Assembly (NCBI GenBank): GCA_009841405.1
Contig: VXLV01000115.1
Coordinates: 3,630-67,629, forward strand
DNA: 64,000 nt
Direction: 5' to 3'
Source: Chloroflexota bacterium
GTDB lineage: Bacteria > Chloroflexota > Anaerolineae > Aggregatilineales > Phototrophicaceae
In this document: in pieces, positions 1 through 64,000 of the stretch
Layout of the letters: each line of letters begins with the position of its first letter
Numbering within the stretch: the first letter of the stretch is position 1
Translations under genes and position numbers: made by a program
The notes under the pieces: model-generated
What the model saw: only the letters and a program-made list of their open reading frames with translations
Databases searched by the model: none
Told to the model about the DNA's origin: nothing

Positions 1-438
1 GTGATACATATCACCGGCGAGCTGGATTGGGAGCGCTCGCAGCGGCAAGTCGGCGCCCTGGCTGAACATCCCCATTATCACCCCTTCGCTTACCTGCGCG
101 ATGACATGGGCCTGGCTTTCGCCGCGGCCGACCTGGCGCTTTGCCGCGCCGGCGCCAGCGCCTTGGCCGAATTGCCGCTCTTTGGCCTGCCCGCAATTCT
201 CGTGCCATATCCCTACGCCTGGCGCTATCAGAAAGTGAACGCCGACTACCTGGCCGAGCGCGGCGCCGCTGTACGGCTCAACGACGAAGACATGCCTGAA
301 AAACTTTTCGACACGGTATCCGGCCTGATCCTTGACGAGGCGCGTTTGAACGACATGCGCGCCAAGTCGAAGGCTCTCGCCAATCCAGACGGCGCCCGGC
401 GGCTGGCGGATTTGCTCCGCCAAATCGGCCGGGCTTGA
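1..438 (+). CDS. murG: MurG (lipid I GlcNAc transferase), C-terminal part; the 5' end lies outside the window
   Basis: The frame is open from nt 1. It has a GT28 C-terminal region (AELPLFGLPAILVPYPYAWRYQKVNADYLAERGAA) and sits directly upstream of murC-murB-ftsQAZ. Confidence 0.85.
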   Translation: MIHITGELDWERSQRQVGALAEHPHYHPFAYLRDDMGLAFAAADLALCRAGASALAELPLFGLPAILVPYPYAWRYQKVNADYLAERGAAVRLNDEDMPEKLFDTVSGLILDEARLNDMRAKSKALANPDGARRLADLLRQIGRA

Positions 439-459
439 TAAGGGAGGACCGCTAACAAA

Positions 460-1842
460 ATGATCCCGCTAACGCCTGGCACGCGCGTCCACTTCATCGG
501 CATTGGCGGCGCCGGCCTGTCCGCCATCGCCCGAATACTGATGGAACGCGGCTGCGCAGTCAGTGGTTCCGATACGCTAGCGAGCGAAGTCACCGAGGCA
601 CTGGCCGCCGATGGCGCGCAGGTCTTTCACGGGCATCGCGCGGAATACGTTAGCGGCGCCGATCTCGTGCTGGCGACCTCCGCCGTCGCCGACGACCATG
701 TTGAGGTCGCCGCGGCCGAGGCGCTTGGCATTCCCGTATTCCGCCGCCAGGCATTCATGCCCGGGCTGCTGCAGGGCTGCGACACGATCGCCGTCGCCGG
801 CACGCACGGAAAGACAACCACCACGTCCATGATCGTCCACATTATGGCTGCCGCCGGAAAGAGTCCCAGTTATATCGTTGGCGGCGCGATGGGCAACACC
901 GGCAAGAACGCCGCGGTCGGCCGCGGCAACGCTTTCGTCATTGAAGCCGACGAATACGATAATATGTTTCACGGCCTCGACCCAAACCTGGCGGTTGTCA
1001 CAAATGTCGAACACGATCACCCCGATTTATTCGAGACAGCTGACGCGTTGACCGCAGCCTTCAAACGCTTCGTTGACTTGCTCGGGAGCGACGGTTTGCT
1101 GGTAGCCTGCGCCGACGACCCCGGCGCGCGCGCGCTCGCTGAGTCCCGCCGGCGGCAAGGTCTCGCCGTCCGCAGCTACAGCGCGGATGCCGATGACGCC
1201 GACTGGCGCGCGACCGACCTGGATTTCACTGGCGCCCTTACTCGCTTTACCGTCATTCGCCACGGCGTCGCCCTGGGCGACGTCAGCCTGTGCGTCCCCG
1301 GCCGGCACAATGTTCTTAACGCGCTGGCGGCACTGGCCGCGACCCATGAGCGCGGCGTCGCCTTTGAGCAGGGCGCGGCCGCGCTCAGCAGTTTTATCGC
1401 CACTGCGCGGCGTTTCGAGGTCCGCGGGGCACGTCAGGGCGTCATCGTGGTTGACGACTATGCCCATCATCCCACCGAGATTAGCGTCAACATTCAGGCC
1501 GCCCGTCTGCGCTATCCCAAGCATCAAATCTGGGTGGTCTGGCAGCCGCATACTTACTCGCGCGTCAAACAGTTTTGGGCAGCATTCGTCGCGTCTTTCG
1601 CGGAAGCGGACCAGGTTCTGATCACGCCGATTTACGCCGCGCGCGAATCGCCAGTTGAAGGGGTGACGAGCGCCGCTCTGGCCGCGGAGCTGCAGGCCCG
1701 CCAGTCGGCGGCATACATTCCTGCGTTCGACGACGCGGTTGACCGGCTTGTCCACTCTGCCAGCGCGCCGGCCGTCGTGCTGATCTTCAGCGCCGGCGAC
1801 GCCAACATCATCGCCGACAAATTCCTGAACCACCCGCTGTGA
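460..1842 (+). CDS. murC: UDP-N-acetylmuramate--L-alanine ligase
   Basis: N-terminal HFIGIGGAGLSAIARIL Rossmann motif and Mur ligase P-loop GTHGKTTTTSM. The 460-aa length and dcw context fit. Confidence 0.95.
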   Translation: MIPLTPGTRVHFIGIGGAGLSAIARILMERGCAVSGSDTLASEVTEALAADGAQVFHGHRAEYVSGADLVLATSAVADDHVEVAAAEALGIPVFRRQAFMPGLLQGCDTIAVAGTHGKTTTTSMIVHIMAAAGKSPSYIVGGAMGNTGKNAAVGRGNAFVIEADEYDNMFHGLDPNLAVVTNVEHDHPDLFETADALTAAFKRFVDLLGSDGLLVACADDPGARALAESRRRQGLAVRSYSADADDADWRATDLDFTGALTRFTVIRHGVALGDVSLCVPGRHNVLNALAALAATHERGVAFEQGAAALSSFIATARRFEVRGARQGVIVVDDYAHHPTEISVNIQAARLRYPKHQIWVVWQPHTYSRVKQFWAAFVASFAEADQVLITPIYAARESPVEGVTSAALAAELQARQSAAYIPAFDDAVDRLVHSASAPAVVLIFSAGDANIIADKFLNHPL

Positions 1843-2765
1843 TGTCGATGCCGCCGCCTGCATTGCCCATGATGGACGGCTTGCTGCGGGACCAATCTCT
1901 GGCGCGCTATACCGCAGCGCGACTGGGCGGGCCCGCCGACTATCTTTATATCGCCCGGCAGCCCGAGTACGACGACGTGATAGCGCTGTTGGAAGAAGCC
2001 TGGCGCCGCGATATGCCCGTAACGGTCATTGGCGGCGGCGCGAATGTGCTGGTCGCCGACGCCGGTATTCGCGGGCTCACGATCATTAACCGCGCGACCG
2101 ACATCCAGCATCAGCGCGCCGGCGCCTCGGCCCGGCTACAAGCCAGCAGCGGCACGAACTTAATACGCCTGGCGCGCTACTGCCAGGAGAACGCGCTGAC
2201 GGGCATGGAGTGGGCAATTGCCGTTCCCGGAACGCTGGGCGGCGCCGCGGTCAATAACGCCGGCGCGCACGGCAGCGACATCGCGAGCGCATTGACGCGC
2301 CTGCTGATCTACGAAGCGGACGGCGGCCGGCGCTGGCGCGATGCGGCAACCCTGCAATACGCTTACCGCTATTCAACACTGAAGCACCGTCGCGATCGGC
2401 GTTTTTTCGTTTTGCGCGCCGAGCTCGAGTTGCAATGCGACGACTCGACGCGAATCCAGCAGCGCATGGATCACAACAATGAATACCGCCGGCGCACGCA
2501 ACCACCTGGCGCCAGCCTCGGCAGCATCTTCAAGAACCCGCCCGGGGACTACGCCGGCCGACTCATTGAAGCGGCCGGCTTGAAGGGGAAGCGCCTGGGC
2601 GCGGTGCAGGTATCGCCGCTGCATGCCAATTTCTTCGTGAACCAAAGAGTCGACGCCAGCGCCAGCGATTATCGCGCGCTCATACAATTTGTGCGCCAGG
2701 AGGTGCAAGACCGCTTCGGCGTCGCGCTTGAGCTCGAAATCCAGTTGCTTGGCGCATGGCAATAA
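1839..2765 (+). CDS. murB: UDP-N-acetylenolpyruvoylglucosamine reductase
   Basis: FAD-binding GGGANVLVAD motif and a C-terminal SLGSIFKNPPG...AG MurB motif. The start overlaps the murC stop (GTGATG), so the true start may be the ATG at 1842. Confidence 0.9.
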   Translation: MMSMPPPALPMMDGLLRDQSLARYTAARLGGPADYLYIARQPEYDDVIALLEEAWRRDMPVTVIGGGANVLVADAGIRGLTIINRATDIQHQRAGASARLQASSGTNLIRLARYCQENALTGMEWAIAVPGTLGGAAVNNAGAHGSDIASALTRLLIYEADGGRRWRDAATLQYAYRYSTLKHRRDRRFFVLRAELELQCDDSTRIQQRMDHNNEYRRRTQPPGASLGSIFKNPPGDYAGRLIEAAGLKGKRLGAVQVSPLHANFFVNQRVDASASDYRALIQFVRQEVQDRFGVALELEIQLLGAWQ

Positions 2766-2863
2766 TTTTGCGCCAGTAGCCGTTTGCGCCCTGTTTTGAC
2801 CACGTGTAAACTGAACCTCGTACTGACTGGAGGCTTCATCCAACGACCGGTGGGCGACCCTAC

Positions 2864-3697
2864 GTGTCAAGTCATGTTCAAGCGCACAGGCGTCAACCTG
2901 ACCGCGCTCCCGGCGTGCTGCATCGCGCAACGCCCGGCGTGGCGCCCAAGCTGTCGACGGCAGCCCGCCGCGAGCGTCGGCCGGCGCCGGCGCGCTGGCG
3001 CGTCATCAGCGGCGCGCTCCTGGCCCTGTTTGGATTGACGCTCCTGGTCTTTTTCACCAGTGACGTCTTTTATGTGAGAGCAATTCAAGTGCGCGGCAAC
3101 GATTTCATCACTCGCGAAGAGGTCTTCGCCTATTCTGAATTGGCCGACTATCACCTGTTCTGGCTTGATCCGGCGGCTGTCCGGCGCAATGTGCTGCGCG
3201 CGGCGTCCGTGGCCGATGTCTCCGTAGAAGTGGGCTGGCCGCCCGACCTGGTTACCGTGCTGGTGCAGGAACGGCAACCGGTCGCCGTCTGGTCCGATGG
3301 CGGGCAAGAGACCTGGATCGATCTGCAGGGTCGCGCCATGCCGGCGCGCGCGGAGATGCCCGGGCTCTTGCATGTAAATCTGGTCCGGGATAATAGCGAT
3401 CGACCGCTGCCCAGCGCGAGCGACTTTGACAAAGACATGGTTCTAGGCGCGCTGCGCCTGCGAGAGCTTCTGCCCGAGGGCGGACATCTCGACTTTCATC
3501 CCGTACACGGTCTGGGCTGGACCAATGACCAGGGCTGGCAGGTGTGGATGGGGACCGGCTCGGCGGCGCTGATGAACGAGAAGATCACAATATACAAAGT
3601 GCTGGTGGAAAATCTGAGCAGTCGCGCAATTGACGTTGCCGAACTGAATATAGCGAATCCCGACGCACCGTTTTACAGACTTTTGTGGGGGCTATAG
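2864..3697 (+). CDS. ftsQ: Cell division protein FtsQ/DivIB (single TM plus POTRA domain)
   Basis: Basic N-terminus, one TM helix (ISGALLALFGLTLLVFF) and a POTRA-like FYVRAIQVRGNDFITREEV segment. It sits between murB and ftsA. GTG start, exact start uncertain. Confidence 0.8.
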   Translation: MSSHVQAHRRQPDRAPGVLHRATPGVAPKLSTAARRERRPAPARWRVISGALLALFGLTLLVFFTSDVFYVRAIQVRGNDFITREEVFAYSELADYHLFWLDPAAVRRNVLRAASVADVSVEVGWPPDLVTVLVQERQPVAVWSDGGQETWIDLQGRAMPARAEMPGLLHVNLVRDNSDRPLPSASDFDKDMVLGALRLRELLPEGGHLDFHPVHGLGWTNDQGWQVWMGTGSAALMNEKITIYKVLVENLSSRAIDVAELNIANPDAPFYRLLWGL

Positions 3698-3703
3698 CAA
3701 GGC

Positions 3704-4939
3704 ATGGGCGACCTGGTAGTTGGACTTGATGTCGGCACGCACAAGATCTGCGCCATTGTAGGCGAAGTGCGGCCGGAAGACATATATGTAGTCGGCTTGG
3801 GCATAGAGCCGAGCGATGGCATGAAGAAAGGGGTGGTCAACGACGTCGGCGCTTTGTCGTCGGCCATCGCCAAGTCGATCCGCAAGGCGGAGAAGTCAAG
3901 CGGCTACGATATCAACCGCGCCTTTGTCAGCGTGGCCGGCAGTCATATCTCGTCGCTGACGAGCCGCGGCCTCGCCACGATCGTCGGCTCGCGAAGTGTT
4001 CAGGCGGAGGATCTCGAAAAGGCCATGAGCGTGGCGCGCAACATCGCCATCCCGCATAACCGCGAGATTCTGCACGTCGTGCCGAGAAGCTACACCCTGG
4101 ACAGCCAGGACGGCATCCGCAGCCCGATCGGCATGCACTGCTTCCGGCTTGAAGTCGACGCTCATATCATCACCGCTTCGACGACCAGCCTGGCCAATTT
4201 GGAAGACGCGGTCGAGTCCGCCGGCGTTTTGGTTGATCGCTTCATCCTGAATCCGCTGGCGGCGGGCGACGCCGTCTTGACCGACCACGAGCGCGAGATG
4301 GGCGCGGTCGTCATCGACATCGGCGGCGGCACGACCGACCTCGCCATCTTTATCGACGGCACAGTGTGGCATACCGCCATCATCCCGGTCGGCGGCAACC
4401 ATGTCACACAGGACATCACCTACTGGATGCGCGTGCCTTTCGGCCTGGCCGAGCAGGTCAAGATACAACGCGGTCACGCCGATATGAACGCGGTCAATGA
4501 ATCCGATGTATTCCCGGTCGAGCCCTTCGGCGGCGAGATTCTGCCGGTATCGCGCCGCGATCTGGCAATGGTTATCGAGGCGCGCTTCGAGGAGATTTTC
4601 GAGCTGGTCGAGAAGGAAATCAAGCGTTCCGGTTACGCCGGCCTGCTGCGCGCGGGCGCGGTCATCACCGGCGGCAGTTCGCAGCTGCCCGGTTATCGCG
4701 ATTTGGCGTCGCGCATACTCAATCTGCCAGTTCGCCTGGCGCATCCGGAGCGCGTTACGGGCATCGCCGACACGCTTAAGAACCCGGCTTACAGCACCAG
4801 CGTCGGATTGCTGCGGTTGGGCCTGGAAATGGACACGATGACGGAGCCGGAAATGGCGCCGAGCATAGGCCTGCCAGTCAGCAATTGGGGACGCAGGATG
4901 AACGACTTTCTGCGGCGCTTCCTGCCGCAAGATGAATGA
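3704..4939 (+). CDS. ftsA: Cell division protein FtsA (actin-like ATPase)
   Basis: VGLDVGTHKICAIVGE phosphate-1 motif and a DIGGGTTDLAIF motif. Lies immediately upstream of ftsZ. Confidence 0.95.
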   Translation: MGDLVVGLDVGTHKICAIVGEVRPEDIYVVGLGIEPSDGMKKGVVNDVGALSSAIAKSIRKAEKSSGYDINRAFVSVAGSHISSLTSRGLATIVGSRSVQAEDLEKAMSVARNIAIPHNREILHVVPRSYTLDSQDGIRSPIGMHCFRLEVDAHIITASTTSLANLEDAVESAGVLVDRFILNPLAAGDAVLTDHEREMGAVVIDIGGGTTDLAIFIDGTVWHTAIIPVGGNHVTQDITYWMRVPFGLAEQVKIQRGHADMNAVNESDVFPVEPFGGEILPVSRRDLAMVIEARFEEIFELVEKEIKRSGYAGLLRAGAVITGGSSQLPGYRDLASRILNLPVRLAHPERVTGIADTLKNPAYSTSVGLLRLGLEMDTMTEPEMAPSIGLPVSNWGRRMNDFLRRFLPQDE

Positions 4940-5071
4940 GATTTTCCCGGCCAAATTAATGTTCATTATTGCCGCCGATTTGATTTGCGGTGGTTTTGAA
5001 TACGCGTAAAATGACTTCAGTATCCTGCCGTATGCGTTGGGTTGATGCGCTGATTCAAGAGGAAAGTCATC

Positions 5072-6298
5072 ATGGTCAATGATCTGATTACAGGGGAAAA
5101 CTTCGCGCAAATTAAAGTCGTTGGCGTCGGCGGCGGCGGTGGCAACGCCGTCAACCGCATGATCAACGAGGGTTTGGGCGGCGTCGAGTTCATCGCGGTT
5201 AATACCGATAACCAAGCGCTCATGCTGTCGAAAGCCAAAACGCGCGTGCGCATCGGCGACAAACTGACGCGCGGCCTTGGCGCCGGCGGCAATCCGGAAA
5301 TCGGACGCAAGGCGGCCGAGGAAAGCTCGGAGGACTTGCTCGAGGTGCTGCGCGGCTCCGACATGATTTTCGTCGCCTGCGGCATGGGCGGCGGCACCGG
5401 CACCGGCGCCTCGCCCGTTATCGCGCAGATCGCCAAAGAACTAGGCGCGCTGACCATTGGCGTCGTCACGCGGCCCTTCACCTTTGAAGGCACGCGCCGC
5501 GCTCAACTTGCGAAAACCGGCATTGAAGCGCTAAAGAGCCAGGTCGACACGCTCATCGTAATCCCCAATGACCGCCTGTTGCAAATGGCGGACAAGCGCT
5601 CGACATTGCAGCAGGCCTTCTCGCTGGCGGACGATGTCTTGCGCCAGGGCATTCAGGGCATCTCGGAACTGATTACTGTGCCCGGGCTCATCAACCTGGA
5701 CTTCGCCGATGTTCGCACGGTCATGTCGGAAGGCGGCGCCGCTTTAATGGCGGTAGGCCGCGCGGCCGGCGACGATCGCGCGCGCACCGCCGCCGAGATG
5801 GCGATCACCAGCGGCCTGCTGGACGTCACCATCGACGGCGCTCGCGGTATCCTCTTCTCGATAACTGGCGGCTCCGACCTGACCCTGTTTGAAGTGAATG
5901 AAGCCGCCGCCATCATCAAGGACAGCGCGCATCAAGAGTGCAACCTGATCTTCGGCGCCCACATCGACGAGAGCATGGGCGACGAGGTCCATATCACGGT
6001 CATTGCCACCGGCTTCGAGCGCAGCCGCCTCGAAACGACCATGACGGAAGCTGGCACATTGCCGATCCGCCAATCGACGCCCTTGCCGCAAGCGCCGCCC
6101 GTGCAGCGACCGATATATGAAGACGTCGAGATTCAAGCGCCGGGCGAAAACGCCGCGGCCAGCAGCAGCGGGTCGTCCTTCCAAAGGAACCGGATGGCGC
6201 CGCCGTCGCCGCAAGAAGACCCGCGCACCTACGACAATATCGACCCCAAGAACACGGAACTGCCGGCCTTCTTGCGGAAGCGCAATCGCCGCCAGTAA
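5072..6298 (+). CDS. ftsZ: Cell division GTPase FtsZ
   Basis: Tubulin signature [14 protein letters not shown]-terminal [13 protein letters not shown], a long Pro-rich linker and a C-terminal conserved peptide ELPAFLRKR. Confidence 0.97.
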
Positions 6299-6331
6299 GC
6301 CCGCGGCAAGTTAGCCACAGGTTAGTAAGAC

Positions 6332-6356
6332 GGGGCGGGCCTGGCCCGCCCTTTTG
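6332..6356 (+). terminator. Rho-independent terminator after ftsZ
   Basis: Perfect GC arms GGGCGGGCC / GGCCCGCCC (6333-6341 and 6343-6351) followed by TTTT. It lies 34 nt after the ftsZ stop. Confidence 0.6.
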
Positions 6357-6668
6357 ATTCCCAAAGTATAGGAATGACGGGGGCTTCGGCAGCGACAGAA
6401 TTGCAGGCGGCGATACAGTGTTGATAGAGTATTGAAAGTACACTTGCGCGCATTACTAACCGAACTCATGCGTTTTAGAAGCAATAAAGATTAGTCAAGC
6501 AGGCGATATAATGCTATAAATTAGGCATCCATGTTTTCGCCGCAGCGACCACTCATCGATGCCAGCGACTTGGCCAGCGATGTCGCAAATTGCCAAGCTC
6601 GACCATAAATTCAGCCTTTCCGTCATCATTGCTCACATCATTTTGCTACAGTTCAGGACTCGGACCTC

Positions 6669-9206
6669 ATGATTCATTCACAGACCGTCACCAGCGAACT
6701 TCACGACCTCGGTTACAAAATATTCCTTGACCGGTATGCCCAAAAGGACATGACTCGCAGCACGCTCTCCGTCGGCGACACAGTCATTGTGGTGATCAAC
6801 GCCAAGACCGGCCAGCGCGAAATCGGAACCGCCATCGCCATTGACCTGCCGCGAGTCACCGTAGAGTTGACCGACGGCGAAATCGTCGTCCGTGATCTGG
6901 AACATGTGGACAAGCCGATCGAGACTGAACCGGGGCAGATGATGGACCGCGTCGCGCGTGGCGTCGCGGCGACCGAAGCGACGCCCGAAAAGCAGGCTGA
7001 ATGGACGCGGAAATTCCGCTGGCTGCTCGATGACTGGAAGTTTGTCCCGGGCGGGCGCATTCTCACCGCCGCCGGCACCGATCAAGACCTGACCTTCTAC
7101 AATTGCTACGTCATCCCCTCGCCCGAGGACTCGCGCGAGGGCATCATGACCACGCTAACGCAGATGACCGAAATCATGTCGCGCGGCGGCGGGGTCGGTA
7201 TCAACCTCTCGACTTTGCGGCCGCGCCACGCCTACGTCAAAGGCGTTAACGGGCGCTCCAGCGGCGCCGTGTCCTGGGGTGGACTATACAGCTTCGTGAC
7301 CGGCCTGATCGAACAGGGCGGCAGCCGCCGCGGCGCGCTGATGCTGATCCTTAACGACTGGCATCCGGATGTGTTCAACTTCATCAACAGCAAACGCCAG
7401 TCGGGCAAAATTACCAACGCCAACATCAGCGTCGGCGTCTCGGACAAACTGATGGACGCGATTCGAGCCGACGCCGATTGGGAGCTCGTCTTCCCCGATA
7501 CGCGCGATCCCGCTTATGACGAACTTTGGGACGGCGATGTCGACGCTTGGATGGCCGCGGGCCGGCGGGTCATCCATTACAAGACGGTTCGCGCGCGGGA
7601 GCTTTGGGACGCAATCATCGAAAGCGCCTGGGCCAGCGCCGAACCGGGCGTCTGGTTCCGCGAGCGCAGTAACAAAATGGCCAACAGTTGGTATTTCAAT
7701 CCGCAAATTTGCACCAATCCGTGCGGGGAACAGCCGCTGGGCGCTTTCTCCGTGTGCAATCTTGGCGCTATCAACTTGTCGAAATTCTACGACCCGGTCA
7801 AGCATGATGTCGCCTGGGACGCGTTGCGCCGAACAGTCGCATATTCGACCCGGTTCCTCGACAATGTCATCGACACGACGCCCTACTTCTTCGAGGAAAA
7901 CCGCGCCGTGCAGATGTCCGAGCGGCGGGTCGGCCTGGGCACGATGGGCATCGCCGAACTGATGCTCAAGCTTGGCGTGCGCTACGGCAGCGACGAATCG
8001 GTTGAACTCATCGACGAGATTTACAAGGAGATCGCGGTCGCGTCCTACGAAACCTCAAGCGACCTGGCGCGGGAAAAGGCCGCCTTCCCCATGTTTGACG
8101 CTGAGAAATTCCTGGAGAGCGGCTTCATGCAAGGGATGCCCCCGGACCTGCGCGCCAAGATCCGCGAAGACGGCATTCGCAATGTTACGCTGCTGACGCA
8201 AGCGCCGACCGGCACCACCGGCACCATGGTGAATACCTCCACCGGCGTTGAGCCGTTTTTCTCCTGGGTCTACTATCGCAAGAGCCGCCTCGGCTTGCAC
8301 GAAGAGCAAGTGCCGATCGTGCAAGAATGGTTTGAAGCGCATCCGGATGCCGAGCAGTTGCCGGACTACTTCGTCACCGCGATGGACCTGTCGCCTCAGG
8401 AGCATGTCAAAGTGCAGGGCGCCTTCCAGCGCTGGATCGACAGCGCCATCTCCAAGACCTGCAATGTGCCTAATGAATACACGGTTGAGCAAGTCAGCGA
8501 ACTGTTCCAGTACATGTACGAGCTGGGCTGCAAAGGCGGCACGATTTACCGTGACGGCAGCCGAGACGAGCAGGTGCTGATGCTGAAAGGCGATGAACGC
8601 GCCGAAAGCGAGATGGAGTCTCTGCAGACAGCCAGCGCCGCCGAGCCCGCCACAACGCCTCACCGCGTTTACCCGCGTCCCGAACGCCTGCAAGGCACAT
8701 CTGTGAAGACACAGACGCCTTTCGGCAAGGCTTACATCACCATCAATCGCGACGACCAGGACAATCCCTTTGAAGTATTCGTCGCCATCGGCAAGGCGGG
8801 CAGCGACATCCAGGCCGACGCCGAGAGCCTCGGCCGCATGATATCGCTGCAACTGCGGACGACCGCCCCGCACAACCGCCGCGAAATGCTCAAACTTATC
8901 ATCGAGCAGCTGGAGGATATCGGCGGCGCGCGCCCGATTGGCTTCGGGCCCAAACGCGTTCTCTCCCTTCCCGATGCCGTAGCGCGCGTCCTGCAAGTGG
9001 AATTCTTCCCTGAGGAATCGCCCCAGCAACTGGGTCTGCCTATGCAAGGCGGCGACGCGACCGCCCAATTGCATGCGGAAGAAAGCGGCACGACAATCGA
9101 CACCTTGATTTCCGGCGCCGACATGTGCCCGTCCTGCGGCACCATTACGCTGATCCGCGCTGAGAATTGCCGCAAATGCTTGACCTGCGGCTACAGCGAA
9201 TGCTAG
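6669..9206 (+). CDS. nrdJ: Class II (adenosylcobalamin-dependent) ribonucleotide reductase
   Basis: 845 aa. Active-site region NPCGEQPLGAFSVCNLGAINLS, TQAPTGTTG finger-loop region, and a C-terminal Cys-rich tail CPSCGTITLIRAENCRKCLTCGYSEC. Confidence 0.9.
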   Translation: MIHSQTVTSELHDLGYKIFLDRYAQKDMTRSTLSVGDTVIVVINAKTGQREIGTAIAIDLPRVTVELTDGEIVVRDLEHVDKPIETEPGQMMDRVARGVAATEATPEKQAEWTRKFRWLLDDWKFVPGGRILTAAGTDQDLTFYNCYVIPSPEDSREGIMTTLTQMTEIMSRGGGVGINLSTLRPRHAYVKGVNGRSSGAVSWGGLYSFVTGLIEQGGSRRGALMLILNDWHPDVFNFINSKRQSGKITNANISVGVSDKLMDAIRADADWELVFPDTRDPAYDELWDGDVDAWMAAGRRVIHYKTVRARELWDAIIESAWASAEPGVWFRERSNKMANSWYFNPQICTNPCGEQPLGAFSVCNLGAINLSKFYDPVKHDVAWDALRRTVAYSTRFLDNVIDTTPYFFEENRAVQMSERRVGLGTMGIAELMLKLGVRYGSDESVELIDEIYKEIAVASYETSSDLAREKAAFPMFDAEKFLESGFMQGMPPDLRAKIREDGIRNVTLLTQAPTGTTGTMVNTSTGVEPFFSWVYYRKSRLGLHEEQVPIVQEWFEAHPDAEQLPDYFVTAMDLSPQEHVKVQGAFQRWIDSAISKTCNVPNEYTVEQVSELFQYMYELGCKGGTIYRDGSRDEQVLMLKGDERAESEMESLQTASAAEPATTPHRVYPRPERLQGTSVKTQTPFGKAYITINRDDQDNPFEVFVAIGKAGSDIQADAESLGRMISLQLRTTAPHNRREMLKLIIEQLEDIGGARPIGFGPKRVLSLPDAVARVLQVEFFPEESPQQLGLPMQGGDATAQLHAEESGTTIDTLISGADMCPSCGTITLIRAENCRKCLTCGYSEC

Positions 9207-9907
9207 AAGGGCGCAATCGCGCAGTCGCATCGCCGGACGCGGAAACGGCGGCGCCCGGGCCGCGCCGCGGAAGCGGTTCACCAACATGGAAAACAGCGAA
9301 ACGTCTATGCTTCATCCTGTTGCTGGCGGCCGCGCTCTACTTCGTCGCATTCGTCAGCGCCGTTCATGTTGTCGGCTCACGCGACACAGCGCAAGAAGCC
9401 GATGCCATTGTTGTGCTGGGCGCCGGCTTGCTCCGCGACGGCCGCCCCGGCTGGGCGCTGACCCGACGCAGCCTGCACGCGGCCGATCTATGGCGCGCTG
9501 GAATCGCCCCGTACATCATTTGTACCGGCGGGCAGGCGGAGTCATTCCCGCGTTCGGAAGCCGCCGCCTGTCGCGAGCTTTTGCGGGGGCGCCAAATACC
9601 GGCAAGCGCTATCCTGGTCGAAGAACTTAGCCGCAGTACCGAGGAGAACGCAATCTACAGCAAGCGCGTCATGCAAACCATGAACATTGCCGATGTGGTG
9701 TTGGTCAGCGACGACTACCACATGCTGCGCGCCAGCTGGCTGTTTCAAATGCAAGGCATCAATGCATTTAATAGTCCGGCGCCGGCTCGGCGCATGCGCC
9801 CGCCGCTATCTTATCCCTACTCGCTTATGCGCGAGTTTGTCGCCTTCAATTGGCAACTCGTAAAAGGGGCCTTCGGCATTCCCGTCACGCATCTCAAAGG
9901 CGTTTGA
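9200..9907 (+). CDS. DUF218 (YdcF/ElyC/SanA-like) membrane-anchored protein
   Basis: One TM helix (LCFILLLAAALYFVAFV), then a DUF218 core IVVLGAGLLRDGRPG...ICTGGQ...SRSTEENA. The ORF is open from 9167. I chose the ATG at 9200, which overlaps the nrdJ stop; the start is uncertain. Confidence 0.75.
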   Translation: MLEGRNRAVASPDAETAAPGPRRGSGSPTWKTAKRLCFILLLAAALYFVAFVSAVHVVGSRDTAQEADAIVVLGAGLLRDGRPGWALTRRSLHAADLWRAGIAPYIICTGGQAESFPRSEAAACRELLRGRQIPASAILVEELSRSTEENAIYSKRVMQTMNIADVVLVSDDYHMLRASWLFQMQGINAFNSPAPARRMRPPLSYPYSLMREFVAFNWQLVKGAFGIPVTHLKGV

Positions 9908-9939
9908 CCAGCGAAAGAGGCGGTTGAGTGGAGATTCCA

Positions 9940-10725
9940 ATGAAACCGTATATATGTATTGGCGTGCCCTACTATCTAGGAGAAGCGCTGCCCAATCGGC
10001 GTGAAGTCGAAGCTTTGCGACAAACCGGCATCGCCGACGAACTGGATGCCACGTGGATCGACATCAAGCCGGATTTCGCTCAATCCGACGATCCTGTGGT
10101 CGCCGTGAATCGCGCCCTGGCCGCTACGGTCGCGGCCCGTCCCGACGCGATTCCCCTGGTCTTCGCCAATGACTGCACCAGTTGCCTGGGCATGGTCAAA
10201 GGCTTGGAGCGCCAAGCGCCAGTCGTGCTCTGGTACGACTCGCACGGCGATTTCAACACGCCGGAGACGACGCCCAGCGGATTCCTGGGCGGCATGCCCC
10301 TGGCGGCCCTGGTCGGACGCGGCAACCAACATCTGATGCAGGGGCTGGACTTGCAGCCGATTCCAGAATCCGACGTGGTCATCACCGACGTGCGCAATTT
10401 GGATCCCGAAGAAGGCGACATGCTGCGCGCCAGCGACGTCACGATCTACGAAACGCTGGAGGCCTTGCATTCGGCTGAATTGCCGGAGCGTCCCATGTAT
10501 ATTCATTTCGACGCCGATGTGGTCGACTGTGCCGAGATGCCCGCCATGAGTTACCCCGAGCCCGGCGGTCCCAGCCTGCAGCAGAGCATCGACTCACTGC
10601 GCCGGATGAAAGCGCGCGGCAATGTGGCGGGCGCGCTGTTCAGCCTCTGGAACGGCACGCTCGACGGCGCCGACGAAGCTATGACGGCCACGCTTGAACT
10701 GATTCGCGCCATGAAAGCTGGATAA
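9940..10725 (+). CDS. Arginase/agmatinase/formiminoglutamase-family metallohydrolase
   Basis: Ureohydrolase Mn-ligand motifs DSHGDFNTPETTPSGFLGGMPLA and HFDADVVD. The ATG at 9940 has a GGAG 6 nt upstream; the ORF is open from a GTG at 9928. Confidence 0.8.
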   Translation: MKPYICIGVPYYLGEALPNRREVEALRQTGIADELDATWIDIKPDFAQSDDPVVAVNRALAATVAARPDAIPLVFANDCTSCLGMVKGLERQAPVVLWYDSHGDFNTPETTPSGFLGGMPLAALVGRGNQHLMQGLDLQPIPESDVVITDVRNLDPEEGDMLRASDVTIYETLEALHSAELPERPMYIHFDADVVDCAEMPAMSYPEPGGPSLQQSIDSLRRMKARGNVAGALFSLWNGTLDGADEAMTATLELIRAMKAG

Positions 10726-10728
10726 GAT

Positions 10729-10760
10729 TTGCGCGCCGGCGACTTGCGCGCGCAATCTTT
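10729..10760 (+). terminator. Possible intrinsic terminator after the arginase-family gene
   Basis: Arms TTGCGCGC (10729-10736) and GCGCGCAA (10748-10755) followed by TCTTT. Confidence 0.4.
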
Positions 10761-10802
10761 CAGGATTATGCTCGATTTTGAATTTGTGGAAGGCAAACAA
10801 TT

Positions 10803-11126
10803 TTGTACGCCGATAACGAAATCCTGTTTCCTCACTACGCCATCCCCGCCCTGCGCAACACGCGCGGCCCGCTTTGGCGTCAACTGATCGACAAGATTTC
10901 GGCCAAGCGCGAAACCAGCGTTGAAGTCATCGCCTTGATGTCGGTCATGATTGAGCTGAACGGCTGCTTGCCCTGCGAAACGGACAGCTACCGGGCCATG
11001 CGCGGCTGCACCGCCTGCGCGCAGCAAACCCTGCGCCGCTTCAAGGGCAGCGACGAAGAATTAATCGACGCCTACGAATCCTCCGTTGCCAGATTCCGTA
11101 AACTTGATCTCGCTTTTGACGCCTAA
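10803..11126 (+). CDS. Hypothetical small protein with a CxxC...CxxC pair
   Basis: 107-aa ORF with a TTG start and motif GCLPCETDSYRAMRGCTACAQ. I recognise no family. It occupies an otherwise empty gap with no competing ORF of better quality. Confidence 0.35.
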   Translation: MYADNEILFPHYAIPALRNTRGPLWRQLIDKISAKRETSVEVIALMSVMIELNGCLPCETDSYRAMRGCTACAQQTLRRFKGSDEELIDAYESSVARFRKLDLAFDA

Positions 11127-11218
11127 TACAGCCGACGCCCGAATCGTAGTTGACAGCAATAGCGACGCCATGTTAAACTTCCTACCCGCGCGGTGAACGC
11201 CGCCGCGCAAGTTGAGTT

Positions 11219-11791
11219 TTGCATAGCTTATTGAAGGGTCGTGCAGCGATAGCAAATTCACCGCACAGGATCAACAGGAATATTCGTGGCGTGCGCGAAG
11301 TCCGGCTGATTGACGATTCCAACACCAATATCGGTGTCGTTAGCATCGGACACGCGCAAGACCGAGCCGATGATGTTGGTTTGGATCTAGTAGAAGTTGC
11401 GCCAAATGCCAACCCGCCCGTCTGCCGGATTATGGACTATGGCAAATTCCAGTACGAGCAGCGGCGCAAGGAGCGCAAATCGAAGAAGAATCAAATCAAA
11501 GTTACGGTCAAGGAGATCCAGTTGCGCCCCAAAACGGATGAGTACCACCTGCAATTCGACATCAAACGCGCGCAGAAGTGGCTGCTTGAAGGGAAAAAGG
11601 TGAAATTCCGGGTGCGCTTCCGCGGGCGCGAAATAACGCATCAGCATATCGGCCGCGACCGCCTTGGGCGTATTGAAGAGGCTTTAAAGGAAGTAGGCGT
11701 AGTGGAGCAGCGCCCTAATATGGAGGGCCGAGACATGCTCATGATTCTGGCGCCGACAAAGGAAATCAAGCAAAGCACGGAGAAGCAATAG
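11219..11791 (+). CDS. infC: Translation initiation factor IF-3
   Basis: [64 protein letters not shown] is a typical IF-3 N-domain plus linker. Followed by rpmI-rplT. The start is uncertain: TTG at 11219, or an in-frame ATA at 11249. Confidence 0.9.
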
Positions 11792-12042
11792 TGCCCCGCA
11801 AGAAGAAGACTGGCAAGTACAAGTTGAAGACGCATAAAGCGACCGCCAAGCGCTTTCGCATGACGGCTACCGGCAAGATCGTGCGCACCAAAGGCGGCAA
11901 AAGCCACTTGCGCCGTCGCTCCGCCAAGCGCGTCAAACGGCAATGGGACAAGTCGCTGGTAGTCGGCGAAAAAGCCATGCAGCGCCGCATCCGGCGGCTC
12001 GCGCCCTATCTCGGCAAATACAAGGCCAACCCGCCCGCGTAA
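11791..12042 (+). CDS. rpmI: 50S ribosomal protein L35
   Basis: [30 protein letters not shown] motif. The GTG start shares one nt with the infC stop (TAGTG). Confidence 0.9.
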
Positions 12043-12114
12043 ATCGGGGGCATATTTCGCTGTCTTATGCCCGGCGCCATGGCGCGTCGGGCCGTTCAAG
12101 TACGGAGATTACTC

Positions 12115-12468
12115 ATGGCTAGAACCAGAACCGGCTTCGTTAGGCGCCGCCGGCACAAAAAAGTACTGAAGATGACCAAGGGTCAGTGGGGCACGCGCAG
12201 CAAGAACTTCAAGCGCGCCAATGAGGCAATGATGCGCAGCCTTTGGTACGCCTACCGTGACCGTCGTCAACGCCGGCGGCAACTCCGCCGCCTTTGGATT
12301 CAGCGGATTAACGCCGCCGCCCGCATGAACGGCATGAAATACAGCCAGTTGATGCACGGGCTCAAACAGGCGGACGTCAGTCTGGATCGCAAGAGTCTCG
12401 CCAGCCTTGCCGTGCGCGACGCCGATACATTCAGCAAAGTCGTGGACGTCGCCAGGCAGCGTCTCTAG
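12115..12468 (+). CDS. rplT: 50S ribosomal protein L20
   Basis: MARTRTGFVRRRRHKKVLKMTKGQWG is a canonical L20 N-terminus. The ATG at 12115 has a GGAG 8 nt upstream. The ORF-track start at 12067 is probably too early. Confidence 0.93.
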   Translation: MARTRTGFVRRRRHKKVLKMTKGQWGTRSKNFKRANEAMMRSLWYAYRDRRQRRRQLRRLWIQRINAAARMNGMKYSQLMHGLKQADVSLDRKSLASLAVRDADTFSKVVDVARQRL

Positions 12469-12495
12469 CGCGACCGCCAGTTTCAATCACGTATC

Positions 12496-12522
12496 AAAGG
12501 GGTCGGGCGACTGACCCTTTTT
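12496..12522 (+). terminator. Rho-independent terminator after rplT
   Basis: AAAGGGGTC ... GACCCTTT hairpin (one bulged G) followed by TTTTT. Confidence 0.55.
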
Positions 12523-12540
12523 CAATTCCGAGCGCCGTAT

Positions 12541-13326
12541 ATGGATGCCATAAGCAGCACCCGGAACAATCGCGTTCGCTACGTCAAGTCGCTGCAGACC
12601 AAAGCGCGGCTGCGGCGCGGCGAGCGCAAGCTCGTACTGGAGGGAGACCGCCTGATCGAGGACTCGCTCGCCAGCGGCGGGCGGCCGACCCTGGCGCTGT
12701 ACTCGCCCAAATGCGCCGATTACCAGGTGATCGCGCGCTTGCAAGAATTCAACTGCGACTTGCTGCCCGTTAGCGACGAGGTGCTGGCCTTCGCCAGCGA
12801 TACGCAGCAGCCGGCTGGCATCGTGGCCGTATTTGCGATTCCGAAGCCGGCGATCCCGCAGCCGGCTTCGCGCGCGCTAATCCTTGACGCCGTCCGCGAA
12901 CCCGGCAACCTGGGCGCCATCCTGAGATCAGCGGCGGCGGCCGGCGTCGAGCTGGCGATACTAGCGCCAGGTTGCGTCGATCCATACAATCCCAAGGTCT
13001 TGCGCGCAGGCACGGGCGCGCACTTCCGCATCCCGGTGGTAGAGGCGTCCTGGTCGGAGATTTCGAGCTTCTGCCAGGATCTGACCGTTTACGCGGCAAG
13101 CGCCGCTTCCGCCACTGAATACACGGCTGTCGATTGGCGGCGCGAATGGGCGCTGATCTTGGGCAACGAAGCGCGCGGCCTCAGCCACAAGGCGCTGAAC
13201 GCGGCGCAAGAAGTCATCGCCGTTCCCATGGCCGGCGCCGCCGAATCGCTCAACGTTGCCAGCGCCGCTGCCGTCATACTATTTGAAGCCCGGCGTCAGC
13301 GCCGAAGCGCCGACAGCGCCAAATGA
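12541..13326 (+). CDS. TrmH/SpoU-family RNA 2'-O-methyltransferase
   Basis: SPOUT motifs EPGNLGAILRSAAAAGV, ILGNEARGLS and ESLNVASAAAVILFE. Confidence 0.85.
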   Translation: MDAISSTRNNRVRYVKSLQTKARLRRGERKLVLEGDRLIEDSLASGGRPTLALYSPKCADYQVIARLQEFNCDLLPVSDEVLAFASDTQQPAGIVAVFAIPKPAIPQPASRALILDAVREPGNLGAILRSAAAAGVELAILAPGCVDPYNPKVLRAGTGAHFRIPVVEASWSEISSFCQDLTVYAASAASATEYTAVDWRREWALILGNEARGLSHKALNAAQEVIAVPMAGAAESLNVASAAAVILFEARRQRRSADSAK

Positions 13327-13414
13327 TTTGCGCCAGCGACGCCTCTTTTATAGCGGCGGCCGCTGGGGTAGACTAGCGCGGTTGCAATAGGCGAATAGCG
13401 GGAGATTGCGATAC

Positions 13415-14812
13415 ATGGCCAGTAGTTATGACGTGGTTGTTCTGGGCGCGGGACCGGGCGGTTATGTCAGCGCCATACGCGCCGCCCAGCTGGGGCTATC
13501 GACGGCGATTGTCGAAAAGAAGTATTGGGGCGGCGTCTGTCTGAATGTGGGCTGCATCCCGTCCAAAGCGCTGCTGCGCAACGCCGAGCTGGCTAACATC
13601 CTGCAGCATCAGGCCGATACCTTCGGCATTAGCGGCGACTTTTCCTTCGACTACGGCAAGGCCTACAAGCGCAGCCGGCGCGTCTCCAACGGTTTGACCA
13701 AGGGCGTGCAATTCTTGATGCGCAAGAACAAGATTAAGACCTTTGAAGGCTGGGCGAGCATAGAAGACGCCAACAGCCTCAGCGTAGCGCTCAACACCGG
13801 CGGAAGCGAGACGATTCACTTCAAGAACCTGATTATCGCGACCGGCGCCTCGACGCGATTGATTCCGGGCACAACCCTCAGCGAGCGGGTCGTGACCTAC
13901 GAAGAACAGATCATGGAGGACAAACTGCCCGCCAGCGTCATCATCGCCGGCGCCGGCGCTATCGGCGTCGAATTCGCCTATATCATGCGTAACTACGGCG
14001 TGGACGTGACCATGGTCGAATTCCTGGATCGTATCCTGCCGCTGGAAGACCCCGAGGTCAGCGCGGAATTGGCGAAAGAATTCAAGAAGCTCGGCATAAA
14101 GGTCTTGACGGGCGCGCGCGTCGACGGCATCGACGACCAGGGCGACGGGGTCGCGGTCAAAGTCATCCGCGCCGACGGCGCGCAAGACACGCTTCAAGCC
14201 GAGCGCGTCCTGCAAGCCATCGGCTTTCAACCGCGCGTCGACGGCTACGGACTCGAGAAAATCGGCGTTGCGCTCAACGCGCAGGGCGGCATCGAGATCA
14301 ATGACAAGATGCAGACCAATTTGCCGCATATATACGCCATCGGCGATGTGACCGCCAAGCTGATGCTGGCGCATGTGGCGGAGACCATGGGCGTGGTCGC
14401 CGCGGAAAATATCGCCGGCGCGCCCACTGTGACGCTGGACTTCGACATGATGCCACGCGCCACCTATTGCCAGCCGCAAGTCGCCAGCTTCGGCTACACC
14501 GAAGCGGAGGCTGAAGAGCGCGGCTACGCGATCAATGTCGCCAAGTTTCCCTTCCAGGCTAATGGCAAGGCGCGCGGCATGGGCGACGCCACCGGCTTCG
14601 TCAAGGTGATCAGTGACAAGAAGTACGGCGAAATCCTGGGCGCGCACATGATCGGCCACGACGTCACTGAGCTGCTGCCGGAGCTGACCCTGGCGCGCTC
14701 CGCCGAGTTGACGCCGCAAGAGATCGCCCGCAATGTTCACGCCCATCCGACGCTCAGCGAAGCCCTCAAGGAAGCCGCGCACGGCCTGGAGGGCCACTTC
14801 CTGAATTTGTAG
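13415..14812 (+). CDS. lpdA: Dihydrolipoyl dehydrogenase (E3)
   Basis: [26 protein letters not shown] motif, redox disulfide [13 protein letters not shown] and C-terminal HAHPTLSE. The ATG at 13415 has a GGAG 10 nt upstream; a TTG at 13406 is also open. Confidence 0.92.
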
Positions 14813-14826
14813 CCGGCGGCTGCGGA

Positions 14827-15486
14827 CTATCGCGGCCAGCAGTCGACGATCAGGCTGGTGTAGTTTAGGCGCCCTTCAGCGTTGCGCTCGTCGTGATCAG
14901 CGGAACGGCCGACGAAGCCGTCGTCTATGCTCCACTCGCGCTGATGAAATTTCCCGGCCTCGTCAAAGTATTCGAGCAGCTCAAACCGCCAGCCCTGCTC
15001 TTGCATCAAGTCGCCAATCAACTCAAAGGTGTACAACATTTTGTGGTCGCTGGCGCCGACGCCCGTTCCGCCCGGTTTCACGCTATTGATATAATCGGCA
15101 TCAGGATGACAGCCGTCCGGCACGGCGATACGGACGCGGCCGTCCGGCGCCAGGAATTCGCGCGCGATTTCCAGGAAGGTTGACATTTCCTCGCGGGTAA
15201 GATGCTCAAAGACATGCTCGGCCAGGATTCTGTCCATCGCTGCTGGCGGGAACAGCGCCCGCCAGTGATCACGCTTGCGGATGTCAAAGGCCGGCACGTC
15301 GGTGGCGATCCAGCTTTCTGACGCAGTTTGGCCAGCGCCGATGATTATCTTCACCGCGCGTTCGGATTGCAGTTGCAGCCGAACCGCGTCGCGGATGCGC
15401 TGGCGCTCGCTCAAGAGCAGGCGCCTGCGCCGCCAAGATCGCAGAAGCGGCGCGTAAAGCGGGCGAAGCAAGCGCTTGACAAGCAT
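14827..15486 (-). CDS. Putative class I SAM-dependent methyltransferase
   Basis: IIIGAG...WIATD, LAEHVFEHL and APDGRVRIAVPDG segments resemble the small methyltransferases found in glycan clusters. The start is 2 nt after the upstream gene's stop. Confidence 0.65.
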   Translation of the reverse strand: MLVKRLLRPLYAPLLRSWRRRRLLLSERQRIRDAVRLQLQSERAVKIIIGAGQTASESWIATDVPAFDIRKRDHWRALFPPAAMDRILAEHVFEHLTREEMSTFLEIAREFLAPDGRVRIAVPDGCHPDADYINSVKPGGTGVGASDHKMLYTFELIGDLMQEQGWRFELLEYFDEAGKFHQREWSIDDGFVGRSADHDERNAEGRLNYTSLIVDCWPR

Positions 15487-15488
15487 GT

Positions 15489-17408
15489 TCAGCCGTCCCG
15501 CTCCTCGACAGTAAAATTGAAGACGGGCAGAATTGTACCCGTCTCGCCCGTGGTCAGATCCCTTCCAGTAACCTTTGCGCTGGCGCGATGCCGATCGTAG
15601 ACGATGACGACGACCCGATAATCGCCGGGAGCGAGATCAGCTATCGGCAAGTCGACGACATACCACTTGAGCACATCGTCGTATAGATGGCGGTCTGGCG
15701 CTTGCCCCACATTTGCCCAGCCGCTAGTGATAATCTGAATCGAAACGTTGAACGCTTCGAGCAGCGCTGCGTCGGCGACTTCCCAGCCTGTGACCACGCG
15801 AACCGAGTCACCGTCGCCGCGGATCTCGGCGAATTTATCCGCGATCCGTATTCCATTTTCGTAGTGGATCGGCTGGTATTCGTGGTCGCAGGCCAGCGCC
15901 TTGTCGATATATCGCCGGACGTACAAGTCGGCGCCATCAATGACGACGTCGCAGGGGCGATATGAACGCCGCAAGTAGTCATCGACCAGCGCCAGATTCT
16001 TCGGCGGCGCAAGAGGGTCATACGCGAACAAGAGGAAAGGCTGGTCGTCCAGTTTCCGTGGCAGGTCAATCGCCAGAGTTTCCGCATCATAGTAGGACGG
16101 CGCAAAGACCCCGTCGATGCCCAGCAGTGTCTCCATATAGTAGTCTGCGGTGGACTTCCCGCGCTTGCCGCGGGCATTGACAAAGTCTGTGCGGGTGAAG
16201 CCAAGGACATAATCATGCGCTTCGGTCTTGCCTTGCAAAGCGTCGACGTATTCAGCGAGCGGCGGATAGGCGCTTACAATACCGACGGTGCCTTGATACT
16301 CAAGGTAGTCATCTGCGCGGCGCAGGGCAAAACCTGATACAAGATAAGCCGTCAGAATCAGAAGCGCGATCCAGCGCGGCTTAAACCAGGCCAGGCCGTA
16401 GCCTACGGCAATGATCCACATCGACCAGGTCACAAAGAAATAGCGCGAGCGGCGCAAGAGAATCAAGCCGATTGCCTCGTTTGCGGCGAGCAAGAGGACT
16501 AGCACTGCGACCGCCAGCCACAAAAAGGGAAATATCCGCTTAAGCTCAATGCGCTGGCGCGAGCGCAGCAGAGCGGCCGACATTACTACAATCAGTATGA
16601 TCCAGTTGCCATTGCCCAGAAAGCGGACGAATATGTCCATTGCTTGCGCTAAGGTGATAGCGTCGTAGGCCGTATCAAACTTCGACGACATGCCATGCAG
16701 CGTAACCGGCAACCAAGGTAGAAAGAGCAGACCGGCGACGACCATGGCGAACGCCACCTGAACCCAGACCCGGTTTCGCCTAATGAAGAGCAAGTGATAG
16801 CTGCCCAAAGCCAGCAGGTAAAAGATCGTGAAAGGCTGCGTATACAACAGAGCTGCGGCGCCAAGCGCGAGACCGGCCCAATGATGCCAGCGCCCCCGCC
16901 TGCTCGATCGCGTGAGGAAGAAATAATGCCAGGCCAGAGCCATGAGCAGCATGAACTGCAAGGAGTACATCCGGATTTCGTGCAAGTAATCCAGCCAAAA
17001 CACGTTCAGCCCTAGGAAGGCCGCCGACCACAGGCCCGTCCAGCGGTCGAAGAAGTCGACGCCAATGCGATAAGTCCAAGCCAGGGAGATGATCCCAAAG
17101 AACAGCGGCAGGCAGCGCAGGACTACATGATGCCAGCCCACGAGCGCGCCCCAGCCCGCGACAAGCTCAAAGAAGAGGGGCGTATGTTTGGGGCTGTGCT
17201 GGCTCACCGACTCGATGACATCTAGCGGTGAAAAGGGGCCGGTCACCCCGCCGGCATGGCTGATCGAGGTCAACTCGTCGTACCAGATCAAATCCGCGCC
17301 CAAACCTTGCGCCGCCATGAAGGCCACCAGCAGCAGCAGCGGAATCATCAGCATCCAGGGCGATGAGACTGGTGGACGAAGCCTGATGAATTTTGCGCTT
17401 TTGGACAT
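15489..17408 (-). CDS. GT-C-fold membrane glycosyltransferase (ArnT/PMT-like), paralog 2, with a ~230-aa soluble C-terminal domain
   Basis: At least 10 predicted TM helices and an acidic first-loop motif (LIWYDELTS) typical of GT-C enzymes. Clearly paralogous to 17412..19328 along its whole length. Confidence 0.7.
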   Translation of the reverse strand: MSKSAKFIRLRPPVSSPWMLMIPLLLLVAFMAAQGLGADLIWYDELTSISHAGGVTGPFSPLDVIESVSQHSPKHTPLFFELVAGWGALVGWHHVVLRCLPLFFGIISLAWTYRIGVDFFDRWTGLWSAAFLGLNVFWLDYLHEIRMYSLQFMLLMALAWHYFFLTRSSRRGRWHHWAGLALGAAALLYTQPFTIFYLLALGSYHLLFIRRNRVWVQVAFAMVVAGLLFLPWLPVTLHGMSSKFDTAYDAITLAQAMDIFVRFLGNGNWIILIVVMSAALLRSRQRIELKRIFPFLWLAVAVLVLLLAANEAIGLILLRRSRYFFVTWSMWIIAVGYGLAWFKPRWIALLILTAYLVSGFALRRADDYLEYQGTVGIVSAYPPLAEYVDALQGKTEAHDYVLGFTRTDFVNARGKRGKSTADYYMETLLGIDGVFAPSYYDAETLAIDLPRKLDDQPFLLFAYDPLAPPKNLALVDDYLRRSYRPCDVVIDGADLYVRRYIDKALACDHEYQPIHYENGIRIADKFAEIRGDGDSVRVVTGWEVADAALLEAFNVSIQIITSGWANVGQAPDRHLYDDVLKWYVVDLPIADLAPGDYRVVVIVYDRHRASAKVTGRDLTTGETGTILPVFNFTVEERDG

Positions 17409-17411
17409 CAG

Positions 17412-19328
17412 CTAGCCGTCGACGGTGAAAGAATTGACGAGATGAATATCACTCGAGAGACCGGTCACGAGGTCGACGCCCGCCGCCTTCTTGACGGTTT
17501 CGCGGTCGTACAGGATGACCATGACCTTGTAATCGCCCGCGGGCAAACCAGCGGTGGACAAATTAACCACATACCATGGCAAAACATCGTCGTACAAATG
17601 CCGATCAGGCGCCTGCACTACACTGCGCCAATCTGCCGAAATAATCTGAATCGACACATTGTACTCGTAAAGCTGCCTCGGCTCGGCAACTTCCCAGCCG
17701 GTAACCACCCGTATCGACTGCTTCGCCGGGTCGCGTTCGGCAAACCGGTCGGTGATCCGGATGCCATTGTCATACGCAATCGGCTGATTTTGGCGGGCAC
17801 AACCAAGCGAATGGTAGGCATAGCGCTGCGCGAATATCTCCGGCGTGTCGACGACGACCTCGCAGGGTGAAAACGCCTCATCCAGCAAGACCTGGACTTC
17901 TTCAAAATTTGCGGCCCGGTTATGCGGCTGATAGACCACGGTCAAATAGGGGTAGTGGCCGACTCGCCGGCTGAACTCTTGGCGGAGATCGCTCCCACGC
18001 AGCTCGGTATGAATGAACGCGCCCTGAACGCCCAGCAAAGTCTTAGAATAATAGTCCACAGTGCTGAAGCCAAAATACAAGCCGGCATTCAAGAATGAAG
18101 CCTGTGTGAAGCCCACCAGCACTTCGTATGGGCGAAGCTTGTTTTGCAAGGCGTCGGCGAAACGGTGCAAAGGCGGATGCGCCGGCAGCAAGGAATGATG
18201 GCCGGCATACTTCCAGTGTTCCGCCTGCTGATAGACGCTGTAGCCGCCGACCGCCCACAGAATCACAAATGCCGCCGACACCATCCGCCGGCGGGGCAAT
18301 GACAGCAGCAGACGCGCCACTGGGACGAGCGCGAATGCCAACGGGATCAGGAAGTAGCGCAGCCGCCGCGACGACACAAAGGGATCGAGCGCATGGAAAA
18401 CCAGAAGGGACAAGGTTATCGCCCCAACGATAAAGAGCATGCGCAAAAGCGCCGGCGAGCGCTTGCGCCATAGCGCCCATCCGAATGCGGGAATCAGCGC
18501 GAGCCACAGCAGGTCGACTCCGTTTGTCAGCACATGCGCCAGTATGGGCAGCAGCTCGAGTGAAGTCAGCGCCTCCGCTTGCACTGAACGACTCTCAGTC
18601 GCTTTGGCGACGCCCGCGAGCACCAAGGGGAGATAGGGCAGAAAGCTTGCCACTCCCGCGCCCCACGCAAAAACCACCCGCCACCATGCTCGGTCCTTCG
18701 TCACAAGAAGAAGATGATGAACGCCTAAGCCAAGCAGAAAAATGGGAGAAAAGGGATGCGTGTACAGCAGCGCGCCGGTCGTGGCGGTGAAACTGATCCA
18801 GGCGAATGCGCCCGCTTTCTCAGCATCGGCGAGACGCCAGTATTGCCAGAGATGAATGATGCACAGTAGCAGCCACAGGCTGTAGTTTCGCAGCTCATGA
18901 AAATAAATGATGACCATTGCATTGCTGGCAAATAACAGGGCGGCCAGCCATGCCGTTCTCCGATCGAAAGCGTCCAGACAGAATCGGTACAGGAATGCGA
19001 CGGACAAGACCCCAAAAAGCAAGGACAAATAGCGCAACGCAATTTGCGACCATCCGACCAAGCTCGCCCAGCCAGCGCCGATGACATAATACAGGGGGAC
19101 ATGGTCGGGGATTCTCTGGCTGATTTCCGTGACAATCTTCTTGATACTGTATGGGGGAGCCTCCGCGCCAATTGCTGACACCGTGGCCATTTCATCGACC
19201 CAAAGTATGTCGACATTGAGTTGAGCAGCGCCAAGAGCAAAGCCCAATAGGAGCACGGGCAGCATCGCCGCAAGACTTGTGGCGCGCAGTCGGGTCGCGG
19301 GCGGCGCCTCAGCGTCGTAATGCGTCAT
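17412..19328 (-). CDS. GT-C-fold membrane glycosyltransferase (ArnT/PMT-like), paralog 1, with a ~230-aa soluble C-terminal domain
   Basis: Multi-TM N-terminal region with first-loop ILWVDEMAT. The C-terminal domain shares blocks with its neighbour (IRVVTGWEVA, NVSIQII, APDRHLYDDVL-WYVV, GDY-V-VI-YDR). Confidence 0.7.
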   Translation of the reverse strand: MTHYDAEAPPATRLRATSLAAMLPVLLLGFALGAAQLNVDILWVDEMATVSAIGAEAPPYSIKKIVTEISQRIPDHVPLYYVIGAGWASLVGWSQIALRYLSLLFGVLSVAFLYRFCLDAFDRRTAWLAALLFASNAMVIIYFHELRNYSLWLLLCIIHLWQYWRLADAEKAGAFAWISFTATTGALLYTHPFSPIFLLGLGVHHLLLVTKDRAWWRVVFAWGAGVASFLPYLPLVLAGVAKATESRSVQAEALTSLELLPILAHVLTNGVDLLWLALIPAFGWALWRKRSPALLRMLFIVGAITLSLLVFHALDPFVSSRRLRYFLIPLAFALVPVARLLLSLPRRRMVSAAFVILWAVGGYSVYQQAEHWKYAGHHSLLPAHPPLHRFADALQNKLRPYEVLVGFTQASFLNAGLYFGFSTVDYYSKTLLGVQGAFIHTELRGSDLRQEFSRRVGHYPYLTVVYQPHNRAANFEEVQVLLDEAFSPCEVVVDTPEIFAQRYAYHSLGCARQNQPIAYDNGIRITDRFAERDPAKQSIRVVTGWEVAEPRQLYEYNVSIQIISADWRSVVQAPDRHLYDDVLPWYVVNLSTAGLPAGDYKVMVILYDRETVKKAAGVDLVTGLSSDIHLVNSFTVDG

Positions 19329-19935
19329 ATTCCGGCTTCAGGATGCCGAATTGCCACAGACTTTGCCAGGCGTCCCGCTTATAGACCCGATCGCGCCAAA
19401 CGCCCTCCAGCGTAAATCCGGCTTTCTTAAGCAGCGCGGCGGAGGCGGCGTTGCCCTCGACGACATCCGCTTCAACGCGATGCACAGCGAGTGTTTCAAA
19501 GCAAAACTCCAACACGGCATTGACCGCTTCTGTCATCAGCCCCTGACGCCAATACTGTGAGTGAAGCTCGTAGCCGATTTCCACGCGCTGATGGTGTCGG
19601 TCGTAGAGATGGAAGCCGCAGGAGCCGATCATCCGGCCCTTCGTCCTTAGTGCTAGCGCCCAGCGGATTCCCGACCCTTCCGCGAAAATGCGCTCCGCCC
19701 AGTCTATGATCTCGCGCCCAACATCTTCATGGGGCGCGCCCTCGAAATCTATGAGGTAGTCGAGCACGCCCGGGCTGCGCCAGACCGCCATCCAGTCGTC
19801 GAGATCGGCAGCCCCGATTCGCCGCAGCCTTAGCCGCTCCGTCTCCAGCGTCGGCGTCACGTCAAATTGGAATTCCACCTGAAAACCCTCGCCTCCCGCG
19901 CCACGCGGGGAATAGTGGCGCTGTTCTGATGTCAA
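19309..19935 (-). CDS. GNAT N-acetyltransferase (RimJ/RimL-like)
   Basis: TERLRLRR...IGYELHSQYWRQGLMTEAVNAVLEFCF...HRVEADVVEGNAASAALLKKAGFTLEG is a typical RimJ/L-type GNAT. Overlaps the downstream GT-C gene by 20 nt. The start may be an internal GTG. Confidence 0.85.
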   Translation of the reverse strand: MTSEQRHYSPRGAGGEGFQVEFQFDVTPTLETERLRLRRIGAADLDDWMAVWRSPGVLDYLIDFEGAPHEDVGREIIDWAERIFAEGSGIRWALALRTKGRMIGSCGFHLYDRHHQRVEIGYELHSQYWRQGLMTEAVNAVLEFCFETLAVHRVEADVVEGNAASAALLKKAGFTLEGVWRDRVYKRDAWQSLWQFGILKPEYDALRR

Positions 19936-19958
19936 GCCTCGTTGATCAGCCGACCGCT

Positions 19959-21980
19959 CTAAAGCCGCTCCGCAACAATCTCGGCGATATCGACGACTTG
20001 AGGTCCGTCATCGGCCTCGTTCCGCGCGTCTTCCAGCATGCGCATGCAGAAGGGACAACCGACCGCCAGGGCCTCGGCGCCGGTGCCGGCCGCTTCCCGG
20101 TAGCGCTCCGCGTTGACCTTGCCAGCGCCCGGCTCCTCCTCTTTCCAGAATTGCGCGCCGCCCGCGCCACAGCAGAATGAATTCTTGCGATTGCGCGGCA
20201 TCTCGACCAGGGGCGCGCCGGCCGATTGCAGCGCTAGGCGAGGCGCCTCGACTACATCATTTTGGCGCGCAAGATAGCAGGGATCATGAAAGGTCACGTT
20301 GCTCCAGCGCGACGCGCTCGCGCTTGTCGGAAGCTTGCCCTGGGCGATCAAGTCCGAAATTAACTCGCTGTGATGCACTACCTCATAGTTACCGCCAAAA
20401 GCGCCGTACTCCTTAGCGATATTGTGCAGGCAGTGCGGGCAAGTGACGACGATTCGCTTGGACTTTAGCGCATCCAGGGTCTCGACGTTGGCGGCCGCCA
20501 ACTCAAAGTAGAGATACTCATTGCCAGACCGCCGCGCCACGTCGCCGGTGCAGCGCTCGTCATCGCCCAAGATGGCAAAGTTCACGCCGGCCGCGCGCAG
20601 CAATTTGACCAGCGCGCGCGCCGTTCGCTGCGCCAGTGGATCGTAGCTGACCGCGCAGCCGGTCCAATAGAGCAAGTCAAACGCGGGATTCTCGGCCACG
20701 GTCGGAACGGGGAAGTCCAGCCCGTCGGTCCAGGCGCTGCGCGGCTCGGCGATTTGCCAGGGGTTGCCTTGACGCTCCATGCCGTTGAAGGCGCCCTGCA
20801 ATTCGCCTGGGAACTCGCTGCGCATGAGCACGGCGTCGCGCCGGATATCCAGAATATCGAACATTGGCTCGTTGCCGACCGGGCAAATGTCAATACAGGC
20901 GCCGCAGGCTGTGCAAGCCCACAAGGCCGACTCGCTCAGCAGTTCGCCCCCCAGCGACGCGTCCACATCCGCGCCGTCAGCGAGCGCCTGCCAATGATCC
21001 TTGATGTGAAATCGTTTGTTGACCTCAAGGGCGGCGGGCGAAAGTTCCTTCCCGGTCAGATATGCCGGGCAGACATCCTGACAGCGATTGCACATGATGC
21101 AGGCGAAGCCGTCCAAGATCTGTGTCTTGTGCAGATCCACGAGCCGGCCCGCGCCGAACTGCTCGATGCTTTCGTCTTCAAAGTCGAGCGGCGTTAGCGC
21201 GCCCAGCGACGTCCGCCGTGGGCGCGTCAAGAAATTGAGCGGCGCCATGAACAAATGGGCGTGTTTGCTCTGCGGAAAATAGGGCAGAAAGAGCAAGATT
21301 CCGCCCAGCGCGATCCACCAGCACAGATGCCGCAGTACCGCCAGCGCATCAGCGTTCAGGCTTGTCCAAATGGCTGACGCTGCCGACGCGAAAGGCATGA
21401 AGCTGTCGTGCCCGGCTTGGGCAACGGCGAGCGACTCGCCCAGGAATCGCGCGCCAACGTGTAGCAAGATGAACGCCGCCACGATCAGCGAGTCGAATTT
21501 CACTGCGCCCGACGCCACCCGCGGATGCAATAATACATTGTCATGAAATTGCAACTCGGTTTTGCCCGGCAGCAGCAAGCGCCGCAGCAAAAAATAAACG
21601 ATGCCCAGCAGAACAACGACGCTCAGCACATCGCTAGAAAAGCGGAAGCCGTCATAGGCCGCGCCCGCTGACTTCAGTTGACGCTCGAAGCCGGGCGCGA
21701 AGCCAATCATGAGGTCCACCGCGTTGACCAGGAAGTACCAGCTGAAACCCAAGACGACGCCCCAGTGGATCACGCTGGTCAAAGGGCGCGCCTTCAGCGT
21801 CGTTCGCTGCGTCAGATAGACGCCGAGCGCCGTGAATGCCCGGCGGGCGATCCCGTCGAATTCGAGCTTGCCCTGGCCGCGCCCGATGATCCGCGCCATT
21901 TCCTTGAAGCCGGCGTAGCTCGCGCCCACAGCAAAAAGCGCTAGCAAGAGAAAGAGCATCTTTTCGATGTCGGTCAGCAT
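19959..21980 (-). CDS. Membrane-anchored Fe-S oxidoreductase (HdrD/DsrK/GlpC-like with an N-terminal multi-TM domain)
   Basis: About 250-aa N-terminal domain with 5-6 TM helices carrying conserved His. Two ferredoxin motifs (CIMCNRCQDVCP, CTACGACIDICP) and Cys-rich CCG-type regions (TCPHC, FHDPCY, SFCCGAGG, VGCPFC). Confidence 0.8.
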   Translation of the reverse strand: MLTDIEKMLFLLLALFAVGASYAGFKEMARIIGRGQGKLEFDGIARRAFTALGVYLTQRTTLKARPLTSVIHWGVVLGFSWYFLVNAVDLMIGFAPGFERQLKSAGAAYDGFRFSSDVLSVVVLLGIVYFLLRRLLLPGKTELQFHDNVLLHPRVASGAVKFDSLIVAAFILLHVGARFLGESLAVAQAGHDSFMPFASAASAIWTSLNADALAVLRHLCWWIALGGILLFLPYFPQSKHAHLFMAPLNFLTRPRRTSLGALTPLDFEDESIEQFGAGRLVDLHKTQILDGFACIMCNRCQDVCPAYLTGKELSPAALEVNKRFHIKDHWQALADGADVDASLGGELLSESALWACTACGACIDICPVGNEPMFDILDIRRDAVLMRSEFPGELQGAFNGMERQGNPWQIAEPRSAWTDGLDFPVPTVAENPAFDLLYWTGCAVSYDPLAQRTARALVKLLRAAGVNFAILGDDERCTGDVARRSGNEYLYFELAAANVETLDALKSKRIVVTCPHCLHNIAKEYGAFGGNYEVVHHSELISDLIAQGKLPTSASASRWSNVTFHDPCYLARQNDVVEAPRLALQSAGAPLVEMPRNRKNSFCCGAGGAQFWKEEEPGAGKVNAERYREAAGTGAEALAVGCPFCMRMLEDARNEADDGPQVVDIAEIVAERL

Positions 21981-22211
21981 CGGTCTCGGCTTTCCTTGCG
22001 CTAGTGAATCGCATAACGCCGCGCGTCATTTCAGTTTACCATTGCGTCAATTATTCACCAATCAGCCCGCGCCCTCTCGCGCTAAGGTTGCCGCGCCATT
22101 TTCGGGCGAAACGCAGCAAACCTTCAGCTCGTCGACTTTTGCAAGCTTGCAGAAGCGCGCGCCTTCTGTAGAATGGCTTGGGATACGCAGGCAGATTCAG
22201 GAGCAGCTACC

Positions 22212-22808
22212 ATGATTGACTTTTCACCCATGCGCGATGGCGATGTGAGCTTCATCGACTATGCGGCGCGGGAGAATCTCGGCCCGGCCCAGCTAAAAGC
22301 ACTGAGCGACGAAAGTATCGATTTCTTGCTCGGGCTGGTTGAGGGACTTGGTGATGCCGATGTGGTCTTCGCACCGGAAGATCCAGAGGCGGACGATCCC
22401 TTCGCGGTCGAAGGCGAAGAAACCATAGGCTGGAACTTCGGCCATCTCATCGCTCACGTCACAGCCAGTTCCGAAGAAGGCGCCGCCTTGAGTTCGCTGC
22501 TGGCGCGCGGCGTCGCCGCTTCCGAGCGGCCGCGTTACGAGACGCCCTGGCGCGATATGACCACGGTCGCCCAGGTCCGCCAGCGCCTGGACGAGAGCCG
22601 GCGCATGCGCAACGCCTACTTGCAGACCTGGCCCGATGCGCCCCTGCTTGATGTCACCCGCACGGTGTCGGAGCGCTTCACCGCCCGGTTCGGCGAGATG
22701 AACGCGCCGGCCGCCTTTCTCTTCGCGCTTTCGCACGAGGTCGGCCATTACGAGCAAATTGAAGAGGTGCGGCGGCAGGCGCTGGCCGCCCGCGCGGACA
22801 CGGGCTAA
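22212..22808 (+). CDS. DinB-like (four-helix-bundle metal-binding) protein
   Basis: His-containing helices (NFGHLIAHVTAS, LSHEVGHYEQIEE) resemble the DinB/YfiT superfamily. The ATG at 22212 has an AGGAG 8 nt upstream. Confidence 0.55.
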   Translation: MIDFSPMRDGDVSFIDYAARENLGPAQLKALSDESIDFLLGLVEGLGDADVVFAPEDPEADDPFAVEGEETIGWNFGHLIAHVTASSEEGAALSSLLARGVAASERPRYETPWRDMTTVAQVRQRLDESRRMRNAYLQTWPDAPLLDVTRTVSERFTARFGEMNAPAAFLFALSHEVGHYEQIEEVRRQALAARADTG

Positions 22809-22864
22809 CCCCCTGCCGCCGTTCAAGACGAGACGCACGATCAGGATCCGACACCGGAGACGTG

Positions 22865-24202
22865 ATGAGCAAAACGGTCAAACCGCGCGCGCCCACCGGC
22901 TTTCGTGACTTCTTGCCCGATGCAATGCTGCGCCGCAACTATGTGCTCGATAGCATCACCGACGAATTTCATCGCTTCGGCTTCGAGCCGATTGGCACGC
23001 CGATACTGGAGCGGCATGAAACATTGTTCGGCAAATACGGCGAAGACGCTGAACAACTGATCTACACCGCCCAACACGGCCGCAGCACGCGCGAGCCCCT
23101 CGCTATGCGCTACGACTTAACCGTCCCATTGGCTCGCGTTGTCGGCCAGTACGAGAATCAGCTGACCTTCCCCTTTAAGCGCTATCACATCGCGCCGGTC
23201 TTCCGCGGTGAACGGCCGCAGCGAGGACGCTATCGCGAATTCTGGCAGTGCGACGCGGATATTGTCGGCGTTAAAGGCATGAGCGCCGATGCCGAAATCA
23301 TTAGCTTGACGGAGCGCATCCTGAGCCGGCTCGGTTTTCCGCAATTCACCATTAAAATCAACCATCGCAAGCTGCTCGTCGCCATCGGCGAATTCTCCGG
23401 CCTGCCCCGCGATCAACTGCCCGATCTGTATCGCAGCGTTGACAAGTTTGACAAGATCGGCGCGGAGGGCGTACAGCGGGAATTAACCGAACGCGGTATC
23501 GCCGCCGACGCCGTCAGCCGGATGATGGAACTGATCCAGGCCAAGGCCGCGGGCGCGGGCAGTCTGGATCTTATGGCCGACGCCATCGGCGCCAGCGATG
23601 ACAATGGCGTCGCCGAACTGCGCGAACTGGCGACGCTGCTGGCCGAAGCCAATGTCCCGCCGGCGCGCTACGAATTCGATTTCACGATGGCGCGCGGCCT
23701 TGGCTATTACACCGGGCCTATATTCGAAACTGTGATTTCCGAACCAAACCTGGGCAGCGTCACCGGCGGCGGACGCTACGACAATCTGATCGGCATGTTT
23801 CGCCGCCAGAGTCTGCCGACAACCGGCGTCTCAATTGGCATCGAACGCATCATCGATCTGATGGACGAACTCAGGCTCTATCCAGAACATCTCGGCGGCA
23901 CGCTGGTGCAAGCGCTCGTTACCGTTTTCAGTCAAGATACGCGCGGCGCCTCGATGCGGGTCGCGGACTGCCTGCGGCGGGCCGGCATCAATACCGAGCT
24001 TTATATGCAGGCGCGCAAGCTGGGACGGCAGTTTCAATACGCCGACAGGAAGGGCATTCCGCTGGTGGCCATCATTGGACCCGACGAAGTCGAGGCGGGC
24101 GTGGTCAAGCTGCGGCGGTTGGCGGACGGCCATGAGACGACCGTCGCCTTGTCCGGCGCGGTTGAGGCCGCCAAACAGCTGCTGTCGTCGCCCTCGCCAT
24201 GA
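22865..24202 (+). CDS. hisS: Histidine--tRNA ligase
   Basis: Class II motifs: GFRDFLP, RYHIAPVFRGERPQRGRYREFWQCDADIVG, GGGRYDNLIGMF. Confidence 0.93.
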   Translation: MSKTVKPRAPTGFRDFLPDAMLRRNYVLDSITDEFHRFGFEPIGTPILERHETLFGKYGEDAEQLIYTAQHGRSTREPLAMRYDLTVPLARVVGQYENQLTFPFKRYHIAPVFRGERPQRGRYREFWQCDADIVGVKGMSADAEIISLTERILSRLGFPQFTIKINHRKLLVAIGEFSGLPRDQLPDLYRSVDKFDKIGAEGVQRELTERGIAADAVSRMMELIQAKAAGAGSLDLMADAIGASDDNGVAELRELATLLAEANVPPARYEFDFTMARGLGYYTGPIFETVISEPNLGSVTGGGRYDNLIGMFRRQSLPTTGVSIGIERIIDLMDELRLYPEHLGGTLVQALVTVFSQDTRGASMRVADCLRRAGINTELYMQARKLGRQFQYADRKGIPLVAIIGPDEVEAGVVKLRRLADGHETTVALSGAVEAAKQLLSSPSP

Positions 24203-25713
24203 TATCGCTTCCGCGCTGCAGCGGCGTCCTGCTCCACCCCACGTCTTTGCACGGCCCCTACGGCATCGGCGATTTGGGCGCCGACGCCTATCGCTTTGTC
24301 GACTGGCTGGCGGCGCAGGGGCAGTCCGTCTGGCAAGTGTTGCCGCTGGGCCCCACCAGCTACGGCGATTCACCCTACCAGACCCTGTCCGCCTTCGCCG
24401 GCAACAGCCATTTGATCAGCCTGGACCGGCTCGTCGAAGACGGCTTGCTGACAAGCGCTGATTTGGCAGGTACCCCGCCCTTCCCATCCGACCGAGTCGA
24501 CTACGGCTGGATCGGCCCTTTCCACAATCAGAAACTCGCCAGCGCCTGGCGCAAATTTATCCGCAGCGAAGACCGGTCGTTGCGCGGCGATTACGAGCGC
24601 TTTGTCGACGAGAATCAATTCTGGCTGGAGGATTACGCCTTATTCGCAGCCCTCAAACAGAAGCACAACCTTAGACCCTGGGTCGAGTGGGAGCGCGAAT
24701 TGCGCCGCCGCGATCCCCGCGCGCTGGCGGATGCCGCCGCCGCGCTTGCGGAGCAAGTCAAGGCGGAGCGGTTCCGGCAATGGCTATTTAATCGGCAATG
24801 GACCGCCTTGAGAGCCTACGCGAAAGGACGTGGCGTGCGCCTCTTCGGCGATTTGCCGATTTTTGTTGCGCACGACAGCGCTGATGTCTGGGCGCGGCAA
24901 GGCGAGTACTTCCTTGACGCAGACGGTAATCCAAGCGTTGTGGCCGGCGTGCCGCCCGACTATTTCAGCCCGACCGGGCAACGCTGGGGCAATCCGCTCT
25001 ACCGCTGGGATGTGATGCAAACGGCGGGCTATCCGTGGTGGCTTCAACGCATTCGCCATCTGCTTAACCTGGTCGATTACATCCGCATCGATCATTTCCG
25101 CGGCTTCGAAGCCTATTGGGAGATACCGGCGGACGAGGCAACCGCAGTGCGGGGCCGCTGGGTGGCCGGGCCGGGCGCGGCGTTTTTCGAAGCGATACGC
25201 GCTGCCTTGGGCGAGCTGCCGATTATGGCCGAAGATCTCGGTGTGATTACGCCAGGCGTCGAGAAGCTTCGCGATGATTTCGGCTTCCCCGGCATGAAAG
25301 TGCTGCAATTCGCCTGGAGCGACCCGGCCAATCCCTTCCTGCCGCACAATCACCCGGCCAATTGCATCGTTTACACCGGCACGCACGACAACAATACCAC
25401 GCGCGGCTGGTGGGAAAACGAAGTCGACTCACGGACGCGCGCCTTCGTCAACGATTATCTCGGCCACGACGTCCAGGACATCGTCTGGGATTTGGCGCGC
25501 TTGGGCACGCGTTCCGCCGGCCGCGTCTTTATCATGCCTATGCAAGACGTCCTCGGGCTGGGCGCCGCCGCGCGCCTGAATACGCCCGGCAAGAGAGCCG
25601 GCAACTGGACCTGGCGCATGCCGCAGGGCGCGCTGGAGCGGCCCGCTAGAGAGACCTTGCTTCATATCACCCGCCTTTACCAGCGACATCCGGACCAACA
25701 GTCGCAGGCATAG
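24199..25713 (+). CDS. malQ: 4-alpha-glucanotransferase (amylomaltase, GH77)
   Basis: SGVLLHPTSLHGPYGIGDLG N-terminus, IDHFRGFEAYWEIP and GTHDNNTTRGWW motifs. ATGA overlap with the hisS stop. Confidence 0.93.
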   Translation: MISLPRCSGVLLHPTSLHGPYGIGDLGADAYRFVDWLAAQGQSVWQVLPLGPTSYGDSPYQTLSAFAGNSHLISLDRLVEDGLLTSADLAGTPPFPSDRVDYGWIGPFHNQKLASAWRKFIRSEDRSLRGDYERFVDENQFWLEDYALFAALKQKHNLRPWVEWERELRRRDPRALADAAAALAEQVKAERFRQWLFNRQWTALRAYAKGRGVRLFGDLPIFVAHDSADVWARQGEYFLDADGNPSVVAGVPPDYFSPTGQRWGNPLYRWDVMQTAGYPWWLQRIRHLLNLVDYIRIDHFRGFEAYWEIPADEATAVRGRWVAGPGAAFFEAIRAALGELPIMAEDLGVITPGVEKLRDDFGFPGMKVLQFAWSDPANPFLPHNHPANCIVYTGTHDNNTTRGWWENEVDSRTRAFVNDYLGHDVQDIVWDLARLGTRSAGRVFIMPMQDVLGLGAAARLNTPGKRAGNWTWRMPQGALERPARETLLHITRLYQRHPDQQSQA

Positions 25714-25868
25714 CCTTTGACAGCGATTGCCGTGCTGCGCGCATGGCGGTCGGCTCTGCTGACGATAATCGCGCCGCGCAACTTGGAGCGAGTCGCCCGG
25801 CGACGCGCTGAGCCATGCTAAAATGTTGAAATGTAAATCAGACTTGGGATCATGTACGGACAGAAATC

Positions 25869-26399
25869 ATGGACTCTCGTAGCGTCTTCTTCGACGAGTG
25901 GCTGGACAGCCTGCGCGAACAATACAAGCATGTCGTCCGCAGCAACGACCGCGTGACCTTGCCGACCCTGACAGCGGTCATGCAGAATGTCGGCTTCGGC
26001 GAGGAGGAACTGGCGCAATTGCGCGTTGAAGCAACAATGCATGTCGACGATGTCCCGCCAGACTTTACGCCGGACATGAAAATCCTGGAACCAAGTCCGG
26101 CGCCGCATCCAGCCGAGTGCCTGTGTCCGGATTGCGTGCCGATCGACGATGGCGCGCACGACGCCGACGGCCAGCCAATTGCTGCCGATCCGGAAGCGGC
26201 GGCAGCCGGGACCGTCCATACCTTCCCGGTCGCGCCGCTAGGCCCGGCCGAAGACGACGAGCCCGAGCCGCAAACATTCGAAGACAGCTTGAGCGCGGCA
26301 GAGGAACGCGACGGCGATGAGACCGGCGCGCAAGACTCTGCCGAAGCGGAAGCGGGGGACGACGATCCCGACGCGCCCCAGCAGCAAAGTCTGTTCTGA
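25869..26399 (+). CDS. Hypothetical acidic protein
   Basis: 176-aa ORF whose C-terminal half is very Asp/Glu/Ala/Pro-rich. No family recognised. It ends 2 nt before tadA. Coding status rests on ORF length and position only. Confidence 0.4.
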   Translation: MDSRSVFFDEWLDSLREQYKHVVRSNDRVTLPTLTAVMQNVGFGEEELAQLRVEATMHVDDVPPDFTPDMKILEPSPAPHPAECLCPDCVPIDDGAHDADGQPIAADPEAAAAGTVHTFPVAPLGPAEDDEPEPQTFEDSLSAAEERDGDETGAQDSAEAEAGDDDPDAPQQQSLF

Positions 26400-26401
26400 C
26401 C

Positions 26402-26875
26402 ATGCCCGTCACTGATAATGACAGGAAGTGGATGCGCGCGGCGCTTGCCGAAGCGAAACGCGCGCTCGCCACAGATGATGTGCCGATCGGCGCGGTCGCC
26501 GTGCGTCATGGCGCGATTATCGGGCGCGGCCATAACCGGCGCGAAGCCGATAGCGACCCCACCGCCCACGCGGAAATCATCGCTATCAAGGAAGCGGCGG
26601 ACGCGCTCGGCATGTGGCGGCTGGACGGAGTAACACTCTATTGCACGCTTGAGCCTTGCGCGATGTGCGCGGGCGCCATGGTGCTGGCGCGCCTGCCCCG
26701 CTTGGTATATGGCGCGACCGATCCAAAAGCTGGCGCCGCCGGCAGCGTAGTCGACATCGCCCGCCATCACCGGTTAAACCACCGCGTGCATGTCGAGGGC
26801 GGTCTGTTCGCCGAGGAAGCGGCGGAGTTGCTGCGCGCCTTCTTCCGGAACTTGCGCGCCGATGGGCAAGGCTGA
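26402..26875 (+). CDS. tadA: tRNA-specific adenosine deaminase
   Basis: Deaminase Zn motifs HAEIIAIKEA and PCAMCAGAM, at typical TadA length. Confidence 0.92.
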   Translation: MPVTDNDRKWMRAALAEAKRALATDDVPIGAVAVRHGAIIGRGHNRREADSDPTAHAEIIAIKEAADALGMWRLDGVTLYCTLEPCAMCAGAMVLARLPRLVYGATDPKAGAAGSVVDIARHHRLNHRVHVEGGLFAEEAAELLRAFFRNLRADGQG

Positions 26876-26939
26876 CGCCGCGCCGCGCCAACACAGCATT
26901 CAAATCCTGTCGCGGCTGTGTATACTAGGCGTCCACTAG

Positions 26940-27026
<87 letters not shown>

Positions 27027-27099
27027 TATTTGATCTCGATTAGCGTTGCTGTTGGGTCGGACGCGGGCCACAGCGCCCGACCCCAAGCGCGCCTGCCCT

Positions 27100-28116
27100 C
27101 TAACCGCTCTCCCTCATCTGCAGAAGCATCGCCAGCGGAAACGCGAAGACGTCTTCCGGAATCGCGACATTGACCGGCTCGCCAAAGTTGGACAGCAGCG
27201 CCGCCATTTCAAAGTTGATTGTCGACGTCCGCAACTGCCCGTCCTTGGTATGCGACATACTCATGTCGACCAGAATGTCCATACCGTAAGTATAGCTGTC
27301 TTCCAACCCAATTCGGTGGGTGACCGAAAACTCGCCGACTTCTATCGAGTCCATGATTTCGCTCAGCGTCCGCGAATCGCCCAGGTCATTGGACGCCGCG
27401 AGCAACTGTTCGGGGCTGACCAGAGAAAAGAACGCGCCCAAGTCAAAGTCGGTATTGAACACTGCCACAGCCACGCCGCTCACTTCGCCATCGGGCAGCC
27501 GCGTGATGCTCGTTGCCGAGTCCGCGAGCGCTTCAATCTCCTGCATTTCCGCTGCATCCGCTTCTGGCATTGCGCCCGACTCGGCCAGCAACTCGCCAAT
27601 GGCATCGTTCAGGTCGATGCCGAAGCCTTCCATGCCGGTCAGGTCTTCACCGCTCAAAGCCGAAAGGGCATCCGCGCTGAGCATCAGAATCCCGTCCTTG
27701 AGCAGCAATTTGACTTCGGATTCGACCTCTTCCCCGCTGGACAAGTCCCTCATTTGGATCCGGACATCCGCCTTGACACTCGTGAGGAATATCTCCGCCA
27801 ACGCGCCCCAATCGTCCTCCTGTGTATCCGCGGCCAACTGATTAATGGTTTGCAGAGACTCGTCATCGATTTCAAACTGACCGTAGGCCTGCGCGAAAAC
27901 ATGCGTCGGCTCATCTGAATCCGCCTCGAGCGCCAGGCTCACGAAAACAGCGAATGAGTTCAGGCTGTCCATCACCGCCGCGTTGTCCAGCAGAATCTGG
28001 CAGTCGCTCTGGGAAAGTTCGCCGCAGAATACATCGTTCGCCGCATCCGCGCTCGCGACTGCGGCTGGAAGCGCCAGCGCGATCAGTACGATAAGCGTCA
28101 GGTATTTCCTCAGCAT
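27100..28116 (-). CDS. Secreted acidic hypothetical protein
   Basis: Clear signal peptide MLRKYLTLIVLIALALPAAVASADA, and the mature part is Asp/Glu-rich. Preferred over the overlapping plus-strand ORF 27046..27918, which is Arg/His-rich and has no motifs. Confidence 0.55.
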   Translation of the reverse strand: MLRKYLTLIVLIALALPAAVASADAANDVFCGELSQSDCQILLDNAAVMDSLNSFAVFVSLALEADSDEPTHVFAQAYGQFEIDDESLQTINQLAADTQEDDWGALAEIFLTSVKADVRIQMRDLSSGEEVESEVKLLLKDGILMLSADALSALSGEDLTGMEGFGIDLNDAIGELLAESGAMPEADAAEMQEIEALADSATSITRLPDGEVSGVAVAVFNTDFDLGAFFSLVSPEQLLAASNDLGDSRTLSEIMDSIEVGEFSVTHRIGLEDSYTYGMDILVDMSMSHTKDGQLRTSTINFEMAALLSNFGEPVNVAIPEDVFAFPLAMLLQMRESG

Positions 28117-28281
28117 CCTGTATCCCTTCTATTTCTGTTTCGTCTACAGAGTATAACGCAGGAATTAAGAATCTGTTTCCCCCAAAGGTTAGGGGACGCG
28201 AGGCGGACAGTCGGCACTAAACAGGACTGGCCTGTCTGCTATACTCGCGGGAACGGACCAATAACTGAAATCGCGGAGACT

Positions 28282-28824
28282 ATGAAGACCATCACAGTGT
28301 ATGGCAGTTCCCAGGTGCGTCCACAGCAGCCAGAATACGAGGATGCGGCCGCCATTGGCCGGGCGCTGGCGCGGGCTGGCTACGCGGTCATGAGCGGCGG
28401 TTACTACGGCGTTATGGAAGCCGTAAGCAAGGGCGCCAAGTCGGCCGGCGGACGCGTGATTGGCGTGACGACCGATCAAATCGGCCTGCAATTCAATGTC
28501 GAGCCCAACGCTTACCTGGATGAAATCGTCAACTTTGCCGACCTGCGCGACCGTCTGCTCTACATGGTCGAGCATGCGGACGGTTACCTGGCAATGCCCG
28601 GCGGCATCGGCACATTGCACGAAATCGCTGAAACCTGGGAACTGATGCGCATTGGCGGCGTGCCGCGCCGGCCCTTCGTCTGCTACGGCGAGCTTTGGGC
28701 GACGGTTATCGGCGAGCTTGAGAACAGCGCCTATCTCGGCGATGGCTACCACGGAATGATCGAGATCGCCCTGTGCCCGGACGAGGCGCTGAAGACCTTG
28801 GCCTTAGCGCTGACACCGCGCTAA
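28282..28824 (+). CDS. LOG-family (TIGR00730) nucleotide phosphoribohydrolase-like protein
   Basis: PGGIGTLHEIAETWE motif and an N-terminal Rossmann-like VYGSS...GGYYGVMEA. Confidence 0.85.
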   Translation: MKTITVYGSSQVRPQQPEYEDAAAIGRALARAGYAVMSGGYYGVMEAVSKGAKSAGGRVIGVTTDQIGLQFNVEPNAYLDEIVNFADLRDRLLYMVEHADGYLAMPGGIGTLHEIAETWELMRIGGVPRRPFVCYGELWATVIGELENSAYLGDGYHGMIEIALCPDEALKTLALALTPR

Positions 28825-28968
28825 TTCGACCTGATTGAACGGGTCCTCGTTAGCGGGGAAAACTGACGACGCGCCGCCGCGAGACCCGACGCGTTTCCCA
28901 GGGGTAACGGCGACCAATTCGAGTACAATAATCATGAAACGCGACAAGTATCCTGAGGCGCACCGTCC

Positions 28969-30219
28969 GTGAGGCGTCAATTTCTGCTGGTATCGCTAGT
29001 ATTGCTGCTGCTCGCCCCGCCATTGACAAGCGCGCAGGACGACCCATCCGCGACCGCGAGCGTCGCCGCGCCGCAGTTAAAGGTGTGGTTGCCCGCGCCG
29101 CTAATCACCGACGAGTCCGGCGATGCCTTTCAGCTGCTCAGAGAACATACCGCCGAGTTTTCCGCCAGCAACAATATTGACGCCATATATCGCATCAAGG
29201 ATGTCGGTAAAATTGGCGGCATCGTCGCATCGATACGCGCCGCGAAAGAAGTCGCGCCAGAAGCCTTGCCCGATGTCGCGCTAATGCGGCGGCGAGACTT
29301 TGGCCCGGCGCTGGCCAGCGAGTACTTGCAGTCCCTGGAAACGCTGTTTTCGTCCTCACTGCTAAACGATCTTGACGATGGCGTGGAGTTTGGCCAGATT
29401 CCGCTTCAGAGCGGACCCGCGCTTTACGGCCTGCCCTACTTTTTCGATCTGCTCCTGAGCGTCTATACGCGACCGCCGGAGCCTGCCCGAACTCAAATTC
29501 GCTTTGATGACATGCTTGCAGGCGAGGTCGCGTTCTTGTTCCCGGCGGCGCGCGCCAACGGCTTGAACCAGACCTTCTACGTACAGTATCTGGCCGCCGG
29601 CGGCATGACGCCCGACGGCGGCGTGATGACGGTCAACGAAGACGCGTTGCGTACGGTGCTGGAACTCTATGAGGCCCTTGCGCAGAAAGGACTGATATCG
29701 CCGGATGTCCTGACCTATCAGTCCCCGGCCGCGTACGCCGCCGACTTCGCAAGCCAACTGGACCGCCCGCAGCTGGCCATCTTCAACGTTAGCGACTATC
29801 TAGCGATGATTGACCGGCAGGCGATCAGTGTTTCCGCCGCCGAGATCCCGACCGCCGACGGTAACGGCTCGTCGATCCTCGATGGCTGGCTGTGGGTGAT
29901 CGTGACGCCGGACCGCGGTCGGCAAGCGCTTGCGGCGCGCTTCCTGGAATGGATGATGGAGCCGTCCTTTCACGCTGATTTCGCGCGCGCGCTTTACCAT
30001 CTGCCGTCTCAGCCGGCAATTCTGGATCAAAGCCTGCCTGCCGCCGCCGACAGCCTATTCTTCAGCGAGCTGCTGTCTAGCGCGGCGCTGCCCTTGCCGG
30101 AAGGCGAAGGCGGCACGGCGCCCCGCCTGATGCAGGAAGCGCTGGGCCAGGTCTTGCACGGCGATGTTTCTGCGATTGAAGCGACGCGCCAAGCGCTCGC
30201 GCAGCTCGCCGAGCGCTAA
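28969..30219 (+). CDS. Extracellular solute-binding protein (ABC-type, family 1-like), orphan
   Basis: Signal peptide MRRQFLLVSLVLLLLAPPLTSAQ and the ~400-aa size and composition typical of sugar-binding SBPs. There are no adjacent permease or ATPase genes. The family call is weak. Confidence 0.55.
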   Translation: MRRQFLLVSLVLLLLAPPLTSAQDDPSATASVAAPQLKVWLPAPLITDESGDAFQLLREHTAEFSASNNIDAIYRIKDVGKIGGIVASIRAAKEVAPEALPDVALMRRRDFGPALASEYLQSLETLFSSSLLNDLDDGVEFGQIPLQSGPALYGLPYFFDLLLSVYTRPPEPARTQIRFDDMLAGEVAFLFPAARANGLNQTFYVQYLAAGGMTPDGGVMTVNEDALRTVLELYEALAQKGLISPDVLTYQSPAAYAADFASQLDRPQLAIFNVSDYLAMIDRQAISVSAAEIPTADGNGSSILDGWLWVIVTPDRGRQALAARFLEWMMEPSFHADFARALYHLPSQPAILDQSLPAAADSLFFSELLSSAALPLPEGEGGTAPRLMQEALGQVLHGDVSAIEATRQALAQLAER

Positions 30220-31379
30220 ACGGCAAGCGACTTCTGATAGAAACGGTGCGTTTTGTAAACCTGGCCGCCGAGGCTCGTGCTGATCTTGATCAGGGGATTG
30301 GTCTCCAGAATCCAGCCCGAGTCCAGGTAATCGTACTGTGAAGGCAGCAGGGCCTTCATCACCTCCAGCAGCATCGCCAGTTCCACGCCTCTGTTGCGAT
30401 ACTCCTTTTTGACGCCCATCAATGGCATGCGCACGCCGCGAATCGACCTGCGAACTTTCCAATGCCAGGCGACCTGCGCCATTGTGATGAATTCCGGCAC
30501 GCCCGGCCGCGGATAGGCGCGGCGAAGCGCTTCGTTGAAGTTGGGAATCGTCAACGCGAAGCCCACCGGTTCATCGTCGATTTCAGCAAAGAAAGCCAGC
30601 TTGGGCTCCACCAGCATGCCCAGATCATCGATCAACGCCTGCAACTCGGCGTCGTTCATCGGGATGAAGCCCCAGTTTTTCTCCCAGGCCGCGTTGTATA
30701 TTTCGCGGAAGCGCTCGAATTCAGCGCGTTTTTCCCTGGCGCGCATTTGCCGGACTGAGATGCCGCTGCGTTGCGCGGCGCGGCTGACGAGCCGTTCCAG
30801 CCGCTCCAGCGAGTCACTGGCGGCGATCGTCTGACGATCCTGATAGATGCAGTGCAGGTCCATCACTTTTTCGAAGCCGGCGGCTTCCACGAGCGCCGCG
30901 TACCAGGGCGGATTGTAGGGCATCATGATCACCGGCGGATCAAAGTTGTCGACCAGCAAGCCGCATTCTTCGTTGGTCGTAAAGCTGGCTGGGCCGCGAA
31001 TCGCGTCGACGCCCCGCGCCGCCAACCATTCGCCTGCCGCGTCCAGCAGCCCGCCGGAGACGTCACGGTCGTCAGCCGTCTCGAACAAGCCAAAGAAACC
31101 GATATTCTCGTCATGATAGCGATTGTGCTCGTGGTTGATGAAAGCGGCGACCGTGCCCACCATCGCGCCGTCGCGCCAGGCGCCGAAGTACTCGCCATCC
31201 ATATAGGACCAGGCGGGATGCTTGGATTTGTCCAGCAATTGCCGGCGCATGGATAGCAGGCCCGGCGCCCAATTGGGATCATCGGCGTAGTGGCGCCAGG
31301 GGAAGTGAAAGAACTCGCTGAAGTCGTGGCGATCGCCCAGCGGCCGTATTTCGAGCACGTTATAACCTGACCTTTGCAT
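30216..31379 (-). CDS. GNAT-fold acetyltransferase-like protein (387 aa)
   Basis: C-terminal acetyl-CoA motif-A-like MGVKKEYRNRGVELAMLLE and FAEIDDEPVGFALTIPN beta-strand region. Confidence 0.55.
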   Translation of the reverse strand: MQRSGYNVLEIRPLGDRHDFSEFFHFPWRHYADDPNWAPGLLSMRRQLLDKSKHPAWSYMDGEYFGAWRDGAMVGTVAAFINHEHNRYHDENIGFFGLFETADDRDVSGGLLDAAGEWLAARGVDAIRGPASFTTNEECGLLVDNFDPPVIMMPYNPPWYAALVEAAGFEKVMDLHCIYQDRQTIAASDSLERLERLVSRAAQRSGISVRQMRAREKRAEFERFREIYNAAWEKNWGFIPMNDAELQALIDDLGMLVEPKLAFFAEIDDEPVGFALTIPNFNEALRRAYPRPGVPEFITMAQVAWHWKVRRSIRGVRMPLMGVKKEYRNRGVELAMLLEVMKALLPSQYDYLDSGWILETNPLIKISTSLGGQVYKTHRFYQKSLAV

Positions 31380-31419
31380 GAACCTTCTGACAATGCGCCG
31401 GCGAACGCCACATACTGTC

Positions 31420-31448
31420 TTGACAGCCGCCTGCCGCGCTGATAGTAT
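31420..31448 (+). promoter_or_regulatory. Sigma-70-type promoter for tRNA-Asn
   Basis: TTGACA (31420-31425), 17-nt spacer, TAGTAT (31443-31448). The tRNA 5' end is 14 nt downstream. Confidence 0.55.
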
Positions 31449-31461
31449 ACCAGCACTCTAT

Positions 31462-31534
31462 TCCGTAGTAGCTCAATTGGCAGAGCAATCGGCTGTTAAC
31501 CGATCGGTTCTTGGTTCAAGTCCAAGCTACGGAG
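31462..31534 (+). tRNA. tRNA-Asn (anticodon GTT)
   Basis: Hand-folded. Acceptor TCCGTAG/CTACGGA, D-arm GCTC-AATTGGCA-GAGC, anticodon stem ATCGG/CCGAT with loop CTGTTAA, T-arm CTTGG-TTCAAGT-CCAAG. Confidence 0.92.
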
Positions 31535-31542
31535 CCTTCCAG

Positions 31543-31564
31543 ATGCCCCTTCGCGGGGCATTTT
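31543..31564 (+). terminator. Rho-independent terminator after tRNA-Asn
   Basis: ATGCCCC-TTCGC-GGGGCAT followed by TTT. Confidence 0.6.
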
Positions 31565-31638
31565 GGTATCGCTAGGGTCGGCGTCAAAGCGCGGTCGATT
31601 GCGAATTGCGCGCTGTCCGGAACAGTCGCCAGTCAACA

Positions 31639-32598
31639 ATGATTACAGTCGCAAGACCTTCCCGAGAGATGCTGAATCGCGCCCAAGGCTGCCTGCTCGG
31701 CCAACTCGCCGGCGACGCGCTGGGCAGCCTGGTCGAGTTCCAGACCCCGGAACAGATTCGCCGGGCCTATCCTTACGGCGTTCGCGAACTCGCTGACGGC
31801 GGTACCTGGAACACAATCGCCGGCCAGCCGACCGACGATTCCGAGATGGCGCTGATGCTGGCGCGCGCCTTGATACACCAGGGACGCTATGACCGCGAGG
31901 CCGCCCGGCAAGCGTACGTCGATTGGCTCGAATCCGGACCCTTTGACTGCGGCTACACAGTCGCAAGCGGCCTTCAAGGCCATCACAACCCCGAAAGCCA
32001 GGCGAACGGCGCAATGATGCGCGTCAGCCCGCTAGGAATCTTCGGCGCGAATTACGCGTCGAACTGTGTGGCCGAATGGGCGCGTCAAGACGCTGCGATC
32101 ACCCATGTTCATCCGGTCTGTCAGGACGCGAACGCGTTGTACGCGATGGCAGTTGCTCATGCCGTCCGCTGCGGCTGCTCTGCCAGAGAGTTGTATGAGC
32201 GCATTGTGACCTGGGCCGGCGATATGCAGGTGGACGAGAGTCTCCACGCGGCGGTGGTTGACGCGGAAACAGCGCCGCCCGCCGACTACATCAGCCAGGC
32301 CGGCTGGGTTCTAGTCGCCTTGCGGAACGCGCTCTGGCAACTTCTACATGCCGAGAACCTTGAGGAAGCCGTCATTGACACGGTCATGCGCGGCGGCGAC
32401 GCCGACACCAATGCCGCCATCTGCGGCGCGTTGTTTGGCGCTGTCCAGGGTAGGCGCGCGATCCCCGATCAATGGGAAAAGGCCGTCTTGAATTGCCGCC
32501 CGAAGGCTGGCAGACCCGGTGTTCGTCGTCCACGACCGCAACGCTTCTGGCCGGTGGACGCCCTGGAACTGGCTGAACGCTTGATCAGCAGCGCTTAA
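31639..32598 (+). CDS. ADP-ribosylglycohydrolase family protein
   Basis: GCLLGQLAGDALGSLVEF, TDDSEMALMLARAL and GGDADTNAAICGALFGA motifs. Start uncertain: TTG 31606, ATG 31639 or ATG 31669. Confidence 0.85.
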   Translation: MITVARPSREMLNRAQGCLLGQLAGDALGSLVEFQTPEQIRRAYPYGVRELADGGTWNTIAGQPTDDSEMALMLARALIHQGRYDREAARQAYVDWLESGPFDCGYTVASGLQGHHNPESQANGAMMRVSPLGIFGANYASNCVAEWARQDAAITHVHPVCQDANALYAMAVAHAVRCGCSARELYERIVTWAGDMQVDESLHAAVVDAETAPPADYISQAGWVLVALRNALWQLLHAENLEEAVIDTVMRGGDADTNAAICGALFGAVQGRRAIPDQWEKAVLNCRPKAGRPGVRRPRPQRFWPVDALELAERLISSA

Positions 32599-33362
32599 CC
32601 GCTCAACTCATAGATCAGGCGCAGGCCATCGAGGGTCAACTCTGGCGCGACATGGTCGATTCGCGCCACATGTTCCTTGAATAAGGGCGCCATCCCGCCG
32701 GTTGCCACGACCTTGGCCGCCGGCGCCTCCAACTGCGCCAGGATGCGAGCCAGCAACGTTTCAATCATGCCGACGTAGCCCCAAAATATGCCTGACTGCA
32801 TGGCATGAATAGTGTTGCGCCCGATGGGTTGCGGCGGCGGCAAAAGATCGACTTTGTGCAGCTGCGCGGCGCGGCTCACCAGCGCGTCATGCGCCAGCCG
32901 AATGCCCGGCGCGATCACGCCGCCGATATACGCGTTTTCCACCGAAAGCACATCAAAGTTAGTAGACGTGCCAAAGTCGACGCTAACTGCGGGCGCGCCA
33001 AACAGCTGCGACAGGGCCACAGCATTGCAGAGCCGATCGGCGCCCGCCTGCTCCGGCATGTCGATCGCGACATCAATACCCAGGCTGGTTCTGCTGCTGA
33101 TTGTCAGCGGCTCCAGCCCCAGGTAGCGCCGCGCCAAATCTTGAAACGTCGCCGTCAGAGACGGCACGACGCTGCTAAGGCAAATCGCGGAAATCGACTG
33201 GAAATCGACCCCGGCCGTCTCGAGGAAGTTTCGCGCCAGGACAGCGTACTCATCGGTCATCTTCTGCGCCACTGTCCTGGCCCGCCAGGAGAGACGCCAG
33301 GCATCTTCGTCCCACAAGCCCAAATGGATATTGGTATTGCCGATGTCAATTGCCAGAAGCAT
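32595..33362 (-). CDS. coaX: Type III pantothenate kinase
   Basis: MLLAIDIGNTNIHLGLW N-terminus and ATGG near the C-terminus. The ORF-track start at 33428 adds 22 non-conserved residues, so I chose the ATG at 33362. Confidence 0.9.
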   Translation of the reverse strand: MLLAIDIGNTNIHLGLWDEDAWRLSWRARTVAQKMTDEYAVLARNFLETAGVDFQSISAICLSSVVPSLTATFQDLARRYLGLEPLTISSRTSLGIDVAIDMPEQAGADRLCNAVALSQLFGAPAVSVDFGTSTNFDVLSVENAYIGGVIAPGIRLAHDALVSRAAQLHKVDLLPPPQPIGRNTIHAMQSGIFWGYVGMIETLLARILAQLEAPAAKVVATGGMAPLFKEHVARIDHVAPELTLDGLRLIYELSG

Positions 33363-33504
33363 AACCCGCTCCCATCCAGCGGCGCCCAGCTTGTAGCGCG
33401 CTGGCGGTCCAATGCGGCAAGCCAGCATCGCATCGCCGGCGCTGCGCTATAATATGGTAGAGTCTCGACTGATTGGGCGCAACCGTTGCGTCAAGGGTTA
33501 TGTC

Positions 33505-34440
33505 ATGTTGGTACGCCAGGCTACCATCGACGATACGCAGAAAATCGTTGACTTGTTCACTTCCCGTGTTACCGTTTGGCAACGTCTCAGCGCCGCTGGC
33601 CAGGTTGAGAATCTTCCCTACACTGATTTGACGATCTACGAACGCTGGTTGCACGGTGGCGCCTGGATGTCTCTGGAAACCGGCGCCATCTGGCTGAGCC
33701 ACTTGCTGAGCGGCAACGGCTTGGCTTACGTGGCGGACGACGCCGGCCGAATTCTCGCCTACGCTGAAGCCTTCTACAATCGCGAGCTCACGCCGATGGG
33801 CGCGCATCTTCATGTGGCGAATTTGCAGGCGGCGGAGGACTGCGCCGACGAAACGCATTTGCTGCTGGCCGACGCCATCTTGATAGACGCGCGCGCGCCG
33901 GGCCGCCTCTCGGTCGATTACCCGGCTTACGATCAAGACTCGGCCACCTACCACCGCAAGTATTTCGGCACTGCCGAAGATGCGCGGCTGACGCGATATG
34001 CTCTGAACGCGCAAATTGGCCAGAGCTTCTACAAGAGCCAGGAATTCGATAAAACGGACGCCAGCCTGATCGACGGCTGGGCGCTGGCGGTCGGGCGCTG
34101 GACCAGCCCGCGCGCGCTCTGGGAAAGCGAATGGATCGAGCATTGGCGCGGCATTCCGCAGATTGTCGAGCGGGCGAAACACCGCCATTATGTCAACGCC
34201 TCTGGCCATGAAGCGATCGTCTGTTTCCATCAGCAGCTATACAATGAACGTAACGCCGAGGTCTATTGCTGGTCACCGCGGAACCTGAGCACGCAGTTGC
34301 TGGTAGCCATCCGCGATCTGGGGCATCGGCACGGCTTTCGCGTGCTGACCCTGGCCCTGCCCGATTTCTCGGCACGGCTCTTGCCGCCCGACACCACAGC
34401 CGACCCCAACGAGCGCGTAATCGCCACGGTCAAGGTCTGA
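33505..34440 (+). CDS. Hypothetical protein (possible N-terminal GNAT-like domain)
   Basis: 311-aa ORF beginning MLVRQATIDDTQKIVDLF, a typical acetyltransferase-like opening. The rest is unrecognised. Divergent from coaX. Confidence 0.45.
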   Translation: MLVRQATIDDTQKIVDLFTSRVTVWQRLSAAGQVENLPYTDLTIYERWLHGGAWMSLETGAIWLSHLLSGNGLAYVADDAGRILAYAEAFYNRELTPMGAHLHVANLQAAEDCADETHLLLADAILIDARAPGRLSVDYPAYDQDSATYHRKYFGTAEDARLTRYALNAQIGQSFYKSQEFDKTDASLIDGWALAVGRWTSPRALWESEWIEHWRGIPQIVERAKHRHYVNASGHEAIVCFHQQLYNERNAEVYCWSPRNLSTQLLVAIRDLGHRHGFRVLTLALPDFSARLLPPDTTADPNERVIATVKV

Positions 34441-34511
34441 TGGAGTATGGCGCTTGGCTGACGCCTCGCCAGGCGCTATGATGGCGGTCTCACCACAACT
34501 AATGCGAGGGC

Positions 34512-35939
34512 ATGCCAATGCAATCCAAAGCGGATATTGCCGATTGGCTGGACGAACATCAAGCGCGTTTCACGCGGATGTCTGACGAAATCTGGGATAA
34601 CCCGGAACTGCAGTTCGTCGAATTCAAAGCTTCCAAATTGCAGGCCGACTTTCTCGAGGCTGAAGGCTTCCGCATCACATGGGACGTGGGTGGGATCAGC
34701 ACCGCTTTCTGCGCGGAATGGGGCGGCGGCCGGCCCGTCATTGCATTTGCCGGCGAGTATGACGCCTTGCCCGGGCTGTCGCAGAAAAACCAGAGCCTGC
34801 GCGACCCCGTCAGCGCCGGCGACCCCGGACACGGCTGCGGGCACAACCTGCTGGGCACGGGCTGCCTGGCGGCTGCGCTCGCCTTCAAGGAATGGCTACG
34901 GCGCAGCGGGCGCGCGGGCACGGTCCGCTACTACGGCTGCCCGGCGGAAGAAGGCGGCAGCGGCAAGGTCTTCATGGGCCGCGCTGGCGCGTTCGACGAC
35001 CTTGACGCCACCTTCAACTGGCATCCCTGGTACACCAATTCCGCTATGAAAGGCAGCTTGCTCAGCGTAAACCGCTATTACTTCCGCTTTAGGGGCAGGT
35101 CCGCCCACGCCGCCGCTGACCCGCACTCGGGCCGCTCCGCCCTGGATGCGCTGGAGCTGATGAATATCGGCGTGAATTACTTGCGCGAGCACGTCACGGA
35201 TGACGTCCGCCTGCACTATTCGATTCTCAGCGGCGGGCTGGCGCCGAATGTCGTGCCGGATTACGCCGAGAGCTACTACTACGTGCGCGCCTATGAACAG
35301 CAGACGCTGGAAGACGTCAGTCAGCGCGTCATACGCATCGCGAGGGGCGCGGCTATGATGACCGACACCGAAGTTGAGGTCGTCTACAAATCGGGCTCGA
35401 CGCGCGTGCTGTCAAACGAAACGCTGGCCGACTTGCAGTACGAGGTCATGCGCGGGTTGGGCGGCATCGACTTCAGCGAAGATGAACTGGCCTACGCCGC
35501 CGAAATCAACCAGCACTTCGGCGACGCCAACGTCAAGACGCTCGTCGAGCGCTACGGGGTCGCGCCCGAGCTCGCTGAAGAGCCGCTGATCGGCGCGGTT
35601 CTGCCAAGCGCCGACCAGGGTTACGTATCGCCGGGTTCGTCCGACATGGGCGATATGAGTTGGCACGCGCCCTGCAGCATGCTGCAAACGGCGACCTGGG
35701 CCAGCCGCGCGGCGGCGCATTCCTGGGGCGTGGTCGCCACTGGCCGCACGTCCATCGGGCACAAAGGCATGATGTACGCGGCCAAGGTGATGGCGTTGGC
35801 GGCGGCGGAGTTGGTCCTTTCGCCGGAGATACTGGAGGCAGCGCAGGCGGAGTTCCGCGCCGCGCTTGAGAGGACGCCCTACGTCTGCCCGATACCGGAC
35901 GATGTGGGTCCGCCGCAGCACGCGCATCCCCTTCGCTGA
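34512..35939 (+). CDS. M20-family amidohydrolase (AbgB/aminobenzoyl-glutamate utilisation B-like)
   Basis: GHGCGHNLLG metal-ligand motif, CPAEEGGSGK and GRSAHAAADPHSGRSALDA dimerisation-domain motif. Confidence 0.85.
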   Translation: MPMQSKADIADWLDEHQARFTRMSDEIWDNPELQFVEFKASKLQADFLEAEGFRITWDVGGISTAFCAEWGGGRPVIAFAGEYDALPGLSQKNQSLRDPVSAGDPGHGCGHNLLGTGCLAAALAFKEWLRRSGRAGTVRYYGCPAEEGGSGKVFMGRAGAFDDLDATFNWHPWYTNSAMKGSLLSVNRYYFRFRGRSAHAAADPHSGRSALDALELMNIGVNYLREHVTDDVRLHYSILSGGLAPNVVPDYAESYYYVRAYEQQTLEDVSQRVIRIARGAAMMTDTEVEVVYKSGSTRVLSNETLADLQYEVMRGLGGIDFSEDELAYAAEINQHFGDANVKTLVERYGVAPELAEEPLIGAVLPSADQGYVSPGSSDMGDMSWHAPCSMLQTATWASRAAAHSWGVVATGRTSIGHKGMMYAAKVMALAAAELVLSPEILEAAQAEFRAALERTPYVCPIPDDVGPPQHAHPLR

Positions 35940-35959
35940 CAGCCCGGGGCCGTCAATCA

Positions 35960-36700
35960 ATGCGTATCGTCTTTTGGAATATCATGCACGGCGGCGGCAG
36001 CCGGGCGGGGGCCATCGCCGAGCAGATTCTCGAGTGGAATCCTGATATCGTCGCGCTCGCCGAGTTCCGCGGGACTGCGCCCAGCCAGTCGATTGCGCGG
36101 CGCCTCTCTGATGCCGGTTACGAACACCAGCTATCGGCCGTCAATGACAGCGAGCCCACTTGGAATGCCGTCTTCTTAGCGAGCCGCTTCAACTTGAATC
36201 ACGTCGCGCACTCGTTGCCTGACGTGCCCTACGGTGACTTGTATTGGCTACTTGCCAGTGTGGATGCAGCGCCTGGCATGCATGTCGGCGTTGCGCACGC
36301 GCCGTGGAGCATCTATCTTGGCCGGCTGGAGTATTATGCGGCCCTGGTTAAAACCGCCGCAGATTGGCAATTGGGTCCCGCCGTATTCATCGGCGACATG
36401 AATACAGGTGTAACCGGTCTCGACGAAGAGACCGAAAACTCAGTCGAATATCATAAAACTGTCATGAAACCTCTGGAAGATATCGGGTGGCGCGACATGT
36501 TTCGCGTCTTTCATCCTGATGCAAACACGCCAACCTGGTATTCACCCTACGGCAACGGTTATCGACTTGACCAGGCATTCGTCAATAAAGAGTTGCAGCC
36601 GTCGATATATTCGTGCAAGTACGACTGGGGCAAAAGCGATCAGAATGAGAAGCTCAGCGACCACGCCGCAATCCTGCTCGATCTTGAATTGCCTGCCTAA
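35960..36700 (+). CDS. Endonuclease/exonuclease/phosphatase (EEP) family protein
   Basis: MRIVFWNIMHGG N-terminus, GDMNTG, and C-terminal SDHAAILLDLE catalytic His motif. Confidence 0.8.
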   Translation: MRIVFWNIMHGGGSRAGAIAEQILEWNPDIVALAEFRGTAPSQSIARRLSDAGYEHQLSAVNDSEPTWNAVFLASRFNLNHVAHSLPDVPYGDLYWLLASVDAAPGMHVGVAHAPWSIYLGRLEYYAALVKTAADWQLGPAVFIGDMNTGVTGLDEETENSVEYHKTVMKPLEDIGWRDMFRVFHPDANTPTWYSPYGNGYRLDQAFVNKELQPSIYSCKYDWGKSDQNEKLSDHAAILLDLELPA

Positions 36701-36703
36701 CCT

Positions 36704-37357
36704 TCACTTGTCGACCAGACGCTGGTTGTAGCCCAGCGCGACCAGCTGCTCAAAGGCTTCCCAGACGCGCGCGGGAATCGCCTGCGGCGTCTGGAAGCCG
36801 TTCTCGCCGTAGACCTTGACGCGCTGAAAGTCGCCGACGATGTGCTGAATGACTTCATCGCGCGGCAGATGGCCATTGAGATAGTCGGCGCAGGCGATGG
36901 ACGGTGAGGTCACGACGAAATCCAGACCCGGCCATTGCCGCTGCGCAGTCGCCATGACTCGCCGCTCCATGTAGGGCTTCTGAACTAAGACGACAGAGAT
37001 AGAGTCGAGTCCGCGCGACATGAGCAACTGCCGTGTGAAGCGGATGTTTTCGCCGGTATTGCGCGAACGATTCTCGATAAGAATAGCCACCGCTGGCACG
37101 CCCTTCGCCAGCGCGCGCCGCGCGAAGTAGTCCGCTTCGGTGGTATCCCAGAAGACGCCCAGGGCCGCATTCCGCTGCACGACGCCGCCCGAGAACAGCA
37201 GAAAGGGCGCGCAGTCGCGCTGATACAGCTCAATGGCGTAATCGGCGACGCGGATATCATGGCTGCCGAGGACGACGATGCAATCGGCTGGCCGCAACTG
37301 CTGCCCGACAAGCATATAGTCCCAGATTGTTTGAACGAGGGCTTCAACGTCCGCCAT
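36704..37357 (-). CDS. DUF218 (YdcF-like) protein, cytosolic paralog
   Basis: CIVVLGSHDIRVADYAIELYQRDCAPFLLFSGG and ENRSRNTGENI motifs. No TM helix, unlike the copy at 9200..9907. Confidence 0.8.
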   Translation of the reverse strand: MADVEALVQTIWDYMLVGQQLRPADCIVVLGSHDIRVADYAIELYQRDCAPFLLFSGGVVQRNAALGVFWDTTEADYFARRALAKGVPAVAILIENRSRNTGENIRFTRQLLMSRGLDSISVVLVQKPYMERRVMATAQRQWPGLDFVVTSPSIACADYLNGHLPRDEVIQHIVGDFQRVKVYGENGFQTPQAIPARVWEAFEQLVALGYNQRLVDK

Positions 37358-37380
37358 GCCGGATTCGGTCTGACGACGCT

Positions 37381-37959
37381 CTAAGCGGGAAATATATCGC
37401 CGACGCGGATTTCAAAGCCGGGCAGAACGTCGCCGCCTGACAGCATGTCGGTACTTTTCAGTTTGAATGTGCCTTCCGGGGAATGAACGGCAACACTCCG
37501 CAATTCGGGGAAAACAACCCACACAAGCCTCGCGCCAGCGTCTAGCAACTGCTCGATTTTCTTCTCGATATCTTCCGCCCTGTTGCCTGGCGAGATTATC
37601 TCCACCGCCAGGTCAGGCGCGATTTCAAACGGGCGACGCGGCAGATCGCCCGGATGGCGTGCTGTTGAAAGATATGCGATGTCTAGACCGCGCAATGTGT
37701 CTCTGCCATCTGCATTTCGTTCCAGTACAAATGGCACGTCGCCACCCAATACGCGTCCGAGCCCGCTCGCTTGCACATGATTGTGCAAAGCCGTCGAGAG
37801 AGTAATCAGTACCGCTGCATGAATTGGACTAGGCAATGGCATTTCGACAATTTCTCCTTGAATGAGCTCAACGACGCGGTCTTCATAATCGACATGCTCG
37901 ACAATCTGGAGATAATCGTCGACGCTGATCAGTTGGCGTTCCAGTTCCATGGCTAACAC
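37381..37959 (-). CDS. Uma2-family (DUF820) restriction-endonuclease-fold protein
   Basis: GEIVEMPLPSPIHA...PDLAVEIISPGNRAEDIEKKIEQLLDAGARLVWVV carries the PD-(D/E)xK-like Uma2 core. Confidence 0.85.
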   Translation of the reverse strand: MLAMELERQLISVDDYLQIVEHVDYEDRVVELIQGEIVEMPLPSPIHAAVLITLSTALHNHVQASGLGRVLGGDVPFVLERNADGRDTLRGLDIAYLSTARHPGDLPRRPFEIAPDLAVEIISPGNRAEDIEKKIEQLLDAGARLVWVVFPELRSVAVHSPEGTFKLKSTDMLSGGDVLPGFEIRVGDIFPA

Positions 37960-37981
37960 TCAATCCTCTCGCTTTGTCACA

Positions 37982-38635
37982 CTAAAGCAACCTCATTGTA
38001 CCCGTTTCGGGCTTGCCGATAAACTGCTTCAAGACCTGGAAGTCCTTCTCCATAGTCTCGCGTTGGCTGGCGTTGTAGAGCGCGGCCGCCGGGTGAAACA
38101 GTGGCACGACTGATGCCCGGCCGTAGACTGTGCGCACCTTTATGATCGACCCGTGCAGTTGGCTGATCTTCTGATTCGCTTGAAAAGCGCCGAAGCGCCG
38201 CAGGATGAATTCCATCGAGAAGCGGCCCAGGGTCGCGATGACCTTGGGCTGGATGATGCCGATCTGCCGTTCAAGGAAAGGCGCGTACAAGTCGATTTCG
38301 TCTTTGAGCGGATCGCGATTATTGGGCGGCCGGTCTTTGACGATATTGGTCACGTAGACCTTGGGGCGCTCAAGGTTGATAGACTCGAGCAATTCGTCCA
38401 AAACGCGACCCGACGCGCCGCAGAAGGGACGGCCGGTCTCCGCTTCGTTTTTGCCCGGCGCCTCGCCGATAAACATGATGTCGGCGTAATGGTCGCCCTG
38501 CCCAATCACGGGAAAATAGCCGTTGCGCTGGCGGTAGTCGTAGAGCGGCGATTCGACCAGGTTGACCAGCTCGTCTCGTATGGCGCGCAGTTGATCCTTG
38601 CGGTCGGTCGACATCAATGACCTTGCTTTCTCCAC
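37982..38635 (-). CDS. Family 4 uracil-DNA glycosylase
   Basis: IMFIGEAPGKNEAETGRPFCGASGRVLDELL motif A and HPAAALYN motif B. Confidence 0.9.
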   Translation of the reverse strand: MEKARSLMSTDRKDQLRAIRDELVNLVESPLYDYRQRNGYFPVIGQGDHYADIMFIGEAPGKNEAETGRPFCGASGRVLDELLESINLERPKVYVTNIVKDRPPNNRDPLKDEIDLYAPFLERQIGIIQPKVIATLGRFSMEFILRRFGAFQANQKISQLHGSIIKVRTVYGRASVVPLFHPAAALYNASQRETMEKDFQVLKQFIGKPETGTMRLL

Positions 38636-38721
38636 AGGGGCTAAACGTAGTCTAGCACAAACGAACGCTAAGGCGCTCGCATTTGAATCATGGCGGCGCC
38701 CAGGGGCCGGGCCGCTCGTAT

Positions 38722-39354
38722 TCAGAGCGCGCTGTCTGCGATCGTATCGCAGGCTTTGCGCAGGAGGCGGCGCAAGGAAGCGTCAATTTCGTCGCCCATC
38801 GCGAACGCGTCGTCCAAGGGCAGCCAACGGAATCGCGTCGACTCGCCCGGCGCCGGCGCCAGCGCTTCGGGCTGGCTCGTAATCAGGATGTAGCGGAAAT
38901 CCAGGTGCAGATGCTCTGCTTCGTCGGCGCTTTGCGGGATGGTATGGATGTCGATGTCAGTGGGCGCGCCTGCTGTAGCGAGAAGGCGCAGATCGGGCAA
39001 GCCGGTTTCTTCGCGCGCCTCGCGCAGGGCGGCCTGGGCGATATCGAACTCGCCATCCAGATGCCCGCCGACTTGCAGCCACCGCCCCAACCGCCTGTGA
39101 TAGTGAAGCAGGGTCCGGCGCGACTTCGGCTCGATGATGGCCGCGGAGGCGGTGATATGGCCCACTTCGCAGCTGCGGCTGAAGATTTCGGGATGCCCCG
39201 CGATCAGCGAGCGTATCTTGACCAGGTCGAGCGCTTCTTTGTCGTCGGCCGGCCGATGTTGCGCCAGCAGCGCCAGCGCCTCCTTCCGCGCTTCATCGAG
39301 GCGCCGCTTGTGCCCGCTGGTTTCGCTGCGCGGCCGGCGCGCGCGACTTGGCAT
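38722..39354 (-). CDS. NUDIX hydrolase
   Basis: Nudix box GGHLDGEFDIAQAALREAREETGL. Confidence 0.85.
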   Translation of the reverse strand: MPSRARRPRSETSGHKRRLDEARKEALALLAQHRPADDKEALDLVKIRSLIAGHPEIFSRSCEVGHITASAAIIEPKSRRTLLHYHRRLGRWLQVGGHLDGEFDIAQAALREAREETGLPDLRLLATAGAPTDIDIHTIPQSADEAEHLHLDFRYILITSQPEALAPAPGESTRFRWLPLDDAFAMGDEIDASLRRLLRKACDTIADSAL

Positions 39355-39360
39355 AGCCGC

Positions 39361-40509
39361 TCAGCCGGGGCGCGCGCTGACAGCGGCGAGCAGCGCGGCG
39401 CCGTAGGTCTTGCGGCGCCAGGGACCCAGCCCGCGGATGCCCTCAAGCTCAGCGGGCGAGGCAGGATTGCGGTGGGCGATTTCCCAGAGCGCGTCTTTGC
39501 TGATGATGACGTCGGATTCGACGCCGCGCGCCTTGGCCGTTTCCCGGCGCCAGCTGTGCAGCGCGCTGTAACGGTCGACGACCGCTTGCGGAATGGTCGG
39601 CTGCGCCGGCGGGAGGTATTCGACGCGGCTGGCCTGGCCGTGCCGCACCGCCTGGATGAATTCGTCGCCGCTCTGGCGGATCAGCCAGGCGGGCAAGCCG
39701 CGCAGGTCATAGAGCTGCTTGAGCGTCCGCGGCGGCGACTTGACCAGGCGCAGCAGGGTCTTGTTGGTGATGAGCTGATGCGAGGGACGGTCGACCGATT
39801 GCGCCAGTTCATCGCGCAGGATGTAAAGCTCGCGCAGGATGGCGATCTGCTGCCCGTTGAGCGCGTTGGGGCGGCAGAGCGCCCAGTAGCCTTCGGGGTC
39901 GAATTCGTCCGACTTTAGTTCGAAGCGCGTGATATCGGCGAAGTATTCGCGCGCTTCTTCGAGGCGGTCGGCGGCTTCCAGCTCGGCGTACAACATATCG
40001 CGCAGCGCCAGCAAGTGGCAGGTATCCATCTGGGCGTAGCGGCGATAGCCCTCGGGCAGGGGCCGGCGCGCCCAATCGTCGGTCTGGTGCTTCTTGGCGT
40101 GATGCACGCCGAGCAAGTCTTTCAGCATGTGGCTCAAGCCGATGCGCGGATAACCGCAGACGCGCGCGGCCGCCATCGTATCGAAGACGTTGGCGACATC
40201 AAAGTCGAAGTCGCGCTTTAGACATATCAGATCGTACTCGGCGGCGTGAAAGACCTTCTCGATGGCGGGATCGGCCAGGACGGGCGCGAGCGCGCTGATA
40301 TCGGCGATGGCGAGCGGGTCGATAAGCAGGTCTTCGCGCGGCGTCGAGAATTGGATGAGGCAGGTGCGGCCACGGTAGGCGTGCATGCTGTTGGACTCGG
40401 TATCGCAGGCGATGCGCGCAACGGCGCCCAGGCGCTCCATCGCGGCGTCCAGGGCGGCGGCGGTTTCGATGTATGCGGCGGGGGCAATTGCGGGCGTTTT
40501 CAGGGGCAT
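39361..40509 (-). CDS. rnd: Ribonuclease D (DEDD 3'-5' exonuclease plus HRDC domain)
   Basis: IACDTESNSMHAYRGRTCLIQFST (ExoI), KVFHAAEYDLICL (ExoII), YAQMDTCHLL (ExoIII) and a C-terminal HRDC-like region. Confidence 0.88.
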   Translation of the reverse strand: MPLKTPAIAPAAYIETAAALDAAMERLGAVARIACDTESNSMHAYRGRTCLIQFSTPREDLLIDPLAIADISALAPVLADPAIEKVFHAAEYDLICLKRDFDFDVANVFDTMAAARVCGYPRIGLSHMLKDLLGVHHAKKHQTDDWARRPLPEGYRRYAQMDTCHLLALRDMLYAELEAADRLEEAREYFADITRFELKSDEFDPEGYWALCRPNALNGQQIAILRELYILRDELAQSVDRPSHQLITNKTLLRLVKSPPRTLKQLYDLRGLPAWLIRQSGDEFIQAVRHGQASRVEYLPPAQPTIPQAVVDRYSALHSWRRETAKARGVESDVIISKDALWEIAHRNPASPAELEGIRGLGPWRRKTYGAALLAAVSARPG

Positions 40510-40541
40510 GTCGGCCTATCGGACACTTTACAGGAGGTTTA

Positions 40542-40568
40542 ACCACAGAGAACACAGAGAACACAGAG
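40542..40568. repeat. 9-nt tandem repeat array (3 units: ACCACAGAG AACACAGAG AACACAGAG)
   Basis: Read directly from the sequence. Intergenic, between the corA stop and the rnd start. Confidence 0.9.
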
Positions 40569-40639
40569 ATATTCTTGGAGGTATCGTCGGCGTTGTCATA
40601 TCAGCAAGTTCATTATCTTCGAAGGATGCGTTGGCGGGC

Positions 40640-41557
40640 TTACAGCCAGTCGCGGCGGCGGAACAGGGCGAGCATCAGCAGGGCAATGGCGAGCATTATT
40701 CCGGCTGTGATTATAAAGGCGTGCGGATTATCGGCAAAGGGAAGAACGATGTTCATGCCGTAAATGCTCGATATCAGCGTCAGCGGCAGCATGATGACGG
40801 AGATGACGGTCAGGATGCGCATGACTTCGTTGATGCGGTAGCTGGCGAGGGCGTCGGCGGTATCGGCGAAGCTGTTGATGATTTCGAAATTCTCATCGGC
40901 GATATCGCGCAGCTTGGCGAGATGATCGACGACATCGCCGAAGTACTCCTCCATGTGCTCGGGCAAGAAGGCGTGCTCGCAGGATTCGAGTTGCTGCACG
41001 ACCGGGATTTGGCCGCGGATGATGCGGCGAAGCGAGATGATGTCGCGGCGCAGCAAGGCGATTTCCTGGATGACGCGGCGGGCGTCCGATTCAAAGAGAT
41101 GGTCTTCGATGGCGTGGACGCGCTGATCGACCTTGTTCAGGATGGGAAAGACGTAGTCGACCAAACGGTCGATGAGGGCGTGCAGGGCCTGGGTGGCGCC
41201 ACGCCCGAGCAAGCCGTTGCGTTCGTGCTCGTCCAGCTGGCAGGCTTCGAATGCGGCGGTCAGCGGTTTCAGGGCGCCATCGTGCACGGTGATCACGTAG
41301 TCGGGCCCGAGGAAGAAATCGACCTCGCTGGGGCGGGAGAGCTGGTCGCGGGCGTCCCAGCGCGGGAAGTGCATGACGAGGAAGAGGTACTCGTCGTCCT
41401 GGTCGAGCTTGGGGCGTTCGATGCGGCTGCGGATGTCTTCGAGGTGGAGCGGGTGGAAGTGCGGGAAGCGGCGATGCAGGGCTTCGACATCGGCGGAGGA
41501 AGGGTGGACGATGTCGATCCAGGTCGTGCCGTCGTGGCTGAGGCTGCGCGTGGTCAT
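40640..41557 (-). CDS. corA: Magnesium/cobalt transporter CorA
   Basis: C-terminal YGMN motif (SSIYGMNIVLPF) with two TM helices and an N-terminal soluble domain. I chose the start at 41557 (MTTRSLSHDGTTWIDIV). The ORF-track start at 41920 would read through the repeat arrays. Confidence 0.9.
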   Translation of the reverse strand: MTTRSLSHDGTTWIDIVHPSSADVEALHRRFPHFHPLHLEDIRSRIERPKLDQDDEYLFLVMHFPRWDARDQLSRPSEVDFFLGPDYVITVHDGALKPLTAAFEACQLDEHERNGLLGRGATQALHALIDRLVDYVFPILNKVDQRVHAIEDHLFESDARRVIQEIALLRRDIISLRRIIRGQIPVVQQLESCEHAFLPEHMEEYFGDVVDHLAKLRDIADENFEIINSFADTADALASYRINEVMRILTVISVIMLPLTLISSIYGMNIVLPFADNPHAFIITAGIMLAIALLMLALFRRRDWL

Positions 41558-41570
41558 GGGGGGTATTTTA

Positions 41571-41597
41571 GCCACAGAGGCACAGAGGGCACAGAGG
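41571..41597. repeat. 9-nt tandem repeat array (GCCACAGAG GGCACAGAG GGCACAGAG)
   Basis: Read directly. Lies in the divergent corA / cytochrome c intergenic region. Confidence 0.9.
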
Positions 41598-41604
41598 ATT
41601 TTCC

Positions 41605-41639
41605 ACCACAAAGGGCACAAAGACACGAAGGGTGCAAAG
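41605..41639. repeat. 9-nt tandem repeat array, AAG flavour (ACCACAAAG GGCACAAAG ACACGAAG GGTGCAAAG)
   Basis: Read directly. It is 7 nt after the previous array. Its head TTTTCCACCACAAAGGGCAC recurs at 42279. Confidence 0.85.
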
Positions 41640-41766
41640 AAAAACACTTCTGTAAGATTTTGGCCGCAAGCATTGGCTATATTTGCAAGTGAGTCGGTCC
41701 AGGCGTGGCGCGCTCCATGTCGGTCGCGAGCGCTGAAAATCGGCAGGGCTAGACGAGGATCCAGGT

Positions 41767-42228
41767 ATGAAGAAGCGAGGCCGGCTGCGCGCGATGAAGA
41801 AGCGTCAGCGAATTGTAATCCTGGCTGTAATCGCGTGGGTTGCGTTTGGGGTGGTGGCGGGGCTGGCGATTGTGTCGCTGACCGCGGAGGAGAGCGATGT
41901 GGTGACGGTAGCGGTCGCACTGCCGGCTACGTATTCGCAAGAAGCGCAGGCGGGCGAAGGGTTGTTCAAGGCGAATTGCCAGGCTTGCCACGGGCCGAAC
42001 GCGTCGGGCACGAAGCTGGGGCCGCCGCTGATTCATGACATCTATAATCCGGGCCATCACTCTGACGAGGCGTTTTATCTGGCGGCGGCGACGGGCGTGC
42101 GGGCGCATCACTGGCCGTATGGGGATATGCCGGCTCAGCCGCAGGTGACGCGCGAGGAGGTGGGGCTGATCATTCGCTTCGTGCGGGAGTTGCAGGAGGC
42201 GAATGGGATTGTGCGCAAGGCGTACTAG
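41767..42228 (+). CDS. Membrane-anchored mono-heme cytochrome c
   Basis: N-terminal TM helix (IVILAVIAWVAFGVVAGLAIV) and heme motif CQACHG, with a downstream Met (YGDMPAQ) as the likely sixth ligand. Confidence 0.8.
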   Translation: MKKRGRLRAMKKRQRIVILAVIAWVAFGVVAGLAIVSLTAEESDVVTVAVALPATYSQEAQAGEGLFKANCQACHGPNASGTKLGPPLIHDIYNPGHHSDEAFYLAAATGVRAHHWPYGDMPAQPQVTREEVGLIIRFVRELQEANGIVRKAY

Positions 42229-42251
42229 GTGTTGTGGGGCCCCACCCCAAA

Positions 42252-42283
42252 CCCCTCCCCCAAGATAAGGGACGGGCTTTTTT
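42252..42283 (+). terminator. Possible intrinsic terminator after the cytochrome c gene
   Basis: CCCCTCCC / GGGACGGG arms (one C-C mismatch), a 9-nt loop, then C plus six T. It is part of a degenerate C/G-run element. Confidence 0.45.
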
Positions 42284-42284
42284 C

Positions 42285-42311
42285 ACCACAAAGGGCACGA
42301 AGGGCACGAAG
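42285..42311. repeat. 9-nt tandem repeat array (ACCACAAAG GGCACGAAG GGCACGAAG)
   Basis: Read directly. Lies at the left edge of the low-GC island, 9 nt from the stop of the ATPase-TOPRIM gene. Confidence 0.9.
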
Positions 42312-42319
42312 ATTGGTGG

Positions 42320-44161
42320 TCAGGGGGATGCGGGCTGGTTGGCTTCTTTAAGAATGCACTTAATGAGTTTAACGATTTCGTGGAAGTGGCTGGGGTTGTC
42401 GGCGAGGATGCGCTTGGTGATTTCTTCGCCGTACTGTACCTTATTGCCCTTGTAGCTGATTCCAGCCAAGTCTTGAAACAATCTGTCAAGTAGCTTCGCA
42501 CCGTCGACAGATTTCAGCCAGTCAAGATCGTCAAAGTCCGCCCCTTCCTGCTCACAAATCCAGGACTCGACTGACTTTGCAGTCTGGTCTTTCGCCTTAT
42601 CTTCCGCGGCGTCGCGGTTGAGAATAACTGCCAGGTACTCTGGGACAATTAAGTAGCTCTCGTAGTTCTGTCGAGGCAAGAACTTTCTCGTATTGGTTTC
42701 TTCAAAGTCATCATTTTGCAGGTCGCCATCAAAGACGAAAGCCAGCACTGACGGCAATATACCGACGCTGCCGGATAGCCGCGCGTATATCTGCTCGATT
42801 AGCGCGCCACGTCTCTTGTCGTTAAAGTCACCCGTATGGACCACTTCTATGATGTCAACGCCTCCGCCCAGCCCGCCGTTGAGATCCATTATTCTTTTGA
42901 AGCAAATCCGGTCAGTCTTGCCTTCGACCCAGATGACGGCATCCATGCCGAAGATGTCGGAACGACTGGATCCGATTTGGCGGAGCATATCTTCCAGTTC
43001 GGCGTTGTCGTTGACGTTTACACTCTTTACACTGCTTACCATATTCTCGCGTGTTACGAGAAGAATGCGTTTTTCCTTGACCGACATGATGGCAGTAGGC
43101 GAATGCGTGGCGATGATGTATTGGTGGTGGTCATGTTCCTGGAAGATTTCGAGCAACTTGCGGATAGCGCCCGGATGGAGGAATGAGTTTGGCTCGTCGA
43201 TAAGGAGGACACGTGGCTGCGATTCATTGTAGAAAAGAACGACATAGAGCATGGCAAGGATTTGACCGACGCCAGTTCCACATTTGTCTTGCGATACGCC
43301 TAGGTCATTTCGCTCGTAGTGTGCATCAATATAATCAAGCATAAGCGATACAGTTCCTTGGCCGTCCGATACGGTTCGCAAGTCAAGAATTTCGGGTATT
43401 ACTCGCTGCACGGCCTGGAGATACTTATGAAACCTACCACGATTGCGACTCTGAATCGTATCAAGCACCTGACCGAGATTCGATGCGTTATTATTAAGTA
43501 CTAGATCGGGGATTTCGGGCGCAGCGGGCAATACTGGACGTACAGCTTGAAATCGGTAAATTGAATTAGGAACTCGATCTTGCCAGCCAAGCCAATAGTC
43601 AACGACTGCATGTCCATTTCTATGTAGCTCGGGCTCTTCTGCTGCGACTTCCTTCATACGAATTCGAAAGCTCAGAGCGTCTTCAGTCGAAAATCTAGTT
43701 AACGCCGGGTCCAGATCAGCAATACTCAAAACCGTTTCGCTGTCTCGCGATCCACCGCTACCATACGTAAGTCTCAACCCAAATGCACCATCGAAAAACC
43801 TGTCTATGTACTCGCGAAATTGCCCAGAGAATTTTGGGTGAAGTGGAATAAAGAAATCTGTCTCATCTAAACGCACATTGTGCAAGCTGGCCACTAGGTT
43901 TTGCATAAGGTGCTTCTCTGACCAACCGTATTCAATCTGATAATTTATACGACCAAGAACCTGGCTGTTTGAGATACGCGACGGTAACGTTTTCTCACTC
44001 CGATGCACTTGTCCATTCACACCAGGTGTCAACGCATCCAAAAGTGCCGTTTTGCCAGCGTTGTTTTTTCCCACAACGAAGTTTATCCCCGGACCCAACT
44101 CAAATTCCGGCGTCTCGTAGAAGCAAACGTAGTTGTTCAGCTTGACTTTCGTAATTCGCAT
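42320..44161 (-). CDS. ABC/AAA15-type ATPase fused to a TOPRIM-like nuclease domain (OLD-family or fused-PARIS-like candidate defence protein)
   Basis: Walker A GKNNAGKT (aa 31-38), signature-like SQDKCGTGVGQILAML (290-305), Walker B RVLLIDEP (317-324), H-loop ATHSP (351-355), TOPRIM Glu in VIWVEGKTD (409-417) and DxD in FVFDGDLQ (475-482). The gene is visibly AT-richer than its neighbours. Confidence 0.8.
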   Translation of the reverse strand: MRITKVKLNNYVCFYETPEFELGPGINFVVGKNNAGKTALLDALTPGVNGQVHRSEKTLPSRISNSQVLGRINYQIEYGWSEKHLMQNLVASLHNVRLDETDFFIPLHPKFSGQFREYIDRFFDGAFGLRLTYGSGGSRDSETVLSIADLDPALTRFSTEDALSFRIRMKEVAAEEPELHRNGHAVVDYWLGWQDRVPNSIYRFQAVRPVLPAAPEIPDLVLNNNASNLGQVLDTIQSRNRGRFHKYLQAVQRVIPEILDLRTVSDGQGTVSLMLDYIDAHYERNDLGVSQDKCGTGVGQILAMLYVVLFYNESQPRVLLIDEPNSFLHPGAIRKLLEIFQEHDHHQYIIATHSPTAIMSVKEKRILLVTRENMVSSVKSVNVNDNAELEDMLRQIGSSRSDIFGMDAVIWVEGKTDRICFKRIMDLNGGLGGGVDIIEVVHTGDFNDKRRGALIEQIYARLSGSVGILPSVLAFVFDGDLQNDDFEETNTRKFLPRQNYESYLIVPEYLAVILNRDAAEDKAKDQTAKSVESWICEQEGADFDDLDWLKSVDGAKLLDRLFQDLAGISYKGNKVQYGEEITKRILADNPSHFHEIVKLIKCILKEANQPASP

Positions 44162-44347
44162 GACGATTCCTCGCTCAGCGCTTCAACCCGCAGCATTATA
44201 CGATACAATCCAGCGCGGCTCGCGTATGGAATCCCAAAAACATTTCACTTGTATCCCCCGCTTCGATTGTGATATATTTAACTATCGAAAAGTCGATGGC
44301 TCTGTTACGCTGAAAATCCGCTAGAATCACGCGGCAGTCCTGTTGAA

Positions 44348-44959
44348 ATGGAAGGCGCTATGGCGACAGCAGAATCCACAAATCCAACCGCGCTTAGCGC
44401 ACCGGTGGCGCGCGCTGCGGCCAGGCCCAGCATCCAGGTGGCCGCGCCCAGCCGGCGCGAATTCCTCTACTATATCTGGGGCGCGTCGATGGCCTTGCTG
44501 CTTGGGCAGACTTCGGCGGGCCTCATCTGGTTCGCTTTCCCGCGCTTCAAGGAAGGCGAGTTCGGCGGCACTTTCGCCTTCAACCCCGAGGAGTTGCCGG
44601 GCGCGGGCGCGGCGCCGGTGACCGTGCCTTCCGGGCGCTTTCACATTTCGCACACCCCGGAAGGCATGCGCGCGCTCTATCAGGTTTGCACGCATCTGGG
44701 CTGTTTGCCCAAGTGGGTGCCGACGAACTTCCGCTTTGAATGTCCCTGCCATGGCTCGAAGTTTCAGTTGAACGGCGAATGGATCGAAGGGCCGGCGCCG
44801 CGCCATCTGGATCGTTTCATCGCCACGGTGACTTACGCCGATGGCGAGACGGTCGAAACGCCGCCCGACGGCGGGGCGATTCCGCTGGACCCGGAGCGCG
44901 AAATCACCAGCATTCAGATTGATACCGGCGCGCGCATCGTCGGCGAATTGCACCCCTAG
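44348..44959 (+). CDS. Rieske [2Fe-2S] subunit of a cytochrome bc/b6f-type complex
   Basis: Cluster boxes CTHLGC and CPCHGS, with a Tat-like N-terminus (SRREFLYYIWGASMALLLG). Confidence 0.9.
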   Translation: MEGAMATAESTNPTALSAPVARAAARPSIQVAAPSRREFLYYIWGASMALLLGQTSAGLIWFAFPRFKEGEFGGTFAFNPEELPGAGAAPVTVPSGRFHISHTPEGMRALYQVCTHLGCLPKWVPTNFRFECPCHGSKFQLNGEWIEGPAPRHLDRFIATVTYADGETVETPPDGGAIPLDPEREITSIQIDTGARIVGELHP

Positions 44960-44987
44960 CGCGGATGAAATCTCACGAGGAGTTTCC

Positions 44988-46880
44988 ATGAGCATCCTCC
45001 CCTTCCCGTCCTTCCTGGATGACGTCAAGGAAAAGGGTTTCAAGAAGGCGGTGTTCGAGGGCATCGACGACTCGGTCGAGCGCCTGACCGCCGGCTTGAA
45101 TGTGCAGGACTTGCGCGAAGCCTTTCGCGGGGAAAGCGCGAGCCGCCGCCCGAATCCGCGCTTGACGCCGCATGCGGACGGTTTCTGGCTGCATATGCGC
45201 CCGTCTTACTTCAACCGTGATGTCACCGGGATGTATCCGACATTCCGGTTGGGCTGGCTTTCTTCCTATTTTGTCTTCTTCGAGACGATCACGGGCATTT
45301 TGCTGATGCTCTGGTACACGCCGTCGCCGGAGATCGCTTATGGCGATATGCTGACGATTTTGAGCAATGTGCCGCTCGGCCAGCTGATGCGCGACATGCA
45401 CCGGTTGGGCGCCGAATTCATGGTGGCGGTAGTGGCGCTGCACATGATGCGAACGTGGATCACGGGCAGTTACAAGAAGCCGCGACAGTTCACCTGGTTC
45501 AGCGGCTTGCTTTTGCTGGTGATTACCGGCTTTTTGAGTTTTTCCGGTTATTTGCTGCCCTGGGATCAGCTGTCGCTGTGGGCGGTGACGATCGGCGCTT
45601 CGATGGCCGAGGCGACGCCGGTGGTTGGCGACCAGGTCAATCTGCTGCTGCGGGGCGCGCCGGAGCTGGGCGCGAACGGTCTGCTGCGCTTTTATCTGCT
45701 GCATGTGCTGGCGCTGCCAGCGCTGCTATTTGTGTTCTTTGGCGTGCACTATTACAAGGTGGTCATCCACGGGCACAGCCTGCCGCCGCAGAAGGAGAAT
45801 ATCGGCGAGGATTCGGCCAAGCGCGTGCCGCTGGACAAACGCGTCTACTTCATTCCTGACATGCTGACTTACGAGATGTTCTGGCTGGGCGCGACCACTT
45901 TCATCATCACGGTGCTGTGCATCTGGTTCTATCACGCGCCGCTGGAGAATCACGCTGACCCGCAGGTGACGCCGCTGGGCACGACCGCGCCCTGGTACTT
46001 CCTGTGGATTCAGGGCGCGCTTAAGCTGGGCGACAAGTTTTTCTGGGGCGTGGCTTTCCCGACGATCGCGCTGGGCGGGCTGGCGATGCTGCCCTACCTG
46101 GACGTAACGCCCAGTCGGCGCTTCGCGCATCGCCGCTTCATGCTGACGATCGCCATGCTGCTGGTGTCGGCGACCACGGTGCTCAGTTATATGGGCTTGG
46201 CGAAGTTCGCCGTGCAGACATCGGCCGAGACCGAGATTGTACATGAGCTGACCTTTGAGCCGGCGCACAGCAAGGTCGGCACTGGGCGGACGATACCCTT
46301 TGACCAGATGATCGTCGGCGCGTACACGACTGCGCAAATGCATCATTTCGACGACATGACGACCAACGATATGATCGCTCAGATCAACGCCGAGACGGCT
46401 GCCAATGGTCAGTTTGACCAGATGATTCAGGAGTTGAAGGACCAGCACCTTAGCGCGAACCAACTGCCGCTGCGCTTCCGCAGCGTACCCGCTGACGAGG
46501 CGCCGAAGCTGATGCAAGTTATGGAGGAGTTCGCCCATCATCTGGAGGCGGCGCCGGACGAGTTGCCCAATGTTTGGGGCGCGTTGGTCATCACCGACAA
46601 TCAGGCAAGTTTGAAGCGCCTGGACTGGGTCGTGAGTTGGGATACGGTTCTGATTGAAGGCGGCAACGTGCAACTGGACGAGGCGGGCGAGCCGATCCTG
46701 GTCTACGCCACCGAGATGGTCGAGGTGACTGACAGCGAGGGCAATCCGGTTGTGGGCGATGATGGCGAAGCGCTTGTGGAAGAAGTTCCCGTGCTGGATG
46801 ACGCCGGCAACCCGGTCCCGGCGCGGCGAATCTATAGCGACCATCTCTTCATTCACCAGGCATCGGCGTACTTTGATTAG
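44988..46880 (+). CDS. Cytochrome b (b6-like core fused to subunit-IV-like part) with a ~220-aa soluble C-terminal extension
   Basis: Heme-ligand His in HRLGAEFMVAVVALHMM and FYLLHVLALPALLFVFFGVHYY, GYLLPWDQLSLWA motif and PEWY-like APWYFLW. The ATG at 44988 has a GAGGA 8 nt upstream. Confidence 0.85.
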   Translation: MSILPFPSFLDDVKEKGFKKAVFEGIDDSVERLTAGLNVQDLREAFRGESASRRPNPRLTPHADGFWLHMRPSYFNRDVTGMYPTFRLGWLSSYFVFFETITGILLMLWYTPSPEIAYGDMLTILSNVPLGQLMRDMHRLGAEFMVAVVALHMMRTWITGSYKKPRQFTWFSGLLLLVITGFLSFSGYLLPWDQLSLWAVTIGASMAEATPVVGDQVNLLLRGAPELGANGLLRFYLLHVLALPALLFVFFGVHYYKVVIHGHSLPPQKENIGEDSAKRVPLDKRVYFIPDMLTYEMFWLGATTFIITVLCIWFYHAPLENHADPQVTPLGTTAPWYFLWIQGALKLGDKFFWGVAFPTIALGGLAMLPYLDVTPSRRFAHRRFMLTIAMLLVSATTVLSYMGLAKFAVQTSAETEIVHELTFEPAHSKVGTGRTIPFDQMIVGAYTTAQMHHFDDMTTNDMIAQINAETAANGQFDQMIQELKDQHLSANQLPLRFRSVPADEAPKLMQVMEEFAHHLEAAPDELPNVWGALVITDNQASLKRLDWVVSWDTVLIEGGNVQLDEAGEPILVYATEMVEVTDSEGNPVVGDDGEALVEEVPVLDDAGNPVPARRIYSDHLFIHQASAYFD

Positions 46881-46938
46881 CGCCTTTGCGCCGCGCAGTC
46901 AGTGATTTGTCGCGGCGAGGGAGACACAAGGACATTTC

Positions 46939-48180
46939 ATGGGTCGACTACTCTTCATCAAGACAATCGAAGGCCGGATACTGGCCGGCATCACCATGTT
47001 CGTCGGCATGATGATTTTGGTGGGTTGGGTAGCTATCAACGAAGAAGCTCGGATGCAGTCTTTTGTGCGGCAGCATACCGGTCGATCGATTGAGCGCGGC
47101 GCGGAATTGTACGCTTTGAATTGTTCCGAGTGTCATGGCGAAGAGGGTTTGGGCGCTGGCGATCGCGCGCCTGGCTTGAACAATCCGCATTTCTTCGGTT
47201 ACGACCCGGTTGGCTTGCATACGGCCGCGATCATCAACGCGAATCGGGCGCTGGTGCGCTTGAACAAAGACATCGAAAACTTGCTGACCGAGTTGACGGA
47301 TGCGGATAATCCGCCGGCGGCGGAGCGGCAGGATGAAATCATCACCAAAGTCGCCGAGTTGGAAGCGCAGATTGAAGAGCAGCAACTTGCTATTGAGGCA
47401 GCGGTGGCCGATCGAATCGCTGTCTTGGAATCACTGGATACGGCGGTCGAGAACGGGCTGTTCCCGCTGTGGGATACGGTGGTTGACATCGAAACCACCA
47501 GCCAAAACGAATTAGAAGTCTTCTTCTACAACAATGGGACGCGCCTGGCGCAAGTTGGTTGGGGTGGCGATCTGCGCGGATACATTATCACAACGCTGAT
47601 TCATGGTCGTCCTGGCAGCGGCAACGTCTGGCCCAACAGCGAAGGTATGGCGGCTTGGTCACAGACGGCGGGCGGGCGCTTTCGACAAGACCAGATCGAA
47701 GACCTGGCCGCTTACATCCTCAACTACGACAAGGGCGAAAACTGGACGACCGAGGACTTCCTTGCGGTAGCGCAGTATGGCAAGCCGCTGGCGGATGGCT
47801 CGCTGCCGACGGAGCCGCCGCCACCACCGGCCGGCGACGATGTAGCCGGTATCCTGGCGCGCTGGGCGGACGAAGAAATCGTGGGCAGCCCGGTCAGCGG
47901 AGAAATGCTCTACGATGCCGAATTCGGCTGTACGGATTGCCATCGCAATGGCGCATCGGCCCCGGACACTGTGGGCACATTCGCGCGCATATCGAGCGAA
48001 CGGCTGACGCTGCCGCAATTCGCTGGCTACAGCGTGGAACAGTATCTGGTCGAGAGTATCACGCGGCCGGGCGACTACGTGGTGGACGGTTACAGTTCGG
48101 GCTTGATGCCGGCCAACTTTGGCGTGCGCATGATCGACCAGCAGCTGGCGGACATCGTCAGCTACTTGATGACGCAATAG
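46939..48180 (+). CDS. Membrane-anchored di-heme cytochrome c
   Basis: N-terminal TM helix and two CxxCH motifs (CSECHGEEGLG, CTDCHRNG). They are separated by a predicted helical insertion (ALVRLNKDIENLLTEL...EAQIEEQQLAIEAAV). Confidence 0.8.
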   Translation: MGRLLFIKTIEGRILAGITMFVGMMILVGWVAINEEARMQSFVRQHTGRSIERGAELYALNCSECHGEEGLGAGDRAPGLNNPHFFGYDPVGLHTAAIINANRALVRLNKDIENLLTELTDADNPPAAERQDEIITKVAELEAQIEEQQLAIEAAVADRIAVLESLDTAVENGLFPLWDTVVDIETTSQNELEVFFYNNGTRLAQVGWGGDLRGYIITTLIHGRPGSGNVWPNSEGMAAWSQTAGGRFRQDQIEDLAAYILNYDKGENWTTEDFLAVAQYGKPLADGSLPTEPPPPPAGDDVAGILARWADEEIVGSPVSGEMLYDAEFGCTDCHRNGASAPDTVGTFARISSERLTLPQFAGYSVEQYLVESITRPGDYVVDGYSSGLMPANFGVRMIDQQLADIVSYLMTQ

Positions 48181-48248
48181 CGGGCCAGATTGTGAGACAA
48201 GGCTAAGCCCTCGTTGTCGGGGGCTTTTTGATTTCGCGGGGGCGCAAG

Positions 48249-48938
48249 ATGCGGATAATGCTTTTGACGATTGCGTTGGTTGCGCTGCTGGCGGGGGGCG
48301 GCCAGGCACAAGAAGGGGAGGCGTGCGAGGCCGACGCGCTTTCGCGGCAGCAGGGCGCCTTCGCAGCTTACCTCGCCTTCGACTTCGCCAACGATGCCGA
48401 GCAGTCGCTGGCCAATTTGTTTCGGCTGGGAGCGCTGTATCAGACCCTGGCTTTGGATTGCGGGTATCAGCCGAACGAAGTCGAAATCGACCGCATGCTG
48501 GAGCAGACCATGCGCTTTGTTTCGCTGGACGACCTGATCCTGGCGCAGGCGGTGGGCACGGATCTCGACGCCATCCTTGATGAACTGGAGACAGTATACG
48601 GCGATCCGCTAAACGGGCAATTGCTCTACAACGGATTGACGCCCGCGCTGGGCGGCGGCGAGCTGGGCTGCGCCGGCTGCCACGAGAACGAAGCAGTGGC
48701 GCCGCTAACGGCCGGTACCTGGACGCGGGTGGACGAGATTCGACTGGCCCGGCCCGCCTTCGCCGATTACAGCCATCGCCGGTTTTTGGTGGAGAGCATC
48801 GTCCGGCCGATGGCTTATATCACGCCGGACTACGCGGGCATGATGCCGGAGATTTACGGCCGCCAGCTAACGACCCAGCAATTGGCTGATTTGGTGGCGT
48901 TTCTTGAGAGTCAGGACCAGCTGTTGGGCAGCCCTTAG
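48249..48938 (+). CDS. Secreted mono-heme cytochrome c
   Basis: Signal peptide MRIMLLTIALVALLAGGGQAQE, one CAGCH motif and a C-terminal MMPE Met-ligand region similar to the end of the preceding di-heme protein. Confidence 0.75.
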   Translation: MRIMLLTIALVALLAGGGQAQEGEACEADALSRQQGAFAAYLAFDFANDAEQSLANLFRLGALYQTLALDCGYQPNEVEIDRMLEQTMRFVSLDDLILAQAVGTDLDAILDELETVYGDPLNGQLLYNGLTPALGGGELGCAGCHENEAVAPLTAGTWTRVDEIRLARPAFADYSHRRFLVESIVRPMAYITPDYAGMMPEIYGRQLTTQQLADLVAFLESQDQLLGSP

Positions 48939-49073
48939 CCGAGGCGCGCGCGTACTCGCATGGGCTTATCCGGAAAAACTCATTCAAGGGAGTAGATCTG
49001 GCCAGCTATGCGACAGCAATCTGCCGACCGAAGGCGCGACGCGCTGCCGCCCGCCGATTCAATCAATGTCTGC

Positions 49074-49098
49074 GGGCGTTTCGCCGAAACGCCCCTAC
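49074..49098 (-). repeat. REP-like palindromic element (minus-strand reading GTAG-GGGCGTTT-CGGCG-AAACGCCC)
   Basis: Read directly: 8-bp GC-rich arms plus a flanking CTAC on the plus strand. Intergenic. Confidence 0.7.
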
Positions 49099-49211
49099 AG
49101 TTAGTTGCCCGTACTGGGACGCGCAAAAGTTTACAGAGTTGCTATCGGAAACGTGAAGCGCGGCTGGTACAATGCTGATAAAGTTTGGGCGATATAAATT
49201 TGGGAGCGTTG

Positions 49212-49607
49212 ATGAGCCTAAGAGCTGGCCGAGCCGACAGCCTGATGATACGGCTGCTGCTGGTCAAGCCGGCGGCTGCGCCAGCGTCCGCGGCAGGCGC
49301 GGCGGGAACAGCGCGCAATGCCGAAAACGCGCTGACGCTGTCCCTGGCTTTTTCGGGCGCGCGCTGCATCTTGCAGTATGCCGTTCTGCCCTTTTTGCTT
49401 CCGCTGGTCGGGGTCGCGGCCGATGCTACCGTGCCGATTTTGCTGCTGATTAACTTGGCGGCGATGGCGTCGATTTACTTCAGCTTGCGGCGCTTCTGGA
49501 CGATTGGTTATGCGCATCGCTGGCGTTATCTGGTAGTGGCCGCGGCGGCGCTGGTCTTGCTGGCGGCCTTCACCGCTTATGATATTGTAAAGTTGGGCGC
49601 GTCCTAG
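49212..49607 (+). CDS. Hypothetical small integral membrane protein
   Basis: Three predicted TM helices in the C-terminal two-thirds. GGGAG lies 5 nt before the ATG at 49212, and a TACAAT -10-like box lies at 49168-49173. No family recognised. Confidence 0.45.
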   Translation: MSLRAGRADSLMIRLLLVKPAAAPASAAGAAGTARNAENALTLSLAFSGARCILQYAVLPFLLPLVGVAADATVPILLLINLAAMASIYFSLRRFWTIGYAHRWRYLVVAAAALVLLAAFTAYDIVKLGAS

Positions 49608-49660
49608 CCGCCGGCGCTTGCGGGCGCTGGAGCGGTATCGGGGGCGAATCGGGAGTAGGC

Positions 49661-49879
49661 ATGAAGACTACTGTGGTGTGGAAGAGTAAAATGCGGCTGG
49701 CGCTGCTTCTGGTGATGGTAGTGGCGCAGGCGGGAACGGTCCTGGCGCAAGAAGCTGAGAGCTCGTCGTCGCCGGCAGGCCTGGCGATGCTGGTGCTGTT
49801 TCTGGGCATCGCCGCCATGATTGGCGTGCTGGTGATTCGCTGGAGCCAGTCATCGCGCGACGAAGAGGAGTCCGCCTGA
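49661..49879 (+). CDS. Hypothetical small secreted/membrane protein (72 aa)
   Basis: Signal peptide (MRLALLLVMVVAQAGTVLAQE), a second TM helix and an acidic tail. GGGAG RBS upstream. Confidence 0.45.
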   Translation: MKTTVVWKSKMRLALLLVMVVAQAGTVLAQEAESSSSPAGLAMLVLFLGIAAMIGVLVIRWSQSSRDEEESA

Positions 49880-49904
49880 GTCGCCGCCGGCGACGGAGTC
49901 CCCG

Positions 49905-50435
49905 ATGACGGAATCGAATTGGGAAAAACCCAAGAACCTGGAAAAGCCGAAGCGATCGGAACGCGTCAAGTTTTTGACGGCCGGTCTGATTATCCTGGCG
50001 GCGATTCTATATTTGCTGGTGTCGGGCACTTTGCAGGGCGCGCGTTATTTCATCACGGTGGCGGATCTGCTTGGCGACGCGGCATACGCGGGCCAGACAT
50101 TACGGATTTCTGGCGCGGTTGATGGCGAGACGATCGACTATGACAGCGAAAACGCCGTCATCCAATTCGAGATCGTCCATATCCCCAGCGCCTATCAGGA
50201 CCTGGCGACCGCCTTGCGCGACGCGCTGCAAGACGAAGGCGCGCCGCGTCTGAAGATCGTGGTGAAGGACGCCGCCATGCCGGACCTGCTGCAGCACGAA
50301 GCGCAGGCGATTCTGACCGGCGTATTGGCCGCTGACGGCGTATTCTACGCCACTGAGTTGCTGCTGAAGTGCCCCAGCCGATTTGAAGAGAGCACGGGCC
50401 CCGAAGGCTTAAGTCAGATCCCGGAACATCAGTAA
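49905..50435 (+). CDS. ccmE: Cytochrome c maturation heme chaperone CcmE (Cys/Phe variant)
   Basis: N-terminal TM anchor, an OB-fold region (QTLRISGAVDGETIDYD...) and a heme-attachment region ELLLKCPSRFEE that aligns to the canonical LAKHDENY. Confidence 0.85.
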   Translation: MTESNWEKPKNLEKPKRSERVKFLTAGLIILAAILYLLVSGTLQGARYFITVADLLGDAAYAGQTLRISGAVDGETIDYDSENAVIQFEIVHIPSAYQDLATALRDALQDEGAPRLKIVVKDAAMPDLLQHEAQAILTGVLAADGVFYATELLLKCPSRFEESTGPEGLSQIPEHQ

Positions 50436-52492
50436 TGCTGGCCGAAATTGGGCTGTCCGCGCTGGCCATCGCCTTTGCCCTGGCGGTCTACGCCGCGGCG
50501 GCTTCGGCGCTGGGCGGGCGCAGTCAGCTGGCGCGCTGGCAGCTTAGCGGGCGCAACGCGGCCTTGCTAACCTTCCCGTCCTTGCTGCTGGCCGTGGCGA
50601 TGCTGGTCATCGCGCTGATGACCGAGCAGTATCAGTTGTCTTACGTGTACAGCGTGACCGACCCGCAGACGCCGGCGCTTTACCGTTTCACGGCGCTTTG
50701 GGGCTCACAGCGGGGCTCGTTGCTGTTTTGGTCGCTTTTGATGAGTCTGTTTACAACTGCGGCGATCGCGCTCAACTGGCGCGCTGAACGGCGGTTGATG
50801 CCTTACGCGATCGCGACGATGATGGCGGCCCTGGCCTTTTTTCTGGGCTTGTCGCTTTTTCTGGAGAATCCTTTCGAGCGCTGGTGGCTGCTGCCGGCGG
50901 CGGCGCCGGGCGCGCAGGAAGTTTCCAGCGCGCTGATCCCGCCCCTGGCCGTGGCGCCAAGCGAAGCCGCGCTGCGCGCGGGCGCGCAAGGCCTGAATCC
51001 GCTGCTGCGGCATTTCGGCATGGTGATCCATCCGCCGATGCTGTACCTGGGGTTCGTTGGCTTCACCATTCCCTTCGCCTTTGCCCTGGCAGCGCTGGCG
51101 GCGGGTGAGCTTTCAAGCGGGTGGATCAAAGCGACGCGGCGCTGGTCCTTGATCGCCTGGATCTTCTTGAGCCTGGGGCTGATCCTGGGCGGGCGCTGGG
51201 CTTATGATGTCTTGGGCTGGGGCGGCTATTGGGGCTGGGACCCGGTGGAGAACGCCGCATTCCTGCCCTGGCTGGTGGGCACAGCTTTCATCCACAGCGC
51301 GATGATTCAGGAAAAGCGCGGCATGTTGAAGCTCTGGAATATGCTGCTGGTGATCGCGGCGTTTTCGGCGGTGATGTTCGGCACATTCGCCACGCGCAGC
51401 GGCGTCATCGAGAGCGTGCACAGTTTCGCCCGCAGCGAGGTCGGCTTCCCCATGTTGGCCTTTTGGGCGGTCATGACCCTGGTTGCGCTCGCCCTGCTGC
51501 TGTGGCGCTGGGGGCGGGGAGAATTGCGCGACGAGCGTCAATTCGCCAACTTGCTCAGCCGCGAGTCCTTGTTCGTGCTTAACAATGTAGTTTTTATCGC
51601 CCTGTTCATCGCCATATTCTGGGGCAGCTTCGGCCTGCCAATCGTTTCCGAGTTGATTTTCGACAGAGAAGTGACAATCGGCGCGGAGACCTTCGAGTTT
51701 TTCGTCGTGCCGCTATTCATCGCCATGTACGTTCTGATGGGGGTGGCGCCGCTGTCGGCCTGGGGCGCGACCTCGCTGCCGCGATTGGGCGCCGCCCTGC
51801 GCCCGCCGCTGCTTTTGACGGCGCTGAGCGTCCTGGCGCTGGCGCTCAGCGGGACGAGCCTGCTGACAGCGACAGCCGGTTACGGGGTGGTTCTGTTTGC
51901 CGCTTTTGTCGCGCTGTGCGAGATCTACCGCGGGGCGAAGGCGCGGCGGCGACTGCTGGACGAGAGTTGGCCGCGGGCGCTGCGGGCGCTATTCCGCCGG
52001 AATCAGCGACGCTACGGCGGCTACATCGTGCATCTCGGCGTCACGGTAATCGGCATCGGCGTCATCGGCAGCACGGTCTTTCAGACCGAAGTTCAGCACA
52101 CGCTGGAGCGCGGCGCGTCCGTCGCCGTGCGCGACTACCGCCTGCGCTATGACGACTTCATTCGGGCACGGGCGGTCGATGGGCGCATGATGAATATCAG
52201 CGTTGTGACGCTAAGCCGCGATGGGCGCGAAATCGCCAGGATGCGTCCGCGGATTGACGACTACGAGCAAATGCCGATGACCATCGCCGGCGCGCACAGT
52301 ACGCTCGAGAACGACTTCTATGTGCTGCTGATCGGCGGCGACCGCGAGCGCGCTGTCTTCCGAATTTACATCAATCCGCTGGTGAACCTGGTGTGGTGGG
52401 GCGGGATTCTGCTTATCATCGGCACGATCATCGCCGTCTATCCCAAGGTGACGCCGGCGAGCCGTCAGCGGAAGCGTGAAGCTGATGAGTGA
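50435..52492 (+). CDS. ccmF: Cytochrome c heme lyase subunit CcmF
   Basis: 685-aa polytopic protein with WWD motif WGGYWGWDPVENAAFLPWL. The start shares one nt with the ccmE stop (TAATG). Confidence 0.93.
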   Translation: MLAEIGLSALAIAFALAVYAAAASALGGRSQLARWQLSGRNAALLTFPSLLLAVAMLVIALMTEQYQLSYVYSVTDPQTPALYRFTALWGSQRGSLLFWSLLMSLFTTAAIALNWRAERRLMPYAIATMMAALAFFLGLSLFLENPFERWWLLPAAAPGAQEVSSALIPPLAVAPSEAALRAGAQGLNPLLRHFGMVIHPPMLYLGFVGFTIPFAFALAALAAGELSSGWIKATRRWSLIAWIFLSLGLILGGRWAYDVLGWGGYWGWDPVENAAFLPWLVGTAFIHSAMIQEKRGMLKLWNMLLVIAAFSAVMFGTFATRSGVIESVHSFARSEVGFPMLAFWAVMTLVALALLLWRWGRGELRDERQFANLLSRESLFVLNNVVFIALFIAIFWGSFGLPIVSELIFDREVTIGAETFEFFVVPLFIAMYVLMGVAPLSAWGATSLPRLGAALRPPLLLTALSVLALALSGTSLLTATAGYGVVLFAAFVALCEIYRGAKARRRLLDESWPRALRALFRRNQRRYGGYIVHLGVTVIGIGVIGSTVFQTEVQHTLERGASVAVRDYRLRYDDFIRARAVDGRMMNISVVTLSRDGREIARMRPRIDDYEQMPMTIAGAHSTLENDFYVLLIGGDRERAVFRIYINPLVNLVWWGGILLIIGTIIAVYPKVTPASRQRKREADE

Positions 52493-52549
52493 ATTGATGC
52501 TTGACGCGCGCCCCTGTTTACGTCGCGGGTTCAACCCCTCACCCCCCGG

Positions 52550-52576
52550 CCCCCTCTCCCACAAGGGGAGAGGGGG
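52550..52576. repeat. Perfect 11-bp C/G-run hairpin element (CCCCCTCTCCC-ACAAG-GGGAGAGGGGG)
   Basis: Read directly. Lies between the ccmF stop and the probable ccmH start. No T-tract follows. Confidence 0.85.
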
Positions 52577-52592
52577 AGCAGCACCCGGCGCG

Positions 52593-53144
52593 ATGCCAGG
52601 TACTTTGCGAAGTGGGTGGATTTGCCAAGCGCGTGTCTTCAAACTTGCTAACACGGCGTCATGGCGGTGGACCAGCTTCATGTTGGTCGCGTTTGTCGCC
52701 TTGGCCATTAGTCTTGGCCTTGGGCGGGCGCAGGAGTACCGCGCGAGCGACACCGATGTCATTCGCGTGGCCGAGCGAATGTACTGCCCGGTCTGCGAGA
52801 ATATCCCGCTGGACGAATGCCAGACGACCGCCTGCCTGGAATGGAAAGACGAGATCGCCGCGCAACTGGCCGCCGGGCGCGCGCCGCAGGAGGTAATCAA
52901 CAGCTTTGTCGCGCGCTTCGGCGATCATGTCGTCGGCGTGCCGCAGGATCCGCTGATACGCGCGCTGACCTTTGTTCTGCCGCTGCTGGCGACGTTGATG
53001 GCGCTCGGCGTTGGTCTGCGCGCGTTTCGACAGTTTGCGGGTTCGAAGAAATTGCGCCTGAACGCCGAAGCGACTGGCGCCGACGAACTCAGAGACGCCA
53101 GCTACCGTCAGCGGCTCGAACAAGACCTGCGGGCGATGCGTTGA
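52593..53144 (+). CDS. ccmH: Cytochrome c maturation thiol-reductase CcmH
   Basis: MYCPVCENIPLDEC corresponds to the CcmH (L)RCxxC motif and is followed by a TM helix. Start uncertain: ATG at 52593 or 52680. The 52476 start would translate the hairpin repeat. Confidence 0.85.
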   Translation: MPGTLRSGWICQARVFKLANTASWRWTSFMLVAFVALAISLGLGRAQEYRASDTDVIRVAERMYCPVCENIPLDECQTTACLEWKDEIAAQLAAGRAPQEVINSFVARFGDHVVGVPQDPLIRALTFVLPLLATLMALGVGLRAFRQFAGSKKLRLNAEATGADELRDASYRQRLEQDLRAMR

Positions 53145-53147
53145 GGC

Positions 53148-53735
53148 ATGGCGATGAAGCAACACCAGCCGCTGGATTTCCTGGACGGGGCGCCGGCTAT
53201 GCCCAAGCGCAAGGGATTGAGCTTCGGGTCGCTGGCGGTGCTGGCGGCGGTTGCGCTTCTGGCAATCGTCGTGGCCTTGCAGCTGACGGAGCGGAATCGC
53301 GGGCGGCCGCTGAGCGGGCCGGCGCCGGACTTTGAGCTGACACTATTCGACGGGCGGGAGATCGCGCTAGCGGATTTCCGCGGCCAGGTCGCGCTGGTCA
53401 ATTTCTGGGCCAGTTGGTGCCCGCCCTGCCGCGACGAAGCGCTGGAGCTGCAAGCGCTTTACAGCGATTATCGCGAGGCCGGCTTTACAATCATCGGCGT
53501 GAATATGCTTGAGAGCTCGCCGCAAAAGGCGCTGGACTTTATTGAAGAGTTCGGCATCAGCTATCCCAACGGCGAAGACCGCGAGCAACGCGTGACGAAT
53601 CTCTACCGCGTGGAGGGACCGCCGGAGAGCTTCCTTATCGACCGGGCGGGCAACGTGCGGCAGTTCTATATCGGCAGCGTCCGCTACGATACGGTGAGCA
53701 AGGCCATTGAAGCGCTGTTGGCGGAGGGACGATGA
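53148..53735 (+). CDS. ccmG: Thiol:disulfide oxidoreductase CcmG/DsbE (TlpA/ResA-like)
   Basis: N-terminal anchor plus a thioredoxin fold with NFWASWCPPCRDE. Confidence 0.88.
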   Translation: MAMKQHQPLDFLDGAPAMPKRKGLSFGSLAVLAAVALLAIVVALQLTERNRGRPLSGPAPDFELTLFDGREIALADFRGQVALVNFWASWCPPCRDEALELQALYSDYREAGFTIIGVNMLESSPQKALDFIEEFGISYPNGEDREQRVTNLYRVEGPPESFLIDRAGNVRQFYIGSVRYDTVSKAIEALLAEGR

Positions 53736-54127
53736 GCGTCGCGGGTTTGCTGATTTCGCTGCTGCTGGGGCTGATTGCCGTCGCGATTGTGGCGCGTCCG
53801 CTTTACAGCGCGGCGCCGAGCAGTGTTGACGCTACGACAGATGATCAGAAGGAGCGCGCGCGCAATTATTATGAGCGCGTCTTGGTCAATATCCGTGACC
53901 TGGACGAAGACTTGGCGACGGGCAAGATCATCGAAGCCGATCACGGTCGAGAGCGGGCAGTTTGGGTGCAACGCGGCATTGCGCTATTGCGGCTGCAAGA
54001 CCAGCTGGCGGCGCAGCGCGCTACCTCAGACGCGGCAAACATCAGAGATATCGACGCGCTCATCGAGGCGGCGGTAGCGGCGCATCGCGAAGACGAGGAA
54101 GCGGCTCAAGGCGAGAGGCTCAGGTGA
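53732..54127 (+). CDS. Small membrane-anchored protein resembling the N-terminal module of CcmI (no TPR domain)
   Basis: TM helix ending ...ARPLY, then RNYYERVLVNIRDLDEDLATGKIIEADHGRERAVWVQRGIALL. This pattern resembles the CcmI N-terminus (YRDQL-EL-RD---G-I). ATGA-coupled on both sides. Confidence 0.5.
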   Translation: MSVAGLLISLLLGLIAVAIVARPLYSAAPSSVDATTDDQKERARNYYERVLVNIRDLDEDLATGKIIEADHGRERAVWVQRGIALLRLQDQLAAQRATSDAANIRDIDALIEAAVAAHREDEEAAQGERLR

Positions 54128-55845
54128 TGTCGCTACGCTCTGTCTGGATCCTGGCGGCCGCGATTGCGCTGGGCGCATGCAGTGGCCTGGGCGGCGAGCC
54201 TGAAATCGCAGCGACGGCGCCGCCGGCTACTGAGATAGCTGCGGTCGGCGATTGGCGGCCCGATATCGACGCGGGCGCGCGGATCTTCCGGGAGCGCTGC
54301 AGCGAGTGTCATGGCATCAGGGGCGATGGCTGGGGCGAGCTGGTTCGGGCCGGCAGCGTCGAGCGCCCGCTCGACATGACGGATCGCGCCCTGGTCGCGG
54401 CCAAGTCGCCGCTGGAGTGGTTTGAAGTGATTACTAAAGGGCGCATCGAAAATCTGATGCCGCCCTGGGAAAACGCGCTCAGCGAAAAACAGCGCTGGGA
54501 TGTGACGCTCTACAGCTATACGCTGGCTTACAATGTGGAACTGTTGGCGGCAGGCCAAGCGCCGTGGAGCGAACGCTGCGCGGATTGCGCGCTGCCGACG
54601 GCGATACCGCCGGTCTTCAGCGACCTGGCATACGGCGCGCATTTGAATCGCGAATTCTTTGGCGGCGCGCTGGGCGAAGAGGAAGTCGGCGCGGCCGCGG
54701 CCTACGCGCGGATGAGTTGGCTGGAGCGAGAGGCGGCGTCCGCGCAAATCGAAGCGCCGACGGGCGAGATTCGCGGTCAAGCGCGGCATGGAACGGCGGG
54801 CGGCAGCGTGCCGGCGGGCACAAAGATTCAACTGCGTTTTGGCAGCCCGGCGGCAGGCTATACCGTGAGAGAGACGACGATTGACGCGGACTTGCGCTTC
54901 AGCCTGCCGGATATCCCGTGGCGGGAAGACTTCAGCTATGTCGTGGGCGCGGTCTACAAAGGACGGCTGTTCAGCCGACGGCTGCCACATTTTCCGACGG
55001 CCGAGCAGACGCTGACGATTTATGACGAGACGACGGACCCGCTGGCAGTCGATGTAGCGCGCATCGACATGTTCGTCGAAGCGGTCACAACCGAGGATTG
55101 GGGCGCGGGCCTGTACGTTTCGCAGTTCGTCGGCTTCCGCAATGCCTCGGACCGCCTCTATACCAGCGGCCGCGCCTTTGACGACGGGCGGGAGGCGGTG
55201 CTGTTGCTGCCCTTCCCGCGGGGCGCGCGCCTGCTCAGCGACGATCAAGGCGGGCGCTTTGTGCTGATCGAAGATTTGGACGACTTGCCGAACTCCGTCA
55301 TTGATACGCTGCCGGTGGCGCCGGGCGCTGACCACCAAATCGCGCTGGAGTATTTTCTGCCCTATAAGGACGGGCTGGACTTTCAGCAGGAGTTCAGCAA
55401 TCAGCTGGACGCCAAGGTGACGGTTACGCTTTCGGATAGCTTGACCGTCACGGGCGGCGCATTTCTGGCGGAGCGCGATAGTCCGGCGGCGGATGGGGCG
55501 CGGGTATACGCGGGCCGACTGACGCTGGATGAGGAACCGCGACTGGCCTTCCGCATCGGCGGCGATCCATTCGCGACAAGCAGCGTCGACCCGCAGATCG
55601 TCACCGGAGATGTCTTGCCGGGGCTGGTCGCGGGCGCGGCCGCGCTCCTCATCGCCGCGCTCTTCGGTCTGGGCCGGCTTAATCGGGCGCGAGGGCGCAG
55701 CGCGAGTGAGATTGACCGCCTGGTCGCTGAGCTGGCGCGGCTGGATGCCGACCACGATCAGGGTCGGATTAACCATGATCTGTATCATCACCGGCGGCGC
55801 GAGCTCAAGGCGAAGCTGGCCGAGCGAATGGACGCGGCAGAATAG
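54127..55845 (+). CDS. Lipoprotein-like cytochrome c domain protein with a large unknown domain and a C-terminal TM plus CcmI-like helix
   Basis: Signal/lipobox-like MSLRSVWILAAAIALGAC, heme motif CSECHGIRGDG, a ~400-aa unassigned region, a C-terminal TM helix (LVAGAAALLIAALFGL), then EIDRLVAELARLDADHDQGRINHDLYHHRRRELKAKL. Confidence 0.65.
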   Translation: MSLRSVWILAAAIALGACSGLGGEPEIAATAPPATEIAAVGDWRPDIDAGARIFRERCSECHGIRGDGWGELVRAGSVERPLDMTDRALVAAKSPLEWFEVITKGRIENLMPPWENALSEKQRWDVTLYSYTLAYNVELLAAGQAPWSERCADCALPTAIPPVFSDLAYGAHLNREFFGGALGEEEVGAAAAYARMSWLEREAASAQIEAPTGEIRGQARHGTAGGSVPAGTKIQLRFGSPAAGYTVRETTIDADLRFSLPDIPWREDFSYVVGAVYKGRLFSRRLPHFPTAEQTLTIYDETTDPLAVDVARIDMFVEAVTTEDWGAGLYVSQFVGFRNASDRLYTSGRAFDDGREAVLLLPFPRGARLLSDDQGGRFVLIEDLDDLPNSVIDTLPVAPGADHQIALEYFLPYKDGLDFQQEFSNQLDAKVTVTLSDSLTVTGGAFLAERDSPAADGARVYAGRLTLDEEPRLAFRIGGDPFATSSVDPQIVTGDVLPGLVAGAAALLIAALFGLGRLNRARGRSASEIDRLVAELARLDADHDQGRINHDLYHHRRRELKAKLAERMDAAE

Positions 55846-55854
55846 TTGCCACCG

Positions 55855-56574
55855 ATGGATAGCGACGCGATCATTGAAGTCAATCGGCTGAGCAAGGCTT
55901 ACGGCCTGTTGCCCGTTTTGCGGGGCGTGGACTTCAGCATCGACCGGGGCGAATGGGTTTTGCTCTTTGGCGCCAACGGCAGCGGCAAGTCGACGCTGCT
56001 GCGCTTGCTCAGCGGGCTGAGCAAGCCGAGCGCGGGCAGGATCCGCATCGGCGGCTGGGAGCTGCCGCGCGAGGCGATGGCGGTGCGCGCCCAGTGCGGC
56101 CTGGTGGCGCATCGTCCCCTGCTGTACGAGAACTTGACCGCCGCCGAGAACCTCGACTTCTTTGGCAAGCTGTACGGCTTGGCAGCGGACGAACGGGCAC
56201 AGCGCGGCCGCGATTTGCTGCGGCAAGCAGGATTAGCCAAGAGCGCCGAGCGAATCGTGCGGACCTTCTCGCGCGGGATGAAGCAGCGGCTCAGCATCGC
56301 CCGCGCCACGCTGCATCAGCCGGAAATCCTGCTCCTGGACGAACCCTATAGCGGGCTCGATCAGGCCGCTTGCCAAAACCTGGATGAAATGCTGGCGGTG
56401 GCACAGGAAGCGGGACGCACGATCTTACTGAGCACACACCAGTTGTCGCGCGCGCCGGCGGCTGCCGGGCGCGCTCTTGTGCTTTCCGGCGGAAGGATTG
56501 CGTACGACGGCGCCAGCGACCCGGGCAATCTGGCCGAGCTTTATGTGGAAGCGGCGGGCGCGACAAGCCTATGA
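55855..56574 (+). CDS. ccmA: Heme exporter ATP-binding protein CcmA
   Basis: Walker A GANGSGKST, signature-like FSRGMKQR and Walker B ILLLDEP. Followed by ccmB with an ATGA overlap. Confidence 0.88.
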   Translation: MDSDAIIEVNRLSKAYGLLPVLRGVDFSIDRGEWVLLFGANGSGKSTLLRLLSGLSKPSAGRIRIGGWELPREAMAVRAQCGLVAHRPLLYENLTAAENLDFFGKLYGLAADERAQRGRDLLRQAGLAKSAERIVRTFSRGMKQRLSIARATLHQPEILLLDEPYSGLDQAACQNLDEMLAVAQEAGRTILLSTHQLSRAPAAAGRALVLSGGRIAYDGASDPGNLAELYVEAAGATSL

Positions 56575-57242
56575 TGACGCCCTTTCTGGCATGCGTGCTG
56601 GCCATCATTGCCAAGGACCTGCGCGCCGAGTTCCGATCGCGCGAGCTCTTGAGCGTGATGGCGCTATTCGCTTTGCTGAGCGTGCTGGTCTTCAGCTTCG
56701 CGCTGGAGCTGGACCGCGAGGCGCGGGCGGAGGCGGTCAGCGGCGTGCTGTGGGTTACGCTGATCTTCGCGAGTCTGCTGGGGCTGAACCGCAGTCTGGC
56801 GCAAGAGAGCGACCAAGGCAACCTTGACGCGCTGCTGCTTGCGCCGGTGTCGCGCTCGGCTATATTCGCGGGCAAGTTCGCGGGCAACGCGCTGTTTACG
56901 GGCGCGGTCGGCTTGGCGCTGCTGCCTCTGATGACCGTGCTCTACAATATCAATATGGTAGCGCCCGGCGTGATCGTCACGACCGTCGTTGGCACGGTCG
57001 GGCTTTGCTCCATCGGCACGCTGCTGGCGACCATGACTGCGCAGACGCGGGCGCGGGAAGCGCTGCTGCCGATCGCGCTGCTGCCAGTTGCCCTGCCCTT
57101 TCTGCTGACTGCGGTACGGGCGACCAAGGGCGCCTTGAATGGCGCGCCGGAGTGGCAAGTGTGGCTGCAACTGTTGGCCGGAATTACCGTAATTTATGTG
57201 GTATTGTGCTTGTTGCTCTACGGTTATGTCGTGGAAGAGTGA
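56571..57242 (+). CDS. ccmB: Heme exporter membrane protein CcmB
   Basis: 223-aa six-TM protein between ccmA and ccmC. IIAKDLRAEFRSRE N-terminus is typical of CcmB. Confidence 0.88.
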   Translation: MMTPFLACVLAIIAKDLRAEFRSRELLSVMALFALLSVLVFSFALELDREARAEAVSGVLWVTLIFASLLGLNRSLAQESDQGNLDALLLAPVSRSAIFAGKFAGNALFTGAVGLALLPLMTVLYNINMVAPGVIVTTVVGTVGLCSIGTLLATMTAQTRAREALLPIALLPVALPFLLTAVRATKGALNGAPEWQVWLQLLAGITVIYVVLCLLLYGYVVEE

Positions 57243-57380
57243 AGGCGAAAGATTCGACTTTGCCGAAAAAATTCGCGATTGCTGCCACGGACTCCGGCCT
57301 TACGCTTGTAACTATGCTTTATAGAATTTTGTAGGTATATTAAGATTTTGGTTGTATTGGCAGAAGGAGGGAAGCAGGCT

Positions 57381-58112
57381 TTGCCAAAACACGTTGAGCT
57401 TGATGCCTCGCCGCAGCCGACGTTGCTGCGGGCGCTGACGCTGCTGACTGGCCTGGGTTTTCTGGCGACGCTGTACCTGGGCTTGTTCGTGGCGGGCACT
57501 GACATTCAACAGGGCGAAATCCAGCGAATATTCTATATTCACATGCCCTCGTTTTTCGGCGCGTTCACGGCGTTCGGCGCGACTGTGGTCGGCGGCATGC
57601 TGTACCTGGCGCGGAAGCAAGCGGCTTGGGACCGGATTGCGCTGGCCGGCGCGGAAGTTGGGCTAGCCTTCGCTCTGATCAACTTGCTCACGGGGGCGGT
57701 ATGGGCGCGCCCGATCTGGAATACCTGGTGGACATGGGACCCGCGCTTGACGTCAGCCGCCGTGATGTGCCTGATCTACGCCGCGTATTTGATGCTGCGC
57801 GCCGGCATCGACGACTCAAACCAAAAGCGCAATTTCATGTCGGTCTACGGTATCTTTGCCTTTGTCAGCGTGCTGACCACGCTATTCATCATCCGCATTG
57901 TACCGGAGACGATTCACCCGGTCATCGTCGGCGCCAGTCCGCAGAACGCGCAGGGCAGCTTTGAAGCCACGAGCGGCGTATTCATGGCGCTGGCGCCGAG
58001 CATGCTGCTGTGGCTTACGCTGATGCCAGCGACGCTGATCTGGCATCGCTATCGACTGGAGACGCGCCGGGAAGCGCTGGAGCGGTTGAAGTTCCAGGCG
58101 CTTGGCGATTAA
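57381..58112 (+). CDS. ccmC: Heme exporter protein CcmC
   Basis: WWD motif WARPIWNTWWTWDPRLTS and conserved His in IFYIHMP. I chose the TTG at 57381, 9 nt after GGAGGG; the ORF is open from 57348. Confidence 0.9.
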   Translation: MPKHVELDASPQPTLLRALTLLTGLGFLATLYLGLFVAGTDIQQGEIQRIFYIHMPSFFGAFTAFGATVVGGMLYLARKQAAWDRIALAGAEVGLAFALINLLTGAVWARPIWNTWWTWDPRLTSAAVMCLIYAAYLMLRAGIDDSNQKRNFMSVYGIFAFVSVLTTLFIIRIVPETIHPVIVGASPQNAQGSFEATSGVFMALAPSMLLWLTLMPATLIWHRYRLETRREALERLKFQALGD

Positions 58113-58115
58113 GAC

Positions 58116-58988
58116 ATGATGATGAAACTTGCAGGCCTAGCGTCTGTCCTGCTTTGCCTGCTGCTTATCAGCGGCGGCGCCGGCGGCAGCGATCACGACG
58201 AGACTGTGCCCTACCTTCGGACCGGCGGCTTTAACGTGCCCGTACTCGCGGGCTGGGAAAACCAGTCGACGGACGAGATCGCGCAATTCCATTTGGCCGA
58301 ACACAGCGCCACGATCCGCACGGCGATTGTAGCCCTTGACGATCCGTTGGCCGCCTCCCAAGCCGAACTAGCCAATTGGATTGACGCCGGGTCCGTCTCT
58401 CCCGTCTACAGCGGCAAAGTCAACCTGGCGGACGGGACCTGGCACGTGGCAATTTTTGAACCGGATGCCGATATATCGGTATCAATCATGGCTCGGCGCG
58501 TCGGCGAGCGGACTGTCGTAATCAGTTTCATCGAGCGCGATGAATCCAACCGGATTCTCATGCTAACGATGGCGCAGGAAGATGAATCACAGCGCCGCGC
58601 GCATACCGAACTGGTCGCGGCTACCGACTTGTTGATGTCGCCGCTGGCTGGCGAGCACGGCAGAGTCTCGGAGATCAAGCTCTCCAGCGGCGCGTGGGCG
58701 CTTTATCCTGGCGCGGGACACACCAGGATGGGCATGGTCTTTGGCAACGACAGCTTCCTGGCGCTGGCAAAAGGGCCAATCGGCGTCAAGCTAGCGACCC
58801 TGGCCGATGCTTACTTCACCGTGCTGCTGGGGTTCTTCATCACGCCGGACAACTCCGGTTACCTGGCGCTGGGCTTGGCGGCCGCCTTCGTCACCCTCGG
58901 CCTCCTGGTCTTCAGTTACTTCTGGCGCGCGCGCAGCTTGGACCAGGATGCGGCGCTGATCCGGCATCTGGCGCGGGCCGACGATTGA
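58116..58988 (+). CDS. Hypothetical exported protein with two C-terminal TM helices
   Basis: Signal-like N-terminus MMMKLAGLASVLLCLLLISGG, a ~210-aa soluble part and a C-terminal hydrophobic hairpin ending FWRARSLDQDAALIRHLARADD. Starts 3 nt after the ccmC stop. Confidence 0.5.
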   Translation: MMMKLAGLASVLLCLLLISGGAGGSDHDETVPYLRTGGFNVPVLAGWENQSTDEIAQFHLAEHSATIRTAIVALDDPLAASQAELANWIDAGSVSPVYSGKVNLADGTWHVAIFEPDADISVSIMARRVGERTVVISFIERDESNRILMLTMAQEDESQRRAHTELVAATDLLMSPLAGEHGRVSEIKLSSGAWALYPGAGHTRMGMVFGNDSFLALAKGPIGVKLATLADAYFTVLLGFFITPDNSGYLALGLAAAFVTLGLLVFSYFWRARSLDQDAALIRHLARADD

Positions 58989-59114
58989 CGCCTGGCCGCA
59001 GCGAATACAAGCTGGTTCAATTTCGCGGTCACATCCGCTGCCAGCCGCGCGCAACCATCTCTACTAGCGGGCGTATAGTGAATAAATGTCGGTATGCCGC
59101 ACAGGAGCGTAGGG

Positions 59115-59480
59115 ATGAGCGAAACGGTGAATCCGCTGCCGGAAGACCCGGAAGGCGACGAGAGCAAGAACCCGATGGAGCAATTTATCTTTCATCAGCG
59201 CCGCGGCCTGGAAGAATTCGGCAAGGCGATGGAATCTCTGCTGCCCCCGCGTTTCAAGGAGCATACGCAGGCAGCCGGCAACGAATTCGCCACTGGCTTC
59301 CGCGTACTGATCGACGCCGCGATCGATGAAATCAAGAAGGCCAGCGAAATGGAAGACCCCGACATGCAGCGGCAGGCTGAGCAGGAACGGCAAGCCAGCG
59401 CCAATCTGGCCGCGGAAGAAGAAACAGACGGAGAGACCGGCGGATCAAGCCGCAAGATTCGCGTCGAATTGGACGACTGA
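59115..59480 (+). CDS. Hypothetical small acidic protein
   Basis: 121-aa ORF with an AGGAG 7 nt before the ATG at 59115. Glu/Asp-rich; no family recognised. Confidence 0.4.
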   Translation: MSETVNPLPEDPEGDESKNPMEQFIFHQRRGLEEFGKAMESLLPPRFKEHTQAAGNEFATGFRVLIDAAIDEIKKASEMEDPDMQRQAEQERQASANLAAEEETDGETGGSSRKIRVELDD

Positions 59481-59619
59481 AGCGCTGGCTTGGGCGGGAC
59501 CGTTCCGCCTGCGGTTTTCCCAAATGCTGCATCTGTTCTTGCTGGCGGAGAACACAGCCACTTTCCACCAATCGCGACGTAGCTCCATCGTCACAAAAAG
59601 CTCTCCAATGTGAGGAAAT

Positions 59620-59691
59620 GTAGGGGCGACTTACCAAGTCGCCCGAACCGGCATCGCGGCGGATGCGGGCGAGCTGATAGCTCGCCCCTAC
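59620..59691. repeat. Inverted pair of REP-like elements (BIME-like)
   Basis: GTAG-GGGCGAC-TTACCAA-GTCGCCC (59620-59644) and GGGCGAGC-TGATA-GCTCGCCC-CTAC (59667-59691). The outer GTAGGGGCGA / TCGCCCCTAC ends are reverse complements. Confidence 0.8.
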
Positions 59692-59720
59692 AGGGCTTGC
59701 AAGGAATAGAGGCGACAGGC

Positions 59721-60917
59721 CTAGGAGACCTGGTCCTCAAAGCGGATGTTGAGGAATTTGTCTTCGAATTTCGCACTGGTGATTTCAAGATGCTGCAGTT
59801 CGTCGGGCAAAACGATATTGCGCCGGTAGGGGCCAACGCTAAGCGTGATCTCTTCGCGCGAACGAAAGAGGTCGAGTTGCTCTTTCTCAGCGAAGCCAAT
59901 GGGGACGCGCAGCATCCATTGCGAGTCGCCATCGAGTTGTTCCAGTTTGTGCACGACGCCATCAAATAGGCGTTCGGCCGGGTTACGGTCGCCGTAGAGC
60001 TCATCGGCCAGCCGGCGCAGCGTGTCGAGCCCGCCGACTTCTTCGCCGAAGAGAGGCGCTTTCAGCAGCGGCAAGCTGCCGAAGGCTTCGCGCACGAATT
60101 CGATGTTCTTCGCCTGGCGCTTCTTCCAGGTGGCGAAGAAGGGATCGGTGATTTCATCGGGGAATACGCGGTTGACCAGAATGGCGTCGGTGGCGTAGTC
60201 GTAGAGGTTGAGGTAGGTGTAGGTGCGCTGCGTCTCGCGGATGACCATGCGCTCGGGATTGACGACGAGGCGGATGCTGGCGCGCTCCGGGTCCGTGAGC
60301 AGCTCGCGCACGCCGTCGAGGGTATCGAAAAGCAGCTGCACCTGATCCCAGGCGTTTTCGGCGATGTCGATGCCGAGGTCGTTTTTCTTGCCGCGCGAGA
60401 GCAGCTTTTGCACCGGGCGGATGACGCTGTCGAGGCCGCGCGCGATGCGCATCAGGCGCTCAACCCACCAGCGCGTGACATCGGGCAGGCTGAGCAAGCG
60501 GATGGTTTCGGCCGTGGGCGCGGCGTCGACGATGAGGACGTCGTATTCGCCGGCTTGGAAATACTCGCTGATCCAGAGCAGTTGCGCGCCCTCTTCCAAG
60601 CCCGGGATGATGGTGACCTCGGCGGCGTTGACCTTGGCGATGCCCTCGCGGTTGAAGAAGGCGCCCAGGTATTCCTGGATTCTGCCCCAGTATTTCTGCA
60701 TGGAATAGCGGGTATCGACTTCTTGCGCCCAGAGGTTGTCGGCGATTTTCGTGGCTTCGGGGCCGACCTCGACATCAAGCGCGTCGCCCAGGCTGTGGGC
60801 AGTGTCCGTGCTGATGACGATGGTGCGAAGTCCCAGCTCGGCGCAGCGCAAGGCGGTCGCCGCTGAGATGCTCGTTTTGCCTACCCCACCCTTGCCGGTA
60901 TGCACAATGACGCGCAT
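59721..60917 (-). CDS. ArsA/Get3-family ATPase, single ATPase domain with a C-terminal HSP20-like domain
   Basis: Deviant Walker A HTGKGGVGKTSISAATA and an ArsA-type core. The C-terminal ~90 aa (WMLRVPIGFAEKEQLDLFRSREEITLSVGPYRRNIVLPDELQHLEITSAKFEDKFLNIRF) look like a small beta-sandwich. Confidence 0.85.
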   Translation of the reverse strand: MRVIVHTGKGGVGKTSISAATALRCAELGLRTIVISTDTAHSLGDALDVEVGPEATKIADNLWAQEVDTRYSMQKYWGRIQEYLGAFFNREGIAKVNAAEVTIIPGLEEGAQLLWISEYFQAGEYDVLIVDAAPTAETIRLLSLPDVTRWWVERLMRIARGLDSVIRPVQKLLSRGKKNDLGIDIAENAWDQVQLLFDTLDGVRELLTDPERASIRLVVNPERMVIRETQRTYTYLNLYDYATDAILVNRVFPDEITDPFFATWKKRQAKNIEFVREAFGSLPLLKAPLFGEEVGGLDTLRRLADELYGDRNPAERLFDGVVHKLEQLDGDSQWMLRVPIGFAEKEQLDLFRSREEITLSVGPYRRNIVLPDELQHLEITSAKFEDKFLNIRFEDQVS

Positions 60918-61048
60918 GGATTCACCTCTGATTGTCGTGTCGTGTTGAGTTGGTCAAGCTTGCGATGCCCATACCAGTATACGCAGGATGACGCCGAAAG
61001 GCGCGGGGAATTGCCCGGTAGCGGGGTGGAATCCCAGAAAACGGGGTC

Positions 61049-61078
61049 TTGACAAGACTAGAACAAACAATCTAGACT
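61049..61078 (+). promoter_or_regulatory. Sigma-70-type promoter candidate with an embedded inverted repeat
   Basis: TTGACA (61049-61054), 18-nt spacer containing CTAGA-N8-TCTAG, TAGACT (61073-61078). The VOC gene RBS AAAGGAG lies downstream. Confidence 0.4.
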
Positions 61079-61120
61079 GCGGGGGTTAACCATATAAGAT
61101 CGCGAAAAGGAGTGTACACC

Positions 61121-61492
61121 ATGCGTCCGATCGTTCATGTCGAGATAGCATCGGCGGAAAATGATGCGCAGAAGGCATTTTATAGCGCGCTGCTGGGCTG
61201 GCAGGTGAACGAAGTCCCGATGGGCGACGACTTCACCTACGTCATGTTCAACAACGGCACGGACACGAATGTGGCGCTGTCGCCGGTCGGCGAAGGCGTC
61301 AAGCCCGGCGATGTGATTCTGTATTTTCAGAGCGAAGATCTGGACGCGGATATGGCGCGCGTCAGCGAGCTGGGCGGGCAGGTGATTTTGCCGCGGCAGG
61401 AAGTGCCGGGCTTCGGCGCCCTGGGTATGTTCCTGGATCCGACCGGCAATCGCGTCGCCTTTTGGCAAGACATAGATACGATGCCGGGCTAG
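61121..61492 (+). CDS. VOC (glyoxalase/bleomycin-resistance/dioxygenase) family protein
   Basis: VHVEI...FYSALLGW...GGQVILPRQEVPGFGALGMFLDPTGNRVAFWQ is a typical single-module VOC fold. The ATG at 61121 lies 8 nt after AAAGGAG. Confidence 0.8.
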   Translation: MRPIVHVEIASAENDAQKAFYSALLGWQVNEVPMGDDFTYVMFNNGTDTNVALSPVGEGVKPGDVILYFQSEDLDADMARVSELGGQVILPRQEVPGFGALGMFLDPTGNRVAFWQDIDTMPG

Positions 61493-61512
61493 CGGCGGTG
61501 CAGTGGAAGCAA

Positions 61513-61537
61513 GGGCGACCCGATGGGTAGCCCCTAC
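61513..61537 (-). repeat. REP-like element, slightly degenerate (GGGCGACCC-GATG-GGTAGCCC-CTAC on the plus strand)
   Basis: Read directly. One arm mismatch relative to the copy 43 nt downstream. Confidence 0.7.
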
Positions 61538-61555
61538 GTTCATTTGCGATTCGGA

Positions 61556-61579
61556 GGGCGACCCAAGGGTCGCCCCTAC
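61556..61579 (-). repeat. REP-like element (GGGCGACCC-AA-GGGTCGCCC-CTAC on the plus strand)
   Basis: Read directly. Perfect 9-bp arms with a CTAC tail, which is a GTAG head on the minus strand. Confidence 0.8.
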
Positions 61580-61606
61580 ATTTTCGTCCGTTGAGAAGGT
61601 GACAGA

Positions 61607-62725
61607 TTGACTGAGTTTCCGCTGTTGAAGAATTTCATTAATGCAGAGCTCGTCGGGCAGATTGCCGACCGAATTACGCTTGTTTATCCGGCATTTGAAC
61701 GCGATGAATTTGTAAGGGCGACCGCGGCGGAGTTGCCGGGTTTGGAGCTGAAGCAGCGCTTCGCCTGCATAGCCGACAAATTGCGCGAATTCTTGCCGGA
61801 CGACTATCCGACGGCGCTGGCGATACTGGTCGAGATACTGGATGCGGGCGACGGCCGCTTTTTGCAGATTGAAGACGCCGCTTTTCGGCTGCTGCCGATA
61901 CCGACATTCGTCTACCGTCACGGGCTTGACCATCCCGAAGCGTCACTGGACGCGATGTACATGATCACGCGGTTTACGTCATGCGAGGGGGCGATTCGAC
62001 CATATATCATTCATCACACGCTTGCAACCATGAAACGCCTCCATGAATGGGCGCTGGACGAAAACGAGCATGTGCGCCGCCTGGTCAGCGAGGGCAGCCG
62101 GCCGCGTTTGCCCTGGTGGCCGCCGCTGCGCCAGTTCATCGCTGACCCGGCGCCAACGCTGGCGCTGCTGGAACTGCTGAAAGACGACCCTTCTCTTTAT
62201 GTGCGGCGTTCGGTAGCCAACCATTTGAATGATATCAGCAAGGATCATCCGGAACTGCTGCTGAATCGCATGGAAGCCTGGTCGAAAGGCGCCAGCGAAG
62301 AGCGGCTCTGGCTGATCAATCATGCGCTGCGTACCTTGGTCAAACGCGGCGATCAGCGCGCGCTGGCGATCCTGGGATTCGGCGCCCCGGATGTCGAAAT
62401 GCGCGGCCTCGCGCTGCAGCCGGCGCGGCTGCAATTCGGCGATTCGCTCGAGTTTTCGTTTGAGCTTGTGAATCGCAATGATGCTGTACGCAAACTGATG
62501 ATCGACTTCGTGATGCACTTTCGCAAAGCCAATGGAATTACCGCGCCAAAGGTATTCAAGTTACGGAAGGCGCGGCTGGCGGCGGGCGCGACGCTGTCCG
62601 TCAAAAAGACGATGGCGATCAGGCCGATCTCGACGCGCAAGTATTATCCCGGGCGTCAGCTGCTGGAGATTCAAGTCAACGGGCGTATCCTGGGCGGCGC
62701 TGACTTCGAGCTTGTGATGGATTGA
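61607..62725 (+). CDS. DNA alkylation repair protein (HEAT-like repeat glycosylase family, AlkC-like length)
   Basis: HVRRLVSEGSRPRLPWWPPL...DPSLYVRRSVANHLNDISKDHPELL is characteristic of the AlkC/AlkD HEAT-like repeat family. An extra ~110-aa beta-rich C-terminus is present. TTG start. Confidence 0.75.
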   Translation: MTEFPLLKNFINAELVGQIADRITLVYPAFERDEFVRATAAELPGLELKQRFACIADKLREFLPDDYPTALAILVEILDAGDGRFLQIEDAAFRLLPIPTFVYRHGLDHPEASLDAMYMITRFTSCEGAIRPYIIHHTLATMKRLHEWALDENEHVRRLVSEGSRPRLPWWPPLRQFIADPAPTLALLELLKDDPSLYVRRSVANHLNDISKDHPELLLNRMEAWSKGASEERLWLINHALRTLVKRGDQRALAILGFGAPDVEMRGLALQPARLQFGDSLEFSFELVNRNDAVRKLMIDFVMHFRKANGITAPKVFKLRKARLAAGATLSVKKTMAIRPISTRKYYPGRQLLEIQVNGRILGGADFELVMD

Positions 62726-62771
62726 GGCGGGCGTTACACTCCGGCAAAATCGCCTGCAGGAGATCGCCGCG

Positions 62772-64000
62772 ATGCCAGCCCCAGCCTCAAAACTATTCAC
62801 GCCCCTGCCCCTCGACAACTGCTTCAATTGCGAGCGCGAGACTCTGGACGAAAGTCTGCGCTTGCGCGCTGACGATGCCTTTGGGCGTCAGTCGTTCCGC
62901 GGCATTCCCTTCGCGCTGGGCGTTGCCAACCAGCCTAACGCCATATTGCTTGATGGCAACGAAGTTAGCGTGGCCGCAGGCGGCCAGCGGGCGACTTATT
63001 TCGTCTTCGCCCATATCGTGGAGGACGAGGAAGAGGCGCTCCCAGACGATTTGCGAGACGCGCCGGACTGGCTGGCCAAATCGGGCAACACGCTAGGCGA
63101 CTTGGTGGCCGAGTACCGGCTGGTCTACAGCGATGGCGAGACGGCGGCGCTGCCAATTCGGCGGCGCTTCGCCATCCAGCAGGCGCGCACCGGCTGGGGC
63201 GCCAGCCCGTTCGCCGCCGTGACACATCAGAATGACACTGTCGAAGGCAGCACAGCGGAAGCATTCGCGCTGGGGCGCAAGCCCGCCGAGCCCTACGGGT
63301 CTGGCGAAACGCGCCATAGCAGCGGACGCGACGCGCACGACGAACATATTTGGCTCTACGCCCTGCCCAACCCGCATCCGGAGAAGCCTGTGCGCGAAAT
63401 TCGCCTGAGGGGGAATGGCGAGCGCGCCCTGGTCTTCGGCGTCAGCGCGACTCAAGTTGAGGCGCATCCGCTGCGGGCGCGGACGCGGCGCAAGCTGGCC
63501 CTGACGCTGCCGGATGGCGTCGGCTTCAACGCGATTGGCGAGTTGGAGGGGGTCGATATTGACCTGGGCACGGTGATATCAGCGCGGGCGCGGCTGGATT
63601 ACGAGCGCGAGGCCTGGTTCGGCGACGCCATGAACGCGCAGCCGCAGCCGTCAAATAATGTGGCGATCATCGAATACGCGGCGCATCCGCAGGCCGTGCT
63701 GTATCTGAACGGGGAGAATGGCGAAAACCATACTTATGACTTGAGCGATCTGACAGGCGGCGCGTTGGAAGTGGCCGAGGCGCGACAGCTCGTTCGCGTC
63801 CGCATATTGGATGAGGCCGGGCGCGAGGTGGCGGCGCGGGTTCATTTTCATGGCGCGCAGGGGGAGTACCTGCCGCCGCGCGGCAATCACCGCAAAGTTA
63901 ACCGCCACTGGTTTGAAGACAATTATGGCGAGTTCGTCAACGGGCTGAATCAGTACGCGTATATCCCCGGCAGCTGCGAATTGGAAGCGCCACTGGGCGA
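62772..64000 (+). CDS. Hypothetical protein, N-terminal 409 codons; continues beyond the window
   Basis: The frame is uninterrupted from the ATG at 62772 to the window end (my own translation: MPAPASKLFTPLPLDNCFNCERETL...HFHGAQGEYLPPRGNHRKVNRHWFEDNYGEFVNG...). Not in the ORF track because it has no stop. No family recognised. Confidence 0.55.
   Translation, partial: MPAPASKLFTPLPLDNCFNCERETLDESLRLRADDAFGRQSFRGIPFALGVANQPNAILLDGNEVSVAAGGQRATYFVFAHIVEDEEEALPDDLRDAPDWLAKSGNTLGDLVAEYRLVYSDGETAALPIRRRFAIQQARTGWGASPFAAVTHQNDTVEGSTAEAFALGRKPAEPYGSGETRHSSGRDAHDEHIWLYALPNPHPEKPVREIRLRGNGERALVFGVSATQVEAHPLRARTRRKLALTLPDGVGFNAIGELEGVDIDLGTVISARARLDYEREAWFGDAMNAQPQPSNNVAIIEYAAHPQAVLYLNGENGENHTYDLSDLTGGALEVAEARQLVRVRILDEAGREVAARVHFHGAQGEYLPPRGNHRKVNRHWFEDNYGEFVNGLNQYAYIPGSCELEAPLG

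Follow-up and report, generated by a model that had tools for sequence, protein, structure and literature searches.

The locus analyzed here raises a simple question: what is a single low-GC gene doing among the respiratory genes of a Chloroflexota bacterium, and to which branch of which protein family does its product belong? The window, i.e. the whole 64,000-nt stretch of DNA that was analyzed, contains a complete CDS on the minus strand (42320..44161, with the stop codon at 42320-42322 in the ORF list), which encodes the 613-aa protein reported in the preliminary description, an OLD-like ATPase-TOPRIM protein. The deposited annotation of this gene runs only from Met274 to the end; homologues are full-length and can be aligned from residue 1 of the 613-aa protein. 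The source organism is known only as a MAG. The low GC content that had been noted is significant in a window analysis, in which the gene (48.8%) was compared with non-overlapping 1842-nt windows (61.0 ± 2.0%, minimum 56.1%), giving a z of -6.05. Its GC3 is 53.6%, whereas that of eight flanking genes is 70-84%. Within the gene, GC is lowest in a hypervariable insert described below, and GC3 is 46% in the 5' third.

The N-terminal half of the protein is a clear ABC ATPase (AAA_21, 3e-18; AAA_15, 2e-15), in which the motif positions assigned earlier are all correct, i.e. Walker A (G31-T38), a signature-like motif (S290-L305), Walker B (R317-P324), and an H-loop (A351-P355). It is composed of an N-terminal lobe (aa 1-58; 43988..44161, minus strand), which has AAA_15, AAA_23, and SMC_N matches and contains Walker A (G31-K37-T38), and a C-terminal lobe (aa 200-384; 43010..43564, minus strand), which has an AAA_21 match and displays R208, a CGTGVGQ motif with G295, G297, and Q300, Walker B D322-E323, D-loop H329, and H-loop H353. 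The latter lobe can be aligned to TsOLD, GajA, PtuA, AriA, and P2 Old. Across 63 family members, G31, N33, G36, K37, D322, E323, and H329 are invariant, and H353 is kept in 62. Between the two lobes, where OLD proteins have their "dimerization domain" insert, lies a stretch of predicted mixed alpha/beta structure modeled with lower confidence (aa 59-199; 43565..43987, minus strand; pLDDT 56-80). This insert is hypervariable, with a median pairwise identity of 13% among the 32 closest homologues, and no relative of the insert of the window gene was found among the 120 best hits. Alleles of the gene are mosaic.

The two TOPRIM motifs had likewise been placed correctly (VIWVEGKTD, 409-417; FVFDGDLQ, 475-482). 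A fold search with a domain model supports a TOPRIM core (aa 385-498; 42668..43009, minus strand) carrying E413 and D417 (WVEGKTD), D478 and D480 (FDGD), and R497. It is followed by a C-terminal helical domain (aa 499-613; 42323..42667, minus strand), which begins at the invariant E501, contains K574 (60/63), and is predicted with high pLDDT to form six helices over aa 499-607. By sequence, this region is at the limit of detection. The C-terminal 229 aa match PF20469 with E = 0.008, below the gathering score; aa 359-613 alone, compared with Pfam and PADLOC using hmmscan, yield only matches with E = 0.004-0.02 in the first TOPRIM strand; and a 33-sequence profile of aa 385-613 finds no match among PDB sequences. 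At the family level, the OLD-like TOPRIM PF20469 matches 37 of the 63 members (best E, 3e-5). The model of the C-terminal domain is nevertheless confident (pLDDT 89, pTM 0.86). When it was searched against the PDB, the top eight matches, which include 6nk8, 6njx, 8ux9_A, 8v46_D, and 6p74, were all TOPRIM regions of OLD or AriB proteins (prob 0.90-1.0, TM up to 0.57), followed by noise, although E-values were modest (about 1e-3) with a TM of about 0.5.

Candidate counterparts of the catalytic residues of OLD nucleases are found in this region. Metal A is bound by a Glu and a DxD motif, E377/D431/D433 in the Ts and E400/D455/D457 in the Bp enzyme (PMC7049728), and the corresponding positions here are E413 (63/63), D478 (63/63), and position 480, which is D in 33 members and E in 30. 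Metal B is bound by an acid at Glu+4 and an S/T-x-E motif, D381/S478/E480 in the Ts enzyme (PMC7049728). By linear order, the putative counterparts are position 417 (D/E in 63/63), position 499, and E501 (63/63). Position 499 is N/M/T, unlike the S/T of TsOLD and BpOLD; Vc OLD also has an Asn there (PMC12392090). As judged by conservation, candidate transition-state-stabilizing bases, counterparts of Ts R487 and Bp K562, are R497 (63/63) and K574 (60/63), and the latter, located in the helical domain, could by analogy fill the role of BpOLD K562. The invariance of the TOPRIM acids and of R497 in all 63 members indicates strong purifying selection on the catalytic site.

Together with the structural match of aa 385-613, this set of acidic residues, conserved in all 63 members, bears out the earlier proposal of an OLD-like ATPase plus TOPRIM architecture. 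Full-length comparisons agree with it. A full-length fold search returns complete OLD nucleases first, i.e. the retron-Eco8 OLD effector, TsOLD (6p74), and GajA, and the best PDB sequence match of the protein is TsOLD. An hhalign comparison of the family profile with P2 Old gives a probability of 95.7% (E = 8.6e-9) over aa 188-446, running through the TOPRIM Glu motif (WVEGKTEE/LVEGKTET). Family members are 593-673 aa long.

The protein had been proposed to be a stand-alone OLD-like nuclease, a fused PARIS-like nuclease, or an unclassified variant, and the first of these options is the one supported. According to the second, it would be a Class 4 OLD in which an AriA-like ATPase scaffold is joined to an AriB-like TOPRIM, sensing phage anti-restriction proteins and cleaving tRNA. 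ATPase and nuclease are indeed combined as in PARIS, the domain model retrieves AriB chains at ranks two and three (8ux9_A, E = 8.7e-4; 8v46_D, E = 1.1e-3), PADLOC AriA models match the ATPase at 3e-21, and AriA-AriB fusion genes have been reported (PMC12392090), although AriA and AriB are normally encoded by two genes. However, the AriA alignments are confined to the generic ABC C-lobe, the TM to AriB is 0.37 compared with 0.48-0.52 for Class 2 OLD C-terminal regions, DUF4435 (the AriB family) is found in one of the 63 members (E = 0.002) compared with 37 for the OLD-like TOPRIM, and the hhalign result ties the family to P2 Old. We therefore consider a fused PARIS system unlikely.

A second alternative accepts the OLD assignment and proposes that the ATPase and insert alone mediate defense or toxicity, the TOPRIM domain being dispensable or non-catalytic. 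DUF2813, which we take to be the YbjD family in Pfam, matches 50 of the 63 members in the ATPase C-lobe. The phenotypes of E. coli YbjD need its ATPase but not its TOPRIM domain (PMC13261556), and an archaeal OLD-family ATPase has a non-defense role (PMC12796447), so that architecture alone does not fix function. Against this alternative, the TOPRIM acids and R497 are invariant across 63 diverse members, which makes it as improbable as a fused PARIS.

Whether the OLD-like protein acts with a partner was addressed by examining its neighbors. The absence of a UvrD-like GajB, a reverse transcriptase, or any second gene, asserted earlier, holds: no gene for a helicase, a reverse transcriptase, or a separate TOPRIM protein was found as a conserved partner in the window or the other loci examined. 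In the window, the gene adjoins respiratory and housekeeping genes; it is alone in five related loci (L004, L005, L011, L035, and L050), and in loci of myxobacteria, cyanobacteria, and Bacteroidota it has unrelated neighbors. This makes it a Class 1 OLD by context, like P2 Old, TsOLD, Vc OLD, and YbjD, which are single genes without a conserved partner. It further resembles them in that its N-terminal ABC ATPase has a D-loop His of the OLD type and is interrupted by an insert located after Walker A and before the signature motif, and that its C-terminal TOPRIM displays a Glu, an acid at Glu+4, a Dx(D/E), and a later Glu. It differs from them in several respects. Its C-terminal helical domain is absent from TsOLD (PMC7049728), and its 613 aa are slightly above the 500-600 aa delimiting Class 1 (PMC12392090). 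Its TOPRIM is too divergent for the Pfam threshold and its predicted alpha/beta insert is hypervariable. Moreover, it lies in a defense hotspot (see below), whereas Class 1 genes have been described as not near other defense genes (PMC10568477). As for Class 3, the retron effectors, no reverse transcriptase was found among the neighbors, and a search of 40000-46000 against Rfam (E <= 1), which would include msr/msd non-coding RNA, gave no match.

The helical domain is on the other hand a feature of Class 2, since it is present in the C-terminal regions of Class 2 OLD proteins (PMC7049728). TOPRIM and helical domain are combined in B. cereus GajA and in the B. pseudomallei and Xanthomonas OLD C-terminal regions, and it is to such Class 2 regions (6nk8 and 6njx) that the modeled C-terminal domain is structurally closest. 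The protein might accordingly be a Gabija-type GajA that has been orphaned, its UvrD-like GajB acting in trans from elsewhere in the genome, or being lost with the gene in decay. PADLOC GajA models do match at 1e-21, their alignments running to aa ~500, and 10 related genomes carry a GajB-like helicase (PADLOC GajB at 3e-41) in this hotspot instead of the OLD-like gene. However, these GajA HMM matches are partial, with about 75 bits, far under family-level scores; no UvrD-like gene adjoins the gene in the window or in 12 other loci across four phyla; OLD-like and GajB-like cargoes were never found together at the slot (0/56 genomes); and the ORF and catalytic residues are intact across the 63 members, which argues against decay. 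An orphan GajA is thus slightly less probable still than the two preceding alternatives. We conclude that the gene encodes a single-gene, divergent OLD-family member, whose context is that of Class 1 and whose nuclease region ends in a helical tail resembling Class 2.

The genomic setting was surveyed at 80 loci, and cargo was tallied over 56 related genomes. The slot between corA/cyt c and Rieske is a chromosomal defense hotspot of Aggregatilineales/Phototrophicaceae-type Chloroflexota. Its cargo is a Type ISP restriction-modification (R-M) system in 21 of the 56 genomes, the GajB-like helicase in 10, the OLD-like family in 8, AAA_13/PDC-S06 in 5, a Type IIG system in 4, a Type II R-M system in 2, and FRG/PDC-S15 in 1. 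The alternative types of cargo number eight or more; almost all are R-M or candidate defense genes, and all have low GC. Empty sites were found at L046, L060, and 15 distant-relative loci (among L062-L086) retaining both flanks. The picture of an island in a respiratory cluster thus needs to be amended: the gene is of foreign, low-GC composition, but the locus is a recurrent defense hotspot and not the site of a one-off insertion. The cyt c gene, too, varies between genomes.

Acquisition of the gene, also proposed earlier, is supported by these data. Homologues occupy the same site in only 8 of the 56 genomes, most relatives having other cargo or none, and their GC3 is foreign too (51-58% versus 70-85%). 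These syntenic homologues share 39-56% identity, whereas flanking proteins are 59-95% identical, and divergence is about 5-fold higher than in the flanking proteins. Because the 80 loci include empty sites and slots with other cargo, and because the alleles are discordant and mosaic, we rejected an ancestral, vertically inherited gene, which the synteny might have suggested. Likewise, a housekeeping or cell-biology ATPase-nuclease (DNA repair, cell cycle like archaeal Cran1, or a respiratory tie), in favor of which one could invoke the essential, non-defense OLD-family ATPase of archaea (PMC12796447), the location between respiratory genes, and the recurrence of homologues at this position in several genomes, is very improbable considering the R-M, other defense genes, or nothing found at the site elsewhere, the foreign composition, the rapid divergence and mosaicism, and the wholly different neighbors in other phyla.

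The boundaries of the slot differ from those first drawn. On the left, a convergent intergenic spacer (42229..42319) separates cyt c (41767-42228, plus strand) from the OLD-like gene. It contains a 9-nt tandem repeat (42287-42313) that was taken for the left border of the island. Since relatives have this repeat after cyt c or before corA irrespective of their cargo, and also elsewhere in their genomes, it belongs to the flank and was rejected as a terminal repeat or att-like site. The spacer also contains a hairpin and T-run (42252-42283), which fold as expected but not better than shuffled sequences (z = -0.95), and which we do not claim as a terminator. On the right, the variable segment ends at about 44227 and not at 44347. 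Indeed, 44228..44347 (plus strand) is a conserved Rieske-upstream block present in all relatives, including empty sites, and an alignment of 13 loci with different cargo or none reveals an invariant TTGTGATATATTTAAC at 44267-44282. No integrase or transposase was found at the locus, as stated previously, and there is no tRNA, the nearest being about 11 kb away. The slot resembles known chromosomal defense hotspots in its conserved flanks (corA or cyt c; Rieske promoter block), alternative cargo, and empty sites, but it differs from known hotspots and islands by having no integrase or satellite/prophage backbone, only occasional IS elements.

The gene appears to bring its own expression signals. 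Its 5' region (44162..44227, minus strand), whose conservation is limited to other loci carrying an OLD-like gene (L011 and L025), contains a Shine-Dalgarno sequence (GAGGAA, 44167-44172) and a TATAAT hexamer (44195-44200), both read from the sequence. We infer that this hexamer is a probable promoter; no full sigma-70 site was called for the gene in a promoter scan, and promoter and terminator scans at the locus did not exceed the shuffled expectation.

The family is large. It comprises about 2,000 clusters at 50% identity in Chloroflexota, Cyanobacteria, Myxococcota, and Bacteroidota, and its only database label is "AAA family ATPase". Among Pfam, NCBIfam, and PADLOC (2023) models, none dedicated to it matched at the family level. 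Phages and viral structure sets practically lack it: tblastn against phages gave a single weak partial match (28% identity over 21% of the protein), and a fold search against a viral structure set returned nothing significant. These results do not support an origin from a phage or prophage, and the link to phage-host conflict is the genomic context. Class 1 OLD proteins with an experimental precedent in defense are Vc OLD (PMC12392090), P2 Old (PMC12445682), and YbjD (PMC13261556). On the strength of its sequence and setting, the gene is a well-supported candidate anti-phage gene.

Our preferred reading, which is probably correct, is that a single-polypeptide OLD enzyme, made of an ABC ATPase with an insert, a TOPRIM two-metal nuclease, and a helical domain, is one of several interchangeable cargoes of the hotspot, its gene having a ribosome-binding site and a probable promoter of its own. 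By analogy with P2 Old, Vc OLD, and GajA, the protein would oligomerize through its ATPase and insert region and be inactive in uninfected cells. A phage-derived cue would then lead to ATP binding or hydrolysis, licensing the TOPRIM site, in which E413, D478, and D480 would bind metal A, D417 and E501 metal B, and R497 and/or K574 would serve as the stabilizing base. The licensed TOPRIM would nick or cut nucleic acid and thereby stop phage replication, its target being either DNA of the phage or host, which Vc OLD and GajA attack, or tRNA, the substrate of P2 Old and AriB. The hypervariable, recombining insert would most likely provide the surface that recognizes the trigger or evades inhibitors made by the phage. 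Because no integrase or transposase accompanies the gene, cargo turnover would most likely occur by homologous recombination via the conserved flanks.

A more speculative possibility, which we put forward tentatively and regard as rather doubtful, is that the family consists of modular, recombining immune receptor-nucleases, in which the ~140-aa insert is a swappable phage-sensing (or inhibitor-evading) cassette, and ATPase plus insert, TOPRIM core, and helical tail are exchanged independently between alleles in an integrase-free hotspot. If true, such modular exchange would be a mode of diversification undescribed for OLD nucleases, and the family would form a distinct class combining a Class 1 context with a Class 2-type nuclease region.

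To our knowledge, single-gene (Class 1) OLD proteins are less well understood than any other branch of this major defense family, with functional data only for P2 Old, Vc OLD, and YbjD, and we know of no previous description of the corA-Rieske hotspot of uncultured Aggregatilineales/Phototrophicaceae-type Chloroflexota. Recognition of the family as OLD-type adds a sizeable clade to this branch and offers a natural experiment in which a sensor-like insert varies while the catalytic core stays constant. In addition, a clean defense hotspot free of integrases is defined in poorly studied, uncultured Chloroflexota, and this slot could be mined for further systems, among them the AAA_13 and FRG candidates and a GajB-like helicase that stands alone.

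The OLD-like gene is a minus-strand ORF (42320-44161) encoding a 613-aa protein, in which all motifs placed by the preliminary description were correct on re-check: Walker A GKNNAGKT (aa 31-38), a signature-like segment (aa 290-305), Walker B RVLLIDEP (aa 317-324), the H-loop ATHSP (aa 351-355), the TOPRIM Glu motif VIWVEGKTD (aa 409-417), and FVFDGDLQ (aa 475-482). The sequence is identical in contig DAOUHH010000066.1 of MAG GCA_034428605.1, where the annotated gene begins only at Met274, so that the 340-aa product lacks the Walker A half. The homologue alignments start at residue 1, which makes the full 613-aa reading correct. The skipped 5' part corresponds to 43340-44161 (aa 1-273), and a spurious 38-aa gene is annotated within it (locus L001, 9726-9842). 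Five database homologues (P0008, P0009, P0036, P0050, and P0060) also start at aa ~190-280; gene callers thus seem to truncate repeatedly the low-GC, hypervariable 5' half of the family.

The N-terminal ~385 aa form an ABC/SMC-type ATPase (AAA_21, 3e-18; AAA_15, 2e-15; AAA_23, 2e-9). The best PDB sequence matches of the protein are the Class 1 (stand-alone) OLD of Thermus scotoductus (TsOLD, 6p74), PtuA, GajA, and AriA, with the TsOLD and GajA alignments extending into the TOPRIM Glu strand. Across an alignment of 63 family sequences, the ATPase residues K37, D322-E323, the D-loop His H329, and R208 are invariant, and the H-loop His H353 is kept in 62. R208 may occupy the OLD Q-loop position, at which an Arg variant has been described (PMC7049728).

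In the C-terminal half, the sequence signal is weak: the OLD-like TOPRIM model PF20469 matches only aa 407-429, its score (E = 0.008) falling short of the gathering cut-off, and no PDB sequence was found with a profile of aa 385-613. When 63 full-length homologues were scanned individually against Pfam, PF20469 was found in 37 (best E 3e-5), DUF3226 in 18, and DUF4435 in only one. An AlphaFold model of aa 385-613 (33-sequence alignment; pLDDT 89, pTM 0.86) has only OLD-type TOPRIM regions as its top eight PDB fold matches, after which scores drop to noise. These matches include TsOLD and the C-terminal regions of the B. pseudomallei and Xanthomonas Class 2 OLD proteins (TM 0.46-0.57, prob 1.0). 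With the full-length model (pLDDT 86), complete OLD nucleases take the top ranks, namely the retron-Eco8 effector, TsOLD, and GajA. As assessed by hhalign, the family matches P2 Old with 95.7% probability (E 9e-9) over Walker B, the D-loop, the H-loop, and WVEGKTEE against LVEGKTET. Together, three independent lines (the Pfam scans of members, the structure model, and the profile comparison) establish the C-terminal region as an OLD-type TOPRIM.

The catalytic residues of this domain were equated by linear order with those of TsOLD (metal A, E377/D431/D433; metal B, D381/S478/E480; stabilizing R487) and of the B. pseudomallei OLD (E400/D455/D457, E404/T506/E508, and K562) (PMC7049728). All 63 family sequences keep E413, D/E417 (Glu+4), D478, D/E480, E501, and R497, and 60 keep K574 in the helical domain. 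The metal B Ser/Thr position is Asn, Met, or Thr in the family; Vibrio cholerae OLD likewise has Asn there (PMC12392090). The TOPRIM core spans aa ~405-495 and is followed by six confidently predicted helices (aa 499-607).

Following the OLD paradigm, the protein would most likely be an ATPase-regulated two-metal TOPRIM nuclease that is switched on during infection. V. cholerae OLD nicks DNA (PMC12392090), as does GajA, which is inhibited by ATP (PMC10568477). P2 Old cleaves tRNA anticodon stems and needs ATP hydrolysis (PMC12445682), and AriB also cleaves tRNA (PMC12409363). On sequence, the substrate may be either DNA or tRNA.

The lack of a partner gene, as originally described, holds: none is conserved in the window, where the neighbors are Ccm genes, cytochromes, Rieske/cyt b, CorA, RNase D, NUDIX, and UDG, or in homologue loci of other phyla. 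An Rfam scan of 40000-46000 gave no family match. The homologues from one myxobacterium, one cyanobacterium, and two Bacteroidota sit among unrelated genes, none of which is a UvrD-like helicase, a reverse transcriptase, or a separate TOPRIM gene. With no conserved partner, the gene is therefore Class 1 in the context-based scheme (PMC10568477, PMC12392090). It is best filed as a divergent member of the OLD family that is Class 1 in its genomic context but resembles Class 2 in its nuclease region. A fused PARIS system has a low probability: PARIS AriB is also among the top eight fold matches of aa 385-613, but DUF4435, the Class 4 domain, is not matched by the protein. We consider it similarly improbable that the gene encodes an orphan GajA dependent on a GajB encoded elsewhere. 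A non-defense role like that of Cran1 (PMC12796447) and an ATPase-only function like that of YbjD (PMC13261556) are unlikely too, and the core interpretation, an OLD-family single-gene anti-phage candidate, stands.

The family is large. A word-indexed search returned >1,100 matches; of the best 120, almost every one is a protein of ~600 aa with no name beyond "AAA family ATPase." When the C-terminal domain was used in an exhaustive profile search, 1,981 representatives (50% identity) were recovered at E <= 1e-3 and 898 at E <= 1e-30, in almost all of which the domain ends a ~600-aa protein. None of the PADLOC and NCBIfam models scanned is dedicated to the family; the highest scores are ~77 bits with PADLOC (Old, HEC-01A, GajA, and AriA) and 70 bits with NCBIfam, where the cut-off is 420. 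The phage genomes and viral structure sets searched contain essentially no counterpart. In two loci, L089 (5001-6812; labeled Bacteroidota) and L090 (5001-6791), a member lies directly downstream of nrdB-nrdA-like (ribonucleotide reductase) genes. This position may be a further conserved slot for insertion, or it may point to a connection with nucleotide metabolism.

Among the 32 closest homologues, mean pairwise identity is 52% in the ATPase core, 51% in the TOPRIM core, and 44% in the helical tail, but 14.5% (median 13%) in the insert (aa 59-199). Segment identities are nearly uncorrelated (Spearman 0.04-0.34). For example, homologues P0003 and P0016 are 78% identical in the core and 71% in the insert, but only 37% in the tail, whereas P0003 and P0006 are 87% identical in the TOPRIM core and 78% in the tail, but 50% in the core and 20% in the insert. 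In the closest genome by flanks (L011; Rieske 93%, corA 89%), the OLD-like allele is only 46% identical to that of the window, and no relative of the window's insert was detectable among the best 120 of >1,100 matches. The uncorrelated identities and divergent insert indicate domain-level recombination and rapid insert turnover, a pattern that would fit an arms-race surface.

The GC dip claimed for the gene is real (48.8%, z = -6.05), relative to non-overlapping 1842-nt windows over the remaining ~62 kb (mean 61.0%, sd 2.0, minimum 56.1). GC3 is 53.6% versus 70-84% in eight neighboring genes, with a gradient along the gene from 46% (5' third) to 64% (3' third). Four other assemblies carry homologues (43-57% identity) in the same syntenic position, with GC of 47-50% and GC3 of 51-58%, versus GC3 of 70-85% in flanking genes; the proteins encoded by these flanking genes share 59-95% identity with their counterparts in the window (cyt b, 87-95%), and two of these four loci also contain methyltransferase or restriction-modification (R-M) genes.

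We surveyed 80 loci, found through the Rieske protein in species-representative genomes (Chloroflexota MAGs labeled Anaerolineae, Aggregatilineales, or Phototrophicaceae, and one isolate). The corA-to-Rieske interval of the close clade varies in length between 0.3 and >8 kb. Empty sites, where corA abuts Rieske with a gap of 208-620 bp, occur in L046 and L060 of this clade and in 15 distant-relative loci among L062-L086 that keep both flanks. In 56 close-clade genomes, the cargo is Type ISP R-M (21), a UvrD-family helicase with GajB as best PADLOC match (3e-41; 10), the OLD-like gene (8), an AAA_13 ATPase (PDC-S06; 5), Type IIG R-M (4), Type II R-M (2), an FRG protein (PDC-S15; 1), or a PIN protein (1). 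Cargo GC is mostly low (about 0.43-0.55), and IS transposases are occasional. The proposed island is thus foreign in composition, but not a one-off insertion: the slot is a hotspot with rotating cargo and empty sites.

The GajB-like helicase (~690 aa) is a single gene just upstream of Rieske (L013, L014, L023, L027, L031, L033, L036, L049, L055, and L056) and in the survey never shares a slot with the OLD-like gene, a curious alternation of two stand-alone defense candidates. Type ISP R-M consists of two ORFs (~450-520 and ~587 aa) in most loci (e.g. L010, L019, L029, L043, L053, and L061) and a single ORF (1045 or 950 aa) in L051 and L017; the two-ORF arrangement reflects either a true split form or repeated inactivation by frameshift. 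Downstream of UDG, Uma2-family genes (PF05685, restriction-endonuclease-like) vary in copy number, with one in the window's contig (~36.4-37.0 kb; L001 15393-15962) and two each in L002 (8982-10396) and L004 (13028-14057), a possible sign of another small variable spot some 5 kb away from the hotspot.

At the right junction, a conserved Rieske-upstream block (44228-44347) is present in all 13 aligned loci, empty sites included. Within it, some 65-80 bp before the start codon of the Rieske gene, lies the invariant TTGTGATATATTTAAC (44267-44282), an extended -10-like element that is probably the promoter of the Rieske-cytochrome b operon. The adjoining 44162-44227 is common only to OLD-bearing loci and contains, on the minus strand, GAGGAA 5 nt before the ATG of the OLD-like gene and a TATAAT hexamer. 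At the left junction, conservation ends at the cyt c stop codon. Tandem 9-mers (CACRRAGRR, 2-3 copies, + strand; 6 matches versus 0.01 expected) are confined in the window to three successive intergenic regions, those upstream of RNase D and of corA and the one downstream of cyt c (40544-40570, 41573-41640, and 42287-42313). In relatives, the same flank positions carry them, as do occasional other sites. Many carry them after cyt c or upstream of corA with any cargo, and they are therefore a lineage-specific flank repeat; this rules out a terminal repeat of the island, the left border of which they had been thought to form. As noted before, no integrase or transposase was found at the locus, nor is there a tRNA beside the gene, and the simplest inference is that cargo is exchanged by homologous recombination through the flanks. 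The small cyt c gene (41767-42228, 153 aa) is missing from distant relatives, where corA abuts Rieske. It adjoins corA in some genomes and Rieske in others, so cargo is possible on either side. Being 59-75% identical between genomes whose neighboring proteins are 80-95% identical, cyt c behaves like part of the variable region.

Taken together, these findings make the OLD-like gene a credible, intact, and horizontally circulating single-gene OLD-family defense candidate, in no conflict with known OLD nucleases. They add confirmation of the nuclease at the level of modeled structure and residues, and they bring to light a large family that had gone unannotated, with an insert that is hypervariable and recombining, as well as a corA/cyt c-Rieske defense hotspot; both family and hotspot are useful leads.
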